A DNA stretch of 64,000 nt from Anolis carolinensis (Eukaryota). Below are positions 1-64,000 of the stretch, one piece after another. Both the position numbers and the translations under genes were made by a program. Each line of letters begins with the position of its first letter. Position 1 is the stretch's first letter. Location of the stretch: assembly GCF_035594765.1 (NCBI RefSeq), contig NC_085844.1, forward strand, positions 160,658,107 through 160,722,106, in the 5' to 3' direction. Under the pieces are notes generated by a model. It had not been told where the DNA came from. It was given only the letters and a program-made list of their open reading frames with translations, and did no database searches.

Positions 1-582
1 AATGAACAATCCACACTGTCTACCACTCTGGATTTCCTGTAATTAGATTTAAATTATCATTGACTTAAATTGCATATTTAAACTGTGATCAGTAAAATAC
101 TATGAGGGTGTATGGAAAAGATGGAAGGAGACTTCCATTAGAGACAGAAAAGGTATTTCTTCTTAAAGAGTGCATATAATAACTGCATGATGAGTTGATA
201 ATAGACTGTAATGCAAGCACATTAAATGCACCCTTTTCCAAACATACCTGCTATAAACCTTGAACGAAATTGATGTCTTCATTAAATTGCTGGGAGGACA
301 GCTTTCACTGTATGGTCATTGACTAATACTTTGCAGATCCTTCTCTCGCTAACAGCAATGCAATGATCATGGTGACAAACTATGACAATGCTACAAAGAT
401 GACTCTACAAAATGATTCCATCGTTTTCAAGAATTGGGGGGGGGGGGGGAAGAGAACCTATTTCTTTTATATTACCCTGTAATTAAACAACCCCGTGTGT
501 GTGTATACATACATGTCAATTTGTAACATACAGTTATTTTTAGATTTACCATCTAGTGTAGATCCAGTGAAAATATAACAAA

Positions 583-775
583 TGCATCTCCACTGTAGAA
601 TTTGTACAGTTTGTCACCAATTCAACCACCATGGCTCAATGCTATGGAATCTTGGGATTTATTGTTTGATGAGGCCACAGCATTCTTTTATAGAGAAGGC
701 CAGATGACTAACAACTCCCATGATTCCATAGCATTGAGCCATGACAGCTAAAGTGGTATCAGTTTCTACAGTGCA
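583..775. mobile_element. Palindromic non-autonomous DNA transposon (MITE); related degraded copies near 18745-18880, 31415-31770, 33830-34000, 37200-37380
   Basis: Inverted arms ctgtagaa..ccatggctcaatgctatggaatc / gattccatagcattgagccatg..ttctacag; same motifs recur several times in the window. Boundaries approximate. Confidence 0.65.
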
Positions 776-817
776 ACCACCTCTGCAATCAACCCAATAA
801 CACTAAGGGCACATACA

Positions 818-1292
818 GGGGCCGGGCTGTGGCGCAGCTGTTGAGCAGCTGCCTTAAATCACTCTGACCATGAGGTCATGAGTTCGAGGCCAGCCCGTGG
901 CGGGGTGAGCACCCGTCAATTAAAAATAAAAAATAGCCCCTGCTCGTTGCTGACCTAGCAACCCGAAAGATAGTTGCATCTATCAAGTAGGAGATAAGGT
1001 ACCACTAATAAAAGTGGGGAGGCAAGATTAACTAATTTACGACCTGGTATGAGGAAGTGCCGTCAGTGTGGATGATGAAGCAGCTGCTCCCCCCTGTGGC
1101 CAGAATCGAACATCCCCTCAGAAGAAAGTTAACTTGCCTCTGCGTGTGTGTCTCTCAGTCTCTGTTTGATGTGTTTATGGGCATTGAATGTTTGCCCTAT
1201 GTGTGTTATAATGTGATCCGCCCTGAGTCCCCTTCGGGGTGAGAAGGGCGGAATATAAATACTGTAAATAAATATAAATACTGTAAATAAAT
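818..1292 (+). mobile_element. tRNA-derived SINE (long form) with L2-like 3' tail
   Basis: GGGGCC start, A-box-like tggcgcagctg, B-box-like gagttcgaggcc, tail ccgccctgagtccccttcggggtgagaagggcggaatataaat then (taaa)n; relatives at 10173, 34441, 49125. Confidence 0.8.
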
Positions 1293-1302
1293 ACATTCTA
1301 GT

Positions 1303-2018
1303 TGTTCCGTCCCCCAGGACGATGGTTTGCCTTACCTATTGGTCGTTTGTTTGTTTTCCCTCCTTTACATTTTGTTTGAGCCTCTGGCTGCAAAAGCCTA
1401 GGAAAAATGGCTTGGAATCTGCAAGAGCTGGCTGCAGTTTTCTTTGCAGTGATTGGTCAAAGAGTGCAACATCTTAGGACCGCCCTTTTTACCAGGGTCT
1501 AGTCTCCATTTTGGAGCTTCATTCTGGCTATAGTCTTCCAACGTGCTGGAGCTGTGCAAGGCTAACTGGGACAAATCATCCTCAAAACCAGGCCAATCTA
1601 AGCCTATCCAAATTAGATAAGTATTGAATTATATTGATCTGGAATAGGAAATCTAGTTAGAGGAGCAGAGTTATTCCATCGCTTCTAGAACTAATCTTTG
1701 CTGTAAAGATAGGGAAGGAAAGAGTTTCTCCTTCTAATATAGGCAGCGTGATTAGGGTATAGTGGTTTTATAATCACTTTTGCCTTCTGGAACCAGGGAT
1801 AATTCTGTGACTAAAACCTATAGAAATTTGTTTCATTTTCTGCAACTTTAAGATCTGTGCCAGGTTTACAACCTTGTATGAATAAACATCCTTTTTTGAA
1901 GTTATCCAGACTCAGTCGTTCAATATCTATAGGACAGCTTATAGGGATTTGCAGTTCGCCCGGATAAAGGACAGCACGTTTCAGTTTTATAGTTTTTTAT
2001 TGTCCGGCGGACGGCACA
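1303..2018 (+). repeat. 5' LTR of BEL/Pao element
   Basis: tgttccgtcc...ggacggcaca; same length as and identical by eye to 7421-8136; contains ATTGG, a GC box and AATAAA. Confidence 0.95.
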
Positions 2019-2492
2019 GTTTTGAGGTAGATCAGCGGTTTTTCCGCTTGAGCTAGCTTGCACGGCTTTATAGTTTTTTATAGTTTAGGAAGTTTTAGTA
2101 TAGGCTGCGGCTTTTCCGCCTGAGCTCAGTCTGCATACCTAAAGACTCTACCAGCGTCTGAGGCAGTGGAGCCCGCTCTCAGACCTGAAGGAGTCAAATA
2201 GTGGGGCTCTATTTCCTTGCTATTTGGCTCGCGTGTGCGCACGTAGCCCAGTGGCTTTCTGGGTTTGCACAGGCTGTGCAGTTCCCAGCAACGTCCAGGG
2301 CTCCCTCGGCGGTAGACCTCGAGCCGCGGAGCACCAGCGACAGTTCTTTGGCTGGCTCTGAGGCGTGAAGCCCACCAGAACCAGGCTAGAACCTGGACAG
2401 GCCTGGCAACGCTGCTGCGAGTTCGGCCGGAGCACTCAACCGGCTTTGACAGCCTCTTCATCAGGAGTTCGGCCGGAGCACTCGGCCGGCTT

Positions 2493-2706
2493 TGACCTGC
2501 CTCATGGTCCGGCGGTGGTGACCTGCCTCATCGTCCTGCGGCGGTGACCTGCCTCATCGTCCTGCGGTGGTGACCTGCCTCATCGTCCTGCGGTGGTGAC
2601 CTGCCTCATCGTCCTGCGGTGGTGACCTGCCTCATCGTCCTGCGGTGGTGACCTGCCTCATCGTCCTGCGGTGGTGACCTGCTTCATCGACCTGCGGTGG
2701 TGACCT
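2493..2706 (+). repeat. 26-bp tandem repeat, 8 units plus a partial unit, in the BEL 5' leader
   Basis: Unit tgacctgcctcatcgtcctgcggtgg repeated head to tail with few variants. Confidence 0.95.
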
Positions 2707-3086
2707 CCCTTCACAGCGGGGAGGAGGCGTCTCTTCTCTCCTCCTTTCCAAAGCCAGCCTCGGTGCTCCTTCGGCGGCAGGCCTCGAGCCGCAGAGCACG
2801 AGGTGCTTGAAAATTTGGCGAAGTCGCCATTTTGGCAGTTTACGTCACTCGGGCAAGGGAGGTATCAAGTGGCAAGTTGCTGTCAGTTGACATTTTGCAG
2901 CTTGCCCACCAAAGTCTGGCGCCAAAGGTCACAATCTTTGTAAAGTATAGTTACTTAGTGATATATATTGCTATGGTTAAGTGCTGTGAATTGTATTATA
3001 TATTGAATTTGCTTTTATTGTAAATTTACTTGCAGGTATATTGCATTTGCCTTTGTTGTAAATTTACTTGCTATTAAGAATACATA

Positions 3087-6000
3087 ATGTCTATGCAATT
3101 CCAAGATGATACAGATGGTATACCTCCTTCTGAGGCTGAAGGTAGGAATGAAAGGCCCCAAAGGATAAAGCACCCTTCAGCCAAGATGCTAGCCCATCTA
3201 ATAGATGAAAAGGAGCTCCTCCATGTGAGGTTAGGTTCGGCATGGGAGCGAATTGTAACATTAATGGACAGAATAGAGAGCTTGGGTATCACAAGGGTGC
3301 CAGCCATATTACAGACAGACCTCGAAGAAGCCTTCGGTCTTTGGAGGGGTTTAGTGTCTAAGATAGTCCAGGTCCTCGAGCGCATTAACGCCAAGGATTC
3401 AGAGTTAGAAATAGGGAGTGTTTTAGCTGACACTAATGAGAAAGAAAATAGGGTGAGGGCAATCCTAGCTTCCTTATGCAGCCATGAGACCAATCTTTTG
3501 AAATCACCTGCTGTGGCACTTAGTCTTAAGTCCAACCGCTCTAGCCAGGTATCTAAACTAAGGGAGCGTGCATCGTCTAAACACAGCCACTCTAGCAAGT
3601 CTTCTGCTGCTGGGAGTGCCATCTCTTCCCTAGCTGCCTTGCACATTAAGGAGGCTGCACGTCTGGAGCTAAAGAGCAAGGTAGCGGGGGCGGAGGCTGA
3701 TGCTAAGGCAGCTGATCTCACCCTTCCCTTTAAAGAAGAAGAGCAACGACTGCAAATAGAACAGGCCCGTAGACAAAGCGAAATGCAAATGGAACAGGCC
3801 CGTAGACAAAGCGAAATGCAAATAGAACAGGCTCGTATAGAGATGCTTAGAATAAAGATGGATGCCGCAGCCAAAAGGGTAAGGGCTGAGACTTTGGCCA
3901 AGGCCCTAATTGAGCCACTCACAGAAGAATATGTAAGCCAGTTACCAATACAGGACCCTTCTGCCAAAGTGTTTGCGCACCTTGGCAGCATGTACAGTCA
4001 GTTTTCGGATAAGGAACAGGGAGACTTCTCTCCTTACCCAGAGCAGGGCCCCAAAGTCACTTTTGAGTTTCCTGCAGAGCAGAGCGTCATAGCGGGGAGC
4101 TCACCCTTGCTCGAGCTACCTGTGCCTCCTGCTAAAACCCTAGGTCAGTCAATCAGGGCCTCAAGGCCGAGTGCTAGTTGGCCCCTACAGACAGCTGCAC
4201 AGGGAACCATCGATTCGTCAGTGGTCGATGTCATCCCTCCAAGAGGCCAAAGGTTGACGCAAGGTACACGGTGGGAGTCCACTCCACAACAGCAAACTCC
4301 TCAATTGTTCCCTTCGACGCCGGAGTCCCAGCTTGTCTCCATCATCAGAAGCCCCAGAAGAGATCTTAAGGACAAGGGTGTCGAAAAGTTTTCGGACAAG
4401 CCTGAGGAATTTCTTCTCTGGAAGGCCACCTTCCAGAGAGCAATCAGAGACTTAAAGTTATTGCCTGAGGAAGAACTGACTCTTCTGGCTGCATGGTTGG
4501 GCCCAGCCTCATCCTCACAAGTTAAGAAGATCTACGCAGCCCACGTAGCCGATCCCGACAAAGCCCTGGAAAAGGCCTGGGCCAGGTTGCAGCAGAGGTA
4601 TGGGGCCAGTACAGAGATTGAAGCATCTCTTATGGACAAGCTCCAAAGGTTCCCAGCTTTAAAACTCAAAGACTTCAAACTCTTGTGGGACCTCAGCGAT
4701 CTCCTTGCGGAATTAGAGTCGGCCAAGGAGAATCCAGAACTGCCCGGTTTGAAGTGCCTCGATCAGCACCTGTCCCAGAGGCAGATCTTGACCAAGCTGC
4801 CCTTCACTTTGCAAGAACGCTGGGGACAGGAGGTCTTCAACTACAAGGAGGCCCACTCCCAGGCATACCCTCCATTTTCTCATTTGGTCCAGTTCATCAC
4901 CAGGGCAGCCAGAGAAAGGAATGATCCACAGACGGGCCTCCCCACCTTATACCAAGGGACCCAGCCAGAGAAGGCACCTGAAGTGGACAAGAAACCACCT
5001 AGAGAGGCCAATAGACCTGTCAGCGTAAAGGCAGTCGAAACTCAACACAAGACTGACGAACCCAGGTCGGAGGTAAAAGAGTTGCTTTGCCCTATTCACC
5101 AAAAGCCTCACAGCTTGGCCAACTGCAGGGAGTTTAGTAGAAAGACATACAAAGAAAGGCAACAGCTAGTTCAAAGGCAGGGAATCTGCTTTAGATGCTG
5201 TGGAGCAACTCCACACTTTGCATCCAACTGCAAAGAAAACATCAAGTGTGAGAAATGCAACAGCCTCAAGCATTGCACCGCAATGCACAACTCCAATATC
5301 ATCTCCCACCCCAAAGAGAACGCTTCACCAAAAGAAAAGTCAGCAGTCGAAGACACCGACAAGCCAGCCGCACCAGAGATGCAGGTGGAAGTTTCAGCAG
5401 TCGCCTGTACAGAGCTGTGTTCTGACTCACACCAGTACAGAGTTTGTCATCCTATCTGCCTAGCGGATGTATATCCAGCCAAGAGCCCTTGGCTTAGAAA
5501 GAGACTCTATGTGGCCCTGGATTCACAGAGCGACGCCTCCCTAGCTACTCCAGAGTTCTTCCGCATGTTTGACCTTAAAACCAAGATGGTCAATTACACC
5601 ATGACTACATGTGCAGGAAAAAAGAAGTTGCAGGGTCGCATAGCATCTGGCTTTGTTGTCTCCTCTTGCGACCAGAAGAGACAGTTCAAGTTGCCAGACC
5701 TGATTGAGTGTTCCTCCATCCCTCGGAACAAAAAACAAATTGTAACTAGAGAAGTTGTGGAGGCTCATCCACACTTGCGAAGGCTGAAGAACGCCTTACC
5801 TGCTTTCCGTCCAGATGTGGACATTGCCCTTCTGCTTGGTGCGGACTGTCCGAACTTGTTCTATGTGAACGACCAAGTTAAGGGACCTCCAGGGGCGCCC
5901 ATTGCTCAGCTGCTACCACTAGGCTGGACAGTTACAGGCCCAGTGTGCATAAATAGGATGCACCCTCCATCGTCGGTGGGCACTCGTCAAGCGCATGTGC

Positions 6001-7235
6001 TTCAAGGTAGTCGCCCCACACTAATGCATAGCTGTTTGAGTCATATCTCGGTCTATTGTCAGGGGATAACTCCAGAGTATTCCTCCACCTTCAAAGTCTC
6101 TGAGAGAGACGAAGCCATAGCGCTCTCGAAAGATGAGCAAAGGTTTTCGGACATTATGAATGCTCAAGTCTCACGAAGTGCAGAGGTGAAAGCCTGCAAA
6201 TCAACCACAGAAATCAAGATGGGCCAACGATCTTGTCTGGAACCACACCGTTTTGAACGTTTTTCGGAGTGGCACAGTCTTCTTAGAGCAGTTGCTAGGC
6301 TTATACATCGCTTAGTCTGCAAAGATAGTCAGCCTTTGCAAGTTCAGGATATGTTGAAGGCTAAGGGAGTAATATTCAGGTCAGTTCAGAGGCATGAGTT
6401 TAGTCTAGAAATAGCCAAGTTAGAGCAAGGGCTCAACATCCCTAATCAAAGTCTTCTAAATGAGTTAAACCCATTTCTAGACAAGGAGGGTATTTTGAGA
6501 GTTGGAGGAAGGTTAGCCAAAGCTAAACTCAAAGTGTGTATAAAGAACCCCATCATTGTACCCCCCAATAGCCATATTGCTTTGCTGTTGGTTCGTCACT
6601 ACCATGAGAAAATCCATCATCAAGGTAGAACTCTGACTGAGGCGACCCTTAGAAATGAAGGCCTGTGGGTGGTAAATGCTAAAAGTTTGGTCAGCAGTGT
6701 TATTTTTAAGTGTGTCAAATGTCGGCGACTCAGACGTAACTGTCAGAGTCAGCTGATGGCTGAGTTACTTCAGGACAGGACTTTGACAGACCCCCCCTTT
6801 TCCCATGTGGGAATCGATGTGTTTGGTCCTTGGGAGGTTGTCACTAGGAAAACCAGGGGTGGTGTTGTAAATAACAAAAGATGGGCGGGTTTGTTTACTT
6901 GTTTGTCAAAACGAACTGTCTATATAGAGGTTGCAGAGGGAATGGACACTTCATCATTCATAAACGCATTGAAAAGGTTCATAGCCCTCAGAGGGCCAAT
7001 TAAGTTAATTTGGTCGGACTGTGGCACCAATTTTGCATGTGCAGACCTTAGCCAACCACTTCTGGAAGAGGTGGAAGGCCGAATACTTAAGCCAGCTTCC
7101 AACCAGAAGACTCTGGCAAACCCCAGAGGACAATTTCAAGGTGGGAAACCTTGTGTTGCTAAAGGACAAAGACTTGCCCCGCTATGCCTGGCCTATGGGC
7201 ATTACACTAAAGACCTTTCCTTGCCCGGACGGTAA
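3087..7235 (+). CDS. BEL/Pao Gag-protease-(RT/RNase H deleted)-truncated integrase polyprotein
   Basis: 1382-aa ORF: Gag core (KFSDKPEEFLLWKATF), three zinc knuckles (CPIH..H..C; CFRC..H....C; CEKC....H....H), protease ALDSQS, integrase HHCC and GIDVFGP / WSDCGTNF. No RT YxDD or RNase H motifs. Last ~66 aa are out of frame. Confidence 0.88.
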   Translation: MSMQFQDDTDGIPPSEAEGRNERPQRIKHPSAKMLAHLIDEKELLHVRLGSAWERIVTLMDRIESLGITRVPAILQTDLEEAFGLWRGLVSKIVQVLERINAKDSELEIGSVLADTNEKENRVRAILASLCSHETNLLKSPAVALSLKSNRSSQVSKLRERASSKHSHSSKSSAAGSAISSLAALHIKEAARLELKSKVAGAEADAKAADLTLPFKEEEQRLQIEQARRQSEMQMEQARRQSEMQIEQARIEMLRIKMDAAAKRVRAETLAKALIEPLTEEYVSQLPIQDPSAKVFAHLGSMYSQFSDKEQGDFSPYPEQGPKVTFEFPAEQSVIAGSSPLLELPVPPAKTLGQSIRASRPSASWPLQTAAQGTIDSSVVDVIPPRGQRLTQGTRWESTPQQQTPQLFPSTPESQLVSIIRSPRRDLKDKGVEKFSDKPEEFLLWKATFQRAIRDLKLLPEEELTLLAAWLGPASSSQVKKIYAAHVADPDKALEKAWARLQQRYGASTEIEASLMDKLQRFPALKLKDFKLLWDLSDLLAELESAKENPELPGLKCLDQHLSQRQILTKLPFTLQERWGQEVFNYKEAHSQAYPPFSHLVQFITRAARERNDPQTGLPTLYQGTQPEKAPEVDKKPPREANRPVSVKAVETQHKTDEPRSEVKELLCPIHQKPHSLANCREFSRKTYKERQQLVQRQGICFRCCGATPHFASNCKENIKCEKCNSLKHCTAMHNSNIISHPKENASPKEKSAVEDTDKPAAPEMQVEVSAVACTELCSDSHQYRVCHPICLADVYPAKSPWLRKRLYVALDSQSDASLATPEFFRMFDLKTKMVNYTMTTCAGKKKLQGRIASGFVVSSCDQKRQFKLPDLIECSSIPRNKKQIVTREVVEAHPHLRRLKNALPAFRPDVDIALLLGADCPNLFYVNDQVKGPPGAPIAQLLPLGWTVTGPVCINRMHPPSSVGTRQAHVLQGSRPTLMHSCLSHISVYCQGITPEYSSTFKVSERDEAIALSKDEQRFSDIMNAQVSRSAEVKACKSTTEIKMGQRSCLEPHRFERFSEWHSLLRAVARLIHRLVCKDSQPLQVQDMLKAKGVIFRSVQRHEFSLEIAKLEQGLNIPNQSLLNELNPFLDKEGILRVGGRLAKAKLKVCIKNPIIVPPNSHIALLLVRHYHEKIHHQGRTLTEATLRNEGLWVVNAKSLVSSVIFKCVKCRRLRRNCQSQLMAELLQDRTLTDPPFSHVGIDVFGPWEVVTRKTRGGVVNNKRWAGLFTCLSKRTVYIEVAEGMDTSSFINALKRFIALRGPIKLIWSDCGTNFACADLSQPLLEEVEGRILKPASNQKTLANPRGQFQGGKPCVAKGQRLAPLCLAYGHYTKDLSLPGR

Positions 7236-7332
7236 GGTCAGGAAAGTTCAATTAAAGACTTGCAACAGAGGCAAAGTGTCCATTTTGGACAGACCAATTA
7301 GTGACCTCGTGTTGCTTATTGGAGATGTTTAA
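7036..7332 (+). pseudogene. Out-of-frame C-terminal part of the BEL integrase
   Basis: QTLANHFWKRWKAEYL..RRLWQ..VGNLVLL..WPMG..DGKVRKV..RPISDLVLL is the typical Pao integrase C-terminus, in a different frame from the main ORF. Confidence 0.85.
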
Positions 7333-7420
7333 AGTTCTAGTGTTTGTATTGTTGTGTATACAAAGGTGTTTGTATGTTTTTGATTGGTAAATTCCCATAT
7401 CCTGGGAATTTAGCGGGGAG

Positions 7421-8136
7421 TGTTCCGTCCCCCAGGACGATGGTTTGCCTTACCTATTGGTCGTTTGTTTGTTTTCCCTCCTTTACATTTTGTTTGAGCC
7501 TCTGGCTGCAAAAGCCTAGGAAAAATGGCTTGGAATCTGCAAGAGCTGGCTGCAGTTTTCTTTGCAGTGATTGGTCAAAGAGTGCAACATCTTAGGACCG
7601 CCCTTTTTACCAGGGTCTAGTCTCCATTTTGGAGCTTCATTCTGGCTATAGTCTTCCAACGTGCTGGAGCTGTGCAAGGCTAACTGGGACAAATCATCCT
7701 CAAAACCAGGCCAATCTAAGCCTATCCAAATTAGATAAGTATTGAATTATATTGATCTGGAATAGGAAATCTAGTTAGAGGAGCAGAGTTATTCCATCGC
7801 TTCTAGAACTAATCTTTGCTGTAAAGATAGGGAAGGAAAGAGTTTCTCCTTCTAATATAGGCAGCGTGATTAGGGTATAGTGGTTTTATAATCACTTTTG
7901 CCTTCTGGAACCAGGGATAATTCTGTGACTAAAACCTATAGAAATTTGTTTCATTTTCTGCAACTTTAAGATCTGTGCCAGGTTTACAACCTTGTATGAA
8001 TAAACATCCTTTTTTGAAGTTATCCAGACTCAGTCGTTCAATATCTATAGGACAGCTTATAGGGATTTGCAGTTCGCCCGGATAAAGGACAGCACGTTTC
8101 AGTTTTATAGTTTTTTATTGTCCGGCGGACGGCACA
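7421..8136 (+). repeat. 3' LTR of BEL/Pao element
   Basis: Direct repeat of 1303-2018, followed by TSD CTAGT. Confidence 0.95.
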
Positions 8137-10172
8137 CTAGTTAAAAATTAAAAGCCAGTTGGAGTAATTCCATAGAGAATCCACATGCTTCAATATCAAA
8201 AATTGAGGATGCTATGACAGCAGTATCTCATTTTAGGGACAAAACCTGAGATCAAGAATTATGTCTTTGAAATTTCACAGGAGCAAAGACATCCCTTTGG
8301 TGAATTCTTGTGATGTCTTAGGTGTGGTGTAGATAAAAATGGAAGGCAGGATTAGCTGATTATGAAAATGGTAACAAAGACAATGGCCCAAAAATTGTAA
8401 ATAAAAACCAGTTTGTAAAACTTTTGTGAAAACCAGCTTGTGAAACTCTTCCCCTCCTCAACAGTTTCACCAGATGTTTACACTAAATGATCCTAAATCC
8501 CATCCAACAACCATTTGTTGGGGCAATGCCACACATAGCATCATTTCTCTTTGCTGTTGAAAATGTGAAGTTTCCAGCACGGTATAGGAATAGCTATTCA
8601 CTTCTATCTTTTCCACCTCTGTATTAATTCTCTCCACATATTTTCTCCACATATTACCCGATAGTATACATGCCACACCAATACAGCACCAAACCATCAA
8701 GATGGAATAAGTCCACATGAATGATTGTTTATCCTCACTCCCCTCACAGAAGAGATCAATTTGTCTTCTGTAACTTAAAATAACCTTTATACACTTCTTT
8801 TAGAAACCAGCAATTGCCATTTGGGCTTTGTTCTCTCTATCTGCCATTGCTGACAAACCAGGGAAGTAAAGGGACCAGACAACAGAGGTGGAATAAACTA
8901 ATGGCAACTTTTATTAAATTGTTACCTTTTGACTGTTTCTTGTTGATGGCCAATCAAATTGGGGTGGGGGGGAGACAAATTTGATATGGGAGTGGCTGGA
9001 GCTATTGCCCCCAGCCTCCCATGGGCGAAACACCAAAGCTCCTGAGAGTATTCCCTTATTAAAATGGTTGCTCAAAGGTCCAGTTCATATGCTGGAGGGC
9101 TAATCAAAGAGTGTAATCTTCAAAGCTGCTTTGACCTCTTGGAGATGTCAAAGACCCAGAAATCAACCCCCAGCGCTGGGAATGATCAACATTCTACCTG
9201 ACGTGGAAGCTACGGTGTGTAGGCAGCTTCACAAATCATGCAAAAGTGAGCAGCAGTGGATTCTCCTCTTCTTTCTTCCCAAGTAGCCTCCTCCTTCCCA
9301 AAGCTTCCTCCCTCTGGAAAGAGAGATAGAGAAAAATGTGAGAAATGCTTCCCTAGGCCTTTCCCAGCAGAACATTGCATGGCGTGGGCATTGAAGGAGC
9401 CTCTGCACTCCCTCCTGGGGCATGATGGGAGTTGAGGTTTTTCTCTCTCTGTTTCTCACATCTCGTTCTCAGCCAATCAGAGGTCTGATTGATTGTGTCC
9501 ATTTCCCCCCCCCCTTTGTGACACGTGCTTGTTGGGACCTCAATTCCCAGAACCCCCTCTTGTGGGTTTGTTATAAATGTTATGCTAATTTTTTTTTAAA
9601 AAATCCCCAAAATCAGTGGATTTGTGAAATGTTCTGAAACTTGGCAGGCTTGCAGTCGTAAATGGGGCCTACAGGTGATGCAAGTGTCATCCCAATAGGC
9701 CTAAAATGCCAGAGAAATTAGCCTCTAAATTTTCCCCATTGGCACCACTGGACCGAATTTTATCAGAATGAAAACAGCACCCCCCCTCTCCTCCTGGTTT
9801 TAGGAATTTCCAATAAAATAGAATTGGCGGGACAGTCAAAAACAGAACCAAAAATTGTAGTTTTTTGACATTATGCACACCCCTATTTAGTATTAAATTA
9901 TCAGTCCTGGATCTTCCCTGTGTCCCCAACTGTCTGCATGAGAAGAACCATTCCAGCCAAAAGCTCCAGGTAGTTACCCCCAAAAATCAATTACTAAAAT
10001 GTGAGCAGGCAGGCTACATCACTGGCTTCTGTGAACTGGCTTCTGTGACCCTGAAGCTCAACCCACACGATGTATTTTTACGTCTTTATGTATTTAATCT
10101 GAATTGTTTTTAATTCTAATGATGTTTAATACTGTTTTAATGTTTGTATATTTGTATATTTGTATATGTATA

Positions 10173-10376
10173 TGTGGCGCAGGCTTTTGAGCAGCCAGCT
10201 GCCAGCTGCAACAAATCACTCTGACCAAGAGGTCATGGAGTCGAGGCCAGCTCGGAGCCTGCGTTTGTCTCTGTCTCTGTTCTATGTTAAGGCATTGAAT
10301 GTTTACCTTATATGTGTGTGCAATGTGATCCGCCCTGAGTCCCCTTCGGGGTGAGAAGGGTGGAATATAAATACTG

Positions 10377-10407
<31 letters not shown>

Positions 10408-10409
10408 AT
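10173..10409 (+). mobile_element. tRNA-derived SINE (short form), nested in a degraded L2-like 3' tail
   Basis: Head and tail match the SINE at 818 with the middle absent; (taaa)n tail; the flanks (about 10085-10170 and 10410-10490) resemble an L2 3' UTR/tail. Confidence 0.8.
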
Positions 10410-10499
10410 TTTGGATTGCATTGTAATTCTTTTAATTTAAACCACTTTGAGTCTCCTTATGGAGAGAAAAAGCAGAATATAAATAAATATAATCATTAT

Positions 10500-12250
10500 C
10501 ATCACCATCATAATAGCTGTGACTGCAAATCAGGACTCATCGTAAGAATGCATCCCCTTGGCTTCCAACTCCTGAGACTTTGGTGTTTGCTGTGCAAAAC
10601 AAGGTCACGGTCATTGCACAGTAGACCCAGTAGAGCCTGTTGCGACAACTCATTTGGCAAGGCTGATACAGCTGCATCCCCACTGGAAGTGGAGAGAATA
10701 TAATCAGGATCCACTGACATGAGATCACCACCAGTTGATCCAAGGTCCAGGTCCTGAGCATGCAAGTTGCTGCCTCCTGCTCCCCGCTTACTCTGCTTAT
10801 TCCACTCTAGAAGGGAAACACATGCTCACAAATCTTTAAAACTTCTTTCATAAGGGGTTGAGATCCCCCAGAAGCCTGACTGAAAACTTCACCCTTCTCT
10901 AATGCCTGAATGCACTTTAAAAGATTGAGCTGTGCTGTATAACCCACATCCTCATCAGAAGGGGAATCCACTTCCTCAGACACTGGCCATTTTTGTGGCT
11001 GCTTCTTAACAGGGCCTTTGCCTTTTGGACCTCCCTTCCCCTTTTTGTCTGGCATGACTAATCTTGATATAAACTATATCCAACAATGAACTATTGAAAT
11101 AACATGCCAACTGCAATGATCATGATGTCAAAGAACACAATAAGTCTTATCTACCACTAAAAACCATCACAACAATGTATTGATATTATTGCTATTATTA
11201 TTATAAGCAGTAATATTAGTACTGGAAGTATCCCTTATAGTAAAAGTTTGGGCAAGTCACACTATCTCAACCTAAACAGCTTCATATAATGGCCATTGCA
11301 TGATAAGAAGGCAGATGCTAACAATATGTACACCACTTTTTTTCCCAGTCTATGAATGGGACGACCATTAAGAACTAATATTAAGTACAACAATGTGTTG
11401 TTGTTATTATTCGCAGTAGTAGTAGCACTGCAAAGATGCTTACTGCAAAGACCACTTGTAGCGACCAGGGATCTGTAGCATCATGTAACAATAAGCCACA
11501 AGATAGTTATTAGGGATTCCCACCCCAAAACTTGAAAGATTGGGTTAAGTCACACCCTCTCAGGCTCCAAAAGATCCACAAAATGGTCACTTCGGAATGG
11601 GAAGGCAAGTGCCAACAAAGTGACCACCACTATTTTCCCACCAAAAGATGTCACAAACAAAATGGTTGGTGCTCCTATTCTTGTGCCCAAAGAAATGTGC
11701 ACCACAAAATAGCTAGCACTTCTCACCCAAACAAAATAGTGACAGGGCCCTCAAGGAACCATGGGGAATGCAGGAGAGTGCAGGGCTAAACGCAGCGAGG
11801 AGAGCAGGTGCAGTGGAGCTGGCTGCCCACTTGCCATAGGGCAATAAAGATAGAGGACTCTGGGAAGCATGCTCTGGGGCAGCTAGAAAAAAACCCCAGG
11901 CTAGGAAAAAGACCCTTGGACCCAAAAAGGAACCATGAATGAGGGAGAGCACGATGCTCTGCAAATATACAACAAGGGTGAAGCAGTGTGATGGAGCTGG
12001 CCATCCTCTCAGCACAGGGCAATCAGGGAAGGCTAGAAGATCTGTGGCCCTGTAACGGAGCCACAAATGAGGGAGAGCATGAGGTTCCCCAAACCCGGCG
12101 GAAAAATTGTGGAATGACCAGGCTACCACCTTATCTACCACTAAATGACCAGGCTACCACCTGGTCATATTTGAGGGATATTCAAAATGAACCACTGAAT
12201 TTTACACATCACTTTCATTCAGACTGATTTGAGCCCAACCCTAGCATGTG
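10500..12250 (-). mobile_element. Degenerate 5' remnant of a second, divergent Ngaro-type element (leader plus Gag N-terminus)
   Basis: ORF 10807-11055 MPDKKGKGGPKGKGPVKK..SPSDEDV..AQLNLLKCIQALEK aligns with MPPKKNVGGPKGKGPAKK..STEDEDSAQLLGVLVARIEALER at 56432. Outer boundaries approximate. Confidence 0.7.
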
Positions 12251-14234
12251 GCTGCTTTACGTAACTCAATTAAGCCACGTCCCTTCACCCCATAGTATCA
12301 AACAACATATACTTTCAGGTCCCCCCGGATGCCTACAAATAGATTTATTCTCTGCTTTACAATGGAGTAAATGGGCTTACAGGAAAGTTTTATTTTTGGT
12401 TTTTATACTATTTTTCATATTTATGGAAATGTATGCTATTTTCTATGGATTGGATGCATGGACTCTGATCTTTCTAACAAAACAAGGGCATTGCATAGGG
12501 TGGGTGTTGCTGCTAAGATATATCTGTGCCGATAGCTGAAGCTGTTGCATTCTATTAATTTGCACTGCAACTTATTAGTCTGAAGTTTTTGTGTTATTTC
12601 ATTCAATCAGCTGAAATGACAAATTAAGCACATTGTCCAAAATTAACATAGTAGTCACGTCTAACTAACATCATCACTCTCAAGGTAACCTTAATTTAGA
12701 CACTCAAAAGAAAGAAAGGGGGAGTAACTTGGATAGGCTCTTTCGCTGAATAAGTGTTTTTTCTGGTGCTATCAAACTGGGAATTCTACTTTCTTCACTG
12801 AGTGTTCTCATTCTGTCCTTTCATACCCTTCAGGTGCCAGATTATTGCTCACATCAGAAAAGGAATTTGATTAATCACTAGTCATATGTTTTATTCAAAA
12901 ACTGTATCCTCTGTATTTCAGTCAGAGAAAATTAATGAGGAAAAACCCAACTAAATTATGCTGAAGATCTTTGTGACTTGTGTTTTAAGATTGTTAGATT
13001 GATTGGAAAGCCTTTCTTTAAAGAATCAAACAAACCGATGCTTTGTGACCCGCTTTAGCTTTATTTGAGTATAGATTTTATAGAACTTGCTTGATCTCTG
13101 ACTCTCTCTCTTCCCAGGTCAGAGGACAGGCATATTTTGCTGAAAACCGAACACCATGGTTTCTTGTATTATTTTTCATATTGTTGTAGGCACAGTTCTT
13201 ATCTTTTTGTAGTACAAGTCTTGCTGCAGAGCAAAAAACAAAATACCTTGATTCCTTAAAAATGAAGTCACATTTTACAAAAGAAAAATACAAGCAAACA
13301 ATTTAAATGCAACATTTAAACCCAAAACAAAATCCTGAACTTGAATGTGCATTCATCCAGGATTTATCAAATTTTTGCTTTTACTATGTCTGTATTATCA
13401 GCAGAAGATTCTGATCTGAAGTCCTTACTGAATACACATGATTGGGCTTTTAAAAAAATGTAAATGATCTTTGAACTTTGTGTACCTATTATTAGAAATA
13501 ACATTAAAACGGATGTAAATATGATAAATTTCAAACTTTGGATATAAGGACAACAATCTTCTAGTGCAGTTGAAAAACAAACCAAGACATATGGAAAACC
13601 TAGCAACTGAAAGGGGGGAGGAAATCACTTTTCCACGATACTAATATAGATTTTTCTTTCAGAATCTAAATATATTGCATGGTAGCATTCTTTAAACCAG
13701 AACTTGAAATTAATTGGCTAGAGTTCTTAAATGCCAAGTGTAGTTAGTTATCTTTATAGCTACATATTTAAAGAAATAGTTTACTTTCTTATAATTCAAA
13801 GGTAATACACTATTTTGAAGTTACATCTTTGGATAAAACATTTTTGCATACGGTATGTATGGTGAAGCTTTGTACAATTAATAACAAAACAGCTATGCTG
13901 AAGATGGAATATCATTATTTCTAATTATTTTAGAATCATAAGGTAACTTAGATATGCTTAAGTGATTATGAAAATAATTAAGTTGACATAGACGGTAACA
14001 GGTATGAATTTATCTGCTATATCCAAAATTGATGCAATGCCACATTCTGTTGCTAATATGGTGTCATTCTGCTTTAATTAGTCACAGAAACAAATCCATG
14101 GTATCTATTATGTTTGTACAGGAGGTTCTCAGTTAACTGGCACTCATGGAAATCGGTAGATACCAGATACATGTTGTTTTTGGCTGCTTGATAGTTACTA
14201 TTAAAAATAGGCCTATCTCATACTATGCCCCATA

Positions 14235-14292
14235 GGTAAAGGTAAAGGTTTCCCCAGACGTTAAGTCCAGTCGTGACTGACTCTGGGGGTTG
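14235..14292 (-). mobile_element. Sauria SINE / BovB-type 3' end fragment
   Basis: ggtaaaggtaaaggtttccccagacgttaagtccagtcgtgac is the reverse complement of the (ACCTTT)n-tailed end seen at 34380-34431. Confidence 0.8.
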
Positions 14293-14408
14293 TCTTCATT
14301 TGCTTTTTATTACTATATTTAAATTAAGTATTAATGGTATACTATGCCCCATAGTATACCATTAATATTTAATTTAAATATAGTAATAAAAAGCAAATGA
14401 AGACAACC
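14288..14408. repeat. 121-bp palindrome (59-bp arms, one mismatch, 3-nt loop)
   Basis: ggttgtcttcatttg...ggtatactatg CCC catagtatacc...caaatgaagacaacc. Confidence 0.95.
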
Positions 14409-14759
14409 TTAACTTAATGTAACACAGTTAACTGTTATATAAACATTTTAATTTTGTATTTAAACTATTATTTCTTTGATTCTTTTTGCTGGTTGTTTGA
14501 GATTTTCAGTTACTTGAGAGTCTACTGTATATATATTTTACATATCTTATAATAACATGAATCAAACATCAATACAAAGACATACTGTCTTTGGGTAGTT
14601 GGATGCTACCTTCACACAGAATAAGGCAACTTACATCTACATCAAATGGTGTTGAAAATCTGAATCACGACCAGCAAGTGGTTTTTCTATATCACAGGAC
14701 CTGACCCTCTTCTCTGGTCCTCCTCAGAGCAAGAAGGTTCAACCTTACAGTTTTTCCAT

Positions 14760-14762
<3 letters not shown>

Positions 14763-14801
<39 letters not shown>
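14763..14801. repeat. (TA)n microsatellite
   Basis: Direct observation. Confidence 0.95.
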
Positions 14802-14804
<3 letters not shown>

Positions 14805-15204
14805 CCTTCTATTATAGACTGCTTTGGAGTGGCTTTTGTAAATTAGTTTGTGTTCGAATAAGAGTTTTTTGGTTGAATCTCAGTTCCATATCCTGTTTGA
14901 AACACTTTATTAGCTCTCACAACAATGTTAAAATCAGAGATGGAAAAATGTATGTTTTTATTTCCAATGCCAAATTTGCAAAGCTTCATTTCCAGCAAGG
15001 CTTTTTGTTTGCTTTGTTAGACATGGGATGTGTTATTTGAATGACATGCTCCCAGCAACTGTGTTTGATGCTCAGCTTATCATGCCTACTGATATCACAG
15101 GGGTGTTATAACCGTGAAACCTTGAATCTAGGATTTGAATTCTCAGGACCTGGGACATTCCTAAACTATTTTTTTCCTACCATATGTATATAAAGTATAG
15201 TATA

Positions 15205-15709
15205 TCTATATATAAAAAAGAGTGATGGCATCACGGCGACCCATAAAACAACTAAACTACAAGCTCCCCAACCCCGAAATTTGACAACACAACCCATCAT
15301 CCACGCCTCTAGGTTGATACAACAAAAAGCAAAGAAAAATAAAGTCCTAATTAGAGGGAGAGAAATAATTGTTTTTATCCAATTGCTGCCACTTAGAAGG
15401 CTCTAAGCTCTGCCCACTTGGTCTCCTAGCAACCCACTCAGCCCAGTGTTAATAAAAGAATAAAAAAAAATAAATACAAATAATACAATAAAAAATAATT
15501 AAAAACACTAAAAAATTAATACAATAAAATACTATAACAAAATAACTAAAAATAATACAACAAAATAATAAAATATAATAAATAAAAAAGATAAGTTACA
15601 ATAAAATTAATTTAAAAAATACAAATAACGTCAAATAAAAATTCCACAACAACTTTTAACCAATAGCACCACCACTTTGCCACAGCAACGCGTGGCCGGG
15701 CACAGCTAG
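15205..15709 (+). mobile_element. Non-autonomous Helitron
   Basis: 5' TC (tctatatataaaa), 3' CTAG, inserted between A and T with no TSD, subterminal hairpin gccac..gtggc, A-rich interior. Confidence 0.8.
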
Positions 15710-18700
15710 TAAAGTATAAAAAGAAAGAAGTTTATAACTGCATTCACACTAATGCCAGTGCAGGGTTGAGTAACTGCTCTAAATTGGGTAGGAGATTATT
15801 ATTATTTTTTGTCCCAAATTGGTCTGAAGGCTTCATGAACTGTCAAAAATGACAAAAACTGGAAACAAACCAAAACTATAAGGCAAAATCCATTTCTAAT
15901 TTTGGAAGAAGGACAAATTTTGAAGTCAAACAATACATGTGAATTATATAACTTGCTACTCTTAAAGGGTTCCAGGAAATGTAATTCCCTCCTACCTTTC
16001 CTGACTAGAATAAATGCAATTGGGAGATCTGAGGAGGTATCTAGGACCACAAAAAGAAACCTTGGGGGCCACATGCAGCCTCATGGCTTTACTTTACACA
16101 TCTGTACTGCATGGATGCAAGCTTGAAGCGTTGCAAGTGTTTCAAATTCCAAGCAGAGTATGTATGTAATTCCAAGAAAGATGGAGCACTTGTGTCAGCC
16201 AGCAGTCTTGCTCTTTATTTTAACACTACCCTTACAACCCTTGAGGGAAATCAGCCATCTCTTCTGTCAGCACATATTAGTGAAACAAAGGCAACAAGCA
16301 GTAATAGAAGTGAACATGGCGCTGGCCAATTAGTAACTCAAGGGTAAAAATGGTAATGTGACATGCATACATTCGATCGGTACTGCCAAATCATTTTGTG
16401 TTGATTGCTGCAAATAACGTGACTGTACGTTTCATTATTATTAAAAGAGGAAGAATTAAAAATAGCCAGAGGCATAATCTGTCTGTAGTGCAGACCACAG
16501 TGAGGGGAAAAATACAGTGGTTTAAAACAAGTCCTAATTAGTACCCCAATGACCAACACAGCTGAAACCTGTTAATGCCAATTTCCTGCGGAATCTACAA
16601 AAGAGTCTTTTAAACCAGGTGTGAGAGTGTATTTATTTATTTATTTATTATTTAAACCAGTTCCCATGAAAACTTATTAAACAGAAACCTTAACAAAATT
16701 GAAATATTTCGTACAGTCTCTTCATAAAACAAAATTGCCAAGAAACCAATTTTTCTTTGATTTCCCGTGGCTTGGGCATTCAGTGAGTTATTCAAATCCT
16801 TAAATAGTGCTGAAATCCTGATGGTTGAGGCATACTGAAGCTTTTATTCCCAGTGCTTCAGATCTGAAGCATGTATCAGAGGTTTTCATTAATGTTTTCT
16901 TTTGCTGTAAAGGCCAATGGTAATGTATTAAGTGCCAAAAATAATAGGATTTTTTGTACTAGGATATTCATTATACAAAAGGTCTTGCAAGTAATAAATG
17001 ACTTCTAAACTGTTTGAGACTGAGGACATAAGCTACTCATCTTTTTACCCTATTTGGCATAAGTCAGCTTTGCCTCCAGAAAGGCAACAATTCAACTACA
17101 GAAGCCAGATGTCCAGGCCTTTCAATGCTGTCCACCGCCTTCGTATTAATAACAATGAGATTAATCATCAGATCAGAAAATATGACATGAAGAATGGAAT
17201 ATAAATCTTTCAAGCAACCAATACAGTTGTACAGATTAGAAGGAGATATGAAAAGCAGAGACAGTTACACTTTAATCAACAGGACAAGAATAGGGAGCTA
17301 CGTGTTCCTAACACAAAAACCTAAGTGGCTTTGGCAACAAAAACCTTGTGTAAAAATTCTGATGCTGAATGTCATGGTGAAGTAAATGAGAAGACAGCTG
17401 CAATTCAGGACTCTTGGATGAGCATGCTGACCTGACATGTATCACAGAGGCTGAAATGTATGTGTGAAACACAGAGGTGCTACTGTCTATCAAAATCCCA
17501 TCCACCTAACCACACAATTTTTTGAGTTCATGGGTTTTTAATGTCTATGGAACATATATAATGAAAGTTACAACTGGCTAGATCTTTACTCACTCACTCA
17601 CTTATAGGATCTATCGTCGTCAATGGCTTTCCTGTGCAATGGCTTTCCTGTAAAATCACAACAAAATAAGGTATTCTGTTCCCATCACAATGCGTGTGTA
17701 AAAGAACAAGGAAGATGGATAGAGGGAAGTCATATACTTTTGATATGGTATAATGAGTAGTATGACAATGCTTTGTATAATGACTTAGAAAAACCAGCTT
17801 GTCCCCTACTATGTAATTAAACTCAATATATAACATGGGACAAATCACTCTCAGACTGCAGAATTGTTATGGGGATAACATGTGACTAGGACAGTCATGT
17901 ACATCATATTGAAATCAATTGACTTGACAAAAATCTAACAAATGATAGGTTTTTTTACATTTTAAGAGGATTTTTTGTGCCATACCACTACTTTTCATCA
18001 CAGAAGCAGTTTCAACTAGATTTGCACACAATTGGTATAATTCCAATGAGCCAGATGATTTAAATTATTTAAATATTTTTTATATTGTTCAATATGGCTT
18101 AAGCAAATAATAATATCTCTTCATTACCTTTTTTCTTTCTTTTTTCTCTTTTTATTGCACTCACTTTTATATATAGGAATTGAGTAACATTCAGAATCAA
18201 AGCAAACATGTAACTACCTAGATCTATTTAATATGCAAAAGGAAGCAGTTGAGATAAGGGAATTGAGTTAAAGCAAAGCAAATCTAATGGGAAGAATGTC
18301 AACATCATATCTTTCTCTACATTTCCATATTATGTGGAAGTTCCAAATCTGAAATATGCAATAGATAACATACATTGTCCTGGCAAGAGCTGTGTTAATA
18401 ATGGAAAAGAAGCTCACCGAAGCAAGCAAGAAAGTGCAGGTAAACTAACAGCAGGAGATACCTCAAGGGAAATGTTTCAGGACTTCTAGGTTTTCAGTCA
18501 TGGTGCTTAAAATTTCCACAGGTAAACAGCTGTCAGGCTGAACTCCCATGCAGTTGTGGATGGAGTAGGTCAAAAACAAGAGTTATTTGAATAGCTTTCT
18601 GTAATTTAACAGGAGTAGAACTCTAAATCTCTTTAACCTGCAAGCAAGCTTTTTATAGATGCTTTTGAAATGACCTACTAATTTTTACAGATGAAAAACA

Positions 18701-19395
18701 AATCTTCCAGTGACACTAGCCCTGAGATTTGTCTACCTGGATTCAATGCCATGGAATCATGGGAGTTATAGTTTTTCAGGGTACTTTGCCTTCATTGCCC
18801 CAAAGTGCTGGTGCCTCACCAAACTACAGCTCCAAGGATTCCACAGCATTGAGTATGGTACAGTACTTGCACTAACCTGTAGATAAGCTGGCTCAGTTTT
18901 TGGGAGTTCATTTTTTACTAAAATTTCTAGACTTATACATTAATATGTACAGTCTCACTGATGATTGCCAGTCTCCACATATTGGTCATAATTTCCCGAC
19001 TGCCAAAAGAAGAGGCAAGAACAAGTATGTACATTCCATTCTCCCTGTCAAAATACTGTTAGACCATTCAGTGAAATTGGCTGCAGTTCTGAGGCTAACA
19101 GAAGTTGTTATTTCTTCATTCCACAAATAGTTATATTTTTACATTGCAATGTTTGCAAGGGCTGTTCATTTGCTGCACTCCAGACTTATATCAAATATGT
19201 ACAGCATATGTGTAACATGGGTAGGAAGAGGGTGCTGATTTTATTGTCAGTACACCCCCATGCCCTGCTGTTCAGTTCCTCACAGTCAGGTGGAACATCA
19301 GAAAGTGGTACCTCTTCCCTGAAATGGCAAGGAAAGTAGAAGTGTTCATGAGAGAGAAAGATGTATAAGATATGGGTTTTTTTCTGCCTACCTTA

Positions 19396-20008
19396 AGCTG
19401 TATCTACACTGCCAAATATTGCAATGTGGGTATCTCATTAGCAGGTTACATTCATAAAAGGGATGAAGGTTAGCTAATATGATTTAAACTGGAGTAAACA
19501 GTTTACTGCGGTTGCACCCTGGGTTAAAAAAAAACACCAGGGAACGTCTGATCCTTCTCCAAGATTTGGATGTTCCCCTGTTTTGGGTCAGTGGAGACAG
19601 CCATCCTGGATCCAAATGCAAGATCCAGTATCGTGTCCTCACAGCCACTCCATGCTCCCTGGGCTCAGGCAGCCCAGGGAAGTGGGATGGAAGTCCCTTC
19701 TTGCCCTCCAGCACTCAAATCCCCCACCCCAAAAGCAAGGAAATCTCCCCTTACCAGCACTGCCTACTCTTCCTGTTTCATCATCATTCTGTGAACTGGC
19801 AGCTTTGGAGAAGGGGGTTCACTCCTCCCAAGCTGCTTTGCCCTTTTCAGGAGAATTAGGGTGCTGGGGTTTGGAAATCTACTTCATACTCCACCCAGCT
19901 GAACCCCCTTTGGCAGCTCAGGGCATCCTTGTATGGCCTCAATGCGTCGTGGAACCATCATTTTTATGCCAGTTCTGAGCCACATTTTGTGCTTGTGTAG
20001 ATGGGCCC
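19396..20008. mobile_element. Possible Harbinger-like MITE
   Basis: Imperfect inverted ends (gctgtatctacac / gtgtagatgggccc) around a GC-richer interior. Confidence 0.35.
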
Positions 20009-20774
20009 TCAGTGATGCTCATCTGTGCTTATACAGCAGAAACTTCTGAATAAATATAAATGGCTTAAACTGGAAGTAGTCAAAGTCCTGATATTTATTT
20101 TCTTTTTCTTTCTTTTTTTTTAAGCTAGTTTTCTAGAAGTAGAAAACTGCAGCATTGAAAAAGAGAATTATACTCCAGCCCTTCTTCCTGATACTCTGTT
20201 AGCTCATACCTTTTTCTTGGCAAAAGGCTCCCTGCTTTTCTTCACCAATCCTTTCTCTGCAGCTTCATCTTCCAACAGCACACATCCCCACCAACAACAA
20301 AGCTTGTGCTTCTTTAGTTCTCTTACAGTTCCTCCACCCTAGCTTTAGATTGCTTAATGCTATCCAGGTGGTTTGACTCAATGCGTTTTGGCCCTGAACC
20401 TTACACTTACTTGTTGTCACTTAAGAAATGATATAATGTAAAAACTCTGACATTTTCTCCCCTAGTATGGATTTCCTCCTTACCAATGTGCCCCATGCCT
20501 TGGAAGCCTAGGAGGGAAAGACAAGAAAGGCAGCCAATTGTATTCAAACCTTAGGTTCACTCTGATTCACCAATGTGAATGGACCAGAAGGAAAACCTCA
20601 GGCGCAGTTTATAAAGGGCCTTATTCCTCAGTTGCCTTTAGTAAGTGAAGGTGAAGGTGAAGGACTGAGAAGGAGAGAAGGGGAGACAGCAGAGAAGAAT
20701 GGCAAAGAGCAAGAGGGGAGTGAGAAGAGGAAGAAGGAGAACTGGCAGAGATGATGCATCTGACACTATGGGAA

Positions 20775-21436
20775 TTTTTTTTTTTGAAATAAAAAGTGCG
20801 GAAGGTAAAAAGTTTCACACTGGGCAAAGCTGGAAAAAAATGAGGGGGGGAGGAAATGGGGGAGGGGAATGGGTGCAGAAAGAAAAAGAGAGGACAGAGA
20901 GGAGAAAACAACCCCCAGTACTTCCTTTCTTCTTTACAGTGGGGTCAGCTAGTCTCATGTTTGAATGTCTATGTTTCTCGTGTCATTGTTTACTCTTCTG
21001 TGAATGCTTCGATCTTCTCACGCTCTTTTAGATTAGAATCTTTAACTTATTTTCTTTCATCCATTCTTTAAAGAGGGACCAGTCAGTTCTGTTTCTAACC
21101 TTGCCCTGTGATTTAGCTATCAGGGAGATCAGCTGGTCCATATTCATGATGTCTAGCATCTTTTCAATCCACTCTTCTTTTGTTGGTGTTTGTTTCTGCC
21201 TCCATACTCTTGCATAGATAGTTCTTGCTGCTGTTGTGATGTAGATAAAAAGCTTGTCTTTATTCAGATTCCAGTCCATGTTCATTATTCCTAACAAAAA
21301 AATTCTGGTTTTAGGGGTATTTTTGTTTTTAGTAATTTTTTGGTTTAGTTCATGGATTCCCTTCCAGTACAGTTTGGCCTTATCACATGACCACCACAAA
21401 TGGTGGAAAGTTCCTTCTATTTTCTCACATTTCCAT
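20775..21436 (-). mobile_element. L1 LINE 3' fragment (ORF2 C-terminus, 3' UTR, poly-A)
   Basis: WKCEKIEGTFHHLWWSC..YWKGI..FLLGI..TAARTIYARVWRQKQTPTKEEW is an L1 ORF2 C-terminal Cys/His region; poly-T on + at 20775-20785. Confidence 0.85.
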
Positions 21437-23290
21437 AGTATGCATTCTCTTGAAGTGACTACATTTAGCTTACTTGGATTTAATGAGAAGTAAAGGGATA
21501 TTTAGTATTCTAAACCAGAATTATGTCTGTACTGGAAGATGAAATCCTTTCTTGAGTGATTCTTGTATCGTACATGGGACCACTTAAAATTCACCTTGAT
21601 GCCTACCATTGTTGTATAGACTATGCTGCTTCCATTGGTCTCAAATAAAAATGTGGTTTTTTCCATTATGCATTTTCATGAGTGCTTTCTGTAAAATACA
21701 TAGTATCAAAAAGTGCAGTAACTGTTGCCTAGCTACATTAGAAAGCATTCCACTTATTTGATAATTTTGTGTTTATGTGTCTTCTAATCAATCGCCCTGT
21801 TCTCCTGTGCATGCTGTGATTTTGTATGCTTTCCTTCCCAAAAGAAAAATACACTTGCTTTATGTAAAAATAGTTAATTCTATTTTGTACAACTTGAGAA
21901 CTCTCCCCCACCAAAAACGGTATCAGCTTTATGCTACAGTTTAGATTTCACACAACAGCTAGAGACTCCTTGAGGTGTTGCATCAGCACTCTCACATAGC
22001 CAGTGTCAGCTAAAATCTCAGCAATGGTAAAAGATACTTCAGTTGTATACACACACAACTGTTAGTTGCTCCCCTATCATCTATTGTATTGTTATGGTAC
22101 CCTTCCCCTCCAATACATGGAGAACACTTACCTAGGTCCGTGTGCTATGTCTTCCAGCTATTGATAATGTTTTATTGCAACTACTTTTGGTCTCCACAGA
22201 CAAGTCAACAACAGGTGTGGGTGTTGCACTTTACCCAGTTCTGTGCAGATAATGTTTGGCGGTCCAAACCTTAAAATAGGTAAAGCAATGACTGAGGCAC
22301 CATTTCCCCATGGAATTCCCATCATTTTCTGGATTACCTCTTTTGCAACCTCCCATATGAAAGATGTGTGATACTGTCTTTACACAGAGTTGATGCCATG
22401 AGGAATATACAACTGTGTTCCTGGAACTTCCTCTGAGCCATATGGCCTCCCAAAAATGTCAGAATAAAACAGAACTGGATATCAATGGATGCCACTTCCA
22501 AGTTTTGAAAAAAAGATTTGTTGCTCTCCCATAGGTGGAGATATATGTTTTCAGGTCTTTGGGTTAGTGTCGGCCTAGGTGGACACAGCCATTTTTCCAC
22601 CCCCTAAAAGAGGAAGTAGGCCTCCTTGAGATACCTCTCACATGTCTCATAGCTCTCAGTGTGGTCATACCTGTGTGGGTATTAGACAGCAATGTGACCT
22701 CTACCCATTCCTGAAGTAGGCTTTAAATGGAACAGCATATTTATCTAAATCCATTCTTAACTGAACTATTTTCCCTACCTACCAACCACTGCTGTGAAAA
22801 GCAAAAGGAAAAGCCTATTCTTGGTCCCTCATACCTCCTTAAGGAAATATCTCACAGATTTTGTACGCTCAAGGCATGGGTGCATGTTTGAGCACAGCCC
22901 AGTCTTACTATGAAGCTTCTGGTTTCATTGAGCATGAAGGGCTGTGTAGAGCTCTGTTACTGTGTTCTATTGGACAGTTACAACGCTCCCATGACTGGGA
23001 ATGTTAATAAGTCCCAATCATGGGAGTTCTCTAACTATATTCAGCTGAACCCCTGAAATGAATTTGACACAGACAAGGAATAGGATGTGCAGAGATCTGC
23101 ACAGCTGCTAGATATGAACAGGAAGGCACTTGCATAAAGCTAAAGTGTTACCTTGATTTAATCTATTTCACCACTTCAGCCCTAGTTTTCTGGATTCCTG
23201 GGGGTAAGTAATTTTTCCACACTGCCCTGTATTGAATTGATATTTGGTTTCCCATGTACCTTTCAACAGGAACTATCCATTATCTTAGAC

Positions 23291-23630
23291 CAGTGGTTCT
23301 CAACCTGTGGACCATAGCCCAGCAGTGGACCGCAAGAACAAAAATCAGGTCCATGAACTTCCTTCCTCTTTATTTATTTAATTAATTTTATTCCCACTCC
23401 TTTCTGCAGAGATGACCATTGCATTGGATAGACCACATAAACTCTAGATTATTAAATATGGTTTTCTGTGGGCAAGCAGATGGCGACTACTGGATGGCAT
23501 ATGTTCTGTATCAGAAACTAGAAATAATGTGATCTATGCAATGCATTTTTCTGAATCGGCACCCCAAATAATCAAACTGAATCTAAAGTTGACCAAAAAC
23601 TGATTTGTGACCCTTTCAGTACTAATGTTG
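23291..23630. mobile_element. hAT-family MITE fragment
   Basis: Starts cagtggttctcaacctgtgg (hAT TIR), preceded by tcttagac; right TIR not found. Confidence 0.6.
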
Positions 23631-23707
23631 GACAATTTCATCTGAAATGAGGATATGACTGCATAGAACCCAAGGATCTTGATGCTATCAGATTGCAAGA
23701 CATGCAG

Positions 23708-23708
<1 letters not shown>

Positions 23709-23764
<56 letters not shown>

Positions 23765-23765
23765 T
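23709..23765. repeat. (ATT)n microsatellite
   Basis: Direct observation. Confidence 0.95.
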
Positions 23766-26648
23766 GGCATTCATGAAAAAGAAAGCCATGTGTTTAAGGC
23801 TTGCCCATGGTGGGGGTGAGAAATAAATTCCCAGGAATGAAATTTAACTCCAGCTTAGTGAAATAAAGATAGTGATGATATAGGCTTCAGAGATCAGGAA
23901 AATAAAGAAACAGATGTCTTAGTGGAATACAATTTACTAAAGTAAGAGCATTCTGCAGTTCAGGACTGCTTTCTAAGCTGCTAAAATAAGAAGGTAAGTA
24001 ATATATGCTTCAGGCACTCACAAAGACTATTTGCATAATCAATGTGGCATTGGATCCAACATGTGAAAGGAAGGCCTCTCCTCAGTTGTGAATGACAGCA
24101 GAAAAGAACCTACACCTTTAATAATGAATTCCTTAGCTGTCAAGGTTTTTGACAATACCACAAACAAAACCTGGATATATTTTCTTGATAAATGAGCATG
24201 GCCACATCTGTGAATGCACTTGGAGCTTGAAAGCATATCCTTAAGTACTGAAAAGGTCTTTCAGTGGGTAACATTGTGTGGCTTTCAGTCTTAATGATGC
24301 CACCAGAAAAGAATGACGTGAGGAACTGAAATCACTCAAAGACAAAATAGCTTATGGGAGGAAAATAACCAAAAGAAAAAATAACTCACTTTCCCATTTC
24401 CTCAGAGCCCCAAAATGTCAAGGGCAATTAGGGGTCCCTCAATAAATACAGGCACCATGAATAGATGTTCCATACACAGATGAACCAAGTGGATTTGCTG
24501 TGCTATGCTGCTTCCACCGGTTGTGAGTGAAGGGTGTGTGAAAAGGTCATCGAAAATAAGCAGAGCGCAGCAGGATGTTGATAATTTTTGTTGTTGCTGC
24601 TGGTTTCAAGATTTCCTTTCTTTTCCTTTTAAAAGGAGAGGAGGTTTGTCCATAATGCCATTTTTTCTGGGCTTTGAAAACAGTAACAACACAAAACAGT
24701 TCTTTGCAAAGATAAATTTAAATGCCAGAATGAAAACAGAGTCAGAGATTAAAAGGAAGATTCGTCAGTAGTGCTATGAGAAGAGGTCCCCAAACACCCA
24801 CACATTTCTTTTGTGGCATGGACACCTTAAAATGCCTTTTTTTTCCTTTTGAAAATATATTCGTAAAATTACATGTCATTTACTTTTTTTTACAGTCTTC
24901 AGGGTGAAGATTTCATCTAGTAAGTAATTAGACATTCAAAAGGGTGAAGGATGCAAATCGTAACTATTTTTCATACAGAGTGAGAGAATAATACAGCAAA
25001 ATCTTTAGTGAACTATTTAACAGTCCAGTTGTGGAGATTCATACAGGAATAGCTCAAAGCAATGTATAGACAGGGCAGAATACCGTCATCTAAAACTGTT
25101 GCTGCTTTCATTTGTGTGTGTGTGTGTCATGTTTGATTTTCACTTCACGATCTACGATTGATTCCCTTTCCATTGTATAAAAGGTAAAAATATTATAAGA
25201 AGAATAGCTCTCATTGATGCAGGTTCTCAGCCATCATTTTCTGATGCACATTGAATGAATTGGTTTTCTTTAAAAAAGAAGTCTTTGTGTCATGATGATA
25301 GAATTGGAAGGAGAAACAGTGCACCTTTTTCTTTCTCTGACTGCTTTTACTTTTTTCACACCTTCTGCATTTTAAGAATTACTTTGCAAGAGACTGGAAA
25401 TAGAGAAGCTTCAGAGCCTTAAAACTTACACATCGAAAAGGTCTGCTTCATATGTGAATTCATCTCTAAATATATTATACTTGTTCAAACATATTGATTT
25501 TGTACCGGTGTGAAAGAATACAGGCTTTTCATTTAGAGCCAACATGCTGCAATGCTTTGGTGGTGGATAACTTTGGAGACAAGGTTTTACATCCTTACTT
25601 ACCCATGGAAATCCACTGGGTGACCCCCGGCAAGTCACATTCTGTCAGAGGAAAGCAAAAGGCAAAATGATTCAGAAAAAAAATTGCCAAGAAAATGCCT
25701 TGATAAATTGACCTTAGGTTCACCATAAGTCAGAAAAACTTGAAGATACATAACAACAAATGGACAAATATAGATTGAAAGGATATCCTTAAGTACTGAG
25801 GGATACTTAAAAAAAAAAGTCTGGTGTGATCATATCAGGCTATATAAGAAAATATGTATTTGGATGTGATAAAAGATTACATTTGCAGTTGGTATGCTAA
25901 AACAAATGAGCATTCAGAATGTATTTCTCTTCTGTAGGTAAGGTTAGTGTAGATCAAAGCTACTTAAAATGTTTTTCACCCCTTTTCAGCCCAGGAACTT
26001 TGCGTGACCCCAGAAATATAGGCACTGTATATAAACTAGGAATAAAAACCAAACATTCACTGATATTAATTCAACATTTGCAAGGTTTGTTAAACATGCT
26101 GCTTTTTATAAAGTACAGCTAAAGCATATTCTACACTGTAAACATGCACATTGTTGCTAACAGATTTGTGTAAATGGGTTTTATTCAGAAACCTTTTACT
26201 GTGGCCACATTTTTCATGATCCCAACGTTGAGTAAAAGGGGGAGCCCATGTGGTGTTGCAGCTGACAGTTTTAAGCAGCAGTGGTGTAGATGAATATTCA
26301 CCGAGTGTGAGGTACATAATGTGCATCAATTGATCTCAACCATCATACTTGCAGATTATAAATGTTGCAGATAAATGTTACTGCATTTTCTTTCATACTA
26401 AAAATAGAATTGCATATGTTTCCTTGCATTTGATGGATTGGTCAAAGTAACTAGCTTAAGCGTATTTGGATACCTTATGACAGCCTACCAACTTGCAAAT
26501 GACCATCTGATTAAATTTGATTGGGGGCAATTAATGCTATATTATTCTCTGCATTTATGAATGCATGCTGGCAATGGATATCATCTTCCCTTCCCATTAT
26601 GCATTGTCTCTTACAGGATGTAAAATCTGCAAGCAGATTTAGGTCAAG

Positions 26649-26876
26649 TCATAGAATCATACGAGTTGGAAAAGACCACAAGGGCCATCCTATCCAACAT
26701 CTGCCATACAGGAACATACCATCAAAGCACTCCCGATATATGGCCATCTAGCCTTTATTTAAAATTCTCCAAAGCAGACACTCCACCATATTCAAAGGCA
26801 GCATATTCCCTAGTCAAAGAGTGCTAACAAACAAAAAGTTCTTCCTAATGTTTTGGTGGAATCTCTTTCCCTGTAG
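26649..26876 (-). mobile_element. Old CR1 3' fragment
   Basis: tcatagaatcat tail and degraded similarity to the CR1 end at 37883. Confidence 0.65.
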
Positions 26877-27277
26877 AATTCGGTGGGACTTACATTATAT
26901 GCTCATGTATAAGTTTTACCTCATGTATAAATCAAGGGCAAGTTGGGAATTTTGATACAACCCATGAAGAAGTCAAGAGTAACTTTGGAAAGAGGGGAAA
27001 ACCAGCTGCCATTTTCTAACTCAGGCATTCAAAAAGGCCAGAAGCAGCAACAACAAGGAGGGTAGATGGGTTGCTACTTATTTTAGCTTCTTCCAGAACA
27101 AACTAAGCTTTTTCTTTTGCCACTCTACTCAGAGAAAGAAATGGTTCCTTTCTGGATAAGATTTGAGATACAATACTCGCATTGACGTGAGTATATGAGG
27201 TAAGCTCAGAAATTCTGGTAATTAGAATGGCAGCCTTAGAGATGTGTGTGTGAGAATAAGAAAAAGAGAGGGAGAGG

Positions 27278-27336
27278 ATGTATGTATGTATGTATGTATG
27301 TATGTATGTATGTATGTGATGAGATGAGATGAGATG
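27278..27336. repeat. (TATG)n plus (GAGAT)n microsatellite
   Basis: Direct observation. Confidence 0.9.
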
Positions 27337-29068
27337 TGTCCTAATAGGTCTATAGCAGAAGCACGATAAAACTAATCTGAAATGCAGGGGGGGGGGGGCA
27401 AGCTATAAAGACTCCTTTAAGTGTTAAACTTAGTGGTGGGATGCACATCTGGAGTGCATTAGGTGATGAAGTGACACTCACAGCTGGGCTTTATGTACAC
27501 CAGAGTCATAAACAGTTACATTTATGCTCTGCTTTGAAAGTGTGATCCTGGGAAAGGAAAATAATGTTTCTTCCCAAACATGAACAGTGAACTGCAGCCT
27601 AACTATGAGTTCTTACTTTACCATCTCTCACCATCTGATTGACCTGCAATCTTTTACTTCATTTAATGAAGCTATTAAAGCAAGTGACTGCTCAAGATAA
27701 TTCCAATGCAATGTTATACTTGCTTTCCCTTTTCTTTCTTTTTCTTTCTTTCTAAAGCAATCTTTTTTTAAGGGTAAAGGGTATCAGTGGAGACCCAGAG
27801 GTCATAATAATGTAGACATATCATTGTCGCTTACAGGTCATATAATCTCTGATTAATTCATAGTTCAGGTCCCCATTGTGTACACACATTCCCTGATTAA
27901 CTAAACTCATAATGGAGAAAACCCAAATCAGCTTGAAAGTCGTTGTTTCTCATCTATACATTCTGGGCAGAAGCAGATTATCTATTAACAGCCACATCTT
28001 CAGCATGCAACTAGATTGTATTCATGTGGGATGACAAGAAGAATGTAGTGGATGGATGGAGCATTATTATCCTTTATGTTTCCCCATTCTTCCTGGAAAA
28101 TGTCATCCCTAGCTATTTTCCTCCCTATGATATCTCTTCTGGATTTGGAACCAAGTGGAAATATGGAAATTTCTTCCAGTTGGTGAACTGATTTATCAGT
28201 TGGCCTCTGCTTTCTATGGTGGGTGGCATGGATGCCTGATATATCTGTTTTTGAAGACTTATTAAAATAATTATTCCTTCTGGAATAATATGCCTTGTTT
28301 ACACCAATCTCAAGCAGTATCACCCAGGGGTGTAATTCTATGCTTATTTCATTCTTGAAGGGAACAATCACGTTCTTTAGCTGTTTTATTATCTATGCAA
28401 GAAAGGCTACACAATTTCCAGAAAGTATTCACAGTTTGGGATTTATGTGCAAAATTTGCATATTTCTGTGCATAAAATACTATTTTAGCGACCTATTATG
28501 TGTAAAGTGTCAATGTGTATTTTTCCCCAGCAACAGCATTCTCTATGCATGACCCAATATTTCTGAGCAGACACACAGAAAATGTGAAAATTCTTGTCAG
28601 TCCAGTATTCTTGTCAGAGCTTCTTGGCATTCAAAAAACACATTTTTCCAAAATTTTCTCAAAAATTTTCAAAGGTTATTTCCACTACTTTGGTAACCTC
28701 ATGCACCAGGTCCCATATCCTCTGTCCCTCTATTTTAAAAAATCCCATTTTAGGTTGTATCAGTGATAGTAGATTTTCACCTGTGCTGTATTCAATGGGA
28801 GCAATTAGTGAGCTGTGAGTAAAAGTGAATTTTCTTTTCCCCGCCACACACACACACACCAGAATGAGAGTTTATTGGAAAAGACCCCCAAAGGCAGTCC
28901 AGTCCAGTCCAAGCCCCTTTATCCAGGCAGGAAGATACAGTCAAAGCACCACAGATGGTTATCCAGTCTCTGTTTAAAAACATCAAGAGCTGTTTAATCA
29001 CTACAGAAGTGAAGTGCTGGCGTGTTCAAGTGCAAGTACAATTTTAACTTTTATTATTTGCATAATTT

Positions 29069-29149
29069 CATAGAATCATAGAATTAGAAGAGACCACATG
29101 GGCCATCTAGTCCAAACCCCTGCCATGCAGGAAAAGCACAATCAAAGCA
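29069..29149 (-). mobile_element. Short CR1 3' end fragment
   Basis: catagaatcatagaattagaagagaccacatgggccatctagtccaa matches the CR1 tail. Confidence 0.7.
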
Positions 29150-29546
29150 TGTGCTTTTGGATCAGCATAGAGGAAACAACACAAGAATCAAGTGTAGTAC
29201 TTAAAAAGTGTACAGGAAAAATGTCCAAACCCTGTTTATACAGTCAAGATTCTGTATTACTTATGTATCTCATACACATACACATATGTATACACACACA
29301 CACACACACACAATTACTAGGGTGTGCAAAACTTTGTTTGTAATTTGTTTTTCAGATCTATTACGTAACATTTATACATGCGACACAATATTAAGAAATG
29401 CAAGGGGCCCCATGCAAAAAAAAAAAAAAGTTTCAAAACACTGACCTATGTCTTTAGGATTAGTTATGTAAGTCTCGTAAATGCCTCTAGGTCTCCATAA
29501 CTGGCGCTGCTTCTCCCCCAAAAGGGTCCCAAGGATGGTGAGGATG

Positions 29547-30434
29547 TGTCAGGACCCAGGCTGCAGAGCACCAATAACCATGCGCAGAGACCAGAATCTA
29601 ATATCTTTATTAAGGAAATATATAAAGTCAATAAAAACAAGTGTGGAAAATAGTTCAGTAGTAGACCTTTCAGGAAAGGTCAAATATAGTCCAGAGAAAT
29701 AATGTCCAATATGTGATATTAGAGTCCAAAGTTATAATCCAATAACCGAAACACACACTTTGCCAAGCAAAGTGTGGGGAAATGACAAGGTCCTTAGGTC
29801 CATAGAAACTTGACAATCAGGCTGGAAAGCAAACTTGATACTTGGCTAGAACAAGACTTGAAACAAGGCAACAAGAGTAAACAAGATCCGTGGCAAACGC
29901 GGGACAAGGCAAGGCTGGAAACTTGATCCGTGGGCAAACGCGGGACAAGGCAAGGCTGGAAACTTGGTCCGGGGAACAGGAAACTGGAGTACGAAGTCTA
30001 CACACGATCTCACTCCTCCAGCTGACGAATTGACTCCGCAAGGATTTCTTTGCGGGCAAACACCTATATAGGATCTTGTTTTCCCGCCAAGGAACACTTT
30101 CCCTGGGGAACAAGAAACGAAACCCATACTGTGTCCAGATGCATGACTCCTTAAAGTTTCCCAAGGGAAACAGACTTAATCAGCTAATTGTCTGGCAGCT
30201 ATCCTGGCGCTCCTGCGAGTCGCCTCCCGAGCGCTTCTATCTTGATTATAATAATCCCGGCGAGAAAATGGGGGAGATTTCTGCTCAAGGCTTGTTTGGC
30301 TGACTTCTTGTGGCCAAACATCTTGCAGGTGCAAGGGCTCCAATTCTGGCTGAAACGGTGGAAAACCCAAGTTTTCCTCTTCATCTGCCACAATAGTACT
30401 AGGAACGGGACTACATGGCCCATGAGTCATCACA
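29547..30434 (-). mobile_element. Solo LTR (888 bp, probably Gypsy-like)
   Basis: TG..CA termini, perfect 5-bp TSD GGATG (29542-29546, 30435-30439), TATA-like and AATAAA on the minus strand, internal ~41-bp tandem duplication. Superfamily is inferred. Confidence 0.85.
30176..30430 (-). CDS. Putative 84-aa ORF inside the solo LTR (acidic N-half, RRSARIAAR C-terminal motif)
   Basis: ATG at LTR position 5; MTHGPCSPVPSTIVADEEENL...EATRRSARIAARQLAD*. Coding status unproven. Confidence 0.35.
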   Translation of the reverse strand: MTHGPCSPVPSTIVADEEENLGFPPFQPELEPLHLQDVWPQEVSQTSLEQKSPPFSRRDYYNQDRSAREATRRSARIAARQLAD

Positions 30435-31451
30435 GGATGGAGTGGAGGAAGAAGCTCTGCTTTTTCCACAAAGGGGGCAGCAAGGGATGGCCAGGCAAGG
30501 AAAAAGTCCCTCCAGCACATTGCTGGCCTAGAGAGAGAGTCAGAAACCACACTCACATTGAAGCTTTAACATAGAAAGCAGAATTCTGAGAAATGTAGTT
30601 TAGGGCAGGGCTTTTCAAATTATCTGGTGCTGCTGAGCTGGAGGCAATGTAGTACCTGTGTTTTAAAAGTAACTTCTCCAACCTGGAGAGGGAAACCCAA
30701 GCACTTTAATGCAAGAAGCAAGCAGAATTCTGGGAAACATGGTTTAGGGTGGAGATTTTTAATTCTCTGCCACAGGAGTCCTCACCTTCCCAAACTTCAT
30801 TTCCAGAATTCTGCTTGCCACCTTGTGCCGCTGCTGCTGCCGCCGCCACCACCACCTCCTCTTCCTCCTCGTCCCTGAATGTTTTTGTGGGGGGAAACCC
30901 ATATTCATCCTCTAAAAGGGATTTCAAGATAAAAAGTGATTGTTAGGAGTTGAATCAACCCTGTGAGGCAGGCAAAGTTGAGAGGCAGTAACTCTAAATT
31001 TAACCTAGTAGATTTCCTATTGTTGTTGTTGTTGTTATAATTTCAAAGGCTGGATGGGCATCTGTTGGGTGTAGTTTGACAATGTTTTTCCTGCTGGCAG
31101 AAGGGGGTTGGACTCCCCCCCCCCCTTGCACAATCATGCAACCAAAAGTAAAGACGAATTCATTATATTGTTATCGTTATGATACAGACCCCTAGCAATA
31201 TTTAAGAAACACTTTAGAAATGATTATCTGCACCCCCCTAATTTAGTAATGAGTATTAATACATTTTAATTGGTTGCACAGGTCTAATCATTGCACATAT
31301 ATTACAAGGGGTTGGTTTAACCTACAGTTTGCTAGTTAATCTGAACTACCATGTTGCGAAAGATGCATATATAAAAGGCATGTCACCAACATAATTTTTT
31401 TTTGAAAGCTCTGATCTAAACTGTAGAATTAATGCAGTTTGATACAACTTT

Positions 31452-31601
31452 GGGACCTTCCACACAGCCATATAACCCAGAATATCAAGGCAAAAAATCC
31501 CACAATATCTGCTTTGAACTGAGTTATCTGAGTCCACACTGCCAGATATCCCCGTTCAAAGCAGAAAATGTGGGATTTTATTCAGCTGTGTGGCAGGGGC
31601 C
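31452..31601. mobile_element. Harbinger-like MITE nested in a palindromic MITE
   Basis: Imperfect TIRs gggaccttccacacagc / gctgtgtggcaggggcc flanked by ttt on both sides; the host MITE resumes on either side. Confidence 0.65.
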
Positions 31602-32951
31602 TTTAACTGCTGTGAATCAAGGCAATAGAATCATTGGAACTGTTGTTTGACAAGGTCTTTAGCCTTTTCTTTGAAGGAGTGTTCACCAAACTAAAATTCC
31701 CAGAATTCTATCGCATTGAGCCATGGTGGTTAAAGTGGTGTCAAACTGCATTAATTCTACAATGTAGATGCTCCTCTCTTCACAGAGGGCAATTCTTCCC
31801 ATTTCAATATGAAATGTAGCTCTGTGGTTAGGTTTATAATACAAAAATGCTTAATTTTGGCCTGATTGTATCTTTCTATTCCTGAAAGAAATTGCTATCT
31901 TTTCAAGTCTTCCCATTCCCCAGTAATTGTTTAATGGAAACAACGTTGCTGCATAGAACACCAGCTTCTTTCATTTTGAAATTTATCACTAAGGAGCATT
32001 TTAAAAAGAGAAATAATCTGATATGTGCTAGGACTGTATTTCAAGTAATTTTAGTAGGTTACAAAAAATAATTTACTTTTGGTCTTAAACCATTTCAGTT
32101 TTTCTTAAGAGTCTCCAGTTGGCTTTGTCTTGGCAGCATTTACTCAGACTCTGTACAAATCATTTGCATCATTTTCCACACTAATAAACCAATGGCAAAA
32201 GTAGCAGTTTCTGCTAAATAAAAATGTTTATTTTGGATAAAAATCTACGTCAGTCTGCCAAACATATCCAAATGTTAATATCATGTTAACATTCTCCTTG
32301 ATATATTTTCTAGCTCCCTACTGGAAATATAATAAAAAGAGACTTTTAAAGGAACAGTTTCCACATATCTGATTGTGGGACCTGGGTATGAATGAGCTTG
32401 CAGATTTGCAAGTAGTTAACAATTGCAGGATATTTAAAAGGCAAACCAAAACAGTTTTTATAAATATAAATTGCATAATTATTCCTTATTCCTACTTTAA
32501 AGTTTAAGTGAAAATAATAAAAAGTTATTTTTTGTTTGGAAACACATTACCCAAATTAAAATATGTACCAGTACTTTTTGTCTGAAACTCGGGCTTACTT
32601 TGTGAAGTTTCCTGAAAATTTCACGGCTCAAATTCCATATCAATTCGTCCAGATGTAGGTAATAAAACTACAAACCATGGCTGGAATTCACAATTTCAGC
32701 TAAAAATGTGTAACCTAGAGTTATACATCTGTAACTGATGTGTATTCATGATCCCTCCACATTCACTATTATATCAATAGCATAGGAAATATTTTGGAAT
32801 CATGGATGGATGTCCTTCTATTGTCTGGGACACAGCAGACTGATGTTTCCAACTTTCTCTTGTGATCCATCTCCTGTGCAATGAGGAATTATAACAAGGA
32901 TCCTGTTATTGAATGTTGCATGGAGATCATTGGTAGAAGGGAGTGCTAGAG

Positions 32952-33651
32952 CAGTGATTCCCAAAGTGGGCGCTACCGCCCCCTGGTGGGCACTGCAGCC
33001 ATCCAGGGGGCGGTGATGGCACCTATTAGGACATGGGGGCGGGGCCAGGGGAGGGGTGTGGCTTCTTCCTGAGAGTCCGAGACAGGGCTGAGAATCTATA
33101 CCTCTCCTGAGGTGCTTGTTGGGACACAGAGGGTGGAGCTAGGGAAGGGGCGGGGCCTCCTTCCAAGAGCCTGAGACAGGGCTGAGCCTCTATACCTCTC
33201 CTGAGAGGCCTTTTAGGACTAAAGTGCAGGGGTAGGGGTGGGGACAGGGCCTCTTCCCAAGAGCACAAAACAGGGCTGAGCCTCTGTATACCTCCCCTGA
33301 GGAGCTTGTTAGAACATGGGGGCAAGGTATAGAGGTTCAGCCCCATCAGGCACTTGGAAAGAGCCCCCGCCCCCTCCTCTAGCCCCACCCCCTGTGTCCT
33401 GGTATGCACCACAGGACAGGGATAGAAGCTCAGCCCTGCCTCTGAGCCCATCCCAGTCCTGGCTGCCCATTTGTGGTCCTGCCCACCTCCCCCTCCCAGC
33501 CATGCTTTTTGTACTAGGGGAGAGGCTCAGCCCCGCCCTCTTGAGCAGGAGTCACACCAACCCCTCTAAGCCATGCCCCCCTTCCAGGAGGCGCTGAGTA
33601 ATATTTTTTCTGGAAAGGGGGTGGCAGGCCAAATAAGTTTGGGAACCACTG
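32952..33651. mobile_element. hAT non-autonomous element
   Basis: TIRs cagtgattcccaaa / tttgggaaccactg and perfect 8-bp TSD TGCTAGAG; GC-rich repetitive interior. Confidence 0.9.
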
Positions 33652-34007
33652 TGCTAGAGGAATATCATTATCCTATGTCCCTATTGGCAGGAGAACAGAC
33701 TTCCATCTCTCAAAGTGGTTGATATCTGGTTAGGCAGGATGAGGTGGGACTGGACTAGGAGATGCTGTTTATTTAAGGATATTATTTAAGGATATTTATC
33801 TAGTTGTACTTGCCTAGGGGTGAATCATAATGTAGAATTTATGCAGTTTGACATCACTTAATCTGCCTTAGTTCAATGCTATGGAATCCTCAGAGTTGCA
33901 GTTCTACAAGGTATTTAGTCTCTTCTGCCAAAGAGTGCTGGTGTCTCACCAAACTGCAACTCCTAGAATTCCATAGCATTAAGCAATGATAATTAAAATG
34001 GTAACGG

Positions 34008-34131
34008 TTAAAGGTAAAGTTTTTCCGCTGACATTAAGTCTGGGGGTTGGTGTTCATCTCCATTTCTAAGCCGAAGAGCGGATGTTGTTCATAGACACCT
34101 CCAAGATCATGTGGCTGGCATGACTGGCATG
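34008..34131 (-). mobile_element. Sauria SINE 3' fragment
   Basis: Degraded reverse complement of 34291-34431. Confidence 0.75.
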
Positions 34132-34290
34132 GGTAATGTACCTATGATGCTGGTGGGAATTGCAGCAAGTATTTACATTTTATGGACTTTGGACTAATAA
34201 TAATGCCATTTCAAAATATTATTTTCAAGCCGTCATTTGAGTGAATTGTTTCCCAGTTTTAAGAAATTATTAATAAATGTGCTACTAAAA

Positions 34291-34431
34291 GGCGCTCCAT
34301 GCAGTCATGCCGGCCACATGACCTTGGAGATGTCTATGGACAACGCCGGCTCTTCGGCTTAGAAATGGAGATGAGCACCAACCCCAGAGTCGGTCACGAC
34401 TGGACTTAACGTCAGGGGAAACCTTTACCTT
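34291..34431 (+). mobile_element. Sauria SINE 3' fragment
   Basis: gctcttcggcttagaaatggagatgagcacc..gactggacttaacgtcaggggaaacctttacctt. Confidence 0.85.
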
Positions 34432-34440
34432 TTAAAAAAT

Positions 34441-34654
34441 TATTTATTATTTATTTATTTACAGTATTTATATTCCGCCCTTCTCACCCCGAAGGGGACT
34501 CAGGGCGGATCACATTACACATATAAGGCAAACATTCAATGCCATAACATAGAACAGAGACAGAGACAGACGCAAGCACCGGGCTGGCCTCAAACTCATG
34601 ACCTCTTGGTCAAAGTGATTTGTTGCAGCTGGCTGCTAACCAGCCTATGCCACA
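34441..34654 (-). mobile_element. tRNA-derived SINE (short form)
   Basis: Reverse complement of the SINE at 10173-10409. Confidence 0.85.
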
Positions 34655-36042
34655 TAAATTGTTAGTGACATGACAACCCCCTCCCCCCAATACACACATA
34701 ATTAAACAAGTAATGCCTACCTATCATAGCTTCATAAGTAGTAATGAAGTAGTAATATATTGGCCCATTTCAGTAACATTTCTAAGCTTTTAGCTGATAT
34801 GATTAGTACATTACACCATAATCTGCATACTTTAACTTAACCATCCCCTGAATTTCACATTTCTCCAAGTGTTGTGGTGCACTTCTTGTTTCTTTACGTG
34901 GGTCTTAAAATAAGAATTTTTAAAAAGAAATGTGTTAACAACTGCATGTCTTTTGAACGGAGGTTCATTGAAATATGCTTTAATTTAACACTGCTAGATG
35001 TAACACAAGAGGAGGCTGCTATAATTTGTTTAGCAAAAGAGGGATTTTAATCAGCTGTGACTTATATGACAACAATATGAAATTCCTTCTTCCTCCCAAC
35101 TGGTTAAACTTTGTGCTGTTTTCCCCCTGCAATCCTATTTTAGTTGAAAGTTTTCATGCAGAATTGAATAAAGGGTTTAATACAGGATTCCATACAGATT
35201 TCATATACTTACAGATGAATGATGAAATGGATCAAAATGAACCTCTGGGTGAACACATGAAACATAAACAGAGTTGATTGATTCACTCATTCCTACTTTC
35301 ATGACTCATTTCCCAAAGTACAGATTTAAAGATGCTCAAAATTTAATAAAAGCAGAACTAGCTTGCTTGAAAATAGGGCCATAACTCAAAATAGTAACAA
35401 GGATAGTGATAACCTGAACAAGTAGACATTCATAGATAGGGTGATTCAGCAGTATGCAGTAATATAAATTGTATGGGGAATTAGTCAGCCATTGCTACCA
35501 TATCATTTTTCTTTCAACAACACATTTAATGGTTAACAAACTCAATTTCCCCCATAGGTTTATGTAAATCTAGACCTGAAAAGACCTTCCTTTCAGTAAA
35601 GCATCACATTGTCAAATGCATTACAGATGGTCATTGACCTCAATAGCTCTCACTGCAGTTATGTCTAGAGAAGACTATACTGTATATAAGAATTCATTTT
35701 CAACTGAAGAATGGAGGACCTAACTGAAAATCGTTGACCAATCACACATTCCTAATGCAACTGCAATGGACTTGATTACAGATCAAGCTCTGTGGGGACT
35801 CTCATGTTATTTCAAGTGGTGCCTAAGCAGCAGTCTTACTGAAAAAATAACTGATCAAACCATTACCTGCCTGTCAGTTTCAAACAAAAAAAGGAAAAAA
35901 TACTTTCTCTACTTTTAAAACTCTCTCCTGCTGATCTATTACATGGAGTTTGTTCTAGGACAAAAAAAAAAAAAAAAAAACAGTCAATGGATAGGACACA
36001 GAAGAAAGTCTTGTATGGAACATCTACATTCAAAACTGTCAG

Positions 36043-36358
36043 AGGATGTTATCCCATGGGTGGGAGGGAAGTGGGGAAAAGCAGGGGAAAGCATTTGGAA
36101 GAGTAGGGACTCACCTTACCCCGGCAAAGTTCATCTTCAGGGATGGCCAACCATCCCACATGCTTTCACCATCTTTTCCCTACCCCACCCCCTTTTCTTC
36201 AATTAGTCTTCTCTCAGTTTTCACATGCTGGCAAGATGGATTCCCACGGCAGCCACCAGAAGTGGCAGTGCATCATGGGATGACCTCTGTGGGACTCAAT
36301 TTTACCAGCATGTGAAAACAGAGAGAAAATGGGGTAAACTTATATGGGATAAGGTCCT
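36043..36358. mobile_element. Possible MITE
   Basis: Imperfect inverted ends aggatgttatccca / tgggataaggtcct. Confidence 0.35.
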
Positions 36359-37882
36359 AAGAAATCTGTAAATTGGACCTATAGCAGAGTATTAAATTGA
36401 AATCCTGTTAGTTTGTTAAAGTGTTAGTTGCCATTCTGGAGTGCTTTTCCTTAAACATTATTTTTCAACAATGCCTGCAATATAGAAATGTGCAAAGTGG
36501 CTGATATCCAATTAGTAATTTGTTTCAGAGATTCAGATGACTCTCGCTTTGCTTTGTAAAAATCATAGAGGTCCTGTTTCGTTTTGTAATCCAAATCTCC
36601 GAAGCTTCATAATTAAATCTCTCTCCTACTAACTCCACAAATAAACACATATGCTGAGGGGAGGACACCAGCTTTGCAGAAAGTCATGTGATTGGCTGAC
36701 AAGGAAAAAATCAGCATGCAGCTGCTGTTGTCAGTCATTTCAGCCCCCTCGACACCTCCCACCCAAACCATTACAGAGTATGTTATATTGAAAGAAACAC
36801 AGCTTGAAACATTCTGAAACAACAAATTTTAACTAATATCTCCAAAATGTTTTGAAGGCTTCCATTTTGGAGGGATCCTATTCCGATTAGTAATTTGGAA
36901 ATTTGAATAAATTAATCATACTAATCTGAATTATGAAATGGACTTCTGAAGCTTTGTACAGCCCTACTGCAATAGAAGTTGCATGAAAATGCAAGGATCC
37001 ACCAGATTGAAAGGAGGAGATCACTGCTTTCTAGGAATAGCACATATGCATCTATGTAGTCTGAGGCTTGGCCCAGGGCAATTCAAAACTTTTTTTCCTA
37101 TAGAAATGAAAAAAAGAAAGTTTCTTGATTTGAAGCAAAAACAGAAATGTCATCCAACCTCAAAATTCCTGAAAGGGTTTAAGGTGCTATTGAATTTTTT
37201 GAGCATTTTTTCAAGAATAAGGATGCATCTGGGATTTTTTGTTTGGTGAGACACCAGAACTATTTGACAGAGAAGACTAAGGAAAACTTTTAAAAACTAT
37301 GAACTCCCTGAGTTCATAGCATTGAGCCATGACAGTTAAAGTATTGTCAAACTGCATTCATTATACAGTGTAGGTGTACCATAAGACTTAAATGGAAGTA
37401 GCTTGATAGCAATCTTTTTTGTGTTAGGCTACCTTCAACTGCTAAACAGTATGTCTACTTGCATTTGCAACAGTCCTATACTCTTTGTGCTGTAAGTTAG
37501 TGTGTTTCTGGCTTTCAGACTGTGTTTATGAAACATACATCAATTCCGTGTTGAGACTTGGAGCTCACCTTCAAGATAACCCACAATGTAGCCATACAAA
37601 TACAGGTATTACCATTTTTTTTAAAAAAAATCCCCAAATCCCAAGCATTTTGGATATGATAATACTATCTAGTTATTATTGACTACATACCTCACAGCAA
37701 AATGGTCAGTCTGTTACCATAGTTAATATCATTATATAATCCAAGATTATAACTCATACAGACATAGACAGAGTTAAGTCCAAACAGCCATGGTCAGAAG
37801 AAAATATCTTCTACCATACTTCTTCAATGGAAAGCCCTATGTCCAAGGCTTCAACGGCCTTTGTGCAAGGACCAACATAAAA

Positions 37883-38492
37883 GAATCATAGAATCATAGA
37901 ATCATAGAATAGTAGAGTTGGAAGAGACCACATAGGCCATCTAGTCCAACCCCCTGCTAAGAAGCAGGAAATTGCATTCAAAGCACCCCCGACAGATGGC
38001 CATCCAGCCTCTGCTTAAAAGCCTCCAAGGAAGGAGCCTCCACCACGGCCCCGGGGAGAGAGTTCCACTGTCGAACAGCTCTCACAGTGAGGAAGTTCTT
38101 CCTGATGTTCAAGTGGAATCTCCTTTCCTGTAGTTTGAAGCCATTGTTCCGTGTCCTAGTCTGCAGGGCAGCAGAAAACAAGCTTGCTCCCTCTTCCCTA
38201 TGACTTCCCTTCACGTATTTGTACATGGCTATCATGTCTCCTCTCAGCCTTCTCTTCTGCAGGCTAAACATGCCCAGCTCTTTAAGCCGCTCCTCATAGG
38301 GCTTGTTCTCCAGACCCTTAATCATTTTAGTCGCCCTCCTCTGGACGCTTTCCAGTTTGTCAACATCTCCCTTCAACTGTGGTGCCCAAAATTGGACACA
38401 GTATTCCAGGTGTGGTCTGACCAAGGCAGAATAGAGGGGGAGCATAACTTCCCTGGATCTAGACGCTATTCCCCTATTGATGCAGGCCAGAA
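37883..38492 (-). mobile_element. CR1 LINE, 5'-truncated (ORF2 C-terminus)
   Basis: [39 protein letters not shown]; short attctatg-type tandem tail. Confidence 0.95.
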
Positions 38493-40245
38493 GAGTCAGT
38501 TTCTTTAGCAGTGTGTCACAAGAATTTGCTCAAGTAGGAGAAAATAGATGGTATAAAATATACTTTAAGTAGAAGAAAGCATCTAGAAGAAGACTTTTAG
38601 ATCCAAATCTCTACAAAATAAAAATTAGCCAATATAGCCCATCATGTTTAGTTTTCCATGCTCCGTGTACATAAAACCTATTGTTCATTATTCCTCCCCC
38701 ATTTATTTTACAAGGAAAGGAACTGTGTGTTTATCTTCTTTACATGATCAGGCTGGTTCACAGGTGAAAGAATCCACAAAATCTATCTGAGCACTGCACA
38801 CAGCCCTCCAATTTGAAGGGCAAAAATGTTCACATTTCTTAAAAATGCAATTATTTATTCTTCTGGCAACATTCGGTTCCAACAGTTTTATAATTTGACA
38901 ATAGTAGTATTGTCACGTTTAATGGCGATTTGCTTGATAGTGTTCATTGCATATTTCCAAATGCAAATAAGTTTGAATCTCTTGTCAAGCATTTAGGAGT
39001 TTGTAAGAGCCCTCATCTGCATGTAACTCAAAAAACAATACTTCCATCAGTAACAATAAAACATTTTTCAAAGAAATGTATGCTCTTTCTCAGTAACCAT
39101 ATCTTCACTTAGCTTTCTTTTTTAAAGCCTGGGCCTTATATAATAATGTCATAGTTGCTATGAGGATGGATGGGATAAATAGATACTACAGGTTGAAAAT
39201 AGAAATGGTGGGGTTTCTCTGAGAACAGTCAATAGATCCAGGAATCACAGGAAACATAGTCTGGTCTGCATTCTCCTGTGTGAATCATCAAGGCCCCCAA
39301 GACGCAGGCCTTCAGTGTATCAGAAGGCCTCCCTTTAACTTTTATTTTTCTTGGATGGAAGAAATGACAAAAAAGACAAAAAAGATGGATATAACCATAG
39401 GAAGATCTATATAGGATCAGCCAAAAGGCCAATCTATTCCGATATTAAGTTCAAGCCTTTGCCCACTAGTTGTTTGAAGAAAGTCTACCAACAGGACAAA
39501 ACAAGATTTCATCTATATCTTGTGCTCTCCAGAAATTTATATACAGCCTGATGTATCTTTGGATGATATGTATCCATCCTCACATAAAGATACAGGGATA
39601 CACCTTAGCTGTATCACAACAGCTCCAGAGTGTCTTGACCCAGATTAATTAACACAGCTAAATTACCCATTCAAAAGAAACTTGAGATTTCTGCAAAACT
39701 CCTTCCTCTTATTGTTTTTGTCTGTTTGTAGAGTACGTCCTGACTTGTGAATACTGCTCAAAATTACATAGTTTTAAAGAAGCAACTTGCTATGGGTAAA
39801 AAAATTCTGCAAGTTGTTCTTTTTGGGAACAAATAATAATTATGAAGATGACATTCTGGCAGGATTTTGAAAATGTCACAGCATGCTAAAACTTCTCTTA
39901 CTCAATGCTGTCCCTACCTCATCTATTTACAGACCTTCTGGGGCCCTGAGTAGCCCTTTTTAAAGTGTGAACTAACTTTCAGGGATTGGGGAGTTCAAAT
40001 GGGACAAATGTGATCCCAGGATCCTTTACAGTTACCATTCCAAATTTTAACAACATGAGTCTTGATGAACAAATAATGTATTTAACAGCTGCTTAAAAAT
40101 ATTTCATATATCTTTCAAGAAATAGAATAGAACTCCAAAAATCCAGTACACCTAAATGGTGTACAAATATAACTCAGGTCAGTTACTTTGAAAACTTAAT
40201 TACCATTACATTTGCAATTTCCTAAAAGCAACCTTTTGCATATTT

Positions 40246-42223
40246 GAAGAAGCCAGAATGGATGTCCAAAGAACTTCTAACTGGGCTAAGACTCAAAAGA
40301 GACATGCACAAGAAGTGGAAAAGGGGAGAAATCACCAAAGAAGAATTCAAACGTATAGCCTTTTCCTGTAGGGAAAAGGTTCGCAAGGCTAAAGCCCAAT
40401 ATTAGCTCAGGCTTGCCAGGGACATAAAAAACAACAAAAAAGTCTTTTTTGCTTATGTTGGTAGAAAAAGGAAGAACAAGGAGGCAATAGGGCCTCTGTG
40501 AGGAGAAGATGGGGTGATGGTGACAAGGGACAGGGAAAAGGCAGAACTACTTAATGCCTTCTTTGCCTCGGTCTTCTCACAAAAAGAAAGCCATCTTCAA
40601 CCTCAGCAACATGGAATGGATGAAGGATTGGGGAAATCCAACCCCAAATAGGGAAACAAGTTGTCCAGGAACACCTGGCCTCTCTAAACGAATTCATGTC
40701 CCCAGGGCCAGATCAGCTACATCCAAGAGTATTGAAGGAACTAGCGGAAGTTATTTCAGAACCACTGGCAATTATCTTTGAGAATTCTTGGAGAAGTCCC
40801 AGCAGATTGGAGGAGGGCAAATGTGGTCCCTATCTTCAAGAAGGGAATAAAGAACGACCCAAACAATTACTGTCCGGTCAGCTTCACGTCGATACCAGGC
40901 AAGACTCTGGAAAAGATCATTAAGGAAGTGGTCTGCGAACATTTAGAAACAAATGCGGTCATTGCTAATAGCCAACACGGATTTACCAAAAACTAGTCAT
41001 GCCAGACTAATCTGATCTCTTTTTTCGATAGAGTTACGAGTTGGGTTGATATAGGGAATGCTGTGGATGTAGCGTACCTGGATTTCAGTAAGGCCTTCGA
41101 TAAAGTCCCCCATGACCTTCTGGCAAACAAACTAGTAAAATGTGGGCTAGACAAAACTACGGTTAGGTGGATCTGTAATTGGCCAAGCAAACGAACCCAA
41201 AGGGTGCTCACCAATGCGTCTTCTTCATCTTGGAAAGAAGTCATGAGTGGAGTGCCGCAGGGTTCCGTCCTGGGCCTGGTTCTGTTTAACATCTTTATTA
41301 ATGACTTAGACAAAGGGTTAGAAGTCACGATCATCAAGTTTGCAGATGACACCAAATTGGGAGGGACAGCCAACACTCCAGAAGACAGGAGCAGAATTCA
41401 ATATGATCTTGACAGACTAGAGAGATGGGCCGAAACTAACAAAATGAAGTTCAACAGGGACAAATGCAAGATACTTCACTTCGGCAGAAAAAATGGAATG
41501 CAAAGATACAGAATGGGGGATGCCTGGCTCGACAGCAGTACATGTGAGAAAGATCTTGGAGTCCTCGTGGACAACAAGTTAAACATGAGCCTACAATGTG
41601 ATGCGGCTGCTAAAAAAGCCAACGGGATTCTGGCCTGCATAAATAGGGGAATAGCATCTAGATCTAGGGAAGTCATGCTACCCCTCTATTCCGCCTTGGT
41701 CTGACCACACCTGGAATACTGTGTCCAATTCTGGGCACCTCAATTGAAGGAAGATGTTGACAAGCTGGAAAGCGTCCAGAGGAGGGCAACGAAAATGATC
41801 AAGGGTCTGGAGAACAAGCCCTATGAGGAGCGGCTTAAAGAACTGGCCATGTTTAGCCTGCAGAAGAGAGGGTTGAGAGGAGACATGATAGCCATGTACA
41901 AATACGTGAAGGGAAGTCATAGAGAGGAGAGAGCAAGCTTGTTTTCTGCTGCCCTGCAGACTAGGACACGAAACAATGGCTTCAAACTACAGGAAAGGAG
42001 ATTCCACCTGAACATCAGAAAGAATTTCCTCACTGTGAGGGCTGTTCGGCAGTGGAACTCTCTGCCCCGGATTGTGGTGGAGGCTCCTTCTTTGGAGGCT
42101 TTTAAGCAGAGGCTGGATGGCCATCTGTCGGGGGTGCTTTGAACGCGATTTCCTGCTAGTTGGCAGAGGTTGGACTAAATGGCCCATGAGGTCTCTTCCA
42201 ACCTTACTATTCTATGATTCTAT
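40246..42223 (+). mobile_element. CR1 LINE, 5'-truncated, with disrupted RT domain
   Basis: YLDFSKAFDKVPH, GVPQGSVLG, KFADDTK; stops at about 40994 and 41702 plus frameshifts; attctatgattcta tail. Confidence 0.95.
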
Positions 42224-43197
42224 AAACTGAAATAGTTAAGGTTGGGTTACTTTTTAGTTAAGATTAGGTTATATGAATGCTACAAAGCACACAGATTTGG
42301 AAAAAAAAAGCATGCCCAACTGACTGACTAACTAAATTAGTAAAGATTGTATTAAAAATGTAACTAATTATTGAAGATGAACAGAAAAAGCAGTGAAGTT
42401 ATTAATCATTATTTTACATCATAATGTAAACTTAGCTATAACTTGCATATTGAAAAAAGAAGGTTTGTTTCCAACTATTGAAGTAAAATTAGCAGTTACT
42501 GGCTTTAATTTGATTTTACCTAATTACTTATTTAAATTCAATTTTACTTAATTAAGCACAGCAACTTATTTCCTAGCTCTGCAAAAAAAAAAAGGCCTAT
42601 AAGAAAACTCCAGCCTCTCAGTCAGCATCATTTTATTCAATGCATTTGTGATTTCTCCATCTCCTGGTTTGTTTGAATTGTTAATGTGGCTGTTGGGTTT
42701 TGTTAGTATTAATTTACACATCAGTTGCCTTCTCTAATGGTTCAAGATTTGCTGATGCTTTCCCCAGTTTGGTGTAACTCTATAGTATTTTTTATAAAAA
42801 ATGTAGCCGCACAGATGGTGTTTTATGAGCTCAGTTATTTTGGTTTATGAGTGGGCGTTTAACTTTACTGTGAGCTTGCCAAGGGTGTGATAAGGGTATT
42901 GTCCTCCAGTGTAAACTGTTTGGTTGCCACTTTGCTTTAATGTTAATTGCATGTTTCATTGTCACTATTTAAATAGATGGAATGAGAGTGTCTGCTGTGC
43001 ACCATTCAATTTCTCAGTAGTGACTGGGAAATGAATTCATTTTTGAAAGATCCAGTTCAGCATGCAGTCTGAAATCTTTGGAGAAGAAATATGTAGAAGT
43101 AGCTGACAGACTGTCTATGACTTTAGGTTCCTGGAAAGAATGCTAAACCAAGCTGAAGGGCAGCATGTAAAAATACATTGCCTCTGCATTTATATTG

Positions 43198-43421
43198 CTC
43201 TTATTGTGCGCCTTCAAGTCATTTCCAATCTATGGCAACCCTATAATAGGATTTTCTAGAAAAGCTTTATTCAGAAGGGGTTTGCCATAGCCTTTCTCTG
43301 TGAGTGAGAGCGGGTAACTAGTTCAAGGTCACCCCGTGGCTTTCTATGGCTGAGCAGATATTCAAACCTTTGTCTCCCAGATTCTAGTCCAATTTCCAAA
43401 CACTACATCATACTGGCTCTC
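43198..43421 (-). mobile_element. Old SINE/RTE-type fragment (a related copy lies near 25540-25760)
   Basis: ccttcaagtcatttcc..tatggcaacccta...caaggtcacccc..ggctttc motifs shared in inverse with 25590-25760; family not firmly identified. Confidence 0.45.
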
Positions 43422-44414
43422 AGCAACTCCCTTGTCTTATCCCAGTCTTAAAATGCAAAGGAAACTTTGGGGAAACACATATTGTCTCCTTATTATAGAC
43501 CCATGTTATAAGAACAGTGTATGAGTTTTGGTGAGATTTAGTGCTTGAAAAAAATATTTTTCAAAAATAGTTAAAGTTATAGTTCCAAAACTAAAGTTCC
43601 AATACATTGTGCAATTGTAATTGTTAGCCACTTTGAGTCTCCTTGTGAGAGAGAAAGTGGGGTACAAATGCTATAAATAAATAAATAAATAAAATCTAAT
43701 GGATGGTTAGCTACTTACAGGGATTTAAAAAATAAAAATCCTTTATCTTTCTGTTTATTCACAACAGTGAACATGGGCAGGGATGGGGGGTGGGGATGTT
43801 AACTTTCTATGGATACAGACCTTAAAGAGAGACTCTGACTTAGAAAGTATTTCTGGTGCAAACATGACCTTGCATTGATATTTCCTCCTAAATCCAAGTC
43901 ATTAAGGGTCAAACCTTTTTTCTTAAAGGTAAATAAAGTTAGAGTAGTGCTTCCATTACTTTCGTTGCCCAAAAATTCTTTAGTTCCATAATGTGATAAT
44001 CAGAGAGCAGTGAAGTATTTAAATGATGCAAGCCACGCGTGCTCATTAAATGTTTTAAACTGAGATAAGTAAAGTTGAGTCTGAAATAGAAACCATAATA
44101 AGGAACAGCGCACGTAAGTATAAACTGTATCACATGGCTGAAATGATCAAGGGATGGTTGCTCCACATCATGAAGCTGTGGATCCTACAGATCCCGGAAC
44201 CAGTTCAAGGTCAGCCTTTGTGGTTTGTATAAGCACTATCCAGGAGTCAAACCAGTTCTAGAATTTTCTTCTCTGCCAGTTTCACACTGACCTAAGTGCT
44301 TCGTGTGGATGTGTCCTGTGTTAGACTAAAATTACAAGTATTTCCTTCTTTGTCCATGTATTACTTACTTTAGAGACCTAGGACATTATTTTGGATGAGC
44401 TGTCTGCCAAGTAT

Positions 44415-44654
44415 CCCAGAGACCTTTTGGATGACACTGGGAAAGGGGGTTTTCTCGCTCAACTTTGTCATCTGGGTTCTCAGTTCAGAAGCAGGGAGCA
44501 AGGTGGTGGAGTTGCAATAGTCGCTTTAAGTTTATTGATGTTAATTTGTATTTTGATTTATGCACTTTCGTTGACTATGGTATTGAAAGTTTGCCTTTTT
44601 GTATGTAAACCACTCAGAGTCCCCTCAGGAAGAGAGAGCGGTCTATAAATAAAG
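44415..44654 (+). mobile_element. Short L2-derived fragment (endonuclease-like piece joined to 3' tail)
   Basis: LAQLC..G....R..GGGVAIV followed at once by a T-rich UTR and gtaaaccactcagagtcccctcagg..gcggtctataaataaa tail. Confidence 0.45.
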
Positions 44655-45497
44655 TGGGTTGTTGTATGTCTTTCGGGCTGTGTGGTCATGTTCCAGAAGT
44701 ATTCTCTCCTGATGTTTCGCCCACATCTATGGCAGGCATCCTCAGAGGTTGTGAGGTATGGATAAACTAAGTAAGGAAAGGAAAGAATATATATCTGTGT
44801 AGAGTCCAGGGTGTGGTAAGAGTCCTTTGTCACTGGGAGCCAGCATTAATGTTTCAGTTAATCACCCTAATTAGCATTGGAAATGTTTTGTCTCTTGCAT
44901 CCTTTGTTCAGTCAAGCCCTCAGAGTTTTGGTTCCCATCTACTGTTTTGATTTCGGAGTTTTGTAATACTGGTAGCCAGATTTTGTTCATTTTCATGGTT
45001 TCTTCCTTTCTGTTGAAGTTGTCCACATGCTTCTGGATTTCAATGGCTTCTCTGTGTAGTCTGACATGATAGTTGTTGGAATGGTCCAGCATTTTTGTGT
45101 TCTCAAATAATATCCTGTGTCCAGGCTGGTTCATCAAATGCTCTGCTATAGCTGATTTCTCTGGTTGAATTAGTCTGCAGTGCCTTTCATGTTCTTTGAC
45201 TCTTGTTTGGGCGCTGCATTTGGTGGTCCCTATGTAGACTTGTCCACAGCTGCATGGTATCCAGTAGACTCCTGCAGAGGAGAGAGGATCCCTCTTGTCC
45301 TTCGCTGACCGTAGCATTTGTTGGATTTTCTTTGTGGGTCTGTAGATAGTTTGTAGGTTGTGCTTCTTCATCAGTTTGCCTATGCGGTCAGTGGTTCCCT
45401 TGATGTATGGTAAGAACACCTTTCCTCTGGGTGGATCTTTGTCTTGACTCTCATGGCTTGTTCTTGGCCTTGCAGCTCTTCTGATGTCTGTGGTGGA
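44655..45497 (-). mobile_element. Penelope-like element, 5'-truncated, with GIY-YIG endonuclease
   Basis: ORF 44871-45419 FLPYIKG..GVYWIPCSCGQVYIGTT..RVKEH..SAIAEH..REAIEI..NFNR. Confidence 0.92.
44708..44748 (-). ncRNA. Minimal type I hammerhead ribozyme motif in the Penelope 3' repeat (probably mutated)
   Basis: Minus strand cct-CTGAGGA-tgcctgc catagat gtgggc-GAAAC-atc-agg: CUGANGA box, stem II, GAAA box, 3-bp stem I. Confidence 0.7.
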
Positions 45498-46149
45498 TAC
45501 TATCTATCTATCCCTCTGACCAGGTGCCCTATCCTACAGTTTTCTGGGTTCACGTGTTCATCTGAAGATAGGTGACTGGAACAAATTAAGAATTCTGGTG
45601 GTGTACCAACCATCCCACTGATCAATCATCGTTCTTCCTGAGCTAGCCAGAGTGGTCCAAAGTTGGTATTGGCCCTATACCAGTCAAGATGGTGACCAAA
45701 AGCAACACTGAATCAGTTATGGTCACCATTTTTTGTCAGATAGATTTATATTTATTAGAGGATCACTATCAGGGGTTCCAGTCTGCAGGAGGGATGTTAA
45801 ATTTGCCCCTCTATCTCTGAGTAGTTGTTCCTTAGAGCATCAGTCAGCTAAATTTGTTAAAGTTTAACTGAGATATATGATAATGAACTGACAGCTTATT
45901 TGAAAATATTTTGGCTTTAGTTTACCAGAAAAAAAGGAACAAGCAGTGAACAAACTCAACAAGGGGGAGAAGAGGTGTAGAATCTTGCTTTTCATAAGAC
46001 ACTCAATCAAAAGCAAAGTGCTATAGTCCTTAATTTATCTGCTTCCCATTAATAACTTTTGCCATCTTGATTCCCTGAAATGTTGCTTGGCTACATGTGA
46101 CCCATTTTTCATTTATGAGATGTTTAAATTTGTGACAAATATAGCTGAT

Positions 46150-47030
46150 TTAACCTCAAAAATTTTTCTTTTATTTCCCCTCTTGCAGTGCATACCAAAG
46201 TACTATAAGGTATATATTTGATAGATTCTCCTTTTTGTCTTCAAATAAGGAGACATGCAGTAATGTCCATCAAAAGTGGTTTTTTTCCTATTATTTGGCT
46301 TACCCAAATTAAGATCTCATCCCAAAATGTGAGTATCATTTGACGTAACAGCCAGATAGTGGTCCAATCTCCTAATGCTTCACATCCTCCATTATGAATC
46401 CTGTGTAGCTTGAATGGATATTGAAACCATTTATGGATCATTTCAATGTGTTCTAACTATTTTAAGCTGATACTGATTTGTAAGTTAGGTTTTCTCAAAT
46501 GAAATGGAATGCTCTGAATTTCTTGTCTTGTTTCAAAGAGTTATATAGGGCTGATTCACTCCGCATTAGTCAAATAGTGTTCCATTAATACTTAAGAAGA
46601 CCACAGACCACACAGGTACTAGAATACAAGGGATGTATAAATATCTCTGTATCAGATTTATTAAAATTCTTGGAATCCCACTTGCAATTTTTTTCCTTCT
46701 TGTTTAGTACTGGGTTGTGAGATATTGTGATTTCTTCCTGCTGTTCAAATTCATGTAGTTTTCTAGTCAATGCACTTTCTCTAATTTTCACATTTATTTG
46801 TATAGTAGCTAAATGCATGCATTCAGCATGCCTCAAATATCTGTGTTTAGTCACCTGTATTTTAAAACTGATTTTGTGCAATTTGTTTATTGTGCAACTT
46901 CTACAACTTCCTGTGGTCCTCACAAATATACAAAGGCTGATGAAGATATTTTCTCACAAGCACTGAAAAAATATTTTCATCCAAACTGTCAAGTCCAGCA
47001 AATATAATTCAATCCTTACAGGTAGATTAG
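46150..47030 (-). mobile_element. Highly degraded L1-like ORF2 3' remnant
   Basis: IHKWFQYPFKLHRI..C..LGDW..IW....ILTFWDEIL resembles the L1 ORF2 C-terminal region; many stops; boundaries approximate. Confidence 0.5.
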
Positions 47031-48300
47031 TAGTTCAAATATTTGCACAATTCATAGGTCTTATTAATTTCAGTGAATCATTGTGATCAGAAATAGAAGG
47101 AAATAATAAAATATTCTATTTTAATTTCAGAAATTGTTGCCAAAATTGCTTTTTGCCAAGGAATCCATCACCTCTATTTTCATTTCATTTCTGCTTCTAG
47201 AAACAATGTTGACTTTTTTAAAAAGTATTTTATTGTCCTGTCAGAAGTAGACAGGTATCTGTTCCTTGTTAGACATTTTCACATCCCTCTTAAGAGCTAT
47301 AAACAGAATAAAATATTCAGATGCCATAAATATATTCAAATGTGCCTACTTTGTGCAATGTGTTTTAGAAATGAGTAAAATACATCAGCTACATAATACT
47401 TTTGTTAAGTTGCTCCTTTTTAAATTTCTATTACTTGGTAGCCAAAACCAATTCAATGTTTATGCCTTGTAGCTTTCCCTCTGGTACATTTTTTCCCAGC
47501 ACCAAGCGAGAGCATTATGATAATCTTGAAATTGTACACAATCAGCGCTCATATGTGAATGTTTTACATAATATTGAGCTTCACATGAATAATTATTTCA
47601 TATTAATTAATACACATGCCCTCTTATTCCAACTTCAAAACCTCTACTTCCATCATTACCTAACCATGACTAGAATACAGAGGAATGGCTTGGCATTGCA
47701 TAGAGTTTTGCAAACCTGATCCCATATCAAGGATTATGACATGGAAATGAGCTATCCATAAATATTAAAAATTATCTTCATTGCACAGATGTTCACTCCA
47801 TTTATCTGCAGAATTTCTGGATCACATATTCCATATGAATATGTTGGTATCCACCAAAGATTGCTTTTGGCAGGTTATGTGTTGATATCAGCAGGAAATA
47901 AATATCAAAACATTAAAAGGTATAAAACTTTAAAACAATAGCTTAAAGGTGTTTTACAAAGCACAGATGGCTTATGTCGTTCAAGTATGGGTGTCTGCAA
48001 CAGAATTAGAAATCATGTGTAGGATTTGTGAGTTTATGTGAATGACTTGGAAATAATGGCTCCTAAGCATATGTTGTATGTATGTAAAGCTGACTGAATA
48101 AAAATGATATTTTCAATAAGTAACTTAAACAAATGCTGTGAACATAGTGGCATTTTTAGCAAGATTATATGGAAGGTTTTCTCTACAGCATGTTGAATTG
48201 TAGAACCAAGTCTTAAACTGTTTAATCTCATTATAAACAACTGCTATAGAGGAGCATCACAAACTCTTTCAGGCTGTAATGCTTTACCCATCTGTAATAT

Positions 48301-48820
48301 AGAATCATGAATCATAGAATAGTAGAGTTGGAAGAGACCACATGGGCCATCCAGTCCAACCCCCTGCTAAGAAGCAGGAAATCGCATTCAAAGCGCCCCC
48401 AACAGATGGCCATCCAGCCTCTGCTTAAAAGCCTCCAAAGAAGGAGCCTCCACCACGGCCCCGGGGAGAGAGTTCCACTGTCGAACAGCTCTCACAGTGA
48501 GGAAGTTCTTCCTGATGTTCAAGTGGAATCTCCTTTCCTGTAGTTTGAAGCCATTGTTCCGTGTCCTAGTCTGCAGGGCAGCAGAAAACAAGCTTGCTCC
48601 CTCCTCCCTATGACTTCCCTTCACGTATTTGTACATGGCTATCATGTCTCCTCTCAGCCTTCTCTTCTGCAGGCTAAACATGCCCAGCTCTTTAAGCCGC
48701 TCCTCATAGGGCTTGTTCTCCAGAACCTTAATCATTTTAGTCGCCCTCCTCTGGACGCTTTCCAGCTTGTCAACATCTCCCTTCAACTGTGGTGCCCAAA
48801 ATTGGACACAGTATTCCAGG
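48301..48820 (-). mobile_element. CR1 LINE, 5'-truncated
   Basis: Nearly identical to 37883-38410. Confidence 0.95.
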
Positions 48821-49124
48821 TATAATAATAATAAAACAACAATAGCAAAGATGTACAGGATTGTACACATATATTCATTTCTTGGTTGTTTATCTTTGCT
48901 TTTCTCTTATGGTTTCTCCTAAATCAGGGGTGGGCAACTGTAAAAGGCTAGGTGGACCTTTATTAGCTTCCTATGAGACATTGGGGGGCTGCAGACCCAC
49001 TCCACTCCACACAAAATGATTTGCACCCTACCTGAAGGATTTTAGAATTTTTAAAAATTGTAATGCAAAGTTAGAATGAAACACAAGACATTTAGAATGA
49101 AACACAAGATGAAGAAGTACTCCA

Positions 49125-49372
49125 TCAAGGACTCGGTGTCACAGTGGATGATGAAGCAGCAGCTCTCCCTGTGGTCGGAATCGAGCATACCCTCATGAAA
49201 CCAGAAGCTGGAAAATGTTAAATAGCCTCTGTGTCTTTGTCTGTGTGTGTTCTATGTCTAATGGCATTGAATGTTTGCCATGTATATGTATATTGTGATC
49301 CACCCTGAGTACCCTTCAGGGTGAGAAGGGTGGAATATGAATACTGTAAATAAATAAATAAATAAATAAATA
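49125..49372 (+). mobile_element. tRNA-derived SINE 3' half
   Basis: cagtggatgatgaagcagc..ggcattgaatgtttgcc..gtgagaagggtggaatat..(taaa)n matches 1060-1292. Confidence 0.8.
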
Positions 49373-49621
49373 CATCTGGTCCAACTTCTCTGCCTTTTCC
49401 AAAAAAGAGCCCCTGGAAATCAGCCTGCATAATCAAGATGATACCATGAACGGAGAAAACATAGCTGTGCAGAAGCATTTGAAATATACCTAGGCAATTC
49501 AAGTATAGATCACCCTATACTATATAGATCACCCAGAAAAATATGAACATGAGGAAATTCCTTGTTTTCCCAAAAATTGCCAATAGAACCCAGTCAATCA
49601 ATATAGATCAATTACTATATC

Positions 49622-50170
49622 TGTCAGCAGGGATGGCAATGGAAAGCCTTGTTTTATTGGGGATTTTTGTCTATGTTATTTAGTGGGGTTTAATGGTAAA
49701 GGTGGGCAGGAGTTAGCTACTGCTGATTGGCTATGTGTTGCCATGGTAACGTAGCTGCTTCTGTAGAAATGTAACTATTTCGAGGCTATCAAGAAAGGGG
49801 CGGAGCTAGCTGGATGAAAAAGGAGGGAATGTTTTTAAAAAGAGTTAGATTCATGTTTTCAGTGAGGGAAGATAGAGGAAAGACTTCTGTGTGTTCGGTT
49901 TAGTTTCTAACCTGTGGGCTAGAGGGGAGAATATATGTGTTTAAGTGTGCAACTACTAATGCTATATTAAAGTATAAAAAGGATTTGTTTATGTCCTGGT
50001 TCCCAGCTGGGTAAAGCTGAGGGAAAGAAATACTGTTGAGACAAAGTTTCAGTCAAGTTGTTGATGTTAAAGAATGAAAGATATTATCTATATTATATAC
50101 AGGTGAAACTGAAGAAGGAAACCTTTGTAACAAGTTCTGCTTATTGGACTAAAGAAACCATAAAAAAATA
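49622..50170 (+). mobile_element. Possible LTR fragment abutting a Penelope copy
   Basis: TG start, ctgattgg and ggggcggagc promoter motifs, resembles 63508-64000 in layout; no right end or TSD found. Confidence 0.35.
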
Positions 50171-50694
50171 GGGTTGTTGTATGTCTTTCGGGCTGTGTGG
50201 CCATGTTCCAAAAGTATTCTCTCCTGATGTTTCGGCCACATCTATGGTAGGCTTCCTCAGAGGTTGTGAGGCATGGATAAACTGGGCAAGGAAGGAAAAA
50301 ATATATATCTGTGGAGAGTCCAGGGTGTGACAAGAGTCCTTTGTCAGTTGGAAGCCAGTGTTAATGTTTCAGTTAATCACCCTAATTAGCATTGGAAAGG
50401 TTTGTCTCTTGCCTGGGGGGGCATCCTTTGTTAAGTCATTAGCCGTCTTTGGGGCTCCTCTGCCCTCAGACTGTTGCTTCCCATCTACTGTTTTGATTTT
50501 TGAGTTTTTTTTAATACTGGTAGCCCGATTTTGTTCATTTTCATGGTTTCCTCCTTTCTGTTGAAGTTGTCCACATGCTTGTGGATTTCAATGGCTTCTC
50601 TGTGTAGTCTGACATGGTAGTTGTTGGAGTGGTCAAGCATTTCTGTGTTTTCAAATAATATACTGTGTCGAGGTTGGTTCATCAAGTGCTCTGC
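50171..50694 (-). mobile_element. Penelope-like element 3' fragment (second hammerhead core at 50223-50263)
   Basis: Similar to 44655-45146; ILFENTEMLDHSNNYHVRLHREAIEI. Confidence 0.9.
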
Positions 50695-52631
50695 AGGGGT
50701 CTTATAGCTCTGGATATTTACACAGGAAGTGCCATGTGTCCCTTCAAGTGTTTTTGAAGATGTTCATGACCAGAGTCACTGGGTTGCTGTGAGTTTTCCG
50801 GGCTGTATGACCATGTTCCAGAAGCATTCTTTCCTGACATTTCTCATTCTCACTGCATTTGGGGGCGGGCACCAAATTTCTGTTTGCTTACACTTGAAAA
50901 TTATCTAGGGTCAGCCCTGTCTGTCAGCCAAATGTTTTATCAATTTCCTGTGCTTCGAAATGACAATCAAAATGAGCCAATCTCTTTCTTCAACAGGCCA
51001 CATGGACATTTATAATTCTATAAGATCACCATTGATGTCCTAGATCAGAAGAGCACATTGATACAATGCTGGTTTCAATCCTAATCTTGAACTAAACACA
51101 GTAACTACAATCCCTTAATAAGTTCTTTTGGTTAAACCCCACCAAAAAGAATTGAGATTTGTACAAAAGTGCTATCCTATTTTTTTGCAAATCTCACAAT
51201 TTGAGAAGATATTTCTAGGTGAATATGTTAAGTGACTTGATCCCTTTGATAAGAAATAAGACCCCCTGTGAAATGGCGATAAATCAATATACGACTTCCA
51301 ATGAGTGATTCCATACAAGCCCCTACCTTTCTTCATGTATTTATTCCCATAAATTAGAATTGGGACATATGTAAATATTTATATTTAGCCCTTCCTATAT
51401 AAATACTAGTGTTAAAAAATAGAAGACATCCATTCAATTCTTGACTGGCCTATAAGAAAAAAAAGACAATAAAGAAATAAAGGAAAGCACCTGATTTAAT
51501 TTTTCTCAATAGACAATGTCACTCACTCACATTCCTAAAGATATGTCCTTCCGGGCTGTGAAAAATACAACAGTTGCCATGTAATTATAATGTTTTATTA
51601 ATAATTGCATTCATTGCTTCAGGAAAATTGTATTTCTGTCTCAAATATGTCAACATTATAAAGTCAGACAACTTTTCAAGGTTTTTAAAGAAAAATATAT
51701 CATGTTGAGTAATGAAACAAAGCAGAGATTTCATTGTTCTGTGATATTATTTTCCATCTTTGAAAACAGGTGGATGAAACATTTTTTTGAGTGTCTTTTT
51801 TCTGAAAGCTAACTTCTGCAGACAATCTAGGCAGGGAAAAATTGATAGTCTACCTGATATATTCTGCTACCACAGTATATAAGTTATAACATTACATTAG
51901 AAATGTTTGTACATGTATAAAAACAGGACAAGTGAATTTGATTGTTTCATATTCTATAAAGTTCCCCATTTTTCATGTGTAGTTTCATTCTGTCCCAGTT
52001 CCACATAAGTTTACAATTTCTTTAAGTCCATACAAAATTCTGGAAGCCTCTTTACATGCCATTTCCCCTGATTTATGCATTTTTGAATACAGTTCACCTG
52101 ATAAGAAGCACATTTCTCTGCAATTTTTGGAACAGCATCACAAGATTTGGAAAACTGTGAAAAACAAAAGATAAGTGTGTTCTGTTTGATACATGGGCTC
52201 AGGCATCAAGAATTGGAACATTCTCTATTTGAATTCAAATACAAAGTGTGTTTCTGTTTCAACGTTAATAATCTCCCCCTTCCTTACATATAAAGCATTG
52301 TCCTATTCAATAATATTTGTTATTATACTATTAAATTTTTGATAGATGTCTTGGCTCAGTTTCAGTAGAGAGGGCATTGCCTGGAATATTTTTTTGGCTG
52401 ATTATCAGGAAGCAATGTGAATTTAGTACCATTAGAAAGGCCAAATTTTGCTGGGAAACTATTGTAAAAGATACTGGCATAGATAGATACAGCTTTCACT
52501 TTTTAAAGGCTTCATTTTACCATCTCCTGTGTTAGAAGTGGCACAAATTGTACTGCCATTTTTTAACTGGTTAGTCTCATTCCAGGGCATTTACAGTATT
52601 AAAAAAACAGAGGCAGATGGTGCAGTTAGAT

Positions 52632-52766
52632 CAGTGGTTCTCATCCTGTAGGTCCCCAGGTATATTGGCCTACAACTTCCAGAAATCCCAGCCAGTTTAC
52701 CAGCTGTTAGGATTTCTGGAAGTTGAGGGCCAAAACATCTGGGGATCCACAGGTTGAGAATCACTG
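52632..52766. mobile_element. hAT MITE (135 bp)
   Basis: TIRs cagtggttctca / tgagaatcactg; 8-bp TSD AGTTAGAT. Confidence 0.9.
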
Positions 52767-52909
52767 AGTTAGATAGAGTTTGGACTTAAGATTAAAAACT
52801 CCCTTCTCCATAGATTTGGGTGGGAATTTCTGCTGTATCAGTTTTAACACTAGAAACACATGTGCAAAGTGCCATCCCATCGCACAAATGACTTCCCCTT
52901 TGGTTAGAT

Positions 52910-53045
52910 CAGTGGTTTTCAACCTATGGGCCCCCAGATGTTTTGGTCTTCAACTCCCAGAAATCCTAACAACTGGTAAAATTGACTGGGATTTCTGGGA
53001 GTTGTAGGCCAAAACACTCGGAGACCCACAAGTTGAGAACTATTG
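52910..53045. mobile_element. hAT MITE, same family, opposite orientation
   Basis: TIRs cagtggttttcaac / gttgagaactattg; 8-bp TSD GGTTAGAT. Confidence 0.88.
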
Positions 53046-53573
53046 GGTTAGATGTCTATTGAATACATATCCTCAATCAACATCAAAGCACAAAGATCAC
53101 TAATCCACAAATTCTATTGCAATACTACTCAAAGTGTATGGACCAGTGCCAATTCACAAACCATCATCTGCCAGTATGCAGAGAAATAGTCTTCTAAAGA
53201 GAAACAGTTGTTGCCAATGGGCACAAAGATGACACCAGTCCCTGTCATATTAGGCAATAGCTTAAGCACTGCAAGTCTACAGGTCACAAACCAAAGCTGG
53301 CCATGAGAGCACATTTCTGGGAAGCAGTTTTTCCCAGTCTGCTTCTCATTTGCATGCTTGGCCTGATAGACTTGTTTCACATCTACTTCGATTCTGTTCA
53401 AAATAAAGTTTCTATTGTCAGAGGACTTTTGTGAAGAAATGGGAACAGGTAGTAATTATCTCAGTGAGACAACAGGTAGACATGTTCCAGACTAGCTATG
53501 AGGAAAAGTCCTATCAGCCTCCTTGTATCACTTTTGCTTAAATACTTATATCAGCTTATTTGCAGTCTAGTAA

Positions 53574-53574
53574 T

Positions 53575-53657
<83 letters not shown>
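53574..53657. repeat. (TTTC)n microsatellite
   Basis: Direct observation. Confidence 0.95.
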
Positions 53658-53658
<1 letters not shown>

Positions 53659-54688
53659 GGAAACACACAAAAAGTACATTGTGAAACTTATTTCGATATG
53701 CATTTTTAAACATCTTTGCTCTTAGAATAGATACTTCTTAATGCATTTACTCTCACAACTTGCATTTCCACATACATTTTTTGATCTGAGAACCGCTTCA
53801 GAACACTTTGGGAGTGCAAAAGCCAGTGGATAACTAAATTTGAATCCAGACACTAGCCCAGAAGGTTGCAGATCAGGTCAGTTCATATTGGAATTGCAAT
53901 TGCTTCCAAGCTGTGAAATGATTATAAACTAATGCCATGACTGCTGCTGAAATATGCAGGTTAATTTGAGGGTCCTAAGAACTGTGGATGTTTGACCATG
54001 TAATAAAGCATTTGTTCATAATGCCATGAAATTGAACATTTTTATTGTACAATAGACAATTCGTTTGCAATGAGAAGCCCAATATTTTTGTATGCCCCTG
54101 CTGTGACCTGCCTGTCACTTCTTCTTCCTATCCAGGTATCCCCCTAAGGGGAAACTGCAGAGGACAGATTTAGTGGAGGGAGACAGTTGACAGTACTCTT
54201 CTCAGCCCTCCTTTCTATTTTCTTCCTTCTGTCCATTGTCCCTTTTGTCAGATGATGAAATGCAGCTTGGAATGCTCATTAAGAGCCTTCTCAGGAGTCC
54301 AGAAAGAGTTTTGAGATAGTTTTTTGACCAATAAAAAGACTCACTTTGGTATAACATTTTTATCTAATAATAATAACTTTATTTTTGTACTCCGCCTCCA
54401 TCTCCCTGAAGAGACTCGGGGTGGTTTACAGATGGCACAAGATGCCTTAAACAACGCATAAAATAAACACACAGTACAATACAAAATAAAATCACTAGTA
54501 TATAAAACAACAACTTGAACTCAACTACATGAAGCAATACTACTGTTTCCCATACTGTCTAGCTAAATGCTTCTAAAATGTCCACAAATAGTGAATTAAG
54601 GCAAAGATTCTTTCCTACTCCTGTTACTCAAAGAACTGGGCCAGAATCCATGTATCGGTCCCAATAACAGAATCAAGGGACTTTAGAT

Positions 54689-54826
54689 AAGAAACTTCCC
54701 CCCACTGCACAGCTGGGGGAGGGAAGGGGATTTGCCCCCTCCCAACGAAGGAGAGACTTCTGGAAGGGGGGCGGGGCTTCTAGGAAGCTGCCCGCCTCTT
54801 AGATCACTCACTTTTGGAGCTTCGAC
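54689..54826 (+). repeat. Ngaro repeat A1 (138 bp)
   Basis: Identical by eye to 61320-61457; contains a GC box. Confidence 0.95.
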
Positions 54827-55526
54827 GTGAGAGGATCCAAGAGTGGGAGCTCCTGTCCCTTGGTGCCGAGGTCCAGGAGGAGAACGTCGAGGGAGATTTA
54901 TCCCCTTTTTTCATCTGTTTATACTACTGCTTTGAGGTCTGTATAGGAAGGGAGAGAGGCTGAGGCAGGGGAGCCAGGGTTGGCCTTGGCTGCTGCTTGG
55001 CTTCTCCCTCGACGTCATTGTGCCTGGTAATGTTAAGAATTTGTTTGGAAATTAATTTGCTTCCCCAGTTCTAAGGGGTTTTGGGCGGAGGAGGGTGCGT
55101 GCGGGGCCCTCGCGCCTCTTCTCCGTTCCTCCCTTCTTCCTTTGCATGGTCCTGAGCCATGAGTGTGAAGGTGTAGGCGGGGGCTTTACTTTTGGGAGAT
55201 ATGGGGATGATGTACCTTTTTTCCATGTTTAAGTTGGCTTTATTTATTGTGTAATTTTATTTGGATGGTATGAATGATGAATTGGTTGTTTGGGTTGCTT
55301 TTTGATTTGACGTTTGGGAATGGAAGCTATGTGGTAGGGTCGCCATTTTTATTACCAGTCTTATGTAGAGGTGTTGCTGGGCAGATTGGCTGTGTTTGTG
55401 GCGCGAATTCCCTGTTGCTGGGCAGATTGCCATAGCCGTTTGTGTCGGTTCTGTGAATTTCGCGCTCTTTTTGCTTGTAGTTTGCCGCGGTTTTTCCTTG
55501 GGCAGCCATGTTGGTTGCCAGGTTGG

Positions 55527-55725
55527 GTGAGGGCTGGTCAGCCATTTTACTTGTGGGCATGGGCAAGTGTTTGCGGCGGCCATATTTGTTAAGGGAATTA
55601 GGCTGGAAAGGACGGGCGCCATGTTGAGTGAGGGCTGGTCAGCCATTTTACTTGTGGGCATGGGCAAGTGTTTGCGGCGGCTATATTTGTTAAGGGAATT
55701 AGGCTGGAAAGGACGGGCAGCCATT
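55527..55725 (+). repeat. 101-bp tandem duplication in the Ngaro leader
   Basis: gtgagggctggtcagccattttacttgtgggcatggg... starts at 55527 and again at 55628. Confidence 0.9.
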
Positions 55726-56431
55726 TTTGTAGCTGGCATATTAAATAGTACAATGGTGGCCATTTTGTTGATCGGTCGGCCATCTTTGTTAAGGGAATGG
55801 CAGCCATTTTAGGTGCTTCATGGCAGCCATTTTACAGAACGTTTTTTAAGGGATTCTAATGGCGGTGGCCATTTTTAATTTGGGCATACTCACATTGCAT
55901 TGGTTTAATGCTATAACAATTGATGGTATTGACTGATTGGTTTTTAAAAATACAAATGGATTATTAGTAATTGATTAGATGGTTCAAGTTAAGTCATTGA
56001 TAATGTATGGAGATTAATTAATTCATATGTATTTATGGTGGCTGATTAATTAATGAATTGATATTGGGGTTAATTGATTAATATATTTAATTAATTTCAT
56101 GGGGTAATTTATTTAATATGCTATTGAGGACAATAAATTAATGAGATTCTCTATATAAATTGGGGTATTAACTTATTGAATTAATTTTAATATCATGTTT
56201 ATATAGTAGGTGCATATCAGTGTGTGGTATTGTATGCTTTAATTAAATGGATGCTTGGTTGCTTTTGATTTAAGAAACGTTAGTCGCTTCGGGTCCCTTG
56301 GCTTGGATAGGGTAGGGAGTTGGCTCATTCTAGTTTCTGCCAGCCCCTCCCCCCCCCCCACTTATTTGCTACTGAACTTTCTTCCTCAATATTAACTTTT
56401 CGTGGTCTTACTGAACTTCTTATTTTGCAGT

Positions 56432-57784
56432 ATGCCACCGAAGAAGAATGTTGGGGGGCCTAAGGGCAAGGGTCCTGCGAAGAAGATTCCAGCAAAGCGC
56501 CCGCCTCCACCAAGTGGTCCTTCAACCGAGGATGAAGACTCTGCACAGTTGTTGGGAGTGTTGGTCGCCCGGATCGAGGCACTGGAAAGAGAGAAAGCAG
56601 CGGCTGCTGCTGCGGAGGCGCAGAAGGCTGGTGGGGGCAGTAACACCGGGTTAATTAGGTCCTTATTTTCCCGTATTTCTGCCTTAGAAGGGGAAAGGAG
56701 TGCTGCAGTGCCTGTCGCTGATGCGAGCCTGGTTACATCTACGCCGGTGACCGCTGAAGCTGTTCCATCTACTTCGGCGGCAGCAGCTGAGATGAGAAGT
56801 GCCGTATCCGCTTTAGGTAAAGGGGACACACACACCTTCCCTTGGGGAGTGGCAGACTCTCAAGATCTTATCACAACCCAAGCACGTGACGAGCCTGTTC
56901 CATCAACCAGCGGCACGCAATTAGCTATCGTGGCTCCGGTGGTTGAGACACCAAGCGTGGTGGTAGCCTCTTTGGATTCAACACCTACTATTGAGAATTC
57001 TTTGTGTTTTTGGGGCACGGCTGATTGGCCTTTGCCGGCCTCCGATAGCCTTAGTGCTACAGCTTTAGGCTCGCATTTGGCTCAAAAGACAATTGATAAA
57101 ATTTTAAGGAATGAATACATCGACATTTTTACCCTGTATTTCAGGGAACTTGATAAGAAAGAAAAAGATGATTTAGATGATGAAAGAAAGGAAATTATGA
57201 AAAAACGCAAAGTGGACCAGAATTGGGGCAATTGGTTCTCTTGCTTTTTAATTTACGGAGGGGTTCTAGTGAAGGCTTACCCTTCCAGAGCCCATTCTCT
57301 TTTTCAGTACATGAACATTATCAATTCAGCTTATGTAAATTTTACAGGTAGCGCTTGGCTCTTGTATGACAAGCGCTTTAGGCTTCGTGCGGCTCACTCT
57401 CCAACTTTGCGCTGGGATTTGATTGACCATCAGCTGTGGTTGGAGGTTCTAACTCCGGCACGTCCCATTGCGGGCGAGAAGGCCGACAGTGGGCACACAA
57501 TTCAAAATTCTCGAGCTGGGCAGTCCTTTCGTCAGCATCCATATTCCCAGTATCAGCAACCACAGCAATCTCAACAACGCTTGCTATGCTGGGAATATTC
57601 TTCGCAGGGAGTTTGTTCCCGAAGAGGTTGCAAGTTCCAGCACGTTTGTGCCATCTGTTCAGGGCAACATTCTTCCAAATTTTGCAGTAAGGGAAAACCT
57701 GGTAAGGGTGGGGGAAAGAGTAACCACGATCCCAGGAGAGGTTTCGGCTCAGGTGGGTTTTCCAAAGGGGCCCAGCCCAATTAA
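56432..57784 (+). CDS. Ngaro ORF1, Gag-like protein
   Basis: First ATG gives MPPKK; basic N-terminus, coiled-coil-like RIEALE / RISALE, AWLLYDKRFR, C-terminal CCCH/CCHC finger CWEY....CSRRGCKFQHVCAICSGQH....C. Confidence 0.88.
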   Translation: MPPKKNVGGPKGKGPAKKIPAKRPPPPSGPSTEDEDSAQLLGVLVARIEALEREKAAAAAAEAQKAGGGSNTGLIRSLFSRISALEGERSAAVPVADASLVTSTPVTAEAVPSTSAAAAEMRSAVSALGKGDTHTFPWGVADSQDLITTQARDEPVPSTSGTQLAIVAPVVETPSVVVASLDSTPTIENSLCFWGTADWPLPASDSLSATALGSHLAQKTIDKILRNEYIDIFTLYFRELDKKEKDDLDDERKEIMKKRKVDQNWGNWFSCFLIYGGVLVKAYPSRAHSLFQYMNIINSAYVNFTGSAWLLYDKRFRLRAAHSPTLRWDLIDHQLWLEVLTPARPIAGEKADSGHTIQNSRAGQSFRQHPYSQYQQPQQSQQRLLCWEYSSQGVCSRRGCKFQHVCAICSGQHSSKFCSKGKPGKGGGKSNHDPRRGFGSGGFSKGAQPN

Positions 57785-59359
57785 TCTAGTTCAGTTAGAT
57801 TTGTGGTTATCCAGTTATCCCAATTTAGGCGCAGCTAGTTATCTGCGTGCTGGGTTTTTTGAGGGTTTTAGGATTCCTGCAATGGGACATAGAGCTCCTT
57901 TCAGGGCACCGAATCTGAAATCCGTTATTGGCATGGAGGACGTTGTCCTTGCTAAAATCAATAAGGAAGTTGCAGAGGGTAGGGTTCTTGGCCCATTTAG
58001 GTCTCCTCCCACTCCTAGGTTAAGGGTTTCACCATTAGGGATTGTTCCAAAGAAGGCACCGGGGGAGTTTCGACTCATTCACACCTTTCCTATCCCAGGG
58101 GAAGGTCAGTGAATGACGCGATTCCTGATGATTTTTGTACAGTCCACTATACTTCTTTTGATTTGGCGGTTAGGAAAGTGAGATCTAGGGGGCCGGCGGC
58201 AGAATTGGCAAAGTGTGACATCAAGTCTGCTTTCCGGCTACTGCCTGTACATCCGCTGGACTTCGAGCTGTTGGGTTTTCAGTTCAAGGGGTTGTACTAT
58301 ATGGACAGGGCTCTTCCCATGGGCTGTTCAGTTTCCTGTGCTGCTTTTGAGTCCTTTAGCACCTTTTTGGAGTGGGCCCTTAAATCAAAATCGGGTTTAT
58401 CGGGGGTTGTGCACTACCTGGATGATTTTTTATTTATAGGGATGTCTGGTTCTGGAGAATGCGAATTTCTTCTGCATTCTTTTCAGGAACTGGCCGATCA
58501 GTTAGGGGTTCCCTTAGCCCCCGATAAAACAGAGGGCCCGGCTACTAAATTGACCTTTTTGGGGATTGAGCTTGATACAGTGCAGCAAGCCTCCAGTTTA
58601 CCTAGGGAGAAAGTTTTTAATCTAGTAGATAGGATTCGAGCTTTTGTTACCCGTAACAAGGCCACATTGCGGGAGTTTCAGGAGCTTATTGGGCATTTAA
58701 ATTTTGCATGCAGAGTCATAGCTCCTGGGCGTCCTTTTTTGCGCAGACTCTGCGATGCTATTTCTGGGGTTAGACTTCCGCACTATCATGTGCGGATTAC
58801 ACGTGGGATCAAAGCTGATTTGGACATTTGGTTACAATTTTTAAATCAATATAATGGGATTTCCTTTTGGAGACAGGATCTTTTGTTGAAGGATGCTCTT
58901 CAGATAGCTTCTGATGCTTCTGGAGCCATCGGCTTTGGTGTATTTTTTAATGGGCATTGGTGTGCCGAGCTTTGGCCCAGGGAGTGGCACACCAAGGGTA
59001 TAACGTCCGATTTAACATTTTTGGAGTTTTTTCCAATTTTGGTGGCTGTCACGCTGTGGGCTGATCAAATGACAAATTCCACCGTTCATTTTTGGTGTGA
59101 TAACCAGGCTACGGTGCAGGTTATCAATTCTTTAACATCTAAGTCAGTCAGACTGATGGAGGCTTTGAGGTTTTTTACACTCCACTGTCTAAAGTATAAT
59201 ATACTGTTTAAAGCTTTTCATATTGCAGGGACAGATAATTCTCTCGCTGATGCTCTGTCCCGTATGCAGATGGATCGCTTCAGGCAGCTTGCCCCCAGCG
59301 CAGATTTGCACCCCCAGAACATGCCGGTCCATCTTTGGAAAATTGGGAACAGTCCATAG
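57765..59359 (+). pseudogene. Ngaro RT-RNase H with a 1-bp frameshift near 58082
   Basis: VSPLGIVPKK..FRLIH, KCDIKSAFR, LPMG, HYLDDF; RNase H SDAS, LEF, CDN, ADALSR. Adding one C restores RLIHHLSYPRGRSVND. The start is approximate (frame is open from 57468). Confidence 0.9.
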
Positions 59360-60249
59360 TCCGGGGAATGAAGTTGGCTTTGGCCACGACTTCCAGAAAA
59401 TCTTACGTCAGAGCGGTGCAGGAGTTTCATGAGTTTAAAAAGTTGTATGCCATAAGTTCTGTTTCACCGATTCCATATGAGCACGTCGCACAGTTTGGTG
59501 TTTTTCTGGAAAGGAAGGGGTTGGCCCCTCAAACTATTCATGCGAAATTATCTGCCCTGGCTTATTGGCTTAAGGCTCAGGGCTTTCCAGATGTTACAGC
59601 CGATTTTAGGCTTCGCAAATGGCTGGAAGGTTTGTCGCGGGAGCAGGTTAGGCCACGTGACTGCCGTCAGCCATTGACACCTGAAATTCTCAAAGGCTTA
59701 AAGCAAATTTGGCCCAAAATTTGTGAATCTCATTACGAAGCTTTGCTATTGCAGGCAGCGGCTCTCACCGCTTTCTTTGGGGCTCTTCGTATTAGTGAGC
59801 TGGTCGCCTCTTCAAAGGCTGATCAATCTAGAAGGGCCTTGCAATTTTCGGACCTGCGGCTCCAGCAGGACAAATTGGAATTGTTTATCAGGACTTCTAA
59901 AACGGATCAAAAAGGGAAGGGTTCCATTATCAAATTGGGATGCTGTAGTGATTTGGAATTATGCCCAGTTGCAGCTTTGTCATCTTTTGTGTCCTGCAGA
60001 GGAACGTCAGCTGGTTTTCTTTTTTGTCATCGGGATGGAGCACCGTTGACAAAATACCAGTTCTGGGCCTTGACTTCTAAGGCCTTAGGAATGTTGGGTA
60101 TCAAAGATCAGAAATTTGGTACTCATTCCTTTAGAATTGGGGCTGCTTCCACTGCTGCTGTTATGGGCTACTCTATAGACAAAATTAAGATGTTGGGAAG
60201 ATGGAAATCTGGTGCCTACCGTGCGTATGTGCGTCATATATCGGATTAG
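59335..60249 (+). CDS. Tyrosine recombinase (Ngaro integrase)
   Basis: GALRISEL, SKTDQ, CPV, HSFRIGAA, GRWKS, YRAY: complete R-K-HxxR-W-Y set. Confidence 0.95.
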   Translation: MENWEQSIVRGMKLALATTSRKSYVRAVQEFHEFKKLYAISSVSPIPYEHVAQFGVFLERKGLAPQTIHAKLSALAYWLKAQGFPDVTADFRLRKWLEGLSREQVRPRDCRQPLTPEILKGLKQIWPKICESHYEALLLQAAALTAFFGALRISELVASSKADQSRRALQFSDLRLQQDKLELFIRTSKTDQKGKGSIIKLGCCSDLELCPVAALSSFVSCRGTSAGFLFCHRDGAPLTKYQFWALTSKALGMLGIKDQKFGTHSFRIGAASTAAVMGYSIDKIKMLGRWKSGAYRAYVRHISD

Positions 60250-60272
60250 TTATATGGCTTTTTGTTTTTCAG

Positions 60273-60871
60273 AACCCACCCTGTTGGCAAGTAGACGACG
60301 CGTCCTGATTTGCGGGCACAGTTATGTGCACTGGGCAGAGCGACAGGCGCGCAGAGGTCCCTACGGCCAGCATTTCGGCCTCGCTTCCTTGGCTTTTGTT
60401 GAATGGAGGGGAAGAAGAGGTCTGCGGTGGGAGGGTTTGCTCCCTTTGTTGTTTGGGTCAGGGGTCCGTTTTCCACCTGACCTTATTGTTATGCATTTGG
60501 GAGGCAATGATTTGGGGCTGCTTAAAGGCAGGGCCCTTTTTCTCCAGGTTTTAAATGACATGCACAAGATCCAGGAGGTGTGGCCTTATACCGGATTGGC
60601 ATAGTCAGCAATTATTCCTAGGCCACGTTGGCCCTATGGGGACGGTAAAAAATTGGACAAAGCAAGGAAACGGGTCAATAGGGCCCTGCGGAAGGTTTTG
60701 GAAAATGGCATGGGTTACTATATCCCTCATGACACCATTAGATTCAATGATTCGACGATGTATCGGACTGATGGGATCCATCTGTCCGAACTGGGCAACC
60801 AAATTTTCTTAGCGGATCTGCAGAAAGGAATTAGGGAAATTCTTTCGAATTTGGTGGGGGTCAGGAGCTAA
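60273..60871 (+). pseudogene. SGNH/GDSL hydrolase (esterase) domain, with one in-frame TAG at 60602-60604
   Basis: Block I ICGHSYV, block III HLGGNDL, block V DGIHLS..G in one frame (ORFs 60212-60604 and 60653-60871); preceded by a polypyrimidine-AG. Confidence 0.88.
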
Positions 60872-60895
60872 ATAGACATTTGCTCCTGAACTGTG

Positions 60896-61321
60896 GCGGA
60901 ATGCTTAGGGGAATCTCTTATTTTGGTGTGCACCACAAGGCACCTCTGTTTTGGTGTTGGCCAGAGGCGTGAATCCTCGCTTAGGGTTTTTACAGCCCCG
61001 GCGAGGGTGAACGATTATGGCCTTGGAATGGGAGACTTTGACCTCATTTGTTTCGGAGGCAAAACTCTCCAACACATTCCCCTTTAGGTCATCCAGGTTT
61101 AGATAGACTGGGGACCTGGTGTTTCGCCCTAAATTCAGTCTTAATGGATGGTCGGGTATGACCACTAATATCGGCTTATGCCTTACCAAATTCTTAGATG
61201 GCTAAGGATTTTTGGCCCTAGTTCCAAATTAAAGTTAAATAGGTAACTATCAATAAAGTTGCCCAGTTTTAAACCCAAGCTTACTTGTCTTGTCTCGTTA
61301 TTTCGGAGGGTTGGAGGGCAA
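60896..61321 (+). repeat. Ngaro repeat B1 (426 bp)
   Basis: Repeated at offset 717; the ORF track shows identical 94-aa translations; contains AATAAA. Confidence 0.95.
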
Positions 61322-61457
61322 GAAACTTCCCCCCACTGCACAGCTGGGGGAGGGAAGGGGATTTGCCCCCTCCCAACGAAGGAGAGACTTCTGGAAGGGG
61401 GGCGGGGCTTCTAGGAAGCTGCCCGCCTCTTAGATCACTCACTTTTGGAGCTTCGAC
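61320..61457 (+). repeat. Ngaro repeat A2
   Basis: Copy of A1. Confidence 0.95.
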
Positions 61458-61612
61458 CCACCCGCCCGCCGCTAACAGTATAGCAGTAGTGTGGTCGCTT
61501 AGATGGGCCGGGTAGGAATTTTTTCCCTCCCATATTCTGGGAGGGTTATTCGCCTACCCTATACTGTGTGGAGTGGTAAATTGGGGGATGTGGTCATTTA
61601 ATTAGGTGGTCA

Positions 61613-62038
61613 GCGGAATGCTTAGGGGAATCTCTTATTTTGGTGTGCACCACAAGGCACCTCTGTTTTGGTGTTGGCCAGAGGCGTGAATCCTCGCTTA
61701 GGGTTTTTACAGCCCCGGCGAGGGTGAACGATTATGGCCTTGGAATGGGAGACTTTGACCTCATTTGTTTCGGAGGCAAAACTCTCCAACACATTCCCCT
61801 TTAGGTCATCCAGGTTTAGATAGACTGGGGACCTGGTGTTTCGCCCTAAATTCAGTCTTAATGGATGGTCGGGTATGACCACTAATATCGGCTTATGCCT
61901 TACCAAATTCTTAGATGGCTAAGGATTTTTGGCCCTAGTTCCAAATTAAAGTTAAATAGGTAACTATCAATAAAGTTGCCCAGTTTTAAACCCAAGCTTA
62001 CTTGTCTTGTCTCGTTATTTCGGAGGGTTGGAGGGCAA
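61613..62038 (+). repeat. Ngaro repeat B2
   Basis: Copy of B1. Confidence 0.95.
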
Positions 62039-62619
62039 ATGCTCATATGATAACTGATTTGGTGGATCTGCATTGGATGCAATTAGCAAAAAGACTCAGG
62101 CTTAATACATCTCTAACCAAAACTTGAGAGCAACAATTCTCAATTAATGCAGTTACCTACAATTAGTTTTAGCTTTAGTTATTTTTGTGAGGTTGTGATG
62201 AAGTCACATTTCAAAAGTAATATAAATAAAAATGGTAGGGGAATTGATACAACAAGCAATACTTTCTAGTACTTTTCTAGAACCACTTTGAGTGTTATTT
62301 TTGAATTAAAATATTCAAAAGAAAATTTCAAAACGTAGCAAATCATCAGATGCAAAATAGTGTTACTTTAAAAAAATTACCATGACTAGAAGGTATGAAT
62401 TGCTTAACACATGTATTGAAGCTCAGTACAACGTCATTATACATGTACATATGCTTCAACCACCTCCGCAGTTCTCTACTGCACAAGAAATGACACCAGT
62501 AAAAAATAGAGTAAACACTTGGAGCAAGTGTACATAAGCAAGAAAATATGCAGAAAATTTTATAAAATCACCCAATGAGGTTGAAGGCATGCATTGTAAG
62601 GTTGAAACAAGATTTACAA

Positions 62620-62990
62620 CTACCAGAACATTAAGATCATCTGGGGAGGCCCTGCTCTCAATCCCGCCCGCCTCTCAAGCACGGTTGGTGGGGACGAGAG
62701 ACAAGGCCTTCTCGGTAGTGGCTCCTCGGCCGTGGAACTCCCTCCTCAGCAACATCCGGCAGGCTCCATCCCTTCTGGGGTTCAGAAAGAAACTGAAGAC
62801 CTGGCTATGCGAGAAAGCATTTAAAGAATAAGTTTTCGTTGCTTCGACGTGGTCTGGATTAAGGTTTTTGTACAAGGTCTGGCGGATGAATGGCACAAGC
62901 ATTTTTCACTGTTTTAATTTTGTTTATTGTATATTATGATACTATTTAAATGTTTTAACTGTTTTAATGTTATTTTATTGAATACTTATT
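62620..62990 (+). mobile_element. L2 LINE 3' fragment
   Basis: RTLRSSGEALL..RDKAFSVVAPRPWNSL..IRQAPSL..FRKKLKTWL..AF* followed by a T-rich UTR. Confidence 0.85.
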
Positions 62991-63448
62991 ATTAAATACT
63001 TAAGTCCAGTATTTAATGCAAGAAAGAAAGATACAAGGTTCTGCATTAACTATCTCTGCTTTAAGTCCAGCATTTAATTCAAGAAAGATACAAGATCCTG
63101 CATTAAATATGCTGTTTATACTTCATGTACTTAAATATACAGTATATCTTGCAGACATCAGCACAGGGCTCCACATTACTTTCAAAGCATCAGCTCATAC
63201 TAGTAGGGATGTCCTAATTTCTCTTGGACTTACTTTTCTCCTATGAATTTGCCATTTTGATTGGACTGCTTTTATTCATGGAAAAAACTGCAGAAAGCTA
63301 TCTTAAAGAAAAGGAAAAATGGGTTAAACATAGTAAAATAAGAGCATAAAACTGTGATCAGTAGACATCAACCATGCCACACTTTGAAGGCAACAACATT
63401 TTGGTTCAAGATGCTGGGGGAAGCCAAACTATTCATCCAGAAATAAAT

Positions 63449-63507
63449 AGGTAAAGGTTTTCCCCTGACATTAAGTCTAGTCGTGTCTGAATTTAGGGGT
63501 TGGTGCT
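63449..63507 (-). mobile_element. Sauria SINE 3' end, interrupted
   Basis: ggtaaaggttttcccctgacattaagtc..ggggttggtgct; similarity stops abruptly at tgtaaca. Confidence 0.75.
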
Positions 63508-64000
63508 TGTAACAGATTTTGCCTACCTTACAAGGTTGGTAGGTGGCCCACTTTGCAGGACTGGTGTGCAGCCGTTTTGTAAACAGGGCTGCTGGTGTGG
63601 CCATTTTGCAGGCCTTACTTGCAGAAGCTCAGCAGAGCAAGGGGTAGGAGCAGTCAAACAGCCATTACAATAGGTGCAGTCTGATTGGCTGATGCAAATG
63701 AGAAGTTGCTTAGCAACTGGAAATGGGTGGAGCCAGGGAGCCAGGAAATTCTTTTTCAGTTAGTGTTTGGAAATCAACCAGTTAGGAGTTGGTTTTTAGA
63801 ATTCACTCAGTTGGAACCGTGTTTTAAAAGGAATCCTTTTTGAGGAAATATAGTTAAATTCTTCAGGAAAGGAAGGACTGAGAACTATATTTGTGAGCTC
63901 TATAGTCTAGAGTATTGTTGTTTAAATCCCAGGAAAAGTGGATTTAAAAGTAAATTGTCCTGATTGTGTTTCCTTGGTGTAGGAACTGTTGCACCCCTAG
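63508..64000 (+). mobile_element. Probable LTR inserted into the SINE, running off the window
   Basis: TGTAACA start exactly at the SINE break; ctgattgg and gggtggagcc promoter motifs. Confidence 0.55.

Follow-up and report, generated by a model that had tools for sequence, protein, structure and literature searches.

We found that a Ngaro-type tyrosine recombinase (YR) retrotransposon of Anolis carolinensis, lying within the 64,000-nucleotide stretch of DNA analysed here (the window), probably makes a spliced second product from its gag gene: a phase-1 junction joins the first 128 gag codons (Gag-N) to an SGNH hydrolase exon, the same donor likely serves the recombinase, and the coiled-coil head would recruit both proteins into Gag assemblies. 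We put the probability of this reading at roughly 0.8. The Gag-N/SGNH product, which an earlier note on this DNA had predicted, is supported by a junction in one sequencing run, by conservation of sites and phase, by the lack of any joined copy in the assembly and by annotated models from squamates. Two points go beyond that note: the donor likely serves the recombinase exon as well, and a conserved leader intron is predicted ahead of gag.

The element occupies positions 54689-62038 and is a young Ngaro-type YR retrotransposon. It has split direct repeats in the order A1...B1-A2-B2, and its overlapping frames run gag, RT/RNase H, YR, followed by the hydrolase.

54689..54826, + strand: split direct repeat A1, the left end, starting with the 2-nt AA core (100% identical to 61320-61457)
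56432..57784, + strand: gag ORF of 450 aa, the unspliced product, with a helical core and Cys/His knuckles
57774..59359, + strand: RT/RNase H frame (RVT_1, E 4e-11), frameshifted near 58080 in the examined copy
59270..60249, + strand: tyrosine recombinase exon with a phase-1 acceptor in front, whose AG ends at 59269 (Pfam Phage_integrase)
60273..60871, + strand: SGNH hydrolase exon with a phase-1 acceptor in front, whose AG ends at 60272 (Pfam Lipase_GDSL_2, junction contigs, SGNH fold)
60896..61321, + strand: repeat B1, holding AATAAA at 61252
61320..61457, + strand: repeat A2 (100% identical to A1)
61613..62038, + strand: repeat B2, the right end, with the AA core at its close (100% identical to B1)

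The YR catalytic motif set used here is R, HxxR, W and Y. All four are present in the recombinase, which scores above the Pfam Phage_integrase cut-off; Lipase_GDSL_2 matched both halves of the hydrolase exon, under its curated cut-off. No methyltransferase was found after RNase H among the Pfam families matched, and 37 residues remain past the last RNase H motif. The element integrates without target-site duplication: in run X1, an empty-site contig passes straight from 54688 to 62037 and leaves just the 2-nt AA core, and three of the four full copies shown have AA at both ends, the other AT/AA. Internally deleted copies are common. The full product cannot come from this locus, whose hydrolase frame carries a premature stop (60602-60604) in addition to the RT frameshift.

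The two splice sites lie where the earlier note had placed them.

56431..56816, + strand: shared Gag-N exon, ending at the phase-1 donor TAG/GTAAAG

Counted from the gag ATG at 56432, the exon ends at 56816 after 385 nt, that is, 128 codons and phase 1. The acceptor tract ends at 60272, 23 nt past the YR stop (60247-60249) and 3.5 kb from the donor, in a phase that matches it; the SGNH frame resumes at 60275 (PTLLASRRRVLICGHS). The proposed in-frame joining is reproduced by RefSeq XP_062833270.1 (327 aa), which reads ..SAVSAL-E-PTLLAS... This protein is annotated in RefSeq only as "uncharacterized". The sites are unremarkable by sequence alone, the donor placing ninth, by a weight matrix, among the GT sites of 54.6-62.1 kb and the SGNH acceptor being tied with eight others, behind three better sites.

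The junction, for which the earlier note had suggested a search of RNA-seq reads, was found in one of four public runs (X1), where two contigs end exactly across 56816/60273: one ending at 56816 continues into 16 letters that match 60273-60288 exactly, and the other begins at 60271 and has, directly ahead of it, 12 letters that match 56803-56814 exactly. The short sides of these joints, 16 and 14 letters, are below the 31-letter bridge threshold, and they are missing from the joint table. The other runs (X2, X3 and X8) hold unspliced contigs spanning the donor or the acceptor. X1 was taken as RNA by guess, none of the runs being recorded as RNA, and DNA may be in it, as it contains the empty-site contig. 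Given this, and given how common internally deleted copies are, the joined sequence could reflect an internal deletion in one of that animal's DNA copies rather than spliced RNA. We regard this as most improbable: the borders are exactly GT..AG, the joined form was found in none of the assembly's copies as against 27 unspliced ones, and precise loss of the SGNH intron was seen in none of the genomic copies with both sites mapped. Moreover, an exact intron loss in DNA would itself imply splicing.

Conservation of the sites points the same way. The donor reads AG/GTAA in 47 of 47 mapped copies (nine clusters), the acceptor reads YAG in 58 of 58 (10 clusters), and phase 1 holds in 22 of 23 stop-free Gag-N exons. 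In a second family (L064-L066; 52% SGNH identity), the best-scoring gag donor, YR acceptor and SGNH acceptor are all phase 1, and an in-frame stop lies 24-27 nt upstream of the hydrolase, with no Met between. Simple acceptor scoring at 20 diverged loci favoured a phase-1 site at 14; at the other six (L068, L071, L072, L073, L074 and L079), several of which are decayed, it picked phase 0 or 2.

The rival start named in the earlier note, an in-frame ATG within the acceptor region, is present in this copy 5 nt after the YR stop.

60254..60256, + strand: in-frame ATG

The hydrolase might accordingly be translated alone, starting at an ATG close to the YR stop, by termination-reinitiation or from an internal promoter, with the splice as a minor side product. 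All 12 copies with fully open hydrolase frames have some upstream in-frame ATG (seven at -21, five at -75), and in the Xenopus Ngaro study (10.1101/2021.08.05.455354) the hydrolase is depicted as the fourth of the overlapping ORFs. However, just 16 of 57 copies have the -21 ATG in frame, 30 of the 57 have no in-frame ATG upstream of the hydrolase at all, and none is present in L064-L066, L067 or L075-L078. In young copies, a 1-nt change in the length of the pyrimidine tract puts the -21 ATG out of frame while the exon stays open. Together with the junction in X1, this makes independent translation highly unlikely as the main route.

The Gag-N/SGNH architecture is common to database models of nine squamate species. 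Among 252 proteins collected by searches seeded with SGNH and gag, 60 are Gag-N+SGNH, 14 Gag-N+core and three Gag-N+YR; RefSeq models are predictions and may be propagated across species by homology. Atlas searches returned just unnamed or SGNH clusters. Amphibian-type models, with an N-terminal helix and SGNH, could not be linked to a Gag. Our literature search found no published description of this Ngaro Gag-N splicing, and the strings "splic" and "intron" have no occurrence in the Xenopus text (10.1101/2021.08.05.455354).

The head that the products would share comprises a basic motif (aa 1-24), an acidic patch, a pair of predicted helices that both carry an RhxxhE motif, and a linker. RhxxhE is kept in 21 of 30 rows for helix 1 and in 29 of 30 for helix 2; the helices were predicted with modest pLDDT (about 50-70). 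A fold search with the low-confidence Gag model (pLDDT 43) gave no match. Co-assembly of the fusion with Gag is plausible in view of this basic motif and these two helices.

The S, G, N, D and H catalytic residues of the hydrolase are present in 28-30 of 30 rows. Its predicted structure recovered the SGNH fold and matched the structure of the zebrafish ZfL2-1 protein at 17% identity, and the best PDB sequence match of the domain is likewise ZfL2-1 (4C1B, E 6e-4). With dN of 0.13-0.52 and dS from 0.43 to saturated, the hydrolase evolves under purifying selection, and its catalytic set is intact across families. Net charge is +8 to +16 in all 29 rows counted. By analogy with ZfL2-1, we propose that the predicted domain would have esterase activity and bind acidic lipids. 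No transmembrane anchor or signal peptide was found in the fusion, whose N-terminus is basic and whose highest 19-residue hydropathy is 1.32. In an SGNH tree of 45 rows, the TSG101 exon was not placed within the squamate Ngaro clade.

A spliced product could also be real and yet serve as a regulator or decoy, with Gag-N limiting or poisoning Gag assembly, or splicing draining genomic RNA, and with the esterase acting on a non-membrane substrate. Neither the Gag core nor the knuckles are part of the product, and P elements have truncated spliced repressors. We consider this unlikely, as purifying selection and an intact catalytic set across families exceed what a decoy needs, and the Gag-N head would also be carried by the essential recombinase.

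The donor at 56816 likely also splices to the phase-1 acceptor at 59269, giving Gag-N-YR. The acceptor AG is retained in 60 of 61 copies, and its CAG doubles as an RNase H Gln codon. An acceptor of the same phase lies at the homologous position in all mapped families, and no conserved Met precedes the first YR helix. In gecko RefSeq Gag-N+YR models the junction falls, in an alignment without gaps, on the first codon past 59269, and two gecko isoforms differ by one residue at this junction; isoforms of Anolis sagrei and Elgaria have a middle exon starting at the YR start. The standing review, as quoted in PMC13003380, proposed frameshifting for YR expression. Ribosomal frameshifting from the overlapping RT frame would leave the Gag-N+YR models as annotation artefacts or minor isoforms, and it draws some weight from these observations: the donor-to-YR junction was not among the joints and 24 loose ends listed for the four runs, and the Gag-N+YR models number only three, all from one species. 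Frameshifting seems rather unlikely, given the homologous same-phase acceptor, the models of three species entering the YR frame there and the one-residue isoform pair. A pattern search, run without a positive control, found no precise YR-intron loss among genomic copies. For RT, phase-1 acceptor candidates fall at non-homologous places among families, and a splice acceptor there is unsupported.

The leader intron ahead of gag is predicted from conserved sites and from RefSeq XP_062827885.1.

54934..54942, + strand: leader-exon donor GAG/GTCTGT, the exon ending at 54936
54937..56430, + strand: leader intron of 1,494 nt, with its acceptor 1 nt upstream of the gag ATG

The donor GT is kept in 40 of 40 copies, spanning 13 clusters with diverged flanks, and the acceptor YAG in 44 of 45. 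The spliced leader junction was not among the joints and 24 loose ends listed for the four runs, and unspliced contigs across the intron are also present. No precise leader-intron loss was found among genomic copies, the sole pattern match being a decayed acceptor.

Most likely, these products would arise and act as follows: the leader exon would be spliced to the acceptor just before the gag ATG; read-through of the 56816 donor would give Gag, seen as an ORF; splicing from 56816 to 60273 would give the predicted 327-aa Gag-N-SGNH protein, and from 56816 to 59270, as annotated in gecko, Gag-N-YR; the two RhxxhE helices would likely form parallel trimers, so that the fusions would enter Gag assemblies as minority components, with no need of a protease or polyprotein; by analogy with ZfL2-1 ORF1p, the SGNH domain, strongly basic and with its catalytic residues intact, would attach the particle to acidic membranes and hydrolyse acyl esters at low turnover; and the unspliced RNA would stay the template for new copies. 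A broader scheme is possible, and we hold it only tentatively: squamate, perhaps all tetrapod, Ngaro elements may use one donor and several acceptors, with the trimeric coiled coil as an address tag that loads recombinase and esterase into Gag particles, replacing the LTR Gag-Pol polyprotein and protease, and with the esterase converging on the ZfL2-1 ORF1p design and tying the particle to membranes.

The likeness to ZfL2-1 ORF1p (PDB 4C1B; PMC3905857) drawn in the earlier note is borne out as architecture, since both proteins combine a basic N-terminal motif and a coiled-coil region or predicted helices with a basic SGNH domain whose catalytic residues are intact. ZfL2-1 ORF1p, however, is a contiguous protein, the sole ORF1 product, with an antiparallel dimeric coiled coil, whereas the Anolis fusion is spliced, stands beside a full Gag and has trimer-type motifs; encoded by a YR element, it is not the ORF1 of a non-LTR element. 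LINE-1 ORF1p (PMC5940361) shares the positively charged N-terminus and the RhxxhE trimerisation motifs, but Gag-N has no RRM/CTD and has two short helices instead of a long coiled coil. DIRS-53_XT and DIRS-54_XT of Xenopus (10.1101/2021.08.05.455354) resemble the Anolis element in split direct repeats, gag, RT/RH, YR and SGNH hydrolase and in lacking a methyltransferase; their hydrolase is a separate ORF with no proven function, whereas that of Anolis is an exon joined to Gag-N. The bdelloid Vesta LTR element, in the portions of PMC5408684 consulted, likewise encodes an SGNH esterase (GDSL ORF3) where env would lie, and its catalytic residues are intact; those portions describe it as having no coiled-coil or transmembrane domains and report no Gag-N fusion. 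The earlier note had placed the Anolis fusion in an env-like position; its location 3' of pol and its spliced RNA agree with an Env, and the lack of a transmembrane segment does not. Retroviral and errantiviral env mRNAs join a 5' donor to a 3' ORF on subgenomic RNA, the unspliced RNA being the genome. The Anolis fusion differs from these Env proteins in having no signal peptide or membrane anchor, in keeping 128 gag codons and in the likely second acceptor for the recombinase.

The downstream ORFs of YR retrotransposons overlap and lack a Met; the standing review assumes frameshifting for the recombinase, and the Ngaro hydrolase has been catalogued as a separate ORF with no assigned function. 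Conserved splicing from gag offers a concrete answer to how they are expressed. It redefines the real proteins for biochemistry as Gag-N-SGNH and, likely, Gag-N-YR, and accounts for dozens of "uncharacterized" lizard RefSeq proteins. The combination of basic motif, coiled coil and esterase would have been reached by two unrelated retroelement classes, and the ready-made phase-1 acceptor suggests a route by which host genes, e.g. TSG101, may capture an esterase exon.

A single element occupies positions 54689-62038 of the window, bounded by split direct repeats (A1, B1, A2, B2) whose pairs, A1/A2 and B1/B2, are each 100% identical. It contains gag, RT/RNase H, a tyrosine recombinase (YR) and an SGNH hydrolase, and examination of its layout left no space within the element for a methyltransferase. 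This is the Ngaro layout reported for Xenopus (10.1101/2021.08.05.455354). The features needed here are:

54689-54826: repeat A1, the left bound of the element, from repeat comparison
54937-56430: probable leader intron, from conserved sites and one predicted RefSeq model
56432-57784: gag, part of the element

The window copy is young yet broken: RT is frameshifted near 58080, and a stop at 60602-60604 interrupts the hydrolase. The insertion is polymorphic, since X1, one of the public sequencing runs, yielded an empty-site contig at 54688/62037; the insertion ends have just an AA core in common, and this core alone remains.

The earlier note proposed that a gag donor ending at 56816, after the first 128 codons (Gag-N), is joined to 60273, producing a Gag-N/SGNH fusion. 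When the sequence was re-examined, donor, acceptor, phase and the rival ATG at 60254 were all precisely as it gave them. Splice-site scoring ranked the donor 9th and placed the acceptor within a nine-way tie for 4th; both are thus ordinary sites, and outside evidence was therefore needed. The RefSeq predicted model XP_062833270.1, which is clustered with eight members from other loci or versions, is identical to the expected 327-aa product across the junction, residue by residue. Predicted models of Gag-N plus SGNH were found in A. carolinensis, A. sagrei, Pogona, Elgaria, Rhineura, Hemicordylus, Eublepharis, Heteronotia and Gekko kuhli, species that cover the main squamate lineages; an A. sagrei model switches at the homologous Gly ahead of the common Gag WPWG motif. 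Some isoform models from Anolis sagrei and Elgaria (P0074, P0081, P0088, P0090) have, between Gag-N and SGNH, an extra cassette of 32-50 codons taken from where the YR frame begins.

Read evidence came from 4 runs of the 24 listed, with contigs aligned to the window. One contig of X1, a run taken as RNA by guess only, ends at 56816 and continues with 16 letters equal to 60273-60288, and a second starts at 60271, where the 12 letters ahead of it equal 56803-56814. These contigs share a 30-letter overlap, both halt at the polymorphic base 60289, and appear to behave like neighbouring contigs of a 31-mer graph; their short sides fall under the 31-letter bar for bridges, and the junction is absent from the joint table. 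They come from the contig loose ends listed, beside which there were 140 further ends. In the assembly, the start of the SGNH exon stands behind the acceptor in 27 exact copies, and an exact search found it behind any other base in none. The expected junction was matched on both sides in X1; the other three runs gave unspliced contigs across the donor or the acceptor. We conclude that the Gag-N/SGNH splice is real and conserved, with databases holding it just as unnamed models; we put the probability of a spliced Gag-N-SGNH RNA at about 0.93.

For conservation, 79 stretches were fetched (39 of 40 scored hydrolase matches, 20 gag matches and 20 diverged hydrolase matches); the searches scored only a portion of their candidates. 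Among the first 59 stretches plus the window, donor and acceptor were kept throughout and phase for the most part: AG|GTAA in 47/47 mapped copies (9 clusters at 85%, the exon side being variable), YAG in 58/58 (10 clusters), and phase 1 in 22 of the 23 stop-free first exons. Measurable first exons numbered 41, and with broken ones included phase 1 was found in 27; because the copies are related, these counts should not be read as independent. Phase 1 is also shared by three sites of a distinct family (L064-L066; hydrolase identity 52%): its top gag donor, one acceptor for YR and one for the hydrolase. Among 20 diverged loci, scoring put a phase-1 acceptor first in 14. A multi-copy subfamily (L040-L059) has lost most of YR and has a decayed hydrolase with all splice sites kept; it is likely a non-autonomous lineage.

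The hydrolase may alternatively be translated from its own start in the youngest subfamily, which is possible because all 12 fully open hydrolase copies have an in-frame ATG somewhere. Of 57 copies, 16 have the 60254 ATG in frame, 11 have another one further upstream, and 30 have none; in L064-L066 an in-frame stop, without a Met, stands just upstream of the hydrolase.

The fusion donor probably also serves a Gag-N-YR product. Three predicted models of leopard gecko place this Gag-N exon in front of the complete recombinase, with a gap-free alignment of their junction to the first codon after the AG at 59269, in phase 1. This AG, kept in 60/61 mapped copies, also lies in an RNase H Gln codon. 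Two gecko isoform models differ by one residue at this junction, which would fit a tandem-acceptor pattern and suggests read backing of those models. Isoform models from A. sagrei and Elgaria switch into the YR frame at this position too, and the frame has no conserved Met ahead of its first helix. According to a review view quoted in PMC13003380, YR is probably reached through frameshifting; no donor-to-YR junction was seen among the listed contigs and joints of the 4 runs. At 57760-57784, the gag stop and RT start overlap alike in three families around a common AAAGGG; RT lies in the +1 frame and has no conserved Met, which makes this a candidate frameshift site. The leader intron lies in non-coding sequence and keeps its donor in 40/40 copies and its acceptor in 44/45; a 101-nt tandem duplication within it (55517-55718) is present in only some young copies.

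Elsewhere in the window, 3078-7235 is an open frame of 1385 codons, presumably a gag-protease-integrase element of BEL/Pao type with most of RT missing, and 52625-53045 holds two adjoining short inverted-repeat elements, MITE-like.

The SGNH domain also ends some host-gene models (P0086, P0116, P0125), namely DUSP12 in two geckos, which are sister rows in the SGNH tree, and a snake VGLL4. In addition, the TSG101 gene contains an isolated open SGNH exon preceded by a phase-1 acceptor (L069:6983-7561; G000:C1:269341394-269341975). This exon shares 78% identity with the end of an isoform model of TSG101 from Podarcis muralis and lacks the Asp and His of the last catalytic block. It appears to be an esterase exon that was domesticated as part of an ESCRT-I protein; one literature search on it listed no paper.

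The earlier note envisaged a product with coiled-coil-like helices ahead of an SGNH domain. Structure prediction modelled the SGNH domain confidently (blocks mostly 73-95 pLDDT), whereas the two helices upstream, which are accompanied by disordered linkers, were predicted at lower confidence. A fold search returned SGNH hydrolases, with 4C1B, the esterase of zebrafish ZfL2-1 ORF1p, ranking 11th; in a PDB sequence search 4C1B was the best match. The catalytic residues are kept by 28-30 of the 30 aligned rows, and the domain is under purifying selection and net basic in 29/29. The RhxxhE motif, linked with parallel trimers in PMC5940361, occurs in 21/30 rows in the first helix and 29/30 in the second. 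Sequence analysis found no membrane anchor in the predicted product. There is an even chance that the shared Gag-N helices would recruit the fusion product to Gag; more tentatively, by analogy with ZfL2-1, it might have a membrane or lipid role.
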